DNA of 64,000 bases from Vitrella brassicaformis CCMP3155 (lineage: Eukaryota > Protista > Chromerida). The notes beneath the pieces are model-generated. The model was not told where the DNA came from, did not search any database, and saw only the letters and a program-made list of their open reading frames with translations. The DNA lies in assembly GCA_001179505.1 (NCBI GenBank), contig CDMY01000241.1, positions 87,894 to 151,893 on the forward strand, in the 5' to 3' direction. Below are positions 1 through 64,000 of this stretch, in pieces. The translations under genes were made by a program, and so were the position numbers. The stretch's first letter is position 1. The number at the start of each line of letters is the position of its first letter.

Positions 1-29
1 AGCCGTCACATGCTGCTCTCGTGCCGCAG

Positions 30-1141
30 GAAGAACGGCGAGTACGCCCTCGTGTCCAATTGCAAAGTTTGCGAGGCCAACACCATCACGGTGAGAGCGG
101 ACCACACACACCAATGCACAGCAGGCAAAAACACCGTGCATGACGTTTCTTCTCCCCCTGTTGAATGCATTCATCCATCCATCGGCAGAAATGTTCGGCG
201 TGTCGCTTCATCTTCTACTGCAGCAAGGTCAGCGGGGGGTGACGGGCAAGGCAAAAGGGGTGCTGGGCTTATGCGTCGACTCCCTGCTGTGTGTGCTGTG
301 TGTGTTGTGTGTGTTGTGTGTGCAGGCGTGCGAGCGGTCGGATTGGCAGGACCACAAGGCCAAGTGCCGTAGGGCGTGCGAGGCCATGGCCGCGGCCAAG
401 GCGGACAACCCCTTCCTGGACGAGATCCTCGGGGCTGCCGAGAAGAAGCTGGTCAGCGAGATCCGCTTCAGCTCCCGAGTCACCGGCCGCACACACCGGA
501 TATACTTGCCCGAGAAGTGGCTGGTGGTAGAGGTAACTCGTGGATGTGTGTGCGATGCTGAGAGTCTGCCTGCATCGGGGTTGGTCTTTTTTTCAGGGGA
601 GCAACCCGGGCCTTCCGGTGGTCAGGGCGATGCCGGGGCCGCTGGAGGAGCCGATGCGCGAGTACGAGAGGGACACCATCAAGCCCTGGATCAGGGGCAC
701 CGAGGACCATTACAGGGGCAGGAGGCCGCGGGGCGACGAGCACGTGGACGACGGCACCATGTCCGCAGATACTGCCAGGTCAGTAAGCAGTAGCACACAC
801 ACAACACGCCTCCAGACAGGCAGACAGGCAGGCAGACAGACATAGTGTGTATTTCTCTCTCTCTCTCTCTCTCTGTCTGTGTGTGTGTGTGTGTGCAGGA
901 CGCACTTCTCCTGGCCCTCGGTGGCCATCCCGGGTTCACCATCCGTCGCGGGGTGAGCCCATCGGATGTGCGGGCGGGCCTCACGTGTACCGTCAAGAAG
1001 GACGAGGTGTGCATGGCGATAGCCCACACGGACGAGTGGTGTGCGTGCCGCACCCCAGACTGGCTCACCGGTGCGCGGCAGCAGCTAGAGAGGGATGGGG
1101 GCATAGAGGGCACCCTTCGCGTCTTTCGCTGGGAGCAGTGA
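30..1141 (+). CDS. MYND-type zinc-finger protein (5' end probably upstream of the window)
   Basis: GT-AG exons 30-90, 189-227, 326-532, 597-782 and 899-1141 splice in frame to CKVCEANTIT-KCSACRFIFYCSK-ACERSDWQDHKAKC, which is the MYND Cys/His pattern. An uncharacterised C-terminal region follows, ending in TGA at 1139-1141. Confidence 0.85.
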
Positions 1142-1699
1142 TTGAGTAGGATCGACGATCGACTGATTGTACAGTGCACCTTAGCAACGGCGGGTGTGTG
1201 GTGAGTGAGGCAGAATGAATGCGTGTGTGTGTGTGTGTGCATAGTCGAGCGAGTATGTGTGTGGGGGGCATATGTGTGTCGGGTCTGAATGGACCCATCT
1301 ACGTGCTCGTGGCCATTCATCGATTCATTCGCTGTGTCCCCTTCCGACGTACGTCCGGACAAAAACCCTTCGCTGGACGTGTCACGACAAAACCTGCCTC
1401 ACACTCCCACCAATCACACACGACACAGATTACGTACGTACATTCTTCCTGTGAGCATGCAACAAACACATGGACATGACCTCGTGGCTGCGTGGGGCCC
1501 TCCCTCTCAGCCACCAGCCACCCATCGACCTGACCTAGCCGCAGCCGCGGACACACCCACCACACCCACCTAAGCACCCCTACGGAAAAAATGCCTACCT
1601 GACGCGTCGACACGACAATTCCGGACCGTCCTAAATGCGCACGTGCTTTCACAGCTCCCACCCGCTTCGGCCGCTCAGCGCCTGCCGATCGATGACGAA

Positions 1700-3962
1700 T
1701 TAGTCCTGTTGCTCATTTTGCTCACGAGCAGTGTCTGAGTGAATGGACACACACGGCATCCACCGAATGGTCCGTTCTCCCTTTCGTGTCTGAATACGCA
1801 CCTTTGTATGCCTGGAAATACGCCAAGGCGTATTCAGTGGCCATGTCGTCCAGGGCCGTCTTGTTGCGGCCCACCAGCTCGAAGACAGTAGGAATCAGAT
1901 ACTGATGACGGTCGACCTGCAGACGGACAAACATGGATGTCCACACACACCATGCCGATAAGTGGCTCATTCGGCCGACGTGTGTATCCAGTCTCTTCTG
2001 GCGGGGATGTTGACACGATTGGGGCTGAACCACAGATACATCAGGTCATGCAGCACTTGCTGCGCGCACACATGGGCGCACACAAATGGGGATACACAAA
2101 CACGCATATGCTCATCTGGTGGGCGGATCGCTGAAGATCATTCTGGTCTTGCTCTTGAGCGTACAAAGAGGATGGGTGTAGGCAGGTCGTCGAGGTCCTC
2201 CTTCTTGATGTTTTCCATCCCAAATGCGACTGACAGTATGTCCCAGTGCTTCCGCAGCACCGCTTCCGTGAAAGCCTCCCGCAGCCACTGAATCTGCGGC
2301 AGCACCTCTCTCTCGGGCCCGTCGAGGGGCGCTGTCTCGTTGTAGCTCACAGACGCCAGGCCGGCCTTCATAAGGCCCTCTGAGAAACACACCTCTGTCT
2401 CGTCAGCGGACCATTCTCTCTCCAGACGGGGAATATCAACCTGCACGTTCAGAGAGGTGTCAATGGATGGGTGGGTGTGGATGCTCATGTCTTGCGATTG
2501 TGGCGAATCCGTCCTTCTGGTGGTCGGCGTACACCTCGGCCAGCATGAGGAGCTTGTAAGCGAACACAGATAGAGACGCCGGCAAATCAGCCTCCTCTTC
2601 ATCTGAAAGACAGACAGGCATGCACTCACTCATGGATGACACACGCAGATGAGTGCACATGCACGAACGTACCAGGGTCTGATGACCCTAAGCCAGCGTC
2701 GCTCATGCCCAGAACCTTGCCCGTACTGCGATCGACGGTGGGGCCGCCAGAGAAGCCCAGAGGGATGACAGCATCGTGCGACAGCATCAGACCATTCTCG
2801 ATGTAGCTGGCTTCATCTGATGTGAGGACGATTTGCGATCGCTCTGTCTGTGCATCCCTCCCTCCGTCCCCTCGCTCCTCACCTTTCAGCGTGCCGTAGT
2901 TGGTTGCAGGTCCGTCGTAAGGGCTGTAGTTAAGCTTGTCCTCACCCACCTCGACATCAGCTGGGTACAAGGAGCCGCTGTTGGCCAGGTAGCCCATCGT
3001 CATGACTGGTGTGCCACCCGTGCCCTCGTTCGTGATGTTTCCCGCCACAAATGCCTCGGGAACAACGCCACCCAGCTTGTCGCTGACATACTGCTTATAG
3101 CGCTGCATGGAGGAGGGAAGGCAATGCAGGCACACACATCCACATGGACAGGGGGAAGGCCCATGCTTACGTGCTTACGTCGAGTGTGTATGGCGGGTGG
3201 AGCTTCACAAAGGCCACATCCCACCTGGGGCACTTCATGACCACCCGACCCAGCAGCTGTGTCCATCAAGTCACCAGAGAAGCAGCAGTAAGGTGTGCGT
3301 ATGCCATAACCCCTCTCTTTTTCTCTCTCTCTTTCAGTCCACTTACCGTGCTGTTGGTGATTGTCGACTGGAGGATCACATAGTCTGACAACCGCACAAA
3401 TGCAGCCAGCTGACATCAGCAGCCGCCCTTCATCCCTGTCACCATGGCTGACCTGCATCGATCACCTTGTCGCTTCGCGTGACGAACAGCGGCTCACGAG
3501 GCCCGTCCAGCAGGAAGGTGGAGGCAAGGACATAGGCTGCATACACACACCAACCCAGGCCAAGAGGACAGCATGTATCCACCCATCGTCACTATCATTC
3601 GTGTGCTCACCTGCAGGGTCGCCGAGCAGCCCGTTCGGTGACTCAAATCGGTGGGCGGGGATCAGCCGGAAGATGGACGCCTGCAGGGGCAGCGGCACGT
3701 CATCCAGACCCCTCTCGTACTTGTCGTAGAGGGACTCCAATCTCGGCCCTTTGACTACCGAGAAAGGGTAGCTGACCGAATCAAGCACATCCCCGGCGCT
3801 GCTCGTCGCCCGTCGCTCGACTGAGGATGGCCTCGGAGTCGGGCGATGAGTCGGGCGCTCCTCTTTGGGGCACTGCGAAGCCAGAGGAGCGCCAGACTGC
3901 CATGCTGACGCCAAGCAAACACATGCGATGAGAGCAAGGCCGAGTCGGACGATGGACCACAT
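1700..3962 (-). CDS. Secreted trypsin-fold (HtrA/Trypsin_2-like) serine protease homologue with a helical C-terminal extension
   Basis: Signal peptide MWSIVRLGLALIACVCLASA. Spliced exons give ASTFLL...FVTRSDKVI, RWDVAFVKL (catalytic Asp motif) and GFSGGPTVDRSTGKVLGM (catalytic Ser motif). The last exon DTAREQNEQQD ends in TAA at 1700-1702. Confidence 0.7.
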
Positions 3963-4017
3963 GGTTGGGAAGGGGATAAGGTGGATCTGCCAGGGGAAGA
4001 TGAAATGCAATTCTCTG

Positions 4018-4045
4018 AGGGTTTTCGGGTCTAGGGTTTGGGTTC
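4018..4045 (-). promoter_or_regulatory. Telobox-like AAACCCTAG element upstream of the protease-like gene
   Basis: GAGGGTTTT and CTAGGGTTT lie 55-80 nt upstream of the ATG at 3962. Confidence 0.4.
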
Positions 4046-4723
4046 ATAAGGGGTCGAGGCGAGATCTTCAAATAAGGGGGCCCCTCGCACAATCAATCAG
4101 ACAGACAGCCAGTCAGGCGCCGGCAGGCAAGTGTGGCACGGCAGCACGCGTCAATGTGTGTGTCACGGCATGTGTGTATGTGTGACGGCGTGTGTGTGTC
4201 TGCGGTGTCCTCTCTTCTCGCATGCACGCGTCTATCTGCTGCCTTCCTGCCGGCCATGCCACGCGTCTTTCTGCTGCCATCCACTCCACTCCATGGACAC
4301 ACACACACACATTAACAGACGGACGGGCAGGCAGACAGCGAAGCAGGCTCTGTACATCAATCAGCCACTCCCCTCGCCCTGCCCCTCCCTCCGGCCAGCA
4401 ATGGCTATGTGCTGGCAGCCGAATTGCACACAGGCATCATCCACTCATTATGACATGGCAGCGGACACTCGCACTCATCAACATGCACTCATCAACGTAC
4501 GCTACCCGTCCAGTCCATGGCCAGCCAGTCAGCCATTCTACTCACAGCCAGTCTCTCTGTATGTGTGCCCTCCTTCTGCAATGCTGCCGGCAGCAGGCCG
4601 ACAGGAGCTAACCCATGCGCCAACCTGACACCACACACACACACACACACACGCATTGACTGACAGAGGTGAGGCCTGTGTGCATCATCTCGCCCGCTTA
4701 CCGGTTGGTGTGGCATGTGGTAT

Positions 4724-7436
4724 CTACGAGCGCCTTTCCACGATGACGCGTTTGTCCTGTATGCGCATGACGTATGGGGCGTCGCCGAACGCCCGGGCTG
4801 CGGCACAGAAGACGCTGACCGCCGAACCGGACAAGGCAGGCCCGTCCGTGAAGCTCGAAGTGGCGGCCTCGGACACGGCGGGGTTGCCGATGATGGCAAC
4901 CAGCACACCCACGAGCCATCCGTCGAAGTCGTCTTGCCACACACTATCAGGCACTGTCAAGTCTAGAGCCAGCAAATCACACGGGGCAGACAGACAGGCA
5001 GGCAGATGCTACATGGCCGGCTTCCTCACTCTTGCCTCTCCCTTGTGTGCGTGTGCGTCCATGCGTGTGTCCGTCCGTGGTGGGGGCGGGGGACATACCG
5101 CCACTTACCGGCGGGATCGATGGTCACTTCCTGGATGGCCGGCAAGTCGTGGTTCGCCCACTTCTGCAGACCGTCGATACCGTACTCGACGATGTCAAGC
5201 GCCGATATGTCCATCGTCACTGTTAGCTTCTCGGATACCCCCTCGTCACCACCGCCCCCCTGGCCGCTGCCCAGCTGGCCCTTCAGCGCCTCGAGGAAGT
5301 ACACGGCATCATCAGGCCCCCGAAGACGGATGTGGCGGCATTTGGGCATCTGCTTGGCGACGGCCTTGGCGAGGCTGTCGAGCGTCTCCTGGGTGAAGGG
5401 GCCGGCGGCACATCTGAATGTGTGGGCGCGGGGGAAGATGGGGAAGGTGGTCGGGTCTGCGATTGAAATGGCGGGCGTCGCATCTCCACTGTACGTGACC
5501 TCGTCTGCTATGGCGGCAAACCCACGAACAACCCTCTGCACCTGATGCCATAGTACACACATAGACCACGCTTGCCCCACGGATGTCATGTGCGTGCAGG
5601 AGTGCCGTCATAGTGCGTGTAGCTAGGCTGACACACCTGACGTGACTTGTCCGCCATCCATGTGATCAGCTCTTATGTCCATCTTCGAGCGCCTCTGGGG
5701 CTCGTCATCCAAAGGGTACGAGGCCTTAATGACGGTGAGCTGGTCGAGGGCCTGTGGCTGCATCACCGCCTCCGCCAGCCGCCCCACCTCACGCACCAGC
5801 TCCTTGTCCGATGCGTCGTCGGTCTGAATGTGCAGCTCGCGAAGGTGGTGGCTGCAGCCCCGACTAAAGAGGGTCTCACGCAGCTCGGCCACATACGTGG
5901 AGGACTGCCACCGCAAATCGATGGGACCGATGGACTGGAGGCGGGAGAGGGACTTGCCGTCCTTGGGCGCCATGGACAACAGGCCTTGCTTGACGCTCAA
6001 GAGAGTGGTGTTCACATCGAAGTTCTCCAGGTGCTCGCACGCCTCCATCCAGCGGCGAAGACTGCCCTCCATGTCCTCTAGGTCATAACCCAGCTCCCGC
6101 TTGAATGTCAGCACTCGCAGACGCGGCGTGTGCCACACCCCCCTGCCGGTGCGGACGGCCGCGTACTTGTAGGGCATCCTGTGCACCTCCTCCAGCTGCG
6201 ACAGGTCGACGGGGGAGGGGAACGGGGGCAGCGGGTCCGCCGATGTGTCGTGGCGAAATCTGCTGTCGTGGTCGTCGTCGAAGCTGAGGACCTTGATGGA
6301 CGAAGCGGGCTCTGTCACATGGTGTGCTGGCGGTGCTGTCCCCTCCTCTCCCCTCCTCTCCCCTCTCGTGCTGCACCTCCTCCTGCTCTTCGCTGATGGC
6401 CTTGCGGGCCGCCGCATTGCCCTCGATGATCGACACCCAAGTGCCGCGGCACCAGCAGCTTTCGTCGTAGGTGTAGCGGCGAGGGATGGTGAGGCGCAGG
6501 TGCGTCAGATGGATCGCGCGCTGCCCCCACTTGTAGGCTGTCTCGAGCGGCATCCTCTCCCACAGCTGGCGCACGCCGCCCTCGGCCGACCCGTCGATGT
6601 GCAGGTGCGTGTAATTGGCGGCCGCCTGGGTGAAGAGGGCCTTGCCGAGGAAGGGGAGACGACGCGTCAGCTCCCAGGGGTGATCGAAGCCGAACACACT
6701 GGCGAGCTCGTCAGCAGAGAGACGGAGTCGGGCCTGCGGATTAGACACAGACAGACACATCGACACAGACAGAAACGATTTGGTGTGCAGAGGTGGCGGG
6801 TCGTTGGCTTTGTGTTCTCACCAGCGGCTGGTCGGGCGGCGGTAGTCCCGATCTATGCTTGATTCGATACGATGGCTGCGGTGAGGCAGCGGCACTCAAA
6901 TCGGAATCAGCTGCGGCCGCCTGAGTGAAACCGAAAGACAACACCGAAGACAAAGAACGGTCTTCACCGCTCTCTCTTCAACTCATTGTTAATGTGCTTG
7001 TCTACCTCAGCGATGGGTTCTTCTGGCGATGCGTCGTCAACATCCGTCTCATCAGCACTCTCACCATCACCACCACCCGCAGCAGCAGCAGCGGGTGAGG
7101 CGGCGTCGTTCGTAAGCTGTGGGCCATCTGATGCGGCCGGTGCTCTGGTGGTGAGGGCTCCGACCATCTCACGCAAACTGGATTCGGCAGCAGAGGCGTG
7201 GACGGACGCAGCTGTGAGGGAGCGCAGGGCATCACCAGAAGCACCGCCGTCGCGCCGACTCGCACCACAACTCATCTGCAGCAACAAAGCAGGCGCAGAG
7301 TGAAGGCAAGAGAGAGTGTGTGTGTGCGTATCTGTATATGTGTTTGATGCGGTGCGTCCCGATTACACGTGCTCACCTCGATGTCCATCTGTAGTTGCCG
7401 GATATCCTCTTCCAGCGCGGCCGCCCGGGAACGCAA
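4724..7436 (-). CDS. Lineage-specific family 1 protein, copy A (coiled coil, F-box-like segment, LRR-like C-terminus); start codon not located
   Basis: Exons LRSRAAALEEDIRQLQMDIE, RLRLSADELASVFGFDHPWELTRR, LQSIGPIDL...SRGCSHHLREL and a terminal exon ending at 4724. The region 6700-7280 is near-identical to 36880-37460. Confidence 0.7.
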
Positions 7437-8207
7437 CTGCACGAATGAGGGGACCACACACATCCACAGCAAGCAGGTGCGTGTGGCTGTCCGAAGGCGT
7501 CATGCACCGGTTGCAGTATCGATGACCTCCGGATATATGGCGGCGGCACGAGTAAATGGAATGGAGCGATGAGTCAGTCGGGCTGGTGGATAGCCACAAG
7601 CAATTCCATCACTCTCAGCCACACTGAACCAAGGCACACGCCCGCTCAGCAGGGTTTCGAGTCAAGGGTTTCGCTTTGTTGTAAACGAAGCAAAGAGCCT
7701 CGTGTCTCACCATCGCTTGTGGCTTTGTGGTGGTCAGGCCAGGCGATGGTTCGTTGAGAGGAGGTGTAGCGCATCCCTGTTGGCCAGCAGATGGAGCGCG
7801 GCGGCGTGCCAGGCGGCCGCATGCGGTTCCGAGATGACTCGTCGGGTGTCCCGAGCTCTTTGAGCGCCCGGAAGCGACAGACAGATACATGTAAAGACAG
7901 GCATCGGCCGACCGGCCCTGGGAGCAAGCCGGTGACCGGCCGCGTGAAGCGGATCCGCCTGTATGTGAACTGGTGTATGAGTAAAGTGGCTCCGCACAAC
8001 ACATATCATGTGTGTAAGGTTGCTTCGATATCAGCACACACACAGGGCCGTCCGCCTTCGTCCACATCCCTAATCACTACCACGCAATGCGCTCGGCACC
8101 ACGCAGTGCATGGCACGCAACGAACGAACAGAGGAGTCAGTCCATCGATCGTCATATTCACATATCTACAGGGATACTATAGGATATTAGAAAATGGTGG
8201 TGTCACC

Positions 8208-11200
8208 TCACCTGGCCACCAGCTGCATTTCAATCTCGTAGCTACCAGAGGGAAGGTTTAGCCAGAAGCTGTCGCCGTGGCCATCTACCTCCCCACACCT
8301 CCCCTCCGTCAGCACGTAGCCTTCCTTCACTCTCTCATAGCACTCCCACGCAAACGACCTCGGTTCGCTCGATCTGGCTTCGTCATCCTCGTCCTCCGAC
8401 TCATCGTCCGGAGGCAAGGACGCGCACAGATCGAACTTGGCCGGTCGCAGCATCTGCACAAACTTCAAAAAGACCCTCACGGCCGCCTTGCTGCGTAGGC
8501 GGGGGCAGGCCAGGTGCTCTATCCTAGGTAAGCGCAGGCCCCACGCAGAAGGCATGCTGTATGGCCACCTGTCGGGCCACTCCCAACTGTATATATGAGC
8601 GCCAGGGGGGTGGGCAAAATCGACCTTGTCTAGCTGCTTGAGAGAGAGGTAGGAGATGAGCTCACAGCCTACGGCTAAGCTAGGCAGAAAGCGAAAAAAG
8701 ACTCCCTTGAGTCTCGTCAAGCCCCCGACGAGGGCTCAGCTTGGATGGGGCAGAGGGCAGACCAGAGAGAGAGAAGTGGGCAGTCACCTCCACACTCAGT
8801 TGCTCGACATGCGGGAAGGATCGGCTGGGCGCCGTCTGCCCCCCTCCCTCCCTCTCGGTCATCCACTCGGGGATGCTGTCCACCAGCCTCGTGGCAGTCA
8901 CGCTGCTGTCGGCTTTGATGACGAGGGTCTTGGCCTTGGGGAAGACGAGCTTGTCACGCCACGAAGGGTGGAGCGCCATGCCACCGAGCTCTAACTCAAC
9001 CTGAGGCACACGCAGACAAAAAAGATGCTTCTCTGTCAGCTCCTCTCTCCCTCCCTCCCTCCGCTGTCTGCCCATTCCTACCTCTGTCGCCTCTGCTGGC
9101 AGCTGTGTGACGATCTCGCTGTAGGGACCGCCGGGAGCTGGCAGGGCGTTGGCACCTTCCCAGCTGCAGTTGATCGATAGCTCGCCGCGGTTAGGCCGCC
9201 ACTCGACCTGGCAGTTCACCTCTGCCGCCCACTTGTTGATCCCCTCTGCGCCGGCCGCGGCCGCCCCCTGCCCGAAGCTCACGTCGATCGACGCAAACTT
9301 CAAAACGAGGCCCAGCTTCTTGCCCACGTCTGCACACACAGAAGAGCAGAGAAGCAAATCAAAACACGTGATGGTCGTATACGGCTTGATCAAGTCACCC
9401 TTGCTCTCTGGTTTGGCCCAGTGTTGATTGAGCGTCTCTTTGAGCTGACTGACGCGGTCGATCTCGTCGGGCTCGAAGGCAATGCCGGTGATGGTGGTGA
9501 TGTGGGGGCAGCCCGACAAGGCGGTGTTGAAGCTGGCCCACGCGCCGGTGATGAACTCGATGTGGCTGGCCTCTAGCCGCTCGATCTTGGGCGACCTCTC
9601 AACGAGGCGAGCGAGGGGCTCCGCGTCCTCAGAGCTACTCACGCTGTCGGCTCGGAGGCTCCTGAGGGCGGGGAAGGCCCAGCGACGTTCACTGCAGACA
9701 GGGAAGCACAGGGATGCGGCAAGTGCGTCGTCGTTGCTCATTTGCTTGTATACACACCTGACGTGTTCAACGGATGCATGGTCTTGGATATCCATGTCCG
9801 TCAGTCGTGGGAAGGGGATCGGATCCCCTGGGGAGCGCTGGGTTGGAATGTGCCTGTCACATGACCAGTTCTCCCACACCCGCAGCTCCTTGAGTGTCGC
9901 TCTCGACTCCTCAAGGAACTCAGATACACACGGCAGAATGTCAAATGGGGGCACGTCAGCCGTCTGGATCTTGCTCTGCACACACACACACATGAGTGTA
10001 CACAGATGGCCATCAAACCGACCATCTCCCGCAGCACCTTGGCTCCCATCTCACCAGGTGACGTAAGTCATCGAGCTTCTGTATCCTCTTGTAACTGTTG
10101 ATCTCGTCCGCCGTTATAGTGAACCGCCGGAACACGCCGAAGGTCTCGTCGGTGGCCTTCTGTCTGGTCTCCCTGTTGACTTTGGCCATCCGGGAACAGG
10201 TGTAGGTGGTGAGGAACGACCCCAGATGGTCACCCATGACGCCTCAGGCAGACCCGGCAGACACGGACGGCCATAACCCTGACACAAGGGACACAAAAAG
10301 ATGATGAGGCACCTACGGCAGCAGACAGAAATGGTGATGTGGGCCACCTGTGAGCTGCCTCTTTGCTGCTGTGTCCCTCCCGCAGCGCCGCCAACACTAA
10401 TCGATCCACCTGAAGGCACCACACACCACAAGGCAGCACAGCCGTCGTCACGATGTGTGTCAGTCCATCGATGGGCGGCCGGGGTTGTGTGCACCTTCAC
10501 TACTTGAAGCAACAGCTGCAGCAGCCGGGCTGGTGTCAACACGCGAGCGCTTCCCGTCACCAGTTGACACCTGAGCACATGAGCCGGTCCGCCTGTGGAT
10601 GCACTGACGTGTGTGTCTTTCCACTGACCGCTTTGCTGTGCTGTGCCGCCTTGTCGGTCTCATTTGAACTCTCAGACAGGCCGGGGGGACGGTCGTTGAC
10701 ATTGTACAGCCACCGGAAGCCCTTGCCGTTGCTATCCTTGCGCTGACATCCACGCAAATGCACAGACACAAGGACGTGATTGCTTTGTTTGCGCCGTCTA
10801 TTGGTCGCGCGCCTCTCTGCTGGTCACTCCATCCTTACATGTGTTACTTGTTCGCTGGGGATTTGCGTCAGCTCGGTACTGAGTGTGGCGTTGGCGTCGG
10901 TGAGGGTCTTGAGCACATCGGACAATCGGCCTGCCAGCGATGCACAGGCCTGCAAACAGACATACGGACACAGACGGACACAAATCGGTGCTGCTCGACG
11001 GTTGCTGAACGTGTTCGTGCTGACCTCTTTGTTTTTGTCGGTCTGTGGTATCCTCAGCTTCGCCGCCTCACTACTCGCGGCCATCTGACAGCTCACCTGC
11101 ACAAGGCAGCAGAGCCACCAGCAGCTGCGGCATGTGCCAGCAAGCTCTCTCCTTTGCCCTTTTCGTTCACCGCATAGATTTGGTCGATGACATCGCGCAG

Positions 11201-11335
11201 ACTGCCATCGCCACTCGCCCCGCCACCACGCCCCTCTGCAGCACATCATCAGACACACACGTGGGTCGCATCCGCTGTGTGCTTTGATGCGTCATGACCT
11301 CCGGGGTCAGTTGGGCCGCTATCACTGCTGTCCAT
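8208..11335 (-). CDS. Lineage-specific family 2 protein, copy A (N-terminal helical module, F-box-like GRPCLPGLPEGVMGHLGSFLTT, LRR-like region)
   Basis: ATG at 11335 (MDSSDSGPTDPG) has the same first-exon donor as the copies at 50749 and 57805. ORFs 10013-10237, 8680-9993 and 8208-8720 align with those copies, including the SFAWECYERVK block. Confidence 0.75.
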
Positions 11336-11855
11336 TGGCGGGAGGACACGATCAACCATCTGCACAAAGGAAGGTTATCATAGAGAGGGAGCTGCAGCCA
11401 TCCTTGTGTGTCTGGTTTGTCAGTTTGCTGGCTCACTGCTCAGGTAGTTTCCGGCGGCCATCGATGCAGCAGCCATCGCAGAGACCCCCGCTGCCCTCAA
11501 CACGCCCGACCGCCGCGGACGAACCTCAGTCGGATCTGAAAGCATTGATGCCACACAGCCGTCCAGGAAGGGTGCATTCACACGTTTCTGCTGTCGCTGT
11601 CCTGCCAGATCTGCCTGCCTGTCTGCCTTTTGTTTTGGCAGTGAGGTACTAGTACGCTAGATGGACGTTCGATGAATTGATCTGACGAAAGGAAACCGCC
11701 AGTGCTTTGCCCAGCCGCTCCCCCAAGCATCTGAGGGGTTCAAAGAAGGCGAGAACTGCTCCACCTCTTGCGAGCGTTGAGTGGGTCGACAGGGCCCGGA
11801 GAAAGTCCTTTGAACCATCTCGTTGCGATGATGCCATGATAGCCGACTCCCCACA

Positions 11856-14800
11856 ATGCCCGCTGACGAGAAAACCGCCGCTCCCCGGCATGGGCAGCAC
11901 CCCGACTCATCGTCGCTGTCCGTTGGCGATGCCGTGTGGGTATCGGACCAAGAGGAGGGCTTCGTGAGATGCGTGGTGAGGGAGATCCATGGAGAGGGCA
12001 CGGACGAGGCCAAAGTGGTGGTCGAGGTCGACGGCAGCCGTGGCCCTGACCAGCACACAGGTGGGGAGGGAGGAGGGATGGTCCATGGCTTTTTTCTGTT
12101 GTTGCTTTGATGCATTCATAGGTCCGAGGCTGCACACCATCGCTCTGCGTGAGTTGTGCCCGCCGCACCGCGTGTATGAGCCTCTCGACGTGGATGACAC
12201 CACTAAGCTCATCTCGCTCGACACGCCGAGCATCCTCGCGAACCTGCGGAATAGATACGGCCTCGACAAGGTCAGAGAAAGAGGGACAGAGAAGCCCCCA
12301 GTCCATTGCCCCTCTTGTGTGTCGTGCGATGGTCATCCAGATATACACGTACGTAGCCAACGTGTTGATAGCTGTCAACCCCTACCACGAGATGCACGGC
12401 CTGTACGGCGACGCCACGTGCGGGCGCTATCGCAACCAGCCCCTCGGCTCCCTCCCACCACACCCATTCGCCATCGCAGACACGGCCTACCGCGCCATGC
12501 GGTTCGACAAACAGTCACAGGTATGTGTGTGTGTGTGTGTGTGTATGTACGTCCCGACACACCACCCAATGCGTTCAGGCGCCCACACACGGAGTGTGTT
12601 GTGTGTGTTGTGTCACTGTCAGGCGATTGTAGTGTCTGGTGAGTCGGGTGCGGGCAAGACCGAGACGGCCAAGTACCTCATGAGATACCTCGCCTTCCTG
12701 GGCGGCTCGCCCGCATCCGAGGCGGCCGGCCGCCCGTCCATCGACCCCTCCGGCTCGTCCAAACGCCCTTCCCCTCTCCCCACTCGGCTCGACAGCCACC
12801 ACCAGCAGGCATACAGACCGCCTAAGGGTCGCTCGGGCACCCCAGCGCCCATGCGCTGCGTGCCATCGGTGCAGGAGAAGATCCTGGGGGCCAACCCGAT
12901 ACTGGAGAGCATCGGCAACGCCGTGACGACGCGCAACGTCAACAGCTCCCGGTTCGGGCGGCTGAACAAGCTGTACTTCGACGCCAAGGGGCGGCTGGTG
13001 GGGGCGGGCATCACGACGTATTTGCTGGAGAGCAGCCGCGTGGTGCTGCACGGCAAGGGCGAGAGGAACTACCACATCTTCTATGAGATGCTCGCAGGCC
13101 TGGAGGAAAGTAAGCAGAAGAAAATCCGAGCACAATGCGAAACAGCCCTTCCCTCCCTCTCTCCTTCGGTGTGTGCAGGTGAGCTGCGCAAGTTGGATTT
13201 GGAGAAGGACTGGCGCCGATACAACCTCCTCAACCAGGGAGGCACCACAACCACGCCAGCAGCTGCAGACGAGCAGGCCCCTCCCTCTTCATCTTCATCG
13301 CGCCCCTCTCACCCCCACCCCGCCAGCAACGCCCAGACGCGCCGCGACCGTGAGAACTGGGCCAACTTCCGTCGCGCGCTGCGGTCCTACGGCATCACGG
13401 CCAGGGAGGAGGAGGGCATACGGGAGATACTTGCAGGTCCGTGGGGAGGAGGGATGAGACGCGGGAGCTGTCCATGTGTGTGTCTGTGTTCTTATCATGT
13501 GCAGCGATCCTGATCCTGGGCAATCTGCAGATAACTCAGGTCGGTCAGCACAGGGGAGCTGTGGCAAATGGGATGGCTCCATTGATCGATTTGGCGTCCT
13601 GTGTGCCTGTCTGCCTGCCGCTGGTTGGCTCAGGAGGAGGACCCGGAGGATGGTGTGTGTGGTGGCGATAGCGAGGGCACGGGTGAAGATGGCGGCAGGA
13701 GCAGCGTGGCGGAGTCGGCCAGCGATGCTAACAAGAGCGGAGCGGGCAGAGAGGGGCAGGTGCGTATGTGACGGACGGATGCAACACACACAAAGAGATG
13801 GCCACACCGGTGTGATGGATGCATCTGGGGATCTGTCTATCTGTATGTGCGTGTGTGTGTGTAGGGTGGTGACGCGAGGAGGATATCTGTGGGCCCCGCA
13901 AACCAGATTCAGTCGGCTGCTCAGAAACTAGGTCGGCCAGAAAGGCAGATGGTCCATCCACTCCACACAACTGCACGGAAGCTATTCCGTCCATGTGGCC
14001 TTGTGTGCAATCAATAGGTATGGACCCTCCCTGCCTCTTCGACATCCTCACCAGACGGTTAGCTAGTCGGTTCAGCCACCATCAACCACGTGTGTCTGTG
14101 TGNNNNNNNNNNNNNNNNNNNNNNNNNNNNNNNNNNNNNNNNNNNNNNNNNNNNNNNNNNNNNNNNNNNNNNNNNNNNNNNNNNNNNNNNNNNNNNNNNN
14201 NNNNNNNNNNNNNNNNNNNNNNNNNNNNNNNNNNNNNNNNNNNNNNNNNNNNNNNNNNNNNNNNNNNNNNNNNNNNNNNNNNNNNNNNNNNNNNNNNNNN
14301 NNNNNNNNNNNNNNNNNNNNNNNNNNNNNNNNNNNNNNNNNNNNNNNNNNNNNNNNNNNNNNNNNNNNNNNNNNNNNNNNNNNNNNNNNNNNNNNNNNNN
14401 NNGGGGCGTGCTGGACGGGTGCATGCAGGAAGATCAAGAGCGGCAGCAAAGGGGGCCGGTCGATGCGCCAGACCGAAGTTATGATCGAGAGAACGATCAT
14501 CGAGGCAAGATCCATACAGCGAGGGCGCCAATAGCCAGACTCACAGACACGTGTGTCTTGGTGTGGTGTGTGTGGTCTGTTAGGCCCGTGCCATCCTGCA
14601 CTCGTTGATCAAGACGCTCTACACCCGTCTCTTTGACTACATCGTCGACCGCATCAACGACAAGAACAAGGCAACAGAGAAACGCCACACACCCACGCAT
14701 GAGTCCATCCATCCATTCGTGCGCACGTCTGTGTGTATGTGTGTGTCGGTGTGTGTGAGCAGCCTGCTGGCTCTCGGTCGCTGGAGGAGGACTACCGCTA

Positions 14801-17800
14801 CATCGGCAGTATGGCAGACAAGGGAGAGCCTGTGCATCGCGTGTATGTGTATATGTGTGTGTGTGTGTGTGGATGGATGGATGGATGGATGTGTCAGTCC
14901 TGGACATATACGGCTTCGAGTGTCTGGGCATCAACTCGTTCGAGCAGCTCTGCATCAACCTCGCAAACGAGAAGCTCCAGCAGTTCTTCGTTGAGAAGGT
15001 ACCACACACAAGTTTGAGCTGCTGACTTGACGGGAATGTGCCACGTGTGTCGACCAACCAATCGTTATTGTCTGTCTGCAGGTGCTGGTGAACGAGCAGC
15101 GGATGTACAAGAATGACGGCCTCAAGTGGGAAGACATTGACATTCAACCTACGGTAGGTCTCTCTCCATCCATCCATCCATCCAGCCATCCATCCAGCCA
15201 GCCAGCCATCTGTCTGTGTTGTGTGTTATGGGTGCTTTGATGCAGTGTCCGGTGATCGAGGCCATCACGGCCTCCCAGGGCATCTTCGCACTGCTCGATG
15301 ACGCATCCAGGCTCGCCGCACTCAACAAAGCCGAGAAGCAGAATGTCACCGACTCAACATTCTGCGAACAAATCAAGGAGGTCAGACCGACACGCCCACC
15401 ATCTCCGAGACACACCAGAGACATATGCCTGTGTGTCGATGTGTGTGTGCATCTGCAGAAGGTGCACAAGCGCGAGATGCCCATCAGCGGAGCGGTGGAG
15501 ATGCCCCGCACCGATCGCAATGCGGCCAAGGGCGCAGCAGCCGATAGAAAAGGCGTAAGCAACGCTCTCACACAGACGGACACACCTCTCTCTGTCCCGA
15601 TGTATCTGTGTGTTTGCACATCCATCCATCCATCCATCCATCAGAGGGGCGGCGGCTGGGAGGACTTCATCGTCCGCCACTATGCCGGCAAGGTCACCTA
15701 CAACACACAGGAATGGCTCCACAAGAACAATGACCGGGTCGGTGCAACACATCACTCACAATCACACACACACACACACACAGATTGACAGGTGTGTCCA
15801 TCCATCCATCCATCCACCCTCAGGTAGAGAAGGAGATAGAGGAGCTGCTCGATTCGTCGGAGCGGTCGCTGGTCAAGTCGTTCGCCCGGCGTCTGAGCGA
15901 TGCCGACGCCGGCAAGGCCGCCAACCAGTTCAGATCCGTCTCCAAAAAGTAGATAGATACCACACACACGACACCGACACCAACAACCACACAAACTTAC
16001 AAACCTGTGCTTCCCTTTGACAGGTTTCGCATCAGCTTGGACGCCATGATAGCCGACCTCAACCGGGCTAACCTGCAGTTCATACGGTCCATTTGACATG
16101 ACAAACACACAGGCCACCGAGAGACACACCCGACCGACCTGCCGGTCTGTGTGTGTGGGGTGGGGGATGCAGGTGTTTCCTGCCCAACCGTGAGCAGTGT
16201 AGCGGCCACTTTGTGGGGTCCCTGGTGCTGGAGCAGCTCAAGCACACCGGCACCCTGGAGCTGGTCGCCATCATGCACAAGGGATACCCCAGCAGGTACG
16301 TCTGTCTGCACTGCACACAGCCGGCCATGTGTGAGTGTGTGTGTGCGTGTGTGTGTGCAGGGTGTCGATAAGTGAGTTGGAGGAGCGTTACCGGTCGCTG
16401 CTGCCGTTCGGCAGCCACTGGGACTCGCGAACCATCAGTACGGGACACACAGGCCTGCCTGCCTGCCTGCCTGGCTCCTCAAATGTCTCAAATGTCTGAT
16501 GCATTTGTTCGTTCAGTCGAGTGCATTCTGCTGGCCTACGGCATGGAATCATCATGCTGGCAGATCGGTGTGCACCGTGTGTACTTCAAGGCTGGCCAGG
16601 TGGCGATGCTCGAGGCCATCAGACAGCGGGGCCCATCACACCTCTCACTCCCGAGGGAAGAGCTCCTCAAGATCAGAGCCAAGCTGCAACTCAAGTACCT
16701 ACCTTACACCTACAGCCAGACAGACACCGACACAATTGGGTGTGTGTGTGTCGTCCTGTGTTGGCCGTGTGTATGTGTGTGCGTGTAGGCGTCTTCGCCG
16801 CGCTGCCCGAGCAGTGCAGGCGCACAATGCGGTGCTGTGGATGATGCACCGACTGCGCATGCGCAAACAGCGATTCAAGAAACTCCGGGCATGGGTACAC
16901 CACACACACACACACACCACACACACACACACACACACAGACAGACGAGAGACCCCCTGTTTATCTCATCCATGCCGCTCTCCCTTTGCAGCTGAAGTTG
17001 TTTGTGGCCTTTGTGCCTCTATTCCGGTCGGTGCGTCACGCCCGCATCCTGCGCGCCTTCCAGGCCGTCAAGCGGGCCCGTGAGAGACAGCTCATGAGCT
17101 CTCTCCTCGACGCATGGAAGCGGCGGCCCATCCCACCTGCACCCGAGCCACCTGCGCCTGCACCAGCACCAGCAGCAGCAGCAGCAGCGGACATCTCACC
17201 ATCCACACGTGAGCAGCCTCAATGACGGCGGGGGAAAGGGGCTGGCTCATTCATTCTGTGTGTCCCCCCAATGTCTCGGTCAGGTGTGTTGTCATGCCCC
17301 GGGACGACGCCCATCGGTGCGTCCGATCGGGCGTTGTTCCCCGTGGTGCCACGGCCGGCCGTCTTCTCTGTCCGGCCACCGGCAGCCGAAGCCCGCGACC
17401 TCGACAGACACATGTGCGCCATGCACTGGCCCTTCATCCGACAAACAGCCATATGTGTGTGCGTGTGTGGGTGTGTGTGTGCGTGTCAGGCCTGAGTCGA
17501 TAGTGATATTGGATGGCGGCTTGTCGGTGGTGCAGTGGCGGGTGGACATGGTGGACGACGCAGAGGCTAGCCAGGCGCCCCTGCAGGCGCTCAACAAGGC
17601 CGAGAGGCGCGAGAGGCTGCACGAGGGTGGGAGCGGTGGCAGGCCCCCCTGTCTGCCGATGTGGGAGCTGGACATCAACCGCCTGGCCATCGCACACAAA
17701 AAGAGCAGCAGCAGCACTGGGGAAGAGGCGATAGAAGGCATGGTCGAGATCGTCACTGGATGCCAGCATCCCGTAAGACACCCGAGGCATCTGCTGAATC

Positions 17801-20800
17801 GCTATGCTCATGCTCATGTCTTTGTGTGTCTGCGCATCGGCCGTGACAGGACCGCTGCACTTATCTGGCCTTCATAGATGTGAGCGGGACCCTGGCGCTG
17901 CTGCATGGCGTGGCGGCGCCGTCTGCGGGCGACAGGGTCGAGCTGGGCGGCATCAAAAGACCCGACATCATACCTGCCGATGAGTACCTCCCACCAGACC
18001 TCTGGAAGGACGACATGATCGTGAGTGTGCTCCACACACATTCCCACATCCACACCACACCGACAGTGACAGTTCTCTGCTCCTGTCTCCGTGTCCGTGT
18101 CAGCCGTTGTCGATGTGCTGGGTGCCCCGGCGGCTGCAGCTGGGCATTCTGTGGCTTGTCCTGCGACCGAACCACGACAGCAGCCAGCAGCAGCAGCAGC
18201 AGCCTGGGAGCGGCGTGGAGGTCAGCGGCTGCAGGGCCATGCTCAGACTCACCATATTCAACGAAGAAGGTATTACCAGCTAGCTCGCGCGGTAGCCTGC
18301 ACACACCTGCCTTTGTGTGCTTGGGTGTGGGCGCAGACATGCTGTTCAAGAGTGTAGATGGCGGTCGTCGGACGCTCATGAGCCGAGACATCGAAATGCC
18401 CGACCCTTTGCCCGTAAGAACGAACAGACCACACCAGCACCNNNNNNNNNNNNNNNNNNNNNNNNNNNNNNNNNNNNNNNNNNNNNNNNNNNNNNNNNNN
18501 NNNNNNNNNNNNNNNNNNNNNNNNNNNNNNNNNNNNNNNNNNNNNNNNNNNNNNNNNNNNNNNNNNNNNNNNNNNNNNNNNNNNNNNNNNNNNNNNNNNN
18601 NNNNNNNNNNNNNNNNNNNNNNNNNNNNNNNNNNNNNNNNNNNNNNNNNNNNNNNNNNNNNNNNNNNNNNNNNNNNNNNNNNNNNNNNNNNNNNNNNNNN
18701 NNNNNNNNNNNNNNNNNNNNNNNNNNNNNNNNNNNNNNNNNCCCCCCCCCCCCCCCCCCCCCCCCCAACACACACCATCGATCCTTTCGTCCATCCAACA
18801 GGCCCTGGAGAAGTACTGCGGCACGATGGAGGAGGCCAGGGCCATAATGGAAGAGACCGTCTTCACGTCTTACCGGCTGACGGCTCTGGCGTCGGGCAAG
18901 GGGTTCGTCATCGCGGGGCCGGGCATGCTTACCGCACTGCGGGTGAGTCGACCTGGGCAGGCAGACAGGCAGGCAGGCGCACAGAGGCCGCCTGATATCG
19001 GACCCTCTGTCTGTGTCTGTGTCCGGGTGCCCACAGGTGTGTGAAGACCCTTATGTTTTTGGTGCGTCGACCGAGCCCGTCACCCTGCGCACGCTAGAGA
19101 TCCACTGGCAGGGGCACAAGGTGAGAGAGCCATCGGGGAACGGGGAGGAGAGAGACCTTCACAAGCACCAAACGAGTGTCTCTGCCTGGTCCAGGAGAGC
19201 CCTGTGACGACCAGCAAGGGCGACATCGACATTCGGCAGCAGTTCTTCACCTCATGCGCCACGCTCTACCATCCCACAGAGGTGAGAAAGGTGGCCACCA
19301 CACCAAGACAGGCAGGCAGGCGCTCTCAGACACGCGCAGCCCTGTGTATGCGGTTATCAGCAGGAGAGGTCGCAGCTCGCCATCCCGCCTGCATCTCGCC
19401 TGCCACACCCCAAGCCCACCTCCAAGCACACGAGGGACTCACGCGAGACCAACACCAACACCGTCTTGCGCCAGCAGCACCACCCCGGCACGTCCATCCC
19501 ACGGCACCCGAAGGCATCCGGATGGCGACCGCCTCGCGAGCCCTCAGGTGGCTACACACATGGGCGATCTCGAGTGGTGCAGACTCCGGGGAGTTTGCAC
19601 TCTCTGTGTGTGTGTCAGGCGAGCGTGTTGGTTCTCGGCTGGTTAGCGGGCGGGAGTGTGAGGTCCGCGAGAGGAAGGAGGGCTGGCGAAAGGAGGCGAA
19701 GGTGTTTGAGGAGGGCGTCGAGCAGCTCTTGCTGGGCGAGGGCAGGTCGGTCGGTCACACGCACACAACACAACACAAGACACGCCTATTATCTATCCCC
19801 CTCTCCCCATTTGTGGACCTGTATGTGTGTTGTGTGTTGTGTGCAGGAGCAATCTCTACAGCTTCTCGTTCCAGTACATGCCAGCGCCTCACTCGCCCCT
19901 CAACCCCAAGCGCACCCCTGGCACCACCGGCACCACACGAGGCCGCCCGCCCTCGCCATCGCCCCCGCCCGCCTCGCGAGTGCTGCCCCGGAAGAAGCTG
20001 CAGCTGTTGTCCGTCGACTCAATGCCCGACTGGCACAAGACATTTATGCAAGCCCGTAAGTCCCTCCCGCTGATGAGAGGACCGCGGGACCCATGGCTCG
20101 TGTGTGTGTGTGTGTGTGTGTGTTGGCCAGCCGATGACGAGGAGCAGACGCGGTTCCATCTGGTGAAGGTGCGTGGGGTGGGCCCGGCGGCCGACCCTCT
20201 GGCGCCCAGCACGGAGCCCCTCTCCCTGCCAGCACACATATGCAGCATCTCACACAGGGCCGACATCGTCAGCCTCCCACCATTCTCATTCAAGGCACTC
20301 CCGCCCCCACCACCAGCACCCCCAGCACCCCCGGCAGCAGCAGCAGCAGCAGCTGCTGCTGGGGCGTCCAGCAGCAGCAACGGCAACAGCAGCAGTAGCA
20401 GGGGGGAGGGCGGGCGATGGCGTCGTCGTCTGTCGATGTCGACTGTGGTGCCCCAGTCGATGGAGACCATCGACTCGTGCTACTGGCCCGTCTACCCATC
20501 CGAGCGGAAGGAATTCCTGTAAGTAAACCGAAAGAGCGACCAGCAGAGAGAGGCGTGTGACTGGGTGTGTATGTGTGTGTGTGTGTGTTTGGGGGGATTG
20601 TCAGGTTCCACGAAGACGTGAATGTGTTGGCCGCGGAGCCGTGCCACGCTGCCCACTCGATGGTGCTATGGGTACGAGTGTTCAGGCAAACAGAGGACGA
20701 GACCATTTGATCTACACTCACTTTCCTCTGCGATGCGATGCAGGCTGCTGGTGGCCGGGGATTGGTGTATCACGTGCCGAGCCGCTGTGTGGTGTGCACG

Positions 20801-20848
20801 TTCATCAAGCCCGACCACACGGGCAGCACGGAGGGTCGTCGTAGTTAG
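11856..20848 (+). CDS. Unconventional myosin, class VI-like (alveolate class XXIII-like), with a long non-coiled tail; spans two assembly gaps
   Basis: N-terminal SH3-like VWV segment, [16 protein letters not shown]-loop GESGAGKT, switch [10 protein letters not shown], switch II spliced [36 protein letters not shown] and GYPSR. Consecutive GT-AG exons continue to TAG at 20846-20848. Whether the tail beyond 18.4 kb belongs to this gene is less certain. Confidence 0.9.
14103..14402. other. Assembly gap (300 N)
   Basis: Run of N inside a myosin intron, after a (TG)n tract. Confidence 1.
18442..18741. other. Assembly gap (300 N)
   Basis: Run of N followed by a poly-C tract; it may hide myosin tail exons. 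Confidence 1.
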
Positions 20849-20905
20849 ACAGACACACGGATGCATAGACGAGAGAGAGAGAGAGCGCATGTGTGGTGGG
20901 GGGGG

Positions 20906-21205
20906 NNNNNNNNNNNNNNNNNNNNNNNNNNNNNNNNNNNNNNNNNNNNNNNNNNNNNNNNNNNNNNNNNNNNNNNNNNNNNNNNNNNNNNNNNNNNNNN
21001 NNNNNNNNNNNNNNNNNNNNNNNNNNNNNNNNNNNNNNNNNNNNNNNNNNNNNNNNNNNNNNNNNNNNNNNNNNNNNNNNNNNNNNNNNNNNNNNNNNNN
21101 NNNNNNNNNNNNNNNNNNNNNNNNNNNNNNNNNNNNNNNNNNNNNNNNNNNNNNNNNNNNNNNNNNNNNNNNNNNNNNNNNNNNNNNNNNNNNNNNNNNN
21201 NNNNN
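20906..21205. other. Assembly gap (300 N)
   Basis: Run of N flanked by G homopolymers, between the convergent myosin and glutathione reductase 3' ends. Confidence 1.
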
Positions 21206-21598
21206 GGGGGAGTGGGGGGGGAACACAGCAGATACGAGGATAGATATCATGCTTTGTGTTTTCTATGATGGATAAATGGGTGGGTGAAGGGGCTTTGTGA
21301 ATAGTGAACGGATGGATGGGGGCATTTGCATTGCACGCACGTCATCAATTTACCGGGTAAAGACTCTGTTAACGCGCCAAAAGACGTCAGCCAAAATTGT
21401 CGCACTCATCCTCGTGTCCATCCATCCATTCATCCACAAGCGAGACGCCCCACGGGCCCTTGATGCATGAGAAAGGCACGCATACGGCGGGGGCGGAAAC
21501 AAAAGCCAATCAGGCGGAGCAATAGGGACGAAAAAGACTATATGTGCACCCCTCCCTCCCTCCCTCCCTCCCCCTGTCGTCGGTCAGTCAGCGTCTGT

Positions 21599-24043
<2,445 letters not shown>

Positions 24044-25357
24044 TCACAGCCCTGGCTTCTTGCTTAGTGTGTGGCCCTGTTGCTAACCCCGGCGCACCGG
24101 AGACGCTCTTGTGAGTCAAGAACAGCTTTTCCTTTCGTTAGCTCGCAGATCCTTGGGTCCTGCCGGGAAACATGGGGCCCTTCCAAAGGATTGAATCCAT
24201 TGCAAGCGTGTGTGTCATTGCCGTTGCTTTTGACTTGCAGGAAATGCACCAAATAGCATCAACAAGCAGCGTTTTCGTTGAGTCATCCACGACGCCTGGC
24301 AAGTTCTGTGCAGACATGTGTCACGTACATTCACCCCTTCTTTGGTAGGACAGCTGGTGTGTGCATGTGTGTGGGTGTTAGTGCTCGGTGTGTGTGGGTT
24401 CCGGGCACACACGTACGAGTGTGTACGAGAAGCCGGAGAATGCACACCATCCCCGTCCCTCAGCGTGGAAACACGACAGCCAAAATGGCAGGTGGAATGC
24501 ATAGGATAGCCCACTCACTCCACATTGGCCGGCCAGACCAACAGAATTGGACACACAAATGTACACGTCTCATTGAGGAATGTTTTGATGTGCGGCATGG
24601 CGTTCGAGGGAGACGGAGGGAGAGGGCGACGTCAACGATGCCCCCACCCTGGAAGTGTTGGTGTGGTGCCCCACTTGTGCAGCATCGGCTGCAGGAATGG
24701 CTTGAGGTTTTTGCTGGGGAGCGGGATGGAACTGCAGGCACACTGCCTGCCGCCCAGCCCTCAATAGACGTCCGCACCTGCACGCAGAAATCCACACACA
24801 CCCATAGCAGCCAGCCAGGACGCTTCACCATCCCTCACACTCCCCGCACCCACCTGTTGCACTGTGGGTATGACGATGTGCATGCATCGGCACACTCGGA
24901 CGGGCAGGGCGGCGGTGGGAAGAGCTAGACACCATCGTACCTGACACTGGCAGACAGACAGAGGCGGGGAGAGAGAGAGACTGGGGGCGGTGCGTCAGCG
25001 AGAGGAAGCCAAGTCGAGAGAAGGTGCACGCCAGAAGACCACTGTCGGGGAATTTATGGAAGGATGATCCATTCACGCAGTAAGTCGAATCAAAAGACTT
25101 GAATGAATGTCCATCACACAGTAAGGCAAAACCAAACTTTGCCAAAATGGTCACCAACACCGTGCAGCCCACACAGAAAAACCGTGCATCCATCTATCCC
25201 TCTCTGGTCCATAATGACAGCACTCAGCTGCTGCACGACAACACTCAGCAGCTTGAAGTGCCCCCCACCATCCCGGCTGCTGCCAACAGCACACGGCAAC
25301 ACTCAGTGGCTTAACACGCCCCCCATCCACCCCACAGCCCTCCCTCCCCCCTCCCTC

Positions 25358-27184
25358 TCAGTTGATGCTGAGTGTCACCCACTGCCCCCATTCGTCTATG
25401 CGGCCCAGCTGCTGCCACCCACCGAACTGGCAATCGGTATTGCCCAAATGCTCGTTGAAGCCCTTGTTGATGGCCCCCTCCTCAATGCCGTGTCGGGCCG
25501 CCTCGTCCAGCCGGGCCCTGTGGATCACCTCACGCACACCCAGACGGCCATGGGTGTGCACCACCTGGTGTGGGCGGCTCTCGGCCCTGATGGCGAAGCA
25601 CTGCAGCGGCACCCGCACCGTCACGCCGCCCACATCGGCCGTGCCGCCCACCACCTCCCTGTTGCTGCTGGCCGCAAACACCGCTGACTTGACGAAGTGC
25701 TCAGCAGCAGCTTGCACACGGCGGGCAAGGTCGCTGTTGCGAATGGTCAGGGTGGCAGTGATGGTCTCGTTGGCGGCGTGTTGGTCGAAGCACATGGCTG
25801 CGATGCGCCAGCCGATGGCCTCTGCCTCGTGTGGGCCGTATCCAGCGGCGGCGGGGAGGGGGGCGGCGGGTGGATTGGCCAGAGATGTGCCGGGGGGCTG
25901 CAGCAGGTGGGGCAGGAGGGTGGGGAGGGACCTCATCAGGAAGGCAGCCAGCGACCGCTGAGGGGCGAGGGCCGCATTCACAGCCGCCATCGCCCCCGTG
26001 TGCACGTCGCTGTTGAGCATTCTCGTGCACTGGGGCAGCACCAACTGGCGACGACAGCGGTGCCTATCGCTGTCTGTGGGGATCCGGCCGATGTCTGCCC
26101 CACCTCGCAGCAAGCTGCGGATGAACGCCTCGCAAAGGGGAATCCTCCTAATGGCTCGGTCCCTGTCTTGTGGCGGCCTGTTGGTGTCCTGCGAAACCTC
26201 AGTCACTTCATTGAGACTGCTGGCAACCCAGACGAGCGGCGTCACGTTCGGATTGCCCGTCGTGCCTCTGTTGATGTCCGCTGGTGGAACATGGCGGCAC
26301 AGGTAGTCCGCCACAAAGAGAGCACTGGCAGCTGCCGCCCAGTGCAGAGGCGTCAATGCCAAGGGGGTCAGTGCCGTCAGGTCGGCGCCGTTCTCCACCA
26401 GTAGGTCCAGATATGAATCGACGAAGCGCTGCGAGAAGCGCTGCGAGAAGCGGCTCCGCTCGTCGAAAAGTGCCAAGTGGATCAGATTCCGGCCACCTAT
26501 GTCTCGTTCGGTTGCGAGTGTGGCGTCGCGCTGGATGAGCCGCCGATAGATCGCCAGCAGCCGCCCCTCATAGGCGGCGGGCACCTGATGGCCCAATCGG
26601 CCGGCGATCGGCAGTGGCAGCCGCATGACAAGGAGAGGGTCGTTCAGGGGACGGCCATGACGACTGCGCACCGCTTGGCGCACCGCAGCACCGCGCGCCA
26701 GAAGGACCCCCACAGCACTGTCGTTGCCCCCACAGACTGCCATCCTGATGGGCCACTCGTCCCAGTGGCCCAGCGGGCGGTCCGCATCCAAGTGGGCGCC
26801 TCCGTCGATCAGGGCGTTGATGATGTCTGCCTCCAACTCGCGTGACGACCACTGAGGCAATGCGAGTGAACCCGGGAAAACATGGGAGTCTCGGGCAAAG
26901 ATTGTCGGCATGGCGCCGTCACTCAGGTTGTCGATAGCAAGAGTGAGCAGTCGATACCGAAGCCCAGGAGAGCCGCTGCCCCGCACACGGAGCCGTGGCA
27001 GACTATTTGGGTCAGCGCCATCGCGTATGAGCTGTGTGACCTGCTGCTTTCGAGTGAGGGTCCGCTGAATGACGCCCCTGGCCAGCCAGATGGTTGCATT
27101 GCTGCTGCCGTCATCCAGCAGTGTGTCGACGTCCTCGAGCCGCAGACCGCCATCAGGCTGCTGACCTTGCCCATCTGCCGCCAT
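25358..27184 (-). CDS. Intronless ankyrin-repeat protein (608 aa)
   Basis: Single uninterrupted ORF with ankyrin-like units WPIRMAVCGGNDSAVGVLLARGA, RNLIHLAL...LDLLVENGADL and LTPLHWAAAASALFVADYLC. Confidence 0.8.
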   Translation of the reverse strand: MAADGQGQQPDGGLRLEDVDTLLDDGSSNATIWLARGVIQRTLTRKQQVTQLIRDGADPNSLPRLRVRGSGSPGLRYRLLTLAIDNLSDGAMPTIFARDSHVFPGSLALPQWSSRELEADIINALIDGGAHLDADRPLGHWDEWPIRMAVCGGNDSAVGVLLARGAAVRQAVRSRHGRPLNDPLLVMRLPLPIAGRLGHQVPAAYEGRLLAIYRRLIQRDATLATERDIGGRNLIHLALFDERSRFSQRFSQRFVDSYLDLLVENGADLTALTPLALTPLHWAAAASALFVADYLCRHVPPADINRGTTGNPNVTPLVWVASSLNEVTEVSQDTNRPPQDRDRAIRRIPLCEAFIRSLLRGGADIGRIPTDSDRHRCRRQLVLPQCTRMLNSDVHTGAMAAVNAALAPQRSLAAFLMRSLPTLLPHLLQPPGTSLANPPAAPLPAAAGYGPHEAEAIGWRIAAMCFDQHAANETITATLTIRNSDLARRVQAAAEHFVKSAVFAASSNREVVGGTADVGGVTVRVPLQCFAIRAESRPHQVVHTHGRLGVREVIHRARLDEAARHGIEEGAINKGFNEHLGNTDCQFGGWQQLGRIDEWGQWVTLSIN

Positions 27185-29384
27185 GGGTCGACCTCACCCC
27201 ATCATCCTGAGCTGCATGCATCGTCACACACACGCAGACATGCATCGGTTCTCCCTTCACACTCTCTCGGTCTCTGTGCATCCATTCGCACCTTATTGTG
27301 TGTGTGATGCATCGAGTCAGTCTTCCTTGCCGTCACTACCCGCGCCGTGATGAAGGAAGGCAAGCCCACGGGTAAGATGTCGTGCAAAGCACACAGAACA
27401 ACACACAGTGTCGCACCAATGCCCGCAGACCCCACGGCGCAGACCTCCTGCCTTCACTCCTCGCACCTCGTTGGTCGGTGCAGAGTCTGGGCTTTGAGTC
27501 CAACGGGGACGCTGGAGATGGTGTGATCGACAGTATCTTGGCAGTGCCTGGCACGTCAAGCGGACAGTTTGCTGAAAACTCGGGAGGCACCAATCGCGCC
27601 TGTTGACCCACAGCTCGCGAACGGTGCCGCCGACAGGCCTTTCCATCACTCAGAGCATTCGAGCGAGCGACCGGGCGACGCACTGGCGTTTCGCTTCGTC
27701 AGATCAATTCATAACTACTCATAACTACTTCGGTTTGAAGCTGTCCACTAGATGATGCGGGAGTGAAAGCCTTTCCTGTGGCTTTCTGCCCCACTATCAT
27801 TCGAGGGAGCGGCTGGATTGACTAATCAATTCATTTATTCATCGCATCGCCTGTCCGTGCACGCACACGAAAAAGAGACTATCGTCCTGTCGGCTTGCTC
27901 GCCTTTGCCTGTGGTAGCAATGCCGGCGGACAACCCGCCGCCAAAAACTCAAAAAGGCCGAGACGAACAAGTCACGCCACGCGCGAGGTCCTCTTTCCTC
28001 CTTGGATGGGTGCACGACAGGCTGGCTGCCGGCGTGTCCACTCTGCTCTGTGAAGCCTCAGCCGTCCGAGTTGATCGACGGCGGCTGAAAAAGTCAGTCA
28101 CAGTAGACAGATGGGACGCCGGCCGGCAGCCAGCATGAATGCACCCTCACAGCAGAGACAGCAGAAAGGAACCCCCGGCCGATACCCCCATGCACACGCA
28201 CGTCGGTCCACGGAGGTCAAGACAAATTGATCCCTCACACAGACACACCACACACGATACAGATGAGCTATACAGAACGCCCCTCCACATCTCTCCCCTC
28301 TCTCTCTCTCTCCCCTCTCCCTCCCCTCTCTCGCACCCATAGGGCATGCAGGCACTCGTGTAGAAGTTTGTGTGCAATAAAAGGCATGTCTGGGTGGATA
28401 AAGAGCCATGTGGGGCATTGCGGTCAGTGTCTGCATGAAGAGGGCTCATAAAGAGCAGCGATCTCGTATGCGTGTGTGGACGGCAAGGCGAGAGAATACA
28501 CACCCCTGACGGATCCCTTCATGGCAGCAATCCATCCCGCGACCTCATCATTCACTCATCAGCCAGCATCCTGCCCCTCCGGCGTGTACACCGTGTGAAC
28601 AGGATGCTGCTCCACGTGGGACAGATGCGGCCACAGGCGAATCACTTGAAAGGACAGAGATAGGTTGTCATGGCGCCAGGAAAGAAAAGGCGGTTGAGTG
28701 GACCAGCATCCTACCTGCGTCACGCGCCCTGTCACAGGCTGCCCGCCCCAGACGACGCTCGCACGATGGTTTCGGCCAACGTGCTCACAGCGTCAGGAGA
28801 AGCAATTAAAGACAAGGACGCGTGGCGCAAACAAGAACCGGAAGTAAAAAGTGAAAAACTCAATGATTGTCCAATATCCAAAACGTTCACCACATCGTGT
28901 GGGCTCCTGCACCACGTGTCATCCATCATCCAGCCACTCATTTGTGTGTCGACTAAACTCGCCCATGTGTCCCCCGTGTACGTCACGTCGACAGCAGATG
29001 TGCCCCAATCTCAACCCCACCCTCTCGAATAAAGCGTCATCATGCATTCAAGCAGGCAGGCAGGCAGGCAGGCACAGAGCGAGTCAAAGTGGAGTCAGTC
29101 TGGATGTAAGTATGTGTGTGGGAGAGGGCGGGCAGCATGCGGCACAAGCAGCGGCTTTTCTCGCTGCCGCACGCACCAATTCGTCTCGTGTGGGCAGGTG
29201 GGCGGGCGAAAAGGAAAGAGACGCCGGCCGGATGCATGAAAGGCCCAGGCAGTCCGAATAAAGGAGGCAAACGGAACATTGACAACCGAGACAGGCAGCA
29301 CAGCACAGCATCCACGCACCAGGAGGTCGATCGCATTCGCGAAGACCTCCCTAGTGACTACACTGCGCCCTGCGTCGTCCTCAC

Positions 29385-32300
29385 TTAAGACGTCTGGACA
29401 GTCGGCTCCTTGAGCATCACAACACCCTCGGGCGTCAGACCTAGCACCACACAGAGACACGAGACACATTAACGATGCACGAAAGCATCATGGAATGGGT
29501 AAGTGTTTCTTTGTGTCTGACATACGCACATACCCGAGTTGTGGAGGACGATTTCGAGTTTGCCTGACTCGGGGTTCCGCCTGTAGAGGTAGGTGAACTT
29601 GGCGTGGGCCCTCTTCTCGCTGCCGTCCTTCTCCCAGAAGAGAAAGTCGTAGTAGCCGTTGTACGCCACCTTGCCGTTGCCCAGCTGGATCAGGTCCTCA
29701 TCGGTCACCTTGGGCGGGAACTCCGGCTTGATCTGATTGATTGATTGATGCACACACGCAGCGGGAGAAATGTTCGAGCCGCCATCAACCATGTGTCTGT
29801 CTCTGTGTCTGCCGGTGCGTGTCAGTCAGTGTGTCTGGCGTGTCTGTCTGGGTGACCTGTTTCCTGTCGAGGAAGCTCTTGAAGTAGTCGAGGATGGTCT
29901 CGCCGGTCTGGCGCGCGCCGATGCTGCCCGTGTCGACAGTGCCGAGCAGGTTGCCGGGGAGAGACGCGTCGTTGCTGTAAAGACCCACCACTGTGTCGGG
30001 ATTCAGTGATTGAACTGAACACACACACACACACACACATACACACACAGAGAGAGAGAGAGAGAGAGAAGGAGATGAGCGAGCCGTTCACGTCTTAGTT
30101 GGTCATGTCGCTCACCGGCGGCGATCCACTGGTCCCTGGCGGTCTCGACCTCGGCGGCAGAGACCTTGTTGGGCGAGGGGAGCTCGATGACGCCCTCGGG
30201 TGTGAGGCCCGAGTTGTGGAGGACGATCTCGAGCTGGTTGTTCTTGGCGGGGTTGCGCTTGAAGACGTACGTGAACTTGGCGTGCGCCTTGGTGTGCGAG
30301 GCATCCTTGTTCCAGAAGAGGAACTCGTAGTAGCCTGACACACACAGACAGAAAAACAGAGCACACACATGGACCGAAGGCTCTTCTGTCTGCCCGTCGA
30401 TGTGCGGTTTGCTCTCTCACCGTTGTAAGCGACCATTCCGTTGTCGAGCTGGATGAGGTCGTCGTCAGAGATGGCTTCGGGGAAGCAGGGCTGGATCTTC
30501 TCCTTGTCAAGGAAGCTCTTGAAGTAGTCCAGGATCGTCTCACCAGACTTGCGCGCACCAGTGGCCATTGTGTCAACGGTGCCTGACACAACCAACCACA
30601 CACATACACGCCGAGCGATAGTACACGTTTGTCTACACGGCGGCTCACTCACCGAGGAGGGCGCCGGGGAGCGTGGCGTCGGCCGAGTAGAGGGAGGCGA
30701 CCTTCTCGGGGTTGAGCGACTTGACTGCGGCCACCCAGTTGTCCCTGGCCGTCTCGACCTCCTTGATCGACACCTTCTCGGGGCGGGGCAGCTCGATCAC
30801 GCCCTGGGGCGTCAGACCTGAGCAGGCCACACACGCGACAAAGCAACAATCGGTACACACATGGGTCAGGAGGCGGTGTGTGTGTGTGTGTGTGTCGCCA
30901 TACCCGAGTTGTGGAGGACGATCTCGAGCTTGCCGGTCTCAGGGTTGCGTCTGTAGATGTAGGTGAACTTGGCGTGGGCCTTGAGGTGGCGGCCGTCGTG
31001 CTCCCTGCACACAAACAAACAGGACACAGCAATCAAGGTCATCGCTGTACGTCGCTGCACATGTCTGTCCTGTGCTTCTTAGGTACTGACTGACCAGAAG
31101 TAGAAATCGTAGTAGCCGTTGTAGGCGACCATGCCGGGGCCCACAGGGATGATGTCCGCCTGAGTCACCTCGGGAGGGAAGGCAGGCTTGATCTGCACAC
31201 AGAGGCAGAGGAAAGAACATTACATGTTGGCTCGTGTGTCGACGGTCCCTCCGGACGCACCTTCTCCTTGTTGAGGAATCCGACGAAGTACTCCCTGATG
31301 GTCGAGGGCGACTGGCGTCTCTTGGTCTCCATGGTGTCGACGGTGCCGAGGAGGTTGCCGGGGAGGCTGGCGTCGGCCGAGTACTGAGCCACCACTGTGT
31401 CGGGGTCCAGAGTCCGCACCGCGGCGATCCATGCGTCACGCGCCTCCTTCACCTCGGCAGGCGTGATGGGCTTCTCGGGCGACTCCAGCTCAACCAGGCC
31501 CTGGGGCGTCAGACCTGACATCACGAGAACAGCCGCAATGGGCATGGTGTGTCTGGGCGAGTGGAATGAGTGTGTCGTCGTGTGTTTTGATGATGCCCAC
31601 CAGAGTTGTGCAGGGCGATCTCGAGCTTGCCGGTCTGGGGGTTGCGACGGTACACATAAGTGAACTTGGCGTGGGCCTTGAGCTGACGGCCATCCTTCTC
31701 GGTGAAATAGAAGTCATAATAACCTTCACACACAAATAGAGCACCAGGGAAACCACCATGTGCATTGATTTGTTTCGAGCCATCTGTCTGTCAATCTGCT
31801 AACCGTTGTAGGCGACGGAGCCTGGGCCAACGTGAGCACCGACACGACAGACAGACAGAAACAAATGACCTGTCCTGAGGCGTGTTTGTCTTCTCATTGC
31901 CAAACCGACCCTTGTCCAGCTGGATGAGGTCGTCCATCGTCACCTCAGGGGGGAAGGCGGGCTTGATCTGCACCACACCAGGCCCACCACACACAGAGGC
32001 ATAGAGGGAGGGATGCACCATTCCGCTGTGTGCGTAGTAGATCACCTACCGCTGCCTTATTGCAGAAGACCTTGAAGTACTCGAGGATCGATGTGCGGCA
32101 CTGACGGGCGCCGATCTCGACGGTATCAACGGTACCTGCACGCATGCCCAGCATCAAGTGAATGAATTGGCATGGACGAATGGGTGTGTCGCTGGTGTCC
32201 TACCAAGGAGCGCTCCCGGGAGAGCGGCATCAGCCGAGTACAGAGCGACGATCTTCTCGGGATCGAGCGACTCAACTGATCGCAACACAATCACGACACA

Positions 32301-32814
32301 ACACATGGCAAGACAGAAAGTGAGACAGGAAATGAGACAACAAGCGCTCATGGATGTGATCAGCAGTGAGCACCACCCACACACTTGCTCGGACGCATTC
32401 CCCGATCACTCGGTTGCATGCATGCACACACGGACGCCCTCCCTCCCTCCACCCACCTGCAGCGACCCATTCGTCGCGGACGGTCTTGACCTCAACTGGC
32501 GAGACGAAGCCCTTATAAGGGGTCTCACCGGGATGCGGCATCCCCACCTCAGCCTCAATGGCCGCCGCCTCGTCTTCAGTCACGCCGCTGCCGCTCTTGG
32601 TGAAGATCCTGTCAAGGAAACCAGTGCTGGTCTTCTCAGCAGTGGCGGCCTCCTGGATGGCGAAATGCCTCGGCAGGGTGTGGCGGAGGTTTTTGGCCAC
32701 GCGGCTGGCGAGAGGGCGGAAGGTGAACTGGAAGGCCGATGGCGCATCGCGGCTGACTGCAGCTGATGCTGTTGCTGCCGCGAGGCAGACAAGAGCGCAG
32801 ATCCGAGCGGTCAT
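29385..32814 (-). CDS. Iota-class carbonic anhydrase-like protein (COG4875/LCIP63, CaMKII-association/SnoaL fold) with four tandem domains and a bipartite plastid-targeting leader
   Basis: Signal peptide MTARICALVCLAAATASA, then a basic S/A/R/F-rich transit-like stretch. Four roughly 125-aa repeats read LYSxDAxLPGxLLGTVDT...YFxxF...YNGYYxFxF...AHAKFTYxxxRNP...LEIxLHNSGLTP. TAA at 29385-29387. Confidence 0.85.
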
Positions 32815-33060
32815 CTTGTAGATCCTTCTCAAATAAGACCGGCAGTGGCGGCGGTCTGTGCGCAAAGTGTCAGAGGGGGGATGCCGGGGCAGGCGCGGGC
32901 GAGCCAGGCGGGCAGTGATCGCGCTGGGCCACTGGCACAGATTTTAGCCTCGTCCTTGTAAATGCTGATAGCTCAAAGGCGCTCTAGCCCAAACCATTCA
33001 TGGGTCCTCGCCTCGTGATGACGGAGAAGAGATCTGATGTAATGCAGGCTGCATGAGAAG

Positions 33061-34155
33061 ATGCAACCCATCCGACTCACGCGGAATCGCCCTCCGCCTC
33101 CTCTTTCGGCACCCTCTGACTCCCCTCTCCCTCCCTCGTCAGCTGCCGCCTGCATCCATGTCCGCCCTCTCCGCACTCTCCGATTCTCCCCGTCTTTCCA
33201 GCGGCGGCGGCCTTTCGACCGCATGGGCGGCACTGAGCTCCGACACCTGGCTCTCAAATTCGTCGCCTGCAAGCTGCACAATGCCGAGCTGTGGCGGGGT
33301 CTGGCCAGCCGGACAGTCGCCATCGGCCGTGAGAGGCGGCTGATGAGTCCGCGCGACCTCGCCCTCATCATGAATGCCTTCAAGCGGATGGGCATCTCCG
33401 AGCCGGCGCTGCTCAGCGAGTGCGAGCGCATCGTCACCGACCGGCTGCACGAGTTCTCGGGTGAGGACCTGGCTTTAGTTGCGCTGAGCTACGCGGCCAT
33501 GGAAGGGTCGACGGTGGGCTTGTTGATGACGGTGGCTGACCGGGTGTGTCAGCAGGCGGACGAGGGGCGGCCGCCACAGCAGGTCTTATCGTGGGTGCAT
33601 TTGGTGGGCGCTCTCGCAAAGGCAGGGGTGCCGCATCAGGTGAGAGAAGCATTCACACACAGACAGACAGACAGACAGACGCATCACACGGCCTTCTTGA
33701 TGCGGTCATTCGGTTCCATCCAGGAGTGTTTCCAGTTCGCGGCTCCGCCCATCTGTGACGCGCTGGAGGGGAGGGAGCGCTTCGCCGGCAGGCTCATCGC
33801 CAAGATAGCCGCGTCATATGCACGGTCAGACGGGCGTACAGCGGGGAATAGGACGGACGGCTCAGACGTTGATACGTGCTCTCGTATGTGTGTCGTGATT
33901 GCAGGTTTGGGTACAAGCATGACCGGCTGCTGGAGCTGCTGGCCAAACGCATCCCTACTGTGTACCTCAGCGACGCTGAAATACTGGTAAGGACAGCACA
34001 AGTCCTGGTGCACTGTGATGACTGCGGCAACCACACCGTGTGCCCTCTTCCTGTGCCTGTGTGTGTGTGTGCAGCTGCTGCAGCGAAGCTTCAAGGCGCT
34101 GCAATTCGAAGACGGCACTCTCGACCGCATCGTGCAGCTGAGGCTGAATGGGTGA
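33061..34155 (+). CDS. Helical-repeat (heptatricopeptide/OPR-like) putative organellar RNA-binding protein
   Basis: MSPRDLALIMNAF and FSGEDLALVALSY are exactly 37 aa apart, with further degenerate units (FAGRLIAKIAASYAR, YLSDAEIL). The N-terminus is R/S/P-rich. The last exon ends in TGA at 34153-34155. Confidence 0.7.
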
Positions 34156-34956
34156 TGGAGGGCAGGAAAGGCGATGCCTTCCTCCCTTCCCTACGCCTTC
34201 AGCGTCGCCTTCACGATGCGGAGGGCAGAGAGGCGGACGGGTGGGATGGCTCCCGTCTTGATCAGACTACATTGGGTATGTATCTGTCTGTCGGATTGTC
34301 CATTGTGTACATACGGAACACTACATGAGGGGGTTGGTATGATGAGGTCTCAGCGTCTCCCATGTCATGGCTTGTCTCCTTCGCGGGGTTGACCTCTGGG
34401 AGACGACACACATGTGCGGCCGTCTCACACAAGTCGACTTTGGCGGGGAGACAAATCGTGAGATGATGAGAGAATGATCGGAGAGACCGATAAGATTCGA
34501 TGCATTTGCAATATGCGTTCAATCATGGCTGCATCCGAGAGTCTCCAAACTGAGCCTCGAAGGTGTTCTTCCTTTGACACACATGCAATGCCACGTCATT
34601 AACCTTCCTTTCGTTCCTCTACATATCACTTCCATTCGTTCAGCATGGCTATCCATCCCGTCTACCACAGCGATATGTAGACAGCCATGCTGAAAGTCAG
34701 TGTGGCCAGCCAGAGTGATCGGCTCCACACACATGCACTCCGGCCCACCAGACGCCCACCCACCAGTCAGTTAGCCGATTGCAATCAGCTATTCTACTTA
34801 CAGCAAGTGTGTGTGTGCGTGTGTGCTTCCTCCACACCGCTGCCGGCAGAGCAGGCCAGCTATGTGACATCGATACGCCGACCTGACGCCGCACACATTG
34901 ACAAAAGGCGGGTCTCTCCGCCACGTGCTGACCAGCTGAGTGCGGCATGTTGGTAC

Positions 34957-37773
34957 CTATGTGCGTGTCTCGATGCTCAGGCCGATATGTTGACGTATGT
35001 GTCGTCTGCGTTTGGTGTAGGGGGCGTCGCTGAGCAGGCTGGTGACCACCACACTCCCACCACGAAACTGCGACTCCAGCTCATCCCTCAACGACCGAGA
35101 TGGGCTGACGGCCACCGGGCGGAGACCGGGGGTTTGGATGACGACCTGAGGCCACATGACGGCGGCCTTGGGCACGGCGGGGCTGCGGATGATGGCCACA
35201 AGCATCCCCAAGAGCCGTCCGAAGAAGTCGTCGACAGCCACACCAGGAGGCAGGTAGCCTAGAAATTGCACATCACACCAGGCAGACAGGCAGGCAGGCA
35301 GGCAGGCAGGGTCTTCCACTCCCCCAGTCTCGTGTGTGTATGTCCCCTACCGATCACATGGACAGTGACCTCCTTGATGGTCGGCAGGTCGTGGGTCGCC
35401 CACTCTTGCAACAGATGCCGGCTGTGCTCGACGATTCTCGACACCGACGTAGTAATCGTCACTGATTCGAACACCGTCTCCCCCTCACCGCCCCCCTCGC
35501 CCCCGCCCAGCTGGCCCTGCAACGCCTCGAGGAATGAGACGGCCACACTGAATGGCGCATCATCAAGAGCACGGAAGCGGAAATGGCGGCATTTGGGCAT
35601 CTGCTTGGCGACGGCCTGGGCGAGGCAGTCGAGGGTGTCCTGGGAGAGGGGAGCCCTGGCGTCAATTTGGCTGGGGTCGCATGCGAATGTGCGGACGCGG
35701 GGGAAGATGTTGGGGTCTGCAACTCCGTTGGTTGACGTCAGCTGTCCACCATTGTACCACACCACGTCAGCTATGGCGGCGAGCTTGCGCACGATGTCTT
35801 GAACCTGATGACAGACAGACAGCCACGACCACGCCATGACCCGGTGCTGCGCTCTGTCGGTGGTCACCAGACGCACCTGCCGCGACTTGTCGACCATCCA
35901 CCCGATCAGCGCTAGGTCCATGTGACACTCGCCGCAGGGCTTGGTGACCGTCAGCTGCTCGAGGGCCTGTGGCTGCATCACCGCCTCCACCAGTGACCCC
36001 ACCTCAAGCAGCACCTCCTTGGTGAGACTGTCTGCACGATCAATGTATGGAGCCCAAAAGTGCAGGTCGCGAAGGTGTTTGCGGCAGCCCCGACTGACGA
36101 GGGTCTCACGCAGCGCTGCCACCGTCCCGCTGCTAGCTCCTCGCAAATCAATGTGGCCGATGGACTGGAGGCTGGGCAGGGAAGGGGCCTTGGACAACAG
36201 GCCTTGCTTGTCGCTCACGGAAGTGGTGTCCTCGTCGAGCTTCTCTAGGCGGCCGCAGGTCTCCACCCATCTGGACGTCCCCTCCAGTCTGTGCAGGTCT
36301 AGGTGCAGGTCTCCATCCCTGTAAATCCACCCGAACGTCAGCACCCGCAGATGCGGCGTGTGCCACACCCGCCCGCCGGTGCGGACGGCCGCATACCGCC
36401 ACGGCATGTTGTGCACCTCCTCCAGCTGCGACAGGTCGATGGGCGAGGGGGAGGCGGGCAGCGGGTCCGCCGACACGCGAGTCGGTGGGTCGAAAGCTCC
36501 GTCCCTGTCGTCGTTGAAGCTGATGACTTTGATGGACGAAGCGGGCCTCTTATGCGCCGGCGTTGTGGCCTCGCGCGCCGCTGCGTTGCCCTCGATGATT
36601 GACACCCACGTGCCACGTCACCAGCAGCGCACGGTGCCCAATGCGGCGTACTCGCGGGGCAGGATGGCGTGTAGGTGTGTGATGTTGGTCGCGCGCTGCC
36701 CCCACTTGTAGGCTGTTCTGAGGGGCATCCTCTCCCACAGACGGCGCACGCCGCCCTTCTTCGACGCATCGATGGTGAGGTGTGTGTAGTTGGCGGCCGC
36801 CTCGGTGAAGATGGTCTTGCCGAGGATGCGGCGACGACGCGTCAGCTCCCAGGGGTGAGTGAAGGCGAACACACTGGCGAGCTCGTCGGCAGAGAGACGG
36901 AGTCGGGCCTGCGGATTAGACACAGACAGACACATCGACACAGACAGATACGATTCGGTGTGCAGAGGTGGCGGGTCGTTGGCTTTGTGTTCTCACCGGC
37001 GGCTGGTTGGGTGGCTGTTGTCCTGATCTAGAGGTGATTCGATACCGCGGCTGCGGTGGGGCAGCGGCACTCAAATCGGAATCAGCTACGGCCGCCTGAG
37101 TGAAACCGAAAGACAACACCGAAGACAAAGAACGGTCTTCACCGCTCTCTCTTCAACTCATTGTCAATGTGCTTGTGCACCTGAGCGATGGGTTCTTCTG
37201 GCGATGCGTCGTCAACATCCATCTCACCACCACCATCACCACCACCACCATTCGCAGCAGCAGCAGCAGCAGCGGATGAGCCGGCGTCGTTCGTGTGTTG
37301 TGGGCCGTGTGAAGCGGCCGGTGCTGTGGTGGTGAGGGCTCCGACCATCTCACGCAAGGCAGACTCTGCAGCGGAGGCGTGGACGGACGCTGCTGTGAGG
37401 GACGGCAGGGCATCACCAGAAGCACTGCCGTCGCAGTGACTCGCACCACAACTTAGCTGCAGCAATGTTAAGGACGGGCAGAAGACGTTCTTCTGTCCTT
37501 TAGTGCCGAGCACGTCTCACATGCACTCACTCACCATGACTTTGTCCTGCAGCAGCCGAATCCTTTCGCGCAATGCATCCGCCTCGGCACGCAGCTGAGA
37601 CCAGAATCACAGAACCGCACGCAAGAACACTGCAAACAGGAAAGCCGTGTGTGACGTGAGCAAACGCGCAGAGCATCACGTGTGTGCGGTTGGGCTTGTT
37701 GGCTGTCTGTGTGTACCTCGCTGATGGTAGCAGCAGCTATGACCGCACCGGCCGCCTCACCCGACGCCGCCAT
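34957..37773 (-). CDS. Lineage-specific family 1 protein, copy B
   Basis: ATG at 37773 (MAASGEAAG), coiled-coil exon LRAEADALRERIRLLQDK and RLRLSADELASVFAFTHPWELTRR. Collinear with copy A at 4724-7436. Confidence 0.75.
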
Positions 37774-38790
37774 GCCGTCCTCCGATGCATTACGGTGATC
37801 CTCCAATGCCGACACACAAGTTGAGCTACTGGATCAGTCAGCCGCCCCTCGCTGATGCCCTTTCGAACGGTGCAGGGTGGAAGGTGGAATGAAGCAATGA
37901 GTCAGAGCAGCAGGGTTTCGGGTCAAAGGGTTTCGCTTGTGTAAACGGAGTGCCCGCCTGGGGAGCCATCGCGTTTGTGGCTGCTGTGCTGTGTCTATGT
38001 GGTCAGGTCAGGTCAGCTCACCGTGATGGTTCGTTGAGAGGAGGTGTAGCGCATCCCTGCTGGTGGCCAGCAGCTGGAGCGCGGCGGCGTGCTAGGCGGC
38101 CACATGCGGTTCCGAGATGACTCTGATGTGGGGTTGTCGTCACACAACGCACCCAACACACAACACAACGCTCCGATGCGTAAGCAAGAACGACCACACA
38201 CACAACGATGGCACACAATGAATGGATGGAGGCATCATCCAACCGGCTCTGGCTCTTGTTGTTGTGTCAGCACGTCTTCCAGCGTTCCTCGCTCCCAGAG
38301 TCCCTCTCGGACCATTCGTGTATGGCCGCCCTCCCTGCCCTCCCCCTCACCTGCCCCACCTGCACCTCGGCGTCCCATCGCACATACCTTCGGCTCCTCT
38401 CCTCCCTCCCTCCGCTGCGCGCATCCATCCACACCCGATCTACGCCAATCAGATGGCCTCGAATGCGCAACTCGGCCTCGCCAACCGCCCCCCCTTCTCG
38501 CCGCAGAATCTCGGCATGTTCGGACTGAGTGGGATGGCAGCAGACACAGCGCTGCAGCCGAAAGGAAGTTGCAGCAAGGGCAACTGTCGGCCAAGGGGGA
38601 CGGCTGGTGGCGCCTGAAGGTGATGTGGGTGGTCCGCTGATGGCTGGAGGTGAGGCCGGGGAGGTAGCCGGGTTACTCAGGAAACATTTGGCATAGGTGA
38701 GGTGACCGCGACACACACACCAAGACCATGATGCATCGTATCCAGGCCAACAATATTGATATTGCGTCTTTCTCTCTTTCGTGGCTGCAG

Positions 38791-41164
38791 ATCTACCAGT
38801 GTGGGAGCCTTCTGGATCGACTCATAGAACAAGATCGCAAGCTGAGCGCCCCATCGGTACACACATACACACATCGCTGCCATTGACATACTACGTGACA
38901 TTTTCCTTGTCGTTTCTGCGTTCATGCAGGCGCACGATGATGGCAGTGCTTCTACGACCTTCAGTGGGCGCCTTCGTCGTGCGGCTGATGACGTCAAGGC
39001 TTCACACGCGTCGCTGTTGGAGCTGACGAACGACATGCTGTCCAGTGCTCAGCAGGTATGTGTCTGACCAAAACAAGACAGCTGACACGTCCCTTGTCCA
39101 CGAGTGTGTGCATGTGTGTGGTGTGCCAGGATGGCCGAGCACCGTCGTACCGGCTCGTCAACCTCAGCGGCAGACAGCCACCCTCCGAGCCACCGGTGCG
39201 CACACACCACTGCACACAGAACTCCATGCAGCGAATCCCACATCTTCACCTGCCCCTTCCCTGCATGTGTGTGGGTATCTGTGCAGGCGGCAGATCGTGT
39301 GTACGGCAACGTGGACGCCAGCGGCCACCTGCTGACCATGCACTCGTTCTGGCAGCTCGCCAAGGCCGCCGCCCCCCAATACGACCGCATAGTATTCGAC
39401 TTCAGATGCCGCGACGAGTGGGAGGCGGTGCCCCCCGCCGCCGCATACGAGATCGGCAAGTGTGCCATCAACCTCAAGATCGTGGTGGTGCGGCACCCCT
39501 CCCACTCCCCTCACTGGTGGATGGTCGGCTGGTCGGCGTTCATCGAGGGGCACTCGCGCGGCGTGGAGGAGAGGAGGAGGACCGGGCAGGGTGGGGGGAT
39601 CGAGGAACTCATCTTCGTCCGCATCGAGGTCCAGGGCGCCCCCCTTCCCCGAACGGCCCCCCACACACCTCCTTCGCCCATCACCCTCCTCCCATCCTTC
39701 ACCCTACTAGCACTCAAGTCCATCAAGGGTGCCGCGGAGGACCACTGTCACCTGTTCGACAGCCGGCGGTGGCGCATGCCGGCTCTCGAGCACTTCAGGG
39801 GGGCTGAGGGGTCGTTTGGGGCGTTCTGCGGCACGTCCGATCGCCTGCAGTCCTTAGATGTTGGCGGCACTCGTGTTGGCGACGTAGCTGGTGTGATCGA
39901 GGGATTCCCCGGCGAGGGGTCGTCCAAGCTCGAGCGTCTGCAGCACATCCGTGGCCTCGGTTTGGCGGGCGGGGATGCGGATGCAGAAAACATCGACAGA
40001 CTTCGGGTGAGGCGCAAAGAGCACAAAGAGAGATACCCGAGACATCATGTCGGTGTCTGTGTCTTACCGCTGTCTTTGTAGGACGCGCTCAAGTCGCGGG
40101 GCTGCTTGAAGCTGCAGCACCTTGGCTTCATTTGCTTATGGGTCCCACCGGTCACCCTGCCCACCCTCCGGGCCATCGAAGGATTCCTCCCTGCCGCAGT
40201 CCCCCCATTCGGCCTTCCCGTGGCCGGGCTGTCGGTCAGCTTTGCGACCGAAGGCGTCCTCAGCTTCGACATGTCGCTGCTTCATCGCATCCCCGCCCCC
40301 TCCCTCCTGATGAAGGCCATGCTGCGGCAGCTCGCCTCAATCGCCACACACGTCGAGTGGGCGCCGGACGTGAGCTTCATGGAGCACCCGACCAGCCTCT
40401 CATGCGAGAAGGCATTCATGGAGAGCATCCGATTCGACAGGGCCTTTCAGCTGACCATCCACCAGAGCAGCCCCACCCTCCCTGCCGGCCACCCGTCCAC
40501 CCCTGACCCACACGCACCCCCATCACATGTGTGGGCGGTCATCGACCATATCGCCCCATCGGCATTTCCGAATGCACTCAGCGAGCTGAGTGTGGGCGGT
40601 CCGTTCGGCTGTGCGGCGGCCGCCCGGCTGCTGACGGCGGCCAAGGTCCGCGTGGCGGCAGAGTCTCGTGTGTTGGCGGATGACGTGGAGGGGTCGGAGG
40701 CCCTGCAAATGATGAAGTCGATGGGCAGCGGGACAGTGCTCGGAATGGTGCAGATAGCGGGCGTGGCGGGGGGGAATGTGGGCGGGCTGGATGAGTGGGC
40801 GAGGGCGAGCGCTCAGGACCAGCTGCCCAGCACCGATTCCCTTGACATCACCCTTCACGACCGTAGCCGAACGAGACAGATGTGACCAGTCTATCCGGAA
40901 ATGAATTAGAATGTCTCTGTCTCCCTTTGTGTGTATCTTACTCAAGAGTTAGCCGAGGCCATTGCGTGGGAGCAGTTGGACACGATGCTGCAGCAGTTTG
41001 TGCGGTCGACGAACAAAGTGGTCATCATGGTCCTGATGCGAGACAGGAAGGAGCTCGTGGCCGCCATCAACAAGGTCACAGCCACGACTCTGGCTGACGG
41101 TGATCGGACGAGCATCGCCATTGACCCGGTCCACACACTCCGTATTTCACGCCGCCGGACGTAA
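38791..41164 (+). CDS. Divergent family 1-related protein, copy C (start upstream, about 38450, not resolved)
   Basis: GT-AG exons including PSYRLVNLSGRQPPSEPP (compare PSYRIKHRSGLPPPDQP in copy A), EWEAVPPAAAYEIGKCAINL...FIEGH (compare LWERMPLETAYKWGQRAIHL...IIEGN) and SRGCLKLQHL. Confidence 0.65.
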
Positions 41165-41851
41165 GCAAGGAGGAAGGCGAGCCGCATGTGTACATGGATG
41201 TGTTTGGGTGTCTGTCTGTCTGTCATGGCCTCAGGTAGCTGCTGCTGTTGGCGCACACAAGAGTGCACCTGTCTATTCATCGATGTGTGTGGGTGGGTGT
41301 GGGTACGTACGAGAAAGACTCAGCTAGGGGTAGAGTGCGTGTGTAGATTTGTCCAATGGATGTGTGTGAATGTGTGTGGTGCGTGCGGACAGCGCGAAAT
41401 TCAACCCTTCAGACGTGGCGGTTGTCATCTCACGGTGTCCACACAGTGCTCTGCCGCGCCATTCACTCAAACGCGACCCACAGACATGCAAAAACGGTCC
41501 TAAAAGGGTCAGAGGCTCTCCCTCCCTCCCTCTATCTGTCTGTCATTTCGTCTGTCTGTCTGTCTGTCTTTGGCATCTCCGCTGATCATGTCAGGCGTTC
41601 CGACGCACACACACACACACACACAGAAACAAACAAGCGGCGACTCGGTCGCGTAGATGGTTGACCGTACGATGCTTCATACACGCATTCATGCGGCCAG
41701 CCATGCAGTGGTCTCGTTCAATTCAGTACTGTACACAGGCCACCACAGCGTGATGCTCTTCTGCGGTCGGTATTCCGTCCCGCACACACACCGGCATCAG
41801 CCGACGACAAGCAGACACTCATCATCACGTCCATCGATCTGTCTACCAGCA

Positions 41852-44758
41852 TCACTTGTAAGGCACGATCACATCTGCTATGTCGGATGAGCAGACGGGG
41901 CACTTCCACGACAGCCGCTGCTGGTTGGGGGGACCCAAGTACTTCTTGAGCTCGTTGGCACAGCCTGATCCATCCAGCCGTATCAGACACAGGTGGAGAG
42001 AGACAGAGGGGGAGGGAGAGAGACATCATGATGGTGTGGTGCGCGCCGCTCTCTCGTGTGTAGGGGGTGACGTGTTCTCACCCACCCTGGCAGACGCACT
42101 GATGTCTGCAGGGGATGAAAACAACCTCCTTGGCCTGATCCACACCCACACACATACACAGAGCGATTGCGTCCACCTCTCTGTGGTTGGCACGGTGATG
42201 TGAGTCGTTGAGTCACCTTGTCCTGCACACACACACATACGCACACATACACGGCCAGCAATAGACGAGTGTTGTGGCTGGCCGACGGACTGACCATGCA
42301 GATGATGCATTTGTCGTCTCCCTCGAGCTTGCTGATGATCGTATCCGTCACCATGGCCACCTCGCCCTCCTTGTCACGCTTCAGCTGCTTCAACTCATCC
42401 ACAGGCAACCCTGCGCACATCACACACACCACACATACAGAGGTGGGTGCACTCTCCATGTGTGAGTGGGTGGGCCGGTGGCTGACCTTCGATGGTCTTT
42501 CTGTCAAGCGGCCTGGAGGGATCCTTCTTGGCCTTCTCGAGCTCCTCCTTCAGCTCCTGTATCTGCTTCTCTAGCCGTCCGCGCTCGTCAGATGCCGCCT
42601 CGCGATCCAGCTCCTGGTTGGCGCTCCTGGTCTCAGACCTGGTGGACAGACGACGGAGAGAACCACACACACACACGCACAATGGATGTGATGTTGTGTG
42701 GGCTCCGTGATGAGTGTGTGTGGTTGGGTGTATACTCACTCGACGAGTGAGTTGACGAGCTGTCTGACGGCCTCGATGAAGCCGTTGAACTCTGCCGTCT
42801 TGGCGCGGCTGCCGGCCTCTGAACACACACACACACACAGGCAGGGATGGGTGTGGCCATTTGGCTGTGACGTGCTTGCTGATGGTTTGCGCACACACGT
42901 TGTTTGATGACGGTAATGAGTTTGTCGAAGTCGTCTGACGTGCCGAAGAACGACGTTGGCGGAGATTGTGAACGGCCCATCTCATAGTCCTGCAGGCAGA
43001 CAGGCAGGCAGACAGGCAGGAAGCGGGCACATGAGATGCTGAAAGAAGACCATTGTGAAAGTGTAAGTGCATTTGTGAGGAGCATGCCTCGAATCTGATC
43101 TCCTCAGGCGACTGCAGACACCGCACACCGCACCAACACATACATGCATGACGCTAACAGCCTCTCACTGTGTGCCCTGGTGTGAGTGCTCCCTCCCTCC
43201 CTCCCTCCCTCATCTCACCTTGACGGCGTATTCCTTCTGTGCGATGATGTGCCTGTGGAACTGGCTCATGGTGGGCGCGGGCGGCTCATGGGGGAAGCGG
43301 AACTGCTCCTCGTACTGCTGGAAAGGAAAGGGGCTGCCCTTCACCACCTCACCATCAAACATCCCACCTTCAGACATAAACATACAACCAACCATCGGAA
43401 CAAAGCAGAGATGGTCCGTTTCGTCCGTGTGTGTGCCTGACTTACCAACATGGACACATTCCGATGCACTTCGCCGGTCGACGCGGCCGAGCAGCGCCGC
43501 CTGCGCCTTGTCGACGGCGCGCTTGCGGATCGCAGCTGCATGCACGAGACGGCATTCATGGACGAAGGCTAAGTGGGAGGATGGTGCTCTAGTTGTCTCA
43601 CCCTGGTCGACTTCGCGTCGGCCGTTGCTGGTGGATGTGGTGAAGACGCTGCTACTCCCGGTGGAAGGACCTGACCGCCACACACACGAGAAGGTGAGAC
43701 GCAGTACTGAGGCTTCTTGTCTGCCTGATTTCATGGGCTACCCATAGAGACAGGCTCCATCGGCCGGTCGGCGTTGGTCAGCACTCGAACCCGCAGATAC
43801 CCTCCTAGCCCCCCACCCATCCCGCCGGCCTCCATCATACCGACGCCACCGCCACTACTGCCGCTATTACCAAAAATCGGCACAGGCGCCCCTTCACCAA
43901 ACAAACCTCCACTCACGCGCAGCGAGCCAAACAGCCCCCCTCCCTGCGAGCCACCCGCTGGAGCAGCGGCCGCTGCAGGGGCGGCACCAAAAATGGATTG
44001 AGATGACGACGCACTGCTGGCCTGTCCGAAATTGGGTGTCGGCGGGCCAGCGGGGAAGGCAGAGGAGTCCGCCGCGCCGCCCGTGGTGCTGCCAGTGGAG
44101 AAGAGACCGCTCCCTCTGCTCGCGAAGATGGGGGTGGTAATGGGGCTTGTGCTGCCGAAGAGACCACCACCACTGGCGTTGGTGTTGGCGAAGATGCTGC
44201 CGGTGCTGCCCGCCTGTGAGCTGGCGACCAGACCACCTGTGCTGCCGAACAGACCCCCACCACCAGAGCTACTGCCGCCAAAGAGACCCCCGCCACTGCT
44301 GGTGCTGCCGAAGAGGCCTCCTGCGTTCGGGCCACTGCTGGCGCTGCTGCTGGTCGTCGCACCGAACAGTCCGGGGAAGGCCGTGGGATTGGTCTGTGCG
44401 GGGACGGGTGGGAAGGGCGGCGCACTCGGCTGAGGGAAGACGGCCGCGGCAGTTTGGCCGAAGACCGGGAGAGCAGACTGAGCCGTGCTGCTAGTTCCCG
44501 ATGCACCGGTCTGGAACAGGCCTGAAACGGATACATCCGACGACGTAACCAGAGATCACCGGACGGAGTGTGGGTGCCTGGTGGGATGGACCAGTGCTCA
44601 CCTCCGAATATTGACGCCGTTGATCCACCAGCCGCCGCAGCAGCGGGTGGAGGGGTTCCAGCGCCGAAGAGTGACTGTGCCGCAGGTGCGCCAAACAGGG
44701 AGCCACTCGTGCCGGCGCCCGAGCTGACACCTGCACCCTCGCTGCGCCGTCCTGACAT
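41852..44758 (-). CDS. GLFG-repeat plus GLEBS (Nup98/Nup116-like) protein with a coiled coil and a C-terminal RING-HC finger
   Basis: ATG at 44758, many GLFG/SLFG/IFG repeats, spliced HRHIIAQKEYAVK-SPEEIRFE-DYEMGR, coiled coil ERGRLEKQIQELKEELEKAKK, and RING CIICM-DK-AKEVVFIPCRHQCVCQ-GCANEL...KCPVC. TGA at 41852-41854. Confidence 0.85.
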
Positions 44759-44883
44759 GACCCTCACGCACTGCAATGACACAGCAGAACACGACGGAAA
44801 CTCAGACAAGTGTGCTGGCTGAGACGGCAGGGCGGAAAAGGAGTTACGTTTCTCTGCTCTGCTGGCTGACGCCTGTCAGTCAC

Positions 44884-45166
44884 TCAGGTTGTGTGAGATG
44901 TCGTCCACTGCGACAGCAGCCAGAGGACAATCAGGAAGCCGAAGATGAAGATGATGGCGGCGAGAGGCGACACCGGGAGACCATGCTCCGCGTACGAGCC
45001 GCCTTCGCTGAACACCTGACCAGCCAGCCATACCAGACACAGAGGCGAATGTTGCAGCAAATCAATGCCTCAATGCAAGCTCTTGCCTCACTTGGAAGCC
45101 AATGCGGCGTTTGACGTTCGGCCTGATGCCGCGAGGATCCTCGTCTTCTCTGTTGTCGTCCGCCAT
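44884..45166 (-). CDS. 68-aa tail-anchored membrane protein, Sec61beta-like
   Basis: Exons 45092-45166 and 44884-45015 with a GT-AG phase-0 intron give MADDNREDEDPRGIRPNVKRRIGFQVFSEGGSYAEHGLPVSPLAAIIFIFGFLIVLWLLSQWTTSHTT. The G-L-x-V-x-P, F, L and W positions match the spacing of the Sec61beta transmembrane motif. Confidence 0.65.
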
Positions 45167-45184
45167 TAGAATTTGCCCCGTGCC

Positions 45185-45240
45185 GCCTAGGGTGCTGCCT
45201 GAAACCGCTGCTGCTTCTAGGGTTTGGGGTTTCAGGGTTT
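45185..45240. promoter_or_regulatory. Telobox-like cluster plus a 30-nt element repeated exactly at 50408-50437
   Basis: GCCTAGGGTGCTGCCTGAAACCGCTGCTGC is followed by CTAGGGTTTGGGGTTTCAGGGTTT, about 20-75 nt upstream of the ATG at 45166. Confidence 0.5.
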
Positions 45241-45458
45241 CACGATCGTGCTGCCAGGCAGCCCTCCGCCAGCGGGCGTGCCACCAGCATGACGGCATAG
45301 CCACTAGTTGTAGTCTTTCCTTCCGCGGCAGATCATTTCACAACCGTGCTTCATCGAACCGTAAGTACCGTTCCCATCCGCTCGCACATGCAGCGAAGGG
45401 CGAACAGCTGATCACATCCACCGCAGCATTCATCGCAACCGATGTTTGTCTGGTGCAG

Positions 45459-46713
45459 GTGAGATCTCGTTTCAGGGCCCGACAGATACAATGTCGGCGG
45501 GGGCGGATGCAGGGCCGCTTGCACAGCTCCAGAGCATCGGCACCATCATTCTCAATGGCAATCCTGCTCAGACCAAAGAAGACGTTGACCGACTGAGGGT
45601 AAGTACAACTACCTCACACACGGCCGATGACCTCACACACAGGTGCTTTCCTCTTCTTGCCTTCAGGGTGTGCTGTGGTCTCGTGGCTGCCGCCGGTCAA
45701 TGACACATCTGACCCTGCTGCTGGACTTCCGCGACATAGACTCGAGTGTCCTTCCCGTGGTGCAGTCCCTGGAGCAGCTGCACGAGGCGTGCTGCCGGCC
45801 AGACGCCCCCTTCATCTTCGAGGAGGACTCGCCCAGCGCGGCCAACGCCAACAGCATGCACCTGAGCTTGTCGCTCTTCTACGGCGATGACTTCCCCCGC
45901 AACCCCTCGGCCCTCTTCAAGCAGACCATCCAGCAGCTGGCACGGCAGGCCAACGAGATCTACTTCGCCATGGCGCAACACGAGATCAACAACACCGTGG
46001 ACAATCCCAGCAAAGCGGCCATCGACGTGGCCTCCAGCCTGTCCTTCGAGCGCGCCGAGAGGGTGACGGTGTGCGTCTTCACCTACCCCCCTCCCCCTCC
46101 CACCACACCCTGCCCCCACCCCGCCATCATCGACCACCTCAGGCCATTCCCAAAGGCCACCCAATTAGACATCACCGGCAGGCTGGCTGCGACTGCGGGC
46201 CGTCTGCTGGCCGCCCGGATGGCGACCCAAGTGGCGAAAGTGACCATCAGCGGATTCCCCACCGGTGAGGCGCTGGGCATCGTGGGCGAGCTGGGTAGCG
46301 AGAGGGTCGTGGAGGAGGTATCGATCCACAGGGGGAGTCCGCGGCAGGTGTCCTTCCCCTTGGCCGCCGACTTGCCGACGATTAGCCAGCTGTGTTTCAG
46401 TGCACATGGTGGGTGAAAAAAGGCAATCAAGACAGGCTCCTTCTTTGGTCTCGTTCGTCCATCGCTGTCGTGTGTGTGTGTGTGTGTGTGTGCAGTGCTG
46501 TCAGGTGATGTCCAGGCCGAGTTCCCGTCCGCACTCTCGGGTCTGTTCCAGCACGTCCCGGGTCTGCAGCGTGTGGCCCTGTCATTCGACAACCACTCCC
46601 CAGCGGCCATCCATTCCGCCTTCCCCGACGGCTCGACGATCGGACATTTCCCCGTGACAGTGGAGGAGCGGTCTGGGTGCCCTGTCGTGATGGTCTCCCG
46701 TGACGCGTCGTAG
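45459..46713 (+). pseudogene. 5'-truncated family 1-related gene or remnant (C-terminal half only)
   Basis: Exons carry LQSIGTI...VDRLR and SRGCRRSMTHL, homologous to the family 1 middle region. The N-terminal half is absent and no in-frame ATG was found in the upstream exon. Confidence 0.5.
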
Positions 46714-47312
46714 ACACGTACGACACACAGTAATGGAGAGCCTTTTCGACCATTGTCTGCCTGCCTGTCTGTCTGTCTGTCTGTCTGTTTGGTCAGGTTA
46801 GTCGCGTTGGCCTGCGTTGGGACTCGAGCGGCCGACAGAGTAGGGACGCGATAGCTAGATACATCTGGGCTGTTTGAGTTGAGACGGCAGCTGGGGTGGC
46901 TGCCAAGACCTAGTTGACCTGGTTAGCCTGGCTGCTGTGTGCATACTTACATCCTCACTGACTCTCAAGGGGCAGGGAGGGACGGGACGGGCAGACTCGT
47001 GCGTGTCGAATGGCGAGGTGGACAGACGCGTGGATGTATGTCATCCATTCAATTGAATCGAGTCGTCGGGATCAGTGAAAGGAATCTCAGTCTGTATTGT
47101 ATTGTGTGCAGTGGGGTCATATCATGCTGATGGTGTCTCTGTTGCTCCAGCAATCACGCAGGTGCGCATGCTCATGCGGCACAACAGCCACCGCCCAGAC
47201 AGCCGTGTGCTCACTAACGTGTGTCCGTGTCTGTCTGCACATTAGACACATAGACAGTCAGCCGGCTGTCACATTCATGGCCGTGTGTGGCATCGATGTG
47301 TGTGTGTATGCG

Positions 47313-47677
47313 TGGCCAGCCAGTGTGCCAGCGGAGTGGCATTTTCGCTCACCCAGTATAGAGCGCTTGGTTTCCTCCCATCCGACGGAGTCGTCATGGA
47401 TCAGTGGCATAACAAGGAAGATGCACAGCTGTTCCTGCAGTTGGTGGCGACACTGCGCCCAGCGCGTGTCGACCTCACTGTAACACTGGATCGGGATGAC
47501 TTGGAGGGAGAGGGGGAGGGTGAGCAGGGAGACAATGCATCTGGGCTCCATGCAGCCCGTTCATTCGCGTGGGAGTGCTACGTTCGTGTCAAAGCGCTCT
47601 ACACCATGACGGGCGGCTCATGTGAGCAAATCGATGTGGGAGAGTACCGTCTTGCCATGCAGCTGGCCGCCAAGTGA
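47313..47677 (+). pseudogene. Frameshifted C-terminal fragment of family 2
   Basis: WPASVPAEWHFRSPSIE lies in one frame and DQWHNKEDAQLFLQLVATLRP...SFAWECYVRVKALYTMTGGSC...LAMQLAAK* in another. No upstream family 2 exons are present. Confidence 0.75.
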
Positions 47678-48202
47678 GTCAATGGGAGGGGCTGGGCGGG
47701 GGGGTCGGCCGCACTATTCTTGTGGAGTCTGTCTGTGTGCCTAGATGGATTGATGGATGGATGGTGGCGTGTGTCGACACTTCCGTCGGCTGTTTTGCTC
47801 ATGGCCAAGCCGATGGTGTGTCTGCCTGACTCATTTTTCTCTGCTGCCCCTTCTTGTCTCGCCCTTTTGTTCGGCCGAACACCAAACACACAACACGGTC
47901 GGTTGAGTGACGGTCCAGAGGGAGGGCAAACTCCGTGCACGACCGCGGCTTACCAGTCTGGCTGGCTTTTCTCTTTTTGTCTCCTGGTGTGAAGTTTTTC
48001 ATTCATAGCACCCTTCATCTCGCTCAACCGACTAACCAGCAACAGGTGGGGGTGCGGGGGCCGGAGCGAGAGGGTGTGACTGACTGCAAGGATGAGCCAG
48101 ACGAGCCAACCCAGCCCTAGCTAGTGTGGACAGATGCGGGGCGTGTGTGAGAGTTGATGCAGTAGGTAGTACTCGCCCTCTGTGTTGCATGCCGTCATGT
48201 GT

Positions 48203-48710
48203 GTGCGTGACAGACAATTGCGGAAAGTGACATCAAACGCAACACAGTCATCTACCATATGGATCGATGCGTTCTGTATCTACGGATTGGAAAAAATCAA
48301 TATCTTCATGGCGTGCTCAGAGCCGACACACAGAACCACACAGACACACAGACATCAGACACACAGACACAGAAGAGAAAAGGCCACAAGCGGATCGCTC
48401 GTGCGAGTGTGAGCTGACCTAGCTAGGAGAGGAGACAGCCGAGCCGCTGGAGGTGAGTAGGTGCTATCAGGCATCACACGCATCCAGTAGTGATGCCACA
48501 CATACTACGCCACACGCACCTAGAATCAGTGAACGCGTGACGACTTAAATCAAATCACTTCTCACTGCGCAGAGAGATCGTGCGTAGAGACAATTGCGGA
48601 AAGTGACATCAAACGCACCACAGACGAACACAGTCATCTACCATGGATGCGTTCTGTATCTACGGATTGAAAAATAGCTCTTCCTGGCCTGCTCAAAGCT
48701 GACAGACAGA
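48203..48710 (+). repeat. Imperfect direct repeat of about 130 bp (48203-48335 and 48580-48710)
   Basis: Both copies share AGACAATTGCGGAAAGTGACATCAAACGCA, AACACAGTCATCTACCAT and GATGCGTTCTGTATCTACGGATTG. Confidence 0.9.
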
Positions 48711-48757
48711 CAGACACACACGCTCTCTCTAGATACAAGGGGCGACTCAGTCTGTGG

Positions 48758-50204
48758 CTACGGAACTAGCAGGCCACCGAACACCAGCTGTGCATCGCCG
48801 GCCCCCATGACCTGCCGCGCCGCCCCCACTGTCTGTGGGAATCTGCCGGCTCCGACCCCCACCACGGGAGGCTCCGTCGTGTACAGGCGGGCCTGGGTAT
48901 TGTGGGGGTTGCTGTAGATGTCGATGTGGGCCTGGAACATGTGCTTGGGCTGGTCGCCGTGCAGGACTATCACACGCAAAGAGAATCCCGCCGCCTGGTG
49001 GCTCGTGCTGATGGTGCGGCAATTCCACACAGGCGGCTGCTGATTGGCAAGATCCCGCTGCAGAGAAACCACACAAGAGATATGGCAATGAGTGAGAGGA
49101 GTAGCTGGTGGGTGGGTGAGAGGCGCTTCTTGTGTATGGCTGACCACTCGGGCGTAGCCTGCGGGATCGTTGTACTGGAAGACAAAATGGGAGGCGACCT
49201 CCGAGCCTCCAAAGCGTATCCTGATCAAACACACCATGGCAGAGCGACGCAGCCAGTGTGTATATGTGTTCGTGTGTATCATTCTCCTCATCTTTCTCAC
49301 CAGTTCAACACAGCGTCGCAAATTGAAGCAAAGTCGTCACCTGCAACCAGACATACACACGGACATGCAACTAAATGACCCATTCCCCACAGCCCTCCGG
49401 CCCTCCCTCCCCCCTCTCTCACCTCGATACTCACACACAGGGTTGGCCGGGTCAAATCCATCGCGGAATGCGTGGCGGGCCGGCAGGTTCTCCAGTGGGC
49501 GGATGGTCAGCCGATGCCCATCCAGCCGCTCCTCGCCAATGTTGCGTCGCTCGCTGGGGCGCTCGAGCGTCATGCCAAGGTGGCGGCCGATGATTGAGAG
49601 CTGCCGCAGCGCCTCACATCGGCTGTCAAACACCTCCCGGCTGCCCACACCCTCCACATCAGCACTAACCAGCTCTATCGGCAACCGCTCCACCCGCTCC
49701 TTGTGCCTCGCCACCCTGACGATGGGCTTCCAGCCCGCCCACTCGCCGCTGTTCTCGATGAAGTGCGCCAGCTCCAACAGCAGGTCGAGGGATGTCAGTT
49801 CAGTGGAGACAGTGATGATGTCCTCGAGGCCCTTGTCTCCCAGCAGTCGGTTGATGTGCTCCTTGACGCGCTGCACCACAGTGCGGGTGATGCTCTCCTT
49901 GTTATGCTCCAGCTGCAGCTGTTGCTGGGTGAGGGGGCCGTTGGCAATCTGTGCGATGAGTGCGCGTCTGGTGGGGTTCGAGCGGGCGGCTTTGCTGATG
50001 AGCAGGGGAAGCAGTTCTTGAGGGCTGGTGGGGCGGCCTTGGCCCAACGATGACATTGCCTGATGGAGAAACCAACAAGAAACCACCCTGATGCTTGGCC
50101 ATATGATCTGTGTGTGTGAATTCTTCATTCACCTGTTGCCGCGGCAACTCGGCTACAGGACCAGGTCCAGCAGCAGCGGATGAAGATGGCGCTGCAGCCG
50201 CCAT
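48758..50204 (-). CDS. Lineage-specific family 3 protein, copy A
   Basis: First exon MAAAAPSSSAAAG..., core SGEWAGW...RLPIEL...CEALRQLS...GFDPANPVC, and terminal PPVWNCRTI...VFG. Homologous to 58334-59819 and 61435-63215. Confidence 0.75.
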
Positions 50205-50748
50205 GCTAGGGTAGGGAAAAGGACTGCAAACAAGAAAGCCAGAGGCACAGAGTACATTCTATCCAGCCACATCCTTCTCATCCATCCATCCTTCTCATCT
50301 CGATGCCCACCAAATTATCCGTGAGTACAGCACGTCTCAATTGAGGATTCTCATCACAGAGCTTGTTTGGCTTCTCACAAGCTCGCAGGGCGCCCCACAA
50401 ACAGGACGCCTAGGGTGCTGCCTGAAACCGCTGCTGCCCCGAAACAGAAACAGGAGAGGACGGTCCATTCATAATTCATTCATCCATCCATCAGGTGTGC
50501 GGCTACATTAGCGGCTAGAGATGTGTTCAGCCCCCCCTTGGTTCGTTGCCACCCATGAAAACACGACTCCACGAGCACGGTGTGTGTGTGTGTGTCTGTG
50601 CTGCCAGATCTTATGGTTGTCTGAGGTGTCGGCATGGAGGCTGCGATCACCTGAGCAGTGAGTGCGCAAGCTGAAAACACAAACACACAGGTGAATGCCC
50701 ATCTCGTCTTTCCCTCTATTTGTGCAGGTGGTTGGTAGTGTCCTGGCG

Positions 50749-53700
50749 ATGGACATCAGTAGCGATGGCGGCCCGGCGCCCTCAGGAGGTCATGATGCAC
50801 ACAGGGTGGATGGGCGTGATCCGCCAATGGTGTCATGCCTTGTATGTGTGGTGGTGGTGTAATGCATTGACAGGGAAGGAGAGCGGCGGGTCGGGGGGCG
50901 ACGGCAGCCTGCGGGATGTCATAGATCAGATACACTCGGTGAGAGAAAGAGACAGAGGGGAGGGAAGGCGAGTCTTTCCGCAGCTGCTGTTGGTGGCTCT
51001 GCTGTGCAGGTCGCCTCTCACATAGCCGCGAGTAGCGAGGCCGCGGAGCTGAAGGTACCAGCTGATGCCGGCAACGACACACAGGTCAGCACAGACGCTT
51101 CCGTGCAGCCATCTGCCCACACTCATTTCTGTGTACTGTTTACAGGCCTGCGTATCGCTGATTGACCGGTTGTCCGATGTGCTCAAGACCCTCTCAGACG
51201 CCGACTCGAGATTCAGCAATGAGCTGTCGCAGATCCCGACAACAGAGTACAACACACACGTGAGCATGGAATGACCAGGCAGTGACAAGTGGACCACCGA
51301 TCTTCATTCGTGTCGTGTGGTCAGCGATCCTGCATTTTTCGGTACCCGTTGGGCACTTGTGTGGTGGTGACGTCGCGTACGAGGAGGGAGGCTGGTAAGT
51401 ATGTGTGGGTCACGGCGCGTGTCCATCGCACCGAAGACAGAGGGCAGAAGGGCACGGCAGTATACATGAGGGAGGTGGGCGGACGGGAGGAGGAACTCGA
51501 GCCCGTCATTGTGCCACACGAAGCCAACAAACCGCCTCATGGCCAGCGGGTACACGCGGAAGGCACACGTGGGAGGCGCAATCACCTCGACCACATCCAC
51601 ACGTCATCTCTGCGCATGTGTTGGTGTGCAGGGCTTCAAGTTGTCGAGCGAGAAGGGTGTGGCTCGGAGTGACGGCAAACCGGTACACGCACCACCAGCC
51701 ACACAACAGGATATTACCGTCACTGACTCATCCGTGCGTCATGGTGTTTGTGTGTCAGGATTACGGCCGCCCGTGTCTGCCGGGCGTCCCTGCCGCGGTG
51801 ATGGGCCACATAGGATCGTTTCTGACAACGACGGCGGTCACTCGCCTGACACGCGTCAACAAGGAGACCCGGGAGAAGGCCACAGACGACACATACGGCG
51901 TTTTCCGACACTTCGCCATGACGGATGACGAGAGCGGCAAGTACAGGAGCATACAGAAACAGCACCAGCTAAAGCACCTGGTGAGATGGGGGTGCAGCGT
52001 CATCGGCAAAGATGTGGCACGTGACATTCGCTGGTTTGGTGTGTGTGTGTGTGTGTGTGTGTGCAGGGCAAGATCCGGACGGCCTATCTGGAGGCGTCAC
52101 CTGTGGCGTCGTGTGTCGTCGAGTGCCTGGAGAAGTCTGCAGAGACGCTCGGGGAGCTGCACGTACCGCATGTGCCATCTGGTCTCTTCTTTTCAACGCC
52201 GATGCGCGCGCCAGGATATTCCACCCCTTTCTCCAATTTGACCCACATGAATGTTCAGTCGTTCAAGTGGCTAGACTGCTTCAGGTGTGCTACATTGGAG
52301 AAAGGCATTCGTGGTGTCTGACCACATTTGTTGTGTGGGTGATGCAGCAAGCGTCGGTGGTCCCTCCCCGCCCTCAAGATCCTCCAAATCGGCAAACCAC
52401 CCAAGAGCCTCTTAATCGGCCAAGCACACTCGTACTCACACCTCTCGGCTGCAGCGTTTCTCGTGCCCCTCCTCAGTGCCTCCCCCAATATCGAACGGCT
52501 GGAGGCCGAGCGTATGGTCATTGACGACGGCGACTGGGCCGACTTCACCGCTTCCCTCAACAGCTGTCTCAACCTCACCACCATCGCCGGCCTGGACATC
52601 TTGATGTGCCAGTTCGGCCGCCTCAATGAGCTCAAAGACGCCCTCGACCAGCAGTGGTCCAAACCAGAGAAGAAAGGTAAGTCACCGAGAAATGAGTCCG
52701 ACCTCCACGAGTCCTGATTGTCTTCTCTGCCCCTTTCGCGGCTTCAGACCTGCCCAAGAAGCTGGGCTTTGTAGTGCGTGATCCGACGATCGACGGGGAG
52801 TACGGGCAGGGAGCGGACGGCGTTCAGGCATTCAGTAGATGGGCGGCGGAGGCGAATTGCGACCTCGAGTGGCAGCCGTGGGACACGCTGAGGGTCGGCT
52901 GCAACAGTGACACCGTCAGTGGTGGCCTGCCCGCGCCTGTGGGCCTCTATGGCGAGGTCGCCAGACAGCTAATAGCCAAGACGGCGGATGTAAGGAGCAG
53001 GCAGACAGTGCCTCGAGGGAGGGAGAAGCAGACAGACCGGGAAGGAAGCATGTGTGTGTGTGTGTGTGTGTGTCCATTGTGTGTGTCAGGTCACTTTGTG
53101 TGTCGGCGGACCGCGGTTTCACCCCTCGTGGCGTGACGAGCTCATCTTCCCCAGGGCCGAGAAGCTCACCATTGATGCCGACGGCGCGAGTGCCTTAGAC
53201 AGCATTCCCGAGTGGCTGACAGAGAGGGAGGGAGAGGGCCAGACGGCGGCCAGCCGCCACTTCCCAGCAGTCGCGCACTTGGAGGTGTTCTTCGGCAGTT
53301 TCGAGTTGTCTGATCTTCCCTCTGCCCCATCCAAGCTGAGCCGGCTTGTTGCGGCGCTGACGGGACTCAAGAGAGTCACCTTCTACTCTTATCCTAGCTT
53401 AGCTGTGGCGTGTGAGCTACTCTCGTATCTCTCTGTGCCGCGCCTGGCCAAGGCCTATTTTGCCCGGCCTCCTGGCGCCGGCCTTTTCAACGGGCCGGAC
53501 ACGTACGAGTGGCCAGACGATGTGCTAGAAGAGTGGCCCCTGCGCTGCCCTCTTATCGAGCACATGGCTACTGCCCCAGACGAGTCCGATGGGGACCTCT
53601 GGCGTGACAAGGAAGGCGTAGAGTCGTTTCTGCAGTTGGTGTCCACACTGCGACCACTGCGTGCCGATCTAACTGGATACATATATTGAAGTGAGCTTGA

Positions 53701-53890
53701 GGTGGGGGACGAGGAGGCGTTGGAGGGGGAGGGGGAGGTGGAGGCAGCTAGGCTCAGAGACCTCCGGTCTTTCGCGTGGGAGCGCTACGAGCGAGTCAAG
53801 GCACTCTACACCATGACGGAAGGGTCGTGCAAGGCGAGCGAGGCCTTTGACGAACTCTTCTGTCTCACTATGAAGCTGGTGGCTAAGTGA
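50749..53890 (+). CDS. Family 2 protein, copy B, carrying an extra beta-rich (SH3/Tudor-like) exon
   Basis: ATG at 50749 (MDISSDGGPAP), SLRDVIDQIHS, DYGRPCLPGVPAAVMGHIGSFLTT, LRR-like PNIERLEA, and terminal SFAWERYERVKALYTM...LVAK*. Confidence 0.75.
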
Positions 53891-54648
53891 GTTTGGGGTG
53901 GGGTGGGGTTGGCAAGACCTTGTACAGTCTGTCTGAGTGTGGATATGTATCAGCTATCGGGTGCCGTCTGGCCAGACGGGAGCACGCATGTGGATGGATG
54001 GATGCATGGATGGGTCGTGGGCTGTTGTACCGCCTAGCTCACTCATTGTGCGCCTGGTTCTGCTCGTGACCAAGCCTGTCTGGTTCTTCCATGCTGCCCC
54101 TTTCTCTCCAAGCCCTCTGCTCGTCGACCAACAGCAGTTCATCGACCCATCCATCTTTCTATGGATGTTGCTTGGTCGAGTACGGGCTGGGAAGGACAGA
54201 GAGCGCGGTGAGCGAGCAGCCGACACACGGTGGGCGAAGTGCGCTAGCAGCGGATTCATGCAGAGACAGTCAGACAGACCGGTGGTGAATGACAGCTGTT
54301 GTGCGTGTCGTTTGTTTGGGTGCAAATACGTCTTTTGTGATGGATGGACGCAGAGGATGTGTGTGTCGCATCGATGACGGACGCCTGCGTGTGAAGCGTT
54401 AATGTCTCGACTCGTGTCTGGCTGAGTTCTCGACATTCATTAAAGCGCAACTGAGGTGCGTCATATCCATCGCATCAATCCCCACAGGCAGAGGAGAGCA
54501 CCATACATGCAGCCGCCCTCCACTACACACACCAGGGATGGACTCGTCCATCAATATCTACCTCCAGTTCGTCGCCGAACAGCGCCCATCACCTCACGCA
54601 CGATCCTCTAACCATGAATGAATCACGCAAACATGAAGCCCCTGCGCC

Positions 54649-57583
54649 TCACTTGGCCACCAGGTCAACCTTTAGCCAATATTCCTCCCTCTGATTCAGC
54701 TCACACGACCCACTGGTCATGGTGTAGAGTGCCTTGAGGTCTTCAAAGCACTCCCACGCCAATGACCGGAGGTCCCCGAGCGCATCTATCTGATCCTCCC
54801 CCTCCAACTCATCCTCAGCTATCCGTGCAGCAAAGTTGACATGCACTGGGCGGTATATCGACACGAACTGCACAAGCGACCGCACCACTGCCTTGCCGGA
54901 CGCGTCGACCCATAACCCTAGATCCCCCCGCGAGATGCGTGGGCAGCGCAGACGCCACTCCGCAGGCACACTGTCGGGCCATGCATTGGACGCAGGAGGC
55001 TGCCAAAAGGCGACCATCTCCAAGTGCGTCACAGAGACATACGACAGCAGCTCACAAGCCAGAGCTATGCGAGACAAAGAGCGGAACCAGACAAGCACCA
55101 GACCCTCCAGCCCGCCCACGAGACGACTCAGCTTAGAGGGGGCAGAAGGTAGGTCAGAAAAAGGGAGAGTCGGAAAAAACACATGCAGCTCCCGGACCGC
55201 CGGAAAGCGGCGACTCAGCGCATGGTACCCCTCCCCCTCCCACTCCCTGTCACCGATCAGCCACTCGGGGATGCTGTCGACCACGGCCGAGGCACTCGCG
55301 CCCTCCTTGGCCTGGATGGCCAAAGTGCTGGCCTTGGGGAAGGTGAGCTTGTCACGCCAGGTCTCGTGGAGTGACTGGGTCCCACCCAGCTTCAGTGTGG
55401 CCTGATCAGGTCACAGACACACACACGCACACACGCACACAGAGAGGCGCAACCAAAACACATGCTGCCCTGTCCGGATCTCTCTCCCTCCCTGTATTGT
55501 CTGCCCGCTCCTCACCGTTTTGGTCTTGGCTATCAGCTGTCGTGCAATCTCGCCATAGAGGCCGCCGGGCGCAGGAAGGGCACTCGCAGCGTCGCTACTG
55601 CAGTCGAGCGCCAACCCGTCCCAATCTGTCTTCCACTCGAGGTCGCAATTCGCCTCCGAAGCCCATCTACCAAACGCCCGACGTCGGCAACTCCTTGCCC
55701 GTACGCCACACCGATCGACGCACCACGCACCGAGAACGCCAGCCTCTTCGGCACATCTGGCACACAAAGAATGGAGAAACAAGGCCGATGAGCCAGCCGC
55801 TTCGTGGTCCGACACAGCACAGCTTTCGGCCTAATCACCTACCCTTGTTCTTCGGTTTGCTCCAGTGCTGGTCGAGAGCCTGCTTGAGGTCATTGAGGCG
55901 GGGGACGAACTGGTCCATCCTGATCGTCATGCAGGTTATGGTGGTGATGTGGGGGCAGTTGCTGACGGCGGTAATGAATCTGGCCCAAGTGTCGTCGTCA
56001 AACGCGATGGGCTTGGTCTCTATCCGCTCAATCTTGGGCGCCCCCTCGAGGACGGACACGAGGGATCTCGACGCCTCGGGATACCCGTAGCTGTGAACGC
56101 AGACCTCGAGATTGGTGAGAGCGGGAAGGGCCCAACGACGGATGCTGCAGGCAAGCACAGCAATGTGATAATGTGATCAATGGCTGTTGTATGCATGGCT
56201 GTTGTATACCCACCTGACGTATTGGAGCCACAGCTTGGATTGGATCCCCATGTCTGTCAGCTTTGGAAATGAGATCGGGTCCCCCGGGGCACGCGCGTTG
56301 CTCTCATCAAGGGAGATGAGCCAATTCGACGTGTGCAGCTGCTTGAGTGTCGCCCTGGATGCCTCGAGGCACGCCCCCACACACGGCACCACACTGTGCA
56401 TCTCGACATAGGCAGTTCGGATCTTGCCCTGCACACCCGCATACACGCGCACATTACCACCCGACCAACAGATGTCACCAGGTGTTCCATCTCACCAGGT
56501 GTTTCATGTCCTCCAGCCTCTGGATTTTCCCGTAGACGCCTTCTTCGTTGGCTGTCACGCTGAAGTGCCGGAACACGCCGAAGGTCTCGTCAACGGCCTT
56601 CTGTCGGGTCTCCCTGTTGACCTTGGGCAGCCTGGCGGCCGCCTTGGCGGTGGTGAGGAAGGACCCGAGGTGACCCATGACGCCCTCAGGCAGACCCGGC
56701 AGACACGGACGGCCATAACCCTGACACACACAACACCACAGAAAGATGATGAGGCACCTACGGCAACAGACAGAAATGGTGATGTGTGTGTGTGCCACCT
56801 GTGAGCTTCCCCTTTGCTGCTGTGTCCCTCCCGCAGCACCACCAACACTACTCGAGCCACCTGAAGGCAACACACACCACCAGACAGCACAATCACCGTC
56901 GCGATGTCTGCAGCCACCGGTGGGCGGGCGGTGTCGTGCGCACCTCCACTACTCGCAGCAGCTACGGCTGCTGCCTGGCTGGTGCCAACGCGCGAGCGCT
57001 TCCCATCACCAGTTGACACCTGAGCACATGAGCCGGCCCGCCTGTGGATGCACTGACGTGTGTGTGTGTTTCCACTGACCGCTTTGCTGTGCTGTGCCGC
57101 CTTGTCGGTCTCATCCGAACTCTCAGACACACCGGGGGGTCGGTCGTTGACATTGTACAGCCACCGGAAGCCCTTGCCGTCGCCATCCTTGCGCTGACAT
57201 CCACACAAATGCACAGACAAGCAAGAACGTGACTGCTCTGTTTGCGTCTTCTGTTGGTCGTTCCATGCTCAGGTGTGTGTTGTACTCTGTTGTCGGGATC
57301 TGCAACAGCTCATTGCTGAATCTCGAGTCGGCGTCTGAGAGGGTCTTGAGCACATCGGACAACCGGTCAATCAGCGATACGCAGGCCTGTAAACAGTACA
57401 CAGAAATGAGTGTGGGCAGATGGCTGCACGGAAGCGTCTGTGCTGACCTGTGTGTCGTTGCCGGCATCAGCTGGTACCTTCAGCTTCGCGGCCTCACTAC
57501 TCGCGGCTATGTGAGAGGCGACCTGCACAGCAGAGCCAACACATAAGTGCTGCAGCATAGCATGCGGAAGACCCGCCATCCCT

Positions 57584-57622
<39 letters not shown>

Positions 57623-57805
57623 TTCTCTCACCGAGTGTATCTGATCTATGACATCCCGCAGGCTGCCGTCGCCCTGCCCACCTGAGTGCATTACACCAGC
57701 ACCACACACACAGAAGGCATTACACTTCAGTCGACGTGTGGTTGAATGTGTGTGTCATCACCGACCTCTTGAGGGCGCCGGGCCGCCATCGCTACTGATG
57801 TCCAT
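54649..57805 (-). CDS. Family 2 protein, copy C, inverted and tail-to-tail with copy B
   Basis: ATG at 57805 (MDISSDGGPAP), GYGRPCLPGLPEGVMGHLGSFLTT, PKIERIE, and terminal SLAWECFEDLKALYTM...LVAK*. Confidence 0.75.
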
Positions 57806-58333
57806 CGGGAGGACACTATCAACCACCTGCACCAAATGAAGAGAGAGGGAAAGACGAGATGGGCGCCCACCCGTCCGTTTGTGTTCACTGGTCAGGTGAT
57901 CGCAGCCTCCATGCCGACACGTCAGATCCACCTCAGATAACCATAAGATCTGCAACACACACACAGGTGCACAGGCGTCAGGGAGGAACCGTGCTCGTGA
58001 ACTCACGTGTTGTCATCGGTGGCAACGAACCAAATGGGCGCTGAACACACCTGTAGCCGCACACCTGATGGATGCATCTTATCCACAGGGCCTGGCCTCT
58101 AGGGTAAAAGGGTAACAAACCCTTTAGCCCCTCAACCCTCTGGCTGCCAGATGGCTGTCCTTCCTCCGTGAGTGTTGTGGCTTCTTTCGGTTCGTTGCGC
58201 AGCCCTCTGAGGCGAGAAATGTCCTCCTGGTGATCTGAGTTGATGAGCATTGAGATGAGAAGGATGGATGACTGGATAGAATGTACTCTGTGCCTCTGGC
58301 TTTCTTGTTTGCAGTCCTTTTCCCTACCCTAGC

Positions 58334-59819
58334 ATGGCGGCTGCAGCGTCATCTTCATCCGCTGCTGCTGCCGCCGCCCATGTAGCCGACTTACCTCACC
58401 CACCCGTGAGTGAACTGCACGCACAAATCCATCATGTGCCAGGCATCACTATGGCTCTCTGCTCTCTTTTTGTTTCCTTTTACTCATCAGGCGACGTCAT
58501 CATCGGATCGGGACCGCCCCACCGCCAGCCCTCCGCCCCTCTCGTCCACTGTGATCAGCAAAGCGGCCCACTCTGAGCCCACCAGACGGGCACTCCTCTC
58601 AAAGATCACCGACACCAACCAGCACGTCGTGCTCCAGTGTGTCAAGGAGGAGATCGACCGCCTGATGGCCGACAAGGGCCTCAAGAACGTCATCACCCTC
58701 TCCGCTGACCTGACATCGCTCAACCTGCTGCTGGACCTGGTGTACATCATCCAGCAGAGCGGCGAGTGGGCGGAGACGGTGCCCATCATCAGAGTGGCCA
58801 AGCATCAGGGGCGGGGAGGCGGGCAGTTGCCGATAGAGCTGGGCAGTGCTGATGTGGAGAGGGTGGGCAGCCGGGCGGTGTGTGAGGGGCGGTGTGAGGC
58901 ACTGCGGCAGCTCTCACTCATCCAGCGCCACATCGGCATCCCGCTCGAGCGCGACAGCAATGGCTTGGAGCGGCTGGGTGGGCGTCGGCTGACCATCCGC
59001 CCACTGCTGACCCTGCCGGCCAACCACCCCTTCCGCAATGGATACGACGAGGCCAACCCCGTGTGTGAATATCATGGTGAAGAAGGGAGACAAAGAGGGC
59101 TGTGGGCAAGGGGTCACTTGGTTGTGCGCGTGTGTTTGTTTGCAGGTGCTCACTTTCTGTCAGTTCGCGACGCTGTGTTGTGTCGGTGAGAAAATGAGCA
59201 GAATGATACACACGAAGACATTGGCTGCGCCGCTCTGCCGTGATGTGTCTGATCAGGATGGGTTTTGGAGGGTCGAAGGTCGTGGACCAGTGTGTTACCT
59301 TGTACAACGATACCGCCCGCTACAACCGACTGGTCAGTCACACCCACACACCCACACACACACGATTGCCTCGCCAGCTGCCGACTCACTCATTGTCATA
59401 TCTCCCTTTCTCTTCAGCGGCAGCTCGCCAGGCAGCCGCCGCCCATCTGGGGCTGCCACACCATCAGCACCATCCACTGGGCAACACTACAAGCCTTCGA
59501 CAGAATAATAGTGCTGCATGGCGACCAGCCGGACCACACCTTCACGGCGCACATCTACATCCAAAGCTTCACCCCCAATGCCGAGGCCCGCCTCTTCACG
59601 ACAGAGCGGCCGGTGGATGGCAAGGAGGGGGCGGCGTTGCTCCCCCAGACAGTGAGGGTGGTGCATGAAATGATGCGGGACGCTGCCGTGGTGGCGTTCG
59701 GCAACCGGCTGGCCATAGCTCTCCCCCCAGCTGCTGGTGATGATGGTAGTGGTCAGGGTGGCGAGCAGACTTCAGGCAAGCACAAGAAGGGGCGGCACAC
59801 AATGAAGGGGTGGTTGTGA
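58334..59819 (+). CDS. Family 3 protein, copy B
   Basis: MAAAASSSSAAAA first exon, QQSGEWAETVPIIRVA...GYDEANPVC core, and PPIWGCHTI terminal exon. Confidence 0.75.
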
Positions 59820-60022
59820 AGGCTTGTGTGGCTGGGTGTTAGGTCCTGCTGTGGGTGCTGCTGCTGCCGCCTCGTCGTCAGCTGCAGCTGCTCCACCTGC
59901 TGCAGGTGCGGCGGCGGGCTCCCTTTCGCAACACAATGGTACACACACACATCTACACAACACGCGGCACACAAGTGCACCGGTCGTTCACCTCCTTGTC
60001 CACCACCGCAGGCGGTGATTTG

Positions 60023-60873
60023 ATGGGCATAGACAGCGGTGGCGGCCCGGCATCCTCTGCAGGTCTCACAAGCCGCGCCTGATGGACAGCTTCCGTGTGT
60101 CATGCCTTGTGTGACCTGATTGTGTGGTACCGGTGCAGATGGGCAGGGCGGCGGGGCGGGTGGCGGCGGTAGCTGCGGCGGTAGCTCCCGTGACCTTCTG
60201 CAAAAGATACGTTCGATGCGTTCGGTGAGAGGAGGAGAACAAGGCTCAACACACGCAGCATTAGAGATGTGAATGTGTTGGCTTTGGCTTGCAGGTCGCC
60301 TCTCAGTTGGTGTCTGATCTTGACGTGGCAGAGCGCATGATCGCCTCACAAGCTGACAGCACACTGGTTGGCACGAAACACCACATAGCCGAGCAGCCGT
60401 CTTCTCTTGCCATTCGTGTGTCCGTATGTTGCCCGCAGGATGGCGCGTCGCTGGCCGGCAGCCTGTCTACTATTCTGGCGGAGATGACCAAGCAGCTGGC
60501 AGAGATCGCTGACCACAACTCACAGGTGAGGCTGCAATGACACATCGATGAGACACACACATGCGGCCGACACACAAACTCAGGTGGACCATTCATTTCA
60601 TGTGTTCAGGTGCCTATTAGTGTCCCTTTGGTGTCTGATTACGTGTCGTCATCTTCTGCCGCCCCTGCTGCGGCCGCCTCAGCTCCTGCTGCTGGTGGTG
60701 CTGGTGGTGATGGCAATCGTGGCGAGAAGGGCGAGGCGGCCGCATCATCGGCATCGACTGGCGACGATGGCGGAGAGGGTGAGATGGCGGCCGACGACAG
60801 ACGGCGGCAGAGGCGGCGTGGCGAGCAGACGGCGAAGGCCGCAGATGGCGGCAGCATGATGGGGGACGAGTAG
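60023..60873 (+). CDS. Short gene or remnant made of the family 2 N-terminal module plus an A/G/D-rich tail
   Basis: MGIDSGGGPASSA, SRDLLQKIRS, VASQLVSDL and ASLAGSLSTILAEMTKQLAEI exons parallel family 2 exons 1-4. The last exon ends at TAG 60871-60873 without reaching the F-box-like segment. Confidence 0.55.
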
Positions 60874-61434
60874 CCGACATCACATACTTGCTGACTGACG
60901 ATTGTGGTTGCGGAGGGAGAGAGGGAGGGAGGCGCTGTATGACTGATCCAGTGAGATGGATGGATGGATGGAAGAGTAAACAGAGAGCTGATAGACAAGC
61001 AGAGGGGAGGGAGGGAGGGAGGGAGGGGTGGCTATAGTGATGGATCCACTCACACTGGATGGTGGCGTGATGCGTGACGTTGGTGGATGTTGTGTGTGTG
61101 ACGCTCGACGTGTCTGTGAGATGCAGTGGATCATCTGCAGTGCTGGCCGGCTCACCATTTTCAACTCCAAACTGCAAATGGCATCGGTTCAATCCTCCAC
61201 TTCTCTTTGCGAGCTCTGAGCTTGCCGCGAGAAACGAATGCTCTGGAGCTTGTAGAGCTTGTTTGGCGCTCACTGCTTTCACTGGAGTGCCCTGCGATGA
61301 GAAGCTTCCACTGAGAGGCCGTACTCACATCTGAGTCGGTGAGCATTCAGATGAGAAGGATGCTGGAGGGATGTGACGCAATGTGTGCCTCTGCCCTCTT
61401 GTTTCAGGCGTCTGTGTTTGGCCAGCGCGGCGCC

Positions 61435-63215
61435 ATGGCGGCTGCAGCCTCATCTTCATCTGCTGCCGCAGACTTGTCGCAGCCACAGGTACGAGTAGCC
61501 CATTCATTCACTCATTCACTCATTTGGTTGATTGGTTGATTGGTTTCATCCATCCATCCATCAGATGCTGCCGTCATCCCACGAGCGGTACAAGACCGGC
61601 ACTCGTGTGTGGATGGTGACAGCCAATCGGGAGAAGGGCCAACAGGTGTACGTCAAGGCCGACGTCTACCGCACTGAGGAGACCGGCGGACGGACGAGAG
61701 TGTCCATGAGGGAAGTGGAGGGGCGAGAGGACTTCACTGTGGTGGTGCCGCACCAGGCCACGGCATCGCCGCATGGCCATCAGGTAGGCATTCTGATGTG
61801 CCCATTGGTCTGGTGGCTGCTGCAAGATCCACCTTGTGTGTGTGTGTGTCTGTTGTGGTGTGTGCAGATGCATGAGGGCTTCACATTAGTTGAGAGGGCG
61901 CCTCGGAATCAGTCCGACGGCGACACGGTACACACACAGACACACAGACAGCCACAACCACACAGACAGCCACGCACATATCTCTCAATCTGCCGCCTTT
62001 ACCCTCAGGCCGGCCAGCACGTTGGCCTGTTCGACCTGCCACCGGACGTCGAGCGTGACGTCGTCTTCGCTCTGCTTGGCCCCGATGGCCTCGCCGGCCT
62101 CCGCCGCACCTGCACACTCGGCAGCCAGCGAGTGTCGGAAGCCTATGTCAAGACGCAGATCGATGCACAGCTCGTCGCCAAGGGCCTCAAGAACATCCTC
62201 AGCTATGACCTGCCATCCGTCGGTCATCTGCTGCGGCTCCTGCACATCATCCAGCAGAGCGGCGAGTGGGCGGCGACGGTGCCCATCGTCAGGGTGGCTG
62301 TGCATCAGCGGCGGGGAGGCGGGAAGTTGCCGATAGAGCTGACCAGTGCTGATGTGGAGGGGGTGGGCAGCCGGGCGGTGTTTGAGGGGCGGTGTGAGGC
62401 GCTGCGGCAGCTCTCACTCATCCAGCGCCACATCGGCATCCCGCTCGAGCGCGACAGCAATGGCTTGGAGCGGCTGGATGGGCATCGGCTGACCATCCGC
62501 CCACTGCTGACGCTGCCGGCCAACCACCCCTTCCGCAATGGATACGACGAGGCCAACCCCGTGTGTCAGAGTGATGGTGAGGGGGGAGGGGGCAGAGCTA
62601 TGCGAGAGAGACCATTGGGTTGTGTGTGCAGGTATACGTAATGAGTCTGCGTCAGTTCGCGACGTTGTGTTGGATAGGTGAGAAAGGGATGAGCAGAATG
62701 ACGCACGAAGACATTGGCTGCGCCGCTCTGCCATGATGTGTCTGATCAGGATGGGCTTTGGAGGGTCGAAGGTCACGGACCATCGTGTCCAGCGGCACGA
62801 TCCCACACGCTACAACCGACTGGTCAGCAAGGAACACACGACTGCCTCACCAGCCGCCCACTCACTCATTGTCATCTCCCTTTCTCTTCAGCGGCAGCTC
62901 GCCACTCAGCCGCCACCCATCTGGGGCTGCCACACCATCAGTACCAACCACATTCGAGCACTAGGAGACTTCAACCGAATGATACTGCTGCACGGCGGCC
63001 AACCAGACGACACATTCGAGGCACACATCTACATCTACATCTCCTCCGACACGTCCTCCGACCTGGCCGACGTCTACCTGTACACGACGGAGCGGCCGGT
63101 GATTGGGGTCGGAGCCGCCAGGTTCCCCGAGACAATGAGGGTGGTGCGTCAGGCGATGGGAGCCGACGATATACAAGTGGCGTTTGGCAGCCAACTGGTC
63201 GTAGAGGTAGACTAG
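61435..63215 (+). CDS. Family 3 protein, copy C, with an SH3/Tudor-like exon and an F-box-like motif
   Basis: ATG at 61435, exon 61565-61783, VGLFDLPPDVERDVVFALLGPDGLAGLRRTC (F-box-like), and a core near-identical to copy B. TAG at 63213-63215. Confidence 0.75.
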
Positions 63216-63711
63216 AACAACTCATCTCTCAAATGCCGACAGTACAGACAGCCTTCCTGTCTGTCTGTCTGTCTGTCTGTCTGCCCACGGCAGCAGATGG
63301 CAGGCAAGCAGGCAGGCAGGTGTGTTCGAGAGACTGACGGATGGATATCTTGGTGGACGGTGTGTGTGCGTGCGTGATGGGGCGGAGTGGGTCGTGGCGT
63401 CCTTCAGTGGGCTGACAGAATTCATGTGTGTGGGGGTGTCGTGTCAGTGACGGATTTTCTAATACAACGGGATACAATGAAGGTTCTCTCCCCACACACA
63501 TATTCACCAACACGCGACACACACACCAATCCCATTCGTCTGTTGACAGATTGTCAGGCGCCGAACTAATGGAAAGGGCCTCTTGAACACACACGCATAT
63601 AAATCACACACATCTCGACTCACATCCACAAACTGCTGGTCAGTCGGAGGAAGGACTTCACAGCAGGGACAGCAATCAGAACAGCCAGCCAGACACAAAA
63701 TAGCCTCGGCC

Positions 63712-64000
63712 GTCACTCAACCGACCTGGTGGCTGTGTTGCCGGTGGTCGGCCGCCGGGGAAAGGCCGAGACAAGAAGGGGCAGCGGGGAAGAACGATTC
63801 AGGCCCCACACACCATCAGCTTGGTTATGAGCAAAACAGCCGACAGAAGTGTCAACACATGCGGACCATCCATCCATCCATCCAGCTACCGATGCACACA
63901 GACAGACTGTACAAGCGCAATACGTGCGGCCACCCGCCCCTCCCCTCCCCGCCCAGCCGCCCGCCCACTGACTCACTTGGCAGGCCAGCTGCATGGCAAG
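63712..64000 (-). repeat. Inverted copy of 47650-47920: 3' end and downstream flank of another family 2 copy that continues beyond the window
   Basis: The reverse complement reads CTTGCCATGCAGCTGGCCTGCCAAGTGAGTC (compare CTTGCCATGCAGCTGGCCGCCAAGTGAGTC at 47651). It also shares GACACTTCxGTCGGCTGTTTTGCTCAT, GCTGCCCCTTCTTGTCTCG and GGTCGGTTGAGTGACGG. Confidence 0.85.

Follow-up and report, generated by a model that had tools for sequence, protein, structure and literature searches.

Nup98 and Nup116 carry a charge-depleted GLFG domain and, embedded within it, a GLEBS motif that binds Gle2/Rae1; Nup98 ends in an autoproteolytic domain. Two glutamates of the Nup98 GLEBS, E201 and E202, form conserved salt bridges to Rae1 (PMC3783196). 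In the FG domains of Nup98, the median share of charged residues is 2.5% and FILVM make up 13–17%; most tabulated species have 1–4 GLFG motifs per 100 residues, with two species having none (PMC4283134). The GLEBS is also found outside the nucleoporins, as TgZNF2 of Toxoplasma gondii, a zinc-finger protein with a role in mRNA export, has been reported to contain an active one (PMC5785795). Ligases tied to Rae1 or to the pore likewise have precedents: the PHR proteins (Highwire/RPM-1/MYCBP2) are RING ligases that bind Rae1 (PMC4806438), and plant HOS1, also a RING ligase, forms part of the nuclear pore (PMC12626886).

Here we describe a gene of Vitrella brassicaformis, located in a 64,000-nucleotide stretch of contig CDMY01000241.1 (the window, whose coordinates are used throughout). 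Its product shares with Nup98/Nup116 a charge-depleted GLFG domain and an adjacent GLEBS that has the length of the animal motif and both salt-bridge glutamates. It differs in that the GLEBS lies after the FG domain and not within it, and in that the C-terminal 180 residues hold a candidate coiled coil and a RING where Nup98 has the autoproteolytic domain. The initial annotation of the window had proposed this order of GLFG repeats, GLEBS, coiled coil and complete C3HC4 RING, and the anatomy was right (matches to PF21240 and PF13920, and composition), with the coiled coil standing as a candidate. It had also noted that Nup98 and Nup116 end in an autoproteolytic, pore-anchoring domain and not in a RING. 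In our searches of the whole Vitrella protein, PF13920 is present and neither the Nucleoporin2 (peptidase S59) domain nor the Nup96 part has a Pfam match at E up to 1. Lacking the autoproteolytic domain that anchors Nup98 in the pore, the protein is, judging from its domains, not a member of the Nup98 family. TgZNF2 belongs to the same wider lineage as Vitrella and also carries a GLEBS, but it has a C2H2 finger instead of a RING, is without an FG domain and has not been proposed to act as a ligase. The PHR proteins and HOS1 are unrelated to the Vitrella protein; the former use a Rae1-binding domain of their own and the latter an ELYS-like domain, and they have neither FG repeats nor a Nup98-type GLEBS.

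Gene structure and transcripts

The locus is a real, expressed, single gene, and its structure, its single mRNA and the identities of its domains are demonstrated. It occupies 44758..41852 on the minus strand, with an ATG at 44758 and a TGA at 41854–41852, exactly the span first proposed for it, and its 13 coding exons with consistent phases give an ORF of 624 residues. That the exons of GLEBS and RING belong to a single mRNA had been named from the outset as a point to check, and this is the case: transcript contigs of three independent assemblies (L001, Logan SRR646408; L002, JGI 3300017297, MMETSP; L003, Logan ERR558152) run unbroken from FG to RING and agree with the exon model at every base across 2467–2782 nt. 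All introns are spliced out in contigs of three runs (X1, X2 and X6, which come from two or more studies). Run X8, which is DNA-like, has unspliced sequence across the gene. The model protein is identical to a Vitrella brassicaformis MMETSP ORF tagged 'type:complete' (P0001). The features are as follows.

45092..45201, minus strand: first transcribed exon seen, with 5' leader and start of the upstream ORF (joint 45012/45089 in X1, X2 and X6)
44848..45015, minus strand: leader exon 2, hydrophobic C-terminal part and stop of the upstream ORF (joints 44770/44848 and 45012/45089)
44602..44770, minus strand: coding exon 1, 12 nt of leader, main ATG at 44758, first SLFG/IFG repeats (transcript joints)
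43742..44521, minus strand: coding exon 2, most of the GLFG domain with the beginning of the linker, residues ~53–313 (joints 44520/44601 and 43668/43740)
43602..43670, minus strand: coding exon 3, S/T-rich linker (transcript joints)
43446..43535, minus strand: coding exon 4, charged linker AIRKRAVDKAQ... (joint 43535/43602)
43219..43367, minus strand: coding exon 5, first part of the GLEBS with the N-terminal arm and the hairpin turn, GSPFPF...HRHIIAQKEYAVK (residues 367–415 of P0001)
43088..43111, minus strand: coding exon 6, 24 nt, SPEEIRFE, with the salt-bridge glutamates E418/E419 (matched by L001–L003)
42899..42989, minus strand: coding exon 7, GLEBS end DYEMGR, further FG (SFFG), start of the helical region (transcript joints)
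42740..42818, minus strand: coding exon 8, helical linker (transcript joints)
42487..42638, minus strand: coding exon 9, charged heptad-like helix, candidate coiled coil, residues ~462–518
42295..42410, minus strand: coding exon 10, pre-RING helix and first zinc pair C565-x2-C568 (transcript joints)
42217..42222, minus strand: coding exon 11, 6-nt micro-exon GACAAG, Asp-Lys (CTTGTC between 42134 and 42295 in X1, X2 and X6)
42086..42134, minus strand: coding exon 12, RING ligands C580, H582 and C586 (VVFIPCRHQCVC) (transcript joints)
41852..41964, minus strand: coding exon 13, ligands C589, C609 and C612, tail ...VIVPYK, TGA at 41854–41852 (transcript joints)
41402..41851, minus strand: 3' UTR, at least (L002 ends at 41402, L003 at 41425)

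The locus thus offers examples of a 6-nt micro-exon inside a RING, of a 24-nt exon that holds key GLEBS residues, and of a two-ORF chromerid mRNA. Exon 6 has a GC donor instead of GT, and the record lengths of X2 add up only with its 24 nt included. At the 5' side the contigs end at 45201 (L001), 45190 (L002) and 45000 (L003). A high-copy repeat lies near 45197–45205, and 45201 is the outermost transcribed position seen rather than a mapped 5' end. At the opposite side, the last 180 nt of L001 were considered as 3' UTR and rejected; because the intron at 41161–41234, in the part of L001 beyond 41235, is GT-AG on the plus strand, this part is a convergent plus-strand transcript merged by the assembler.

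Domains of the encoded protein

Residues 1–270 hold seven GLFG motifs, 14 FG dipeptides and 22 Phe motifs in all. With 2.6% charged residues, 18.5% FILVM and 2.6 GLFG per 100 residues, this region has the composition of a Nup98-type GLFG domain, cohesive and depleted of charge. It is short, and its FG dipeptides are sparser than in Nup98 (5.2 per 100 residues against a median of 9); the Nucleoporin_FG profile (PF13634) scores 23.7 bits, under its cut-off of 32.2.

The GLEBS lies at residues ~376–430. Its Pfam score is borderline, with PF21240 reaching 27.9 bits for residues 360–450 (cut-off 27) and 23.4 bits with the whole protein, and with only profile positions 15–39 of 39 aligned. A sequence search of the PDB returned seven matches, every one of them Nup98, with E = 0.002–0.03. 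The top five cover only the GLEBS-containing N-terminal part, and four of them are short peptide chains of Rae1 complexes; the Nup98 GLEBS chains 3mmy_B, 4owr_B, 7vpg_B and 7byf_B are matched at E of about 0.002. E418/E419 of the Vitrella protein align with E201/E202 of human Nup98. The motif also aligns without gaps to a 57-residue GLEBS of animal type (row L056), and this alignment takes in the G-[ST]-x-x-x-F arm at its N-terminal side; canonical GLEBS motifs can be aligned with the whole of exon 5. As three exons share the GLEBS between them, exon 5 used alone as query matched Nup98 in neither the PDB nor Pfam, and only the spliced protein gave the match. Taken together, the alignments point to a full-length GLEBS of the Nup98 type, which would be expected to bind Rae1.

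Between the GLEBS and the RING, the region of residues ~445–560 is helical, and 40% of the residues in the exon 9 helix are charged. Coiled-coil families match this region only weakly. A single-sequence AF2 model has one unbroken helix at residues 462–518, at low confidence (pLDDT 56–77); the model of residues 365–624, built without an alignment, has a mean pLDDT of 50.7 and was used for the long helix only. The helical region is probably a coiled coil.

The RING at residues 562–618 is matched by PF13920 (zf-C3HC4_3) at 49.7 bits (cut-off 27), and residues 565–612 satisfy the C3HC4 regular expression, with eight of the eight zinc ligands at the correct spacing. Its closest solved relatives are the RINGs of cIAP1 and cIAP2 (E = 1e-7), followed by XIAP, MGRN1, CGRRF1 and MUL1. 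In the IAP-type ligases (cIAP1/2, XIAP, livin), as in the Vitrella protein, the RING is the last domain, at the very C-terminus, and a helix before the RING and an aromatic residue close to the C-terminal end are common to both. The Vitrella signature CxxCMDK...VVFIPC.H..VC..CA matches cIAP1 at nearly every residue, and it is the Asp-Lys of the micro-exon that completes the conserved CxxCMDK (CKVCMDK at the aligned place in cIAP1). Unlike the IAPs, the Vitrella protein has no BIR, CARD or UBA domain, its second RING loop has a 13-residue insertion, and Ser replaces Arg directly after the last RING Cys. An Arg 'linchpin' at this place is a feature of highly active RINGs. In dimeric RINGs of the IAP/RNF4 type, an aromatic residue of the C-terminal tail activates E2~Ub, and the tail of the Vitrella protein, ...VIVPYK, has Tyr at position -2. 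The RING is intact and of the IAP type and could confer ligase activity, against which the Ser after the last Cys and the insertion in the loop would speak.

GLEBS and RING together in marine plankton

All the modules of the Vitrella protein are well known, and their combination is without a published description in the literature that we searched, where we found neither FG-GLEBS-RING nor GLEBS+RING proteins, and nothing on Vitrella together with Nup98. The expectation that an FG-GLEBS-RING protein would be new therefore holds for this literature; the wider pairing of GLEBS and RING, however, is not unique, as it also occurs in environmental proteins. A scan of metagenomes with a GLEBS DNA pattern, in which counts from the matches listed are lower bounds, gave several unnamed proteins (P0004–P0015; L075/L097; L110) in which, as in Vitrella, a GLEBS of the Nup98 type precedes a RING or RING-like domain at the C-terminus. 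Among the matches listed are marine proteins of 252–274 residues that score 35–41 bits with PF21240 and 43–44 bits with PF13920; an ankyrin-GLEBS-kinase-RING-like protein, whose RING matches PF13920 marginally and whose GLEBS is nearly identical to that of an ORF resembling Nup98 on a second marine contig; and L110, with a GLEBS of 71 bits and a C-terminal RING. Unlike the Vitrella protein, the listed environmental proteins have no GLFG domain and no evident coiled coil, and only L110 among them has FG dipeptides (four) near its GLEBS. Their other parts consist of an N/Q/Y-rich head, of ankyrin and kinase domains, or of an S/T/N-rich spacer. Since the likeness to Vitrella is confined to the two domains, with 25% identity over the RING and 58% over 24 GLEBS residues, common descent is not established. 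An Atlas search with a marine GLEBS-RING protein returned generic RING clusters only.

Searches for the exact architecture returned little beyond the protein itself. With exon 5 as query, phmmer found it and an unrelated repeat protein among 1.84 billion representatives; word-seeded searches of residues 365–624 in two length ranges, and an ESM Atlas search for the same architecture, found the protein alone. With no ortholog in the other species searched, the exact protein lacks evidence from conservation. The pairing of GLEBS and RING, by contrast, appears to recur in unrelated contexts, in at least three architectures across Vitrella and uncultured marine eukaryotes, which argues that it may be useful. 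This recurrence suggests that the GLEBS is a mobile protein-recruitment module, and that there could be a general, overlooked coupling of the mRNA-export and mitotic factor Rae1 to ubiquitination.

Proposed function and rival readings

On balance, we think it probable that the gene product is a modular ubiquitin ligase of the RING type, with a copy of the Nup98 N-terminal half as its targeting part. In the mechanism that we propose, the GLEBS hairpin would clamp the top of the Rae1/Gle2 WD40 propeller, as that of Nup98 does, and the GLFG domain would partition the protein into the FG phase of the nuclear pore or a different condensate of the FG type. To dimerise and to recruit E2~ubiquitin would be the task of the coiled coil together with the IAP-like RING and its aromatic tail. 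Rae1 itself could then be ubiquitinated by the ligase; alternatively, the bound Rae1 could act as a detachable WD40 substrate receptor, yielding an in-trans RING/coiled coil/WD40 ligase that marks Rae1-bound or pore-proximal proteins. The initial annotation had likewise inferred a ubiquitin ligase that enters the FG phase or captures Rae1 and so links mRNA export to ubiquitination. Such a function would be consistent with the sequence, in which the FG domain has a Nup98-type composition, both Rae1-contacting glutamates are kept and the RING is intact. The prediction is that the borrowed piece of Nup98 delivers a ubiquitin ligase to Rae1 and probably also to the pore's FG phase. A more far-reaching proposal, to which we give a low probability, is that GLEBS-RING proteins might form an unrecognised and recurrently invented class of E3 with Rae1 as WD40 receptor, to which Vitrella would have added the GLFG domain, maybe as the FG/GLEBS half of a split Nup98 whose anchoring half is a separate protein; this, if true, would place a ubiquitin ligase inside the permeability barrier of the pore.

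The FG-like region might instead be unrelated to pores, the protein being a RING ligase of the cytoplasm or nucleoplasm whose sticky low-complexity domain would drive some other condensate and whose GLEBS would supply Rae1 or nothing. The listed marine proteins of 252–274 residues are in keeping with this idea, as they have no FG repeats and the pair would work without them. However, seven GLFG motifs, 2.6% charge and a neighbouring GLEBS are the specific signature of a Nup98 N-terminus and not of generic low complexity, and we consider this explanation unlikely.

Somewhat harder to sustain, and rather improbable in our judgment, is the possibility that Nup98 is split in Vitrella. The protein would then be the working FG/GLEBS half and a true pore subunit, with the RING as an add-on and the autoproteolytic anchor on a separate protein that lacks FG repeats, the halves perhaps being joined via coiled coils. 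The presence of both the FG and the GLEBS modules together with a candidate coiled coil would fit such an arrangement, but the FG domain is just 270 residues long, a canonical Nup98-96 may well sit elsewhere in the genome, and Toxoplasma retains a Nup98-96 homologue, TgNup302 (PMC5785795).

The partner of the GLEBS-like motif could also be Bub3 rather than Rae1, in which case the ligase would act at kinetochores or in mitotic control. GLEBS motifs of Bub1 and BubR1 do bind Bub3, a paralogue of Rae1, in the same manner as the Nup98 GLEBS binds Rae1. Yet the Vitrella motif matches only the Nup98-type PF21240 and Nup98 chains, with no match to the Bub1/Mad3-type GLEBS family in Pfam at E up to 1, and it adjoins GLFG repeats as would be expected of a Nup98-like motif, so that Bub3 as partner seems to us very unlikely.

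The mRNA that encodes the putative ligase also carries an upstream ORF of 68 codons (ATG at 45166, MADDN...; stop TGA at 44886–44884). The two ORFs are in the same frame with one TGA between them; frame 2 of L001 reads ...SHTT*, then 16 codons, then MSGRR. The genome annotation CEL95948.1 (P0003, 682 residues) joins the upstream ORF to the main one. The donor that this fusion requires is present in none of the three transcript assemblies, all of which use donor 44848, 3' of the upstream stop. The annotated fusion is therefore a wrong gene model, and the transcript data correct this public record. That the protein is an artefact, with either two neighbouring genes (FG/GLEBS and RING) merged or the fusion with the membrane-like upstream ORF as the real product, is hardly credible and already largely refuted. 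In its favour, CEL95948.1 does fuse the two ORFs, which are in frame across the TGA, but the assemblies run unbroken through the gene and splice at 44848 instead.

A guess from its shape that the upstream ORF might encode Sec61-beta is unsupported, as Pfam, PDB and homolog searches with it gave no match. With 68 codons ahead of the main ORF on the mRNA, the putative ligase could be translated only by leaky scanning, by reinitiation or from a transcript that is shorter. The main ORF is thus the second of its mRNA, and its protein level could stay low.

One spliced gene and its upstream ORF

The Vitrella locus is one gene giving one mRNA that encodes four modules in the order GLFG, GLEBS (the Gle2/Rae1-binding sequence), helix and RING. 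Within an intron-rich eukaryotic stretch of 55-68% GC, 13 minus-strand exons with consistent phases join into a single ORF of 624 residues (44758..41852, main ATG at 44758). The exon model was tested with contigs of public sequencing runs placed on window 41200-46400. All predicted introns are absent from the spliced contigs of three runs (X1, X2 and X6), those of a further run, X8, have the form of unspliced DNA, and the transcript joints place the end of exon 2 at 43742 and the start of exon 4 at 43535. Three Vitrella transcript contigs retrieved by exact protein look-up, L001 (Logan SRR646408), L002 (JGI 3300017297, MMETSP) and L003 (Logan ERR558152), match the exon model exactly throughout the length of each contig, and an MMETSP ORF of Vitrella brassicaformis CCMP3155 marked as complete (P0001) is the same 624-aa protein. 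The alternative of two separate genes therefore fails, and the initial annotation, which had proposed an FG-GLEBS-RING gene, was correct: the gene is real and expressed, with its GLEBS and RING exons on one mRNA.

Small exons and upstream ORF of the transcript
43111-43088, minus strand: 24-nt exon encoding SPEEIRFE, with a GC donor; confirmed by transcripts
42222-42217, minus strand: 6-nt micro-exon encoding Asp-Lys; read as CTTGTC between 42134 and 42295 in each spliced run (X1, X2, X6)
ATG 45166 to stop TGA 44886-44884, minus strand: upstream ORF of 68 codons, two exons (44848-45201), L001 1-290

All three transcript contigs start 5' of the main ATG, and the upstream ORF is complete in L001 and L002, while L003 starts inside it and holds its last 38 codons. 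Since this ORF lies on spliced transcript contigs, the mRNA is dicistronic or carries a long upstream ORF. With its acidic/basic head and hydrophobic tail, this small ORF has no match in Pfam, the PDB or homolog searches. Its TGA is separated from the main ATG by 48 nt in the same frame, split by a spliced 77-nt intron, and the 290-nt leader in L001 contains just one other ATG. The annotated 682-aa model (CEL95948.1 / A0A0G4EI72, 'RING-type domain-containing protein', window 41852-45166) fuses both ORFs by way of a donor within the upstream ORF (after ...FGFLI). This donor is used in none of the transcript contigs, and the supported product is the 624-aa ORF. In green algae, leaky scanning is reported to translate polycistronic nuclear mRNAs (PMC7896298, PMC11291117); such mRNAs are also reported from Cryptosporidium (PMC11761812).

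Near 45197-45205 the contigs of every run break off, and they therefore do not define where the transcript truly begins. In two regions (window ~45028-45375 and 42766-42939), summed contig depth is very high and loose ends are numerous at (CA)n-rich and other repeats. At the other end, the last 180 nt of L001 (window 40981-41234 region) skip 41161-41234, which has GT-AG on the plus strand; a convergent plus-strand gene therefore reaches into the 3' UTR or lies directly next to it, and the assembler joined the two transcripts. The neighbouring annotated genes are without informative domains.

Nup98-like and RING modules

The FG domain (residues 1-270) holds 7 GLFG, 14 FG and 22 Phe motifs at a spacing of 4-20 residues, and is 2.6% charged and 18.5% FILVM. 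Schmidt and Görlich found a median of 2.5% charged residues among 666 Nup98 FG domains and, across ten species, 13-17% FILVM, with 1-4 GLFG per 100 residues in most (PMC4283134). The Vitrella domain fits these published values in charge, FILVM and GLFG density, although it is short (270 residues) and has 5.2 FG dipeptides per 100 residues against a median of 9. The GLFG repeats are as first described, and we infer that the domain would partition into FG phases.

The GLEBS (residues 376-430) reaches 27.9 bits as a fragment against Pfam Nup98_GLEBS (PF21240; cut-off 27) and 23.4 bits within the whole protein, and the Bub1/Mad3-type GLEBS family gave no match in the Pfam search. In a PDB sequence search with E up to 10, all seven matched sequences are Nup98. 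The top five span just the GLEBS-containing N-terminal part, four of them being short peptides crystallised with Rae1 (3mmy, 4owr, 7vpg, 7byf). Human Nup98 E201/E202 make two conserved salt bridges to Rae1 (PMC3783196), and both glutamates are kept in Vitrella as E418/E419, encoded by the 24-nt exon. Compared with motifs from environmental Nup98 genes, the Vitrella GLEBS can be aligned gap-free with a 57-residue animal-type motif (L056), the N-terminal G-[ST]-x-x-x-F arm included. Since the motif retains its key residues and its whole length, we have moderate confidence that this GLEBS, recognised as such from the outset, binds Rae1.

Residues ~462-518 are 40% charged and form one long helix in a low-confidence single-sequence AlphaFold run. 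The RING (residues 562-618) scores 49.7 bits against PF13920 with all eight zinc ligands present, in agreement with the complete C3HC4 RING originally noted. Its nearest solved relatives are cIAP1/2 (E = 1e-7), XIAP, MGRN1, CGRRF1 and MUL1. The DK of the conserved CxxCMDK comes from the 6-nt micro-exon. Past its last cysteine the protein has 12 more residues and ends in ...VIVPYK, which recalls the aromatic tails that dimeric RINGs of the IAP/MDM2/RNF4 type have. The RING is predicted to dimerise and to be active, with two caveats: the residue after the last cysteine is Ser, where very active RINGs have Arg, and 13 residues are inserted in the second RING loop.

Nup98 has an autoproteolytic domain, whereas a Pfam search of the 624-aa protein found neither this domain nor a Nup96 part. 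The Vitrella protein therefore lacks a defining feature of the Nup98 family. A more radical idea is that Nup98 may be split in Vitrella.

Novelty and a possible ligase function

The architecture is new, built from known parts, and undescribed in the literature we could reach, in line with the initial annotation. Among the papers found on GLEBS in connection with RING finger proteins, nucleoporins, E3 ligases or Apicomplexa, none describes a RING ligase with a GLEBS, and we found no paper treating Vitrella and Nup98 jointly. A function as a ligase is plausible, in which the protein would modify Rae1 or employ it as a WD40 substrate receptor. COP1 is a RING / coiled coil / WD40 ligase, and the proposed Vitrella ligase with Rae1 would resemble it, but assembled in trans. 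Functional precedents for a pore- or Rae1-linked ligase are plant HOS1, a RING ligase built into the nuclear pore (PMC12626886), and the Rae1-tied PHR/Highwire/RPM-1 ligases (PMC4806438). In the nearest reported case, Toxoplasma TgZNF2, an active GLEBS is reported (PMC5785795), but TgZNF2 is a C2H2 zinc-finger mRNA-export protein and not a RING protein.

Recurrent GLEBS combinations in environmental sequences

No ortholog was found for exon 5 among 1.84 billion representatives, for residues 365-624 in two length ranges of a set of 5.8 billion proteins, or in the ESM Atlas. The GLEBS core E-Y-x3-S-x-E-E-[LIMF]-R-x2-D-Y, written as a degenerate DNA pattern, matched at least 120 stretches of metagenomes and metatranscriptomes. 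Among the matches listed, most interpretable ones are ordinary Nup98 genes; 41 of 122 lie in ORFs with at least 10 FG dipeptides (40-60 in the longest) and 50 more in short exon-sized ORFs. Several matches are not Nup98 and join GLEBS to different domains.

GLEBS combinations on environmental contigs
L012, L051, L085, L122 (proteins P0004-P0015, unnamed family), marine metatranscriptome: 252-274 aa; N/Q/Y-rich head, GLEBS, ~20 residues, C-terminal RING
L075 3-701 (minus) and L097 2753-4144 (minus), overlapping contigs of one gene, GC-rich marine eukaryote: ankyrin repeats, GLEBS (34 bits), protein kinase (166 bits), marginal C-terminal PF13920 (28 bits)
L110 3692-6436 (plus), one contig: 915-aa ORF; full GLEBS (71 bits), few FG motifs, long low-complexity spacer, C-terminal RING
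L016 13100-14224 (plus), one contig: BTB domain and weak GLEBS (16.9 bits)
L034 and L111, two contigs: GLEBS and RNI-type leucine-rich repeats

The scan shows Nup98-type GLEBS repeatedly combined with RING or RING-like domains, and the Vitrella protein belongs to a small, recurrent, unnamed GLEBS+RING set, within which it alone, among the matches listed, has a full GLFG domain. The unnamed marine family scores 35-41 bits for PF21240 (above the Pfam threshold) and 43-44 bits for PF13920, and is also found as single-exon, AT-rich genes on Tara Oceans metagenome contigs (L125-L129). When the C-terminal half of the Vitrella protein is compared by BLASTP with one of the marine GLEBS-RING proteins, the alignment covers just the two domains, whose order agrees, and thus demonstrates no homology of the whole architecture. 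The GLEBS of the ankyrin-kinase gene is nearly identical to one in a Nup98-like ORF with 56 FG dipeptides on marine contig L070, and also to one on L040, which suggests that the motif was copied recently. A compost-metagenome contig (L116) carries three tandem GLEBS-like units.

Follow-up and report, generated by a model that had tools for sequence, protein, structure and literature searches.

In green algae, bicistronic nuclear loci have been described (Gallaher et al. 2021, PMC7896298; Duenas et al. 2024/2025, PMC11291117) in which a small first open reading frame (ORF1), often an unannotated 'pioneer' protein, lies shortly upstream of a larger and unrelated second one (ORF2) on one spliced, polyadenylated transcript. 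At these loci the median length of ORF1 is 291-357 nt and that of the spacer 40-183 nt (Duenas et al. 2024/2025, PMC11291117), few AUGs precede ORF2, and the relation between the two frames is random. Here we describe a locus of Vitrella brassicaformis CCMP3155 that resembles them in layout, with the single spliced transcript seen at contig level. With an ORF1 of 207 nt and a spacer of 48 nt, it has the same combination of small ORF1 and short spacer. It differs from the green-algal loci in belonging to a chromerid alveolate, in carrying an intron in its spacer, in an ORF2-only isoform that seems to coexist ('incompletely polycistronic' in the terms of the green-algal papers) and in being known from short-read contigs. 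A literature search found no report of nuclear polycistronic mRNAs or of spliced-leader trans-splicing in chromerids.

Compacted genomes, namely those of microsporidia and nucleomorphs, offer a second comparison, and overlapping transcription in them was reportedly described by Williams and colleagues in PNAS in 2005. Their overlapping transcripts are by-products of compaction and are mostly unspliced. The Vitrella locus is like them in its very short intergenic distances and, probably, in mRNAs that start inside or run into a neighboring gene, but it differs in that a dedicated intron joins the ORF1 exon to the start of ORF2. We think it on balance probable that the locus produces a dicistronic long isoform and a shorter ORF2 isoform, the former being a two-protein mRNA of the green-algal kind and not the message for a fused protein.

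The window analyzed is a stretch of 64,000 nucleotides (contig CDMY01000241.1, positions 87,894 to 151,893) with about 59% G+C and numerous short GT-AG introns. Four RNA runs (X1, X2, X6 and X7) were mapped as assembled contigs on window positions 41400-46000; X1 and X2 come from one study (P1) and X7 from another (P2), and all three consist of spliced RNA. The features of the locus, in the order in which they are transcribed, are as follows.

45182-45214, minus strand: dispersed 33-nt motif in the 5' leader, 16 nt upstream of the ORF1 ATG; contig rec2 of X1 stops at the motif edge
45092-45166, minus strand: ORF1 exon 1, coding, 25 codons; ATG at 45166-45164 in the context attctaATGG; exon junction in X1 and X2
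45016-45091, minus strand: ORF1 intron, 76 nt, GTGAGG...CAG, phase 0; joint 45012 to 45089 (cut +3) in X1 and X2
44990-45000, minus strand: apparent 5' end of the ORF2 contig in X7, depth 272; candidate second transcription start inside ORF1 exon 2
44884-45015, minus strand: ORF1 exon 2, coding plus stop, 43 codons with the membrane helix; TGA at 44886-44884
44982-44984, minus strand: internal ATG, the sole other one before ORF2, out of frame, context cggagcATGG
44848-44883, minus strand: first 36 nt of the spliced inter-ORF spacer, starting with an unused GTGACT
44771-44847, minus strand: inter-ORF intron removed in the RNA, 77 nt, GTAACT...TTGCAG; joint 44770 to 44848 in X1, X2 and X7
44759-44770, minus strand: last 12 nt of the spacer, TGCGTGAGGGTC
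41852-44758, minus strand: ORF2, 624 aa, 13 coding exons, with FG repeats, a coiled coil and a C-terminal RING

Direct reading and translation give an ORF1 of 68 codons (207 nt) in two coding exons, the second of which also serves as the 5' exon for the intron in front of the ORF2 start. This intron is removed in three runs from two studies: one contig each in X1, X2 and X7 carries the joint 44770 to 44848, which skips 77 nt (CT..AC on the plus strand, GT..AG on the minus strand) from the donor AAC/GTAACT. The bin depths in these three runs are fully explained by the spliced contigs, and thus no unspliced contig covers 44847-44771 in X1, X2 or X7; nor does any contig in any run end in or read into this interval. 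The first-pass annotation, made from the letters of the DNA, had proposed a different intron at this place. The ORF1 stop TGA (44886-44884), the GTGACT right after it (44883-44878) and the ORF2 ATG (44758-44756) on which it drew are all present by direct reading, and the acceptor ...tgtgtcattgcag ending at 44771 is both present and used in the RNA. Excising 44883-44771 (113 nt) on paper does yield TGA, 12 nt and ATG in frame. However, this 113-nt intron is found in no contig (rare variants may be lost), and the actual intron of 77 nt joins the same acceptor to a donor 36 nt further 3'. Spliced-leader trans-splicing at the 44771 acceptor was also considered and rejected: no loose ends are reported there, and cis-splicing is seen in three runs.

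In X1, a single contig (rec2, 1110 nt) runs from 45182 to 43840 across the ORF1 intron, the inter-ORF intron and the first ORF2 intron, and thus holds both start codons; X1 is the only run in which one contig covers both AUGs. In X2 the same junctions lie on separate contigs of comparable depth (ORF1 junction, 8.0; inter-ORF junction, 7.2; ORF2 exon 4, 6.5-7.3). All spliced joints together give a 15-exon transcript, whose length from 45000 to 41641 (2251 nt) equals the span on contig rec14 of X7. That contig (2467 nt, depth 272) covers all of ORF2 and stops at 45000, 15 nt short of the exon 2 acceptor, and the X7 depth in bin 44942-45095 comes wholly from it (59 nt x 272.5 / 154 = 104.4, the tabulated value). 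It follows that 45001-45095 is bare of contigs in X7, as is exon 1 outside the repeated motif, and that the ORF1 exon junction is missing from this run; in X6 the plus-strand neighbor is expressed and ORF1 and ORF2 are not. With exon 1 lacking cover in both X6 and X7, it is seen only in the runs of study P1. The end of the X7 contig at 45000, together with the bare exon 1, makes an ORF2-only isoform probable, in which case ORF2 would be independent of the long form. We infer a second 5' end near 45000 from this contig boundary, bearing in mind that contigs cannot show starts and that holes in coverage prove nothing.

In the arrangement that we favor, a long spliced transcript starting at 45182 or further upstream would carry ORF1, the 48-nt spacer left after removal of the 77-nt intron, and the 624-codon ORF2. 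A shorter isoform, with its start within ORF1 exon 2 near 45000, would probably carry only ORF2. Each protein would be made on its own, ORF1 from the long form and ORF2 from the short form plus, on the long form, from those ribosomes that scan past the ORF1 AUG with its pyrimidine at -3; such scanning may be helped by the presence of only one other AUG in 252 nt. The inter-ORF intron, the shared exon and the continuity of the contig are direct observations. We infer further that the contig stands for one RNA molecule, that ribosomes translate ORF1 and that some of them reach ORF2 by leaky scanning.

The same contigs could also come from two separate, overlapping mRNAs, an explanation that is possible but which we hold to be doubtful. 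The ORF1 mRNA would then receive its poly(A) tail no more than ~110 nt past the stop, either ahead of the 77-nt intron or within it, ORF2 would be transcribed from near 45000, and the X1 contig would be a merge through the shared 150 nt. Assembly of short reads can fuse overlapping transcripts into one contig, and a contig that spans two genes is no proof of a single transcript; the halt of the X7 contig at 45000, with exon 1 bare despite a depth of 272, also suits two separate RNAs. Furthermore, the median distance between genes in V. brassicaformis is 92 bp (PMC4501334), which makes an ORF1-only mRNA ending no more than ~110 nt after the stop more plausible, and which likewise weakens the argument of the first-pass annotation that the locus leaves little room for a separate promoter. 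On the other hand, this explanation must assume a 3' UTR of at most ~110 nt with intronic polyadenylation, when no contig in any run ends within the inter-ORF intron or enters it, and when the X2 depths at the ORF1 and inter-ORF junctions are nearly equal. The RNA contigs contain no 3' end of ORF1's own. Assemblers do clip short dead ends, which could hide an mRNA for ORF1 alone if its 3' end is very short. Should the RNAs prove to be separate, the locus would be no more than a case of transcription units that overlap in a highly compact genome. Should long reads confirm the dicistronic form, nuclear dicistronic expression, known from green algae, would be extended to the alveolate relatives of malaria parasites, and an unannotated membrane microprotein would join the Vitrella gene set. 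Annotation by the longest ORF would then be shown to miss cistrons such as ORF1.

A second alternative, which we consider unlikely, holds that ORF1 is no functional protein gene. It would instead belong to an alternative 5' leader of the FG-RING mRNA, as a long upstream ORF that at most dampens translation of ORF2. The composition of ORF1 speaks against this, since its G+C at the three codon positions (0.57/0.43/0.78) matches that of coding exons, the non-FG part of ORF2 having 0.60/0.39/0.79; by comparison, non-coding G+C is 0.56 in the introns and 0.55 in the 3' UTR of this locus. The binomial probability of at least 53 of 68 third positions being G or C is 7e-5 to 4e-3, and ORF1 thus looks coding (GC3 of 0.78 versus 0.55 in non-coding sequence). 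At 68 codons it is also long for an upstream ORF (2.5% of shuffled leaders contain a closed ATG ORF of this length or longer), its phase 0 intron leaves the frame unbroken, and its product has a clean tail-anchor layout. The N terminus is both acidic and basic and contains no signal, residues ~40-60 form a strongly hydrophobic helix (Kyte-Doolittle mean 2.6), and the tail that follows has 8-9 residues, which places the one helix within ~30 residues of the C terminus. We use 'tail-anchored' for this layout and not for a family of homologs.

What lends the upstream-ORF explanation its weight is the isolation of ORF1, which is present in a single copy in the genome and whose exon 1 goes uncovered in X6 and X7. 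Searches of Pfam (E <= 10) and NCBIfam gave no match to ORF1, and neither a word search nor the JGI metagenomes yielded a relative. An exhaustive phmmer search with exon 2 against 1.84 billion representative proteins returned one match, to a repeat protein with HGLPLSP six times, which we rejected as spurious; the search gave no self-hit, and ORF1 is therefore unannotated. ORF1 is best described as an orphan, predicted microprotein of tail-anchor type, like Sec61-beta in layout only.

ORF1 is like Sec61-beta (PF03911) in its size, in having a basic N-terminal part on the cytosolic side, in a 'GL-x-V-x-P' turn that precedes the C-terminal helix, and in the shortness of the luminal tail. Identity with Sec61-beta had been suggested by eye and by a language-model Atlas, in which Sec61-beta clusters lie nearest to ORF1 (score 0.76, a lead only), but ORF1 is without HMM or BLAST similarity to that family, and Pfam, a genome scan and BLASTP together refute the assignment. 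The sole match in a genome scan with PF03911 (G000:C434) is a genuine Sec61-beta on another scaffold, and BLASTP of ORF1 against this copy gave nothing. This canonical Sec61-beta gene (L001 1285-1602; G000:C434:31009-31203) has an intron inside its Sec61_beta domain, after ...APGLKV; the intron stays open in frame, so that a six-frame scan reads one 105-aa ORF.

How ORF2 would be translated from the long form can be judged from its start codons. The ORF1 AUG has C at -3 and G at +4, and the ORF2 AUG lies in the context agggtcATGT, with G at -3. Vitrella's own start consensus, for which the histone and HSP70 loci gave too few clean starts, may differ. Between the starts of ORF1 and ORF2 we observed one ATG versus 2.9 expected (P = 0.22, a single locus and not significant). 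This ATG, at 44984, has a strong context, and ribosomes that had passed over the first AUG would be caught there; it opens a 17-codon ORF that, in the spliced RNA, ends ~95 nt 5' of the ORF2 ATG. Ribosomes should reinitiate inefficiently after translating an ORF of 68 codons, given a spacer of 48 nt. The first-pass annotation had proposed one mRNA with a functional upstream ORF and reinitiation: at contig level the first part stands through the shared exon and the X1 contig across both AUGs, which falls short of proving a single molecule, and reinitiation is unlikely for an ORF and a spacer of these lengths. On the long form, leaky scanning is more likely than reinitiation as the route to ORF2, and leaky scanning or the shorter isoform fit better overall; the short form would need neither leaky scanning nor reinitiation. 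Leaky scanning has been demonstrated for green-algal bicistronic mRNAs (PMC11291117).

The membrane-anchored FG nucleoporin POM121 provides a further comparison: there too a membrane helix is encoded upstream of FG repeats, whereas in Vitrella a stop codon stands between the two parts, and a search for readthrough signals turned up none. One could imagine a functional pairing, a 'split POM121', in which a tail-anchored microprotein residing in the ER or nuclear envelope is expressed together with a Nup98-like FG-RING ubiquitin ligase and docks this enzyme, and in which Vitrella, perhaps chromerids generally, use true dicistronic nuclear mRNAs systematically; this would be a speculative extension to which we attach little credence.

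The spliced spacer (36 + 12 = 48 nt) reads GTG ACT GAC AGG CGT CAG CCA GCA GAG CAG AGA AAC TGC GTG AGG GTC, then ATG, and is in frame from TGA to ATG without a further stop. Chance alone gives such an in-frame, stop-free spacer about one time in five (p ~0.21), and hence the frame relation is no evidence in itself; the two frames also agree in about one third of green-algal bicistronic pairs, the share that chance predicts (PMC7896298). The TGA at 44886-44884 is kept in all spliced contigs, and with it the membrane helix and the FG repeats would not lie in one polypeptide. That this TGA is read through or decoded as selenocysteine to give a membrane-anchored FG-RING fusion of POM121-like layout, as the first-pass annotation had entertained, is very improbable indeed, for although ORF1 and ORF2 share a frame that the one TGA interrupts, the UGA-G context is not of the leaky UGA-C or CUAG type, neither a SECIS element nor any other Rfam family was found at E <= 10 over 41200-45400 on both strands, and folding of the 60-120 nt that follow the stop is no more stable than that of shuffled sequence (z -1.0 to +0.4).

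ORF2 itself combines FG/GLFG repeats, a coiled-coil part and a C-terminal C3HC4-type RING (CIICMDKAKEVVFIPCRHQCVCQGCANEL...CPVC). Homology searches with it were run exon by exon, the joined ORF2 being used only for checks of frame and length. Its sole Pfam match is Nucleoporin_FG, below the cut-off, and a search for the annotated ORF2 protein or its orthologs with the FG exon as query gave no match in the length range searched. Within the RING motif lies a 6-nt microexon (42217-42222, minus strand, GACAAG), backed by three runs, which accounts for the three 'letters between' in the joint 42136 to 42294. A second, putative microexon of 24 nt (43088-43111, minus strand, encoding SPEEIRFE), followed by a GC-AG intron with its GC donor, is suggested by length and frame only, the stretch being repeat-masked in the RNA mapping. 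The resulting ...KEYAVK-SPEEIRFE-DYEMGR presumably resembles the GLEBS motif of Nup98; a PDB search with ORF2 exon 7 gave no match to this GLEBS-like region. Many of the ORF2 introns (41500-43220) are rich in simple repeats of the CA/TG and GGGA/CTGC types, and three such stretches, where many unrelated loose ends fall, were masked in read mapping.

The 33-nt motif of the leader, GCCGCCTAGGGTGCTGCCTGAAACCGCTGCTGC, occurs in the window at 45182-45214 and 50405-50437 and elsewhere in the genome at loci L005-L015. It has at least 40 copies genome-wide, of 97-100% identity and on both strands, with mostly unrelated flanks; some copies have in common a longer left flank, cttggccgtcaggccg. The motif is transcribed in many RNA contigs, at a very high summed depth (~3240 in X6 and ~4063 in X7); it may act as a promoter or leader element, or else mark the terminus of a mobile element. 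Between it and the first exon of a divergent plus-strand gene are telomere-like repeats, TAGGGTTTGGGGTTTCAGGGTTT, at 45218-45240. The contig of this divergent gene starts at 45243, and the head-to-head transcripts are ~30-60 nt apart at their closest.
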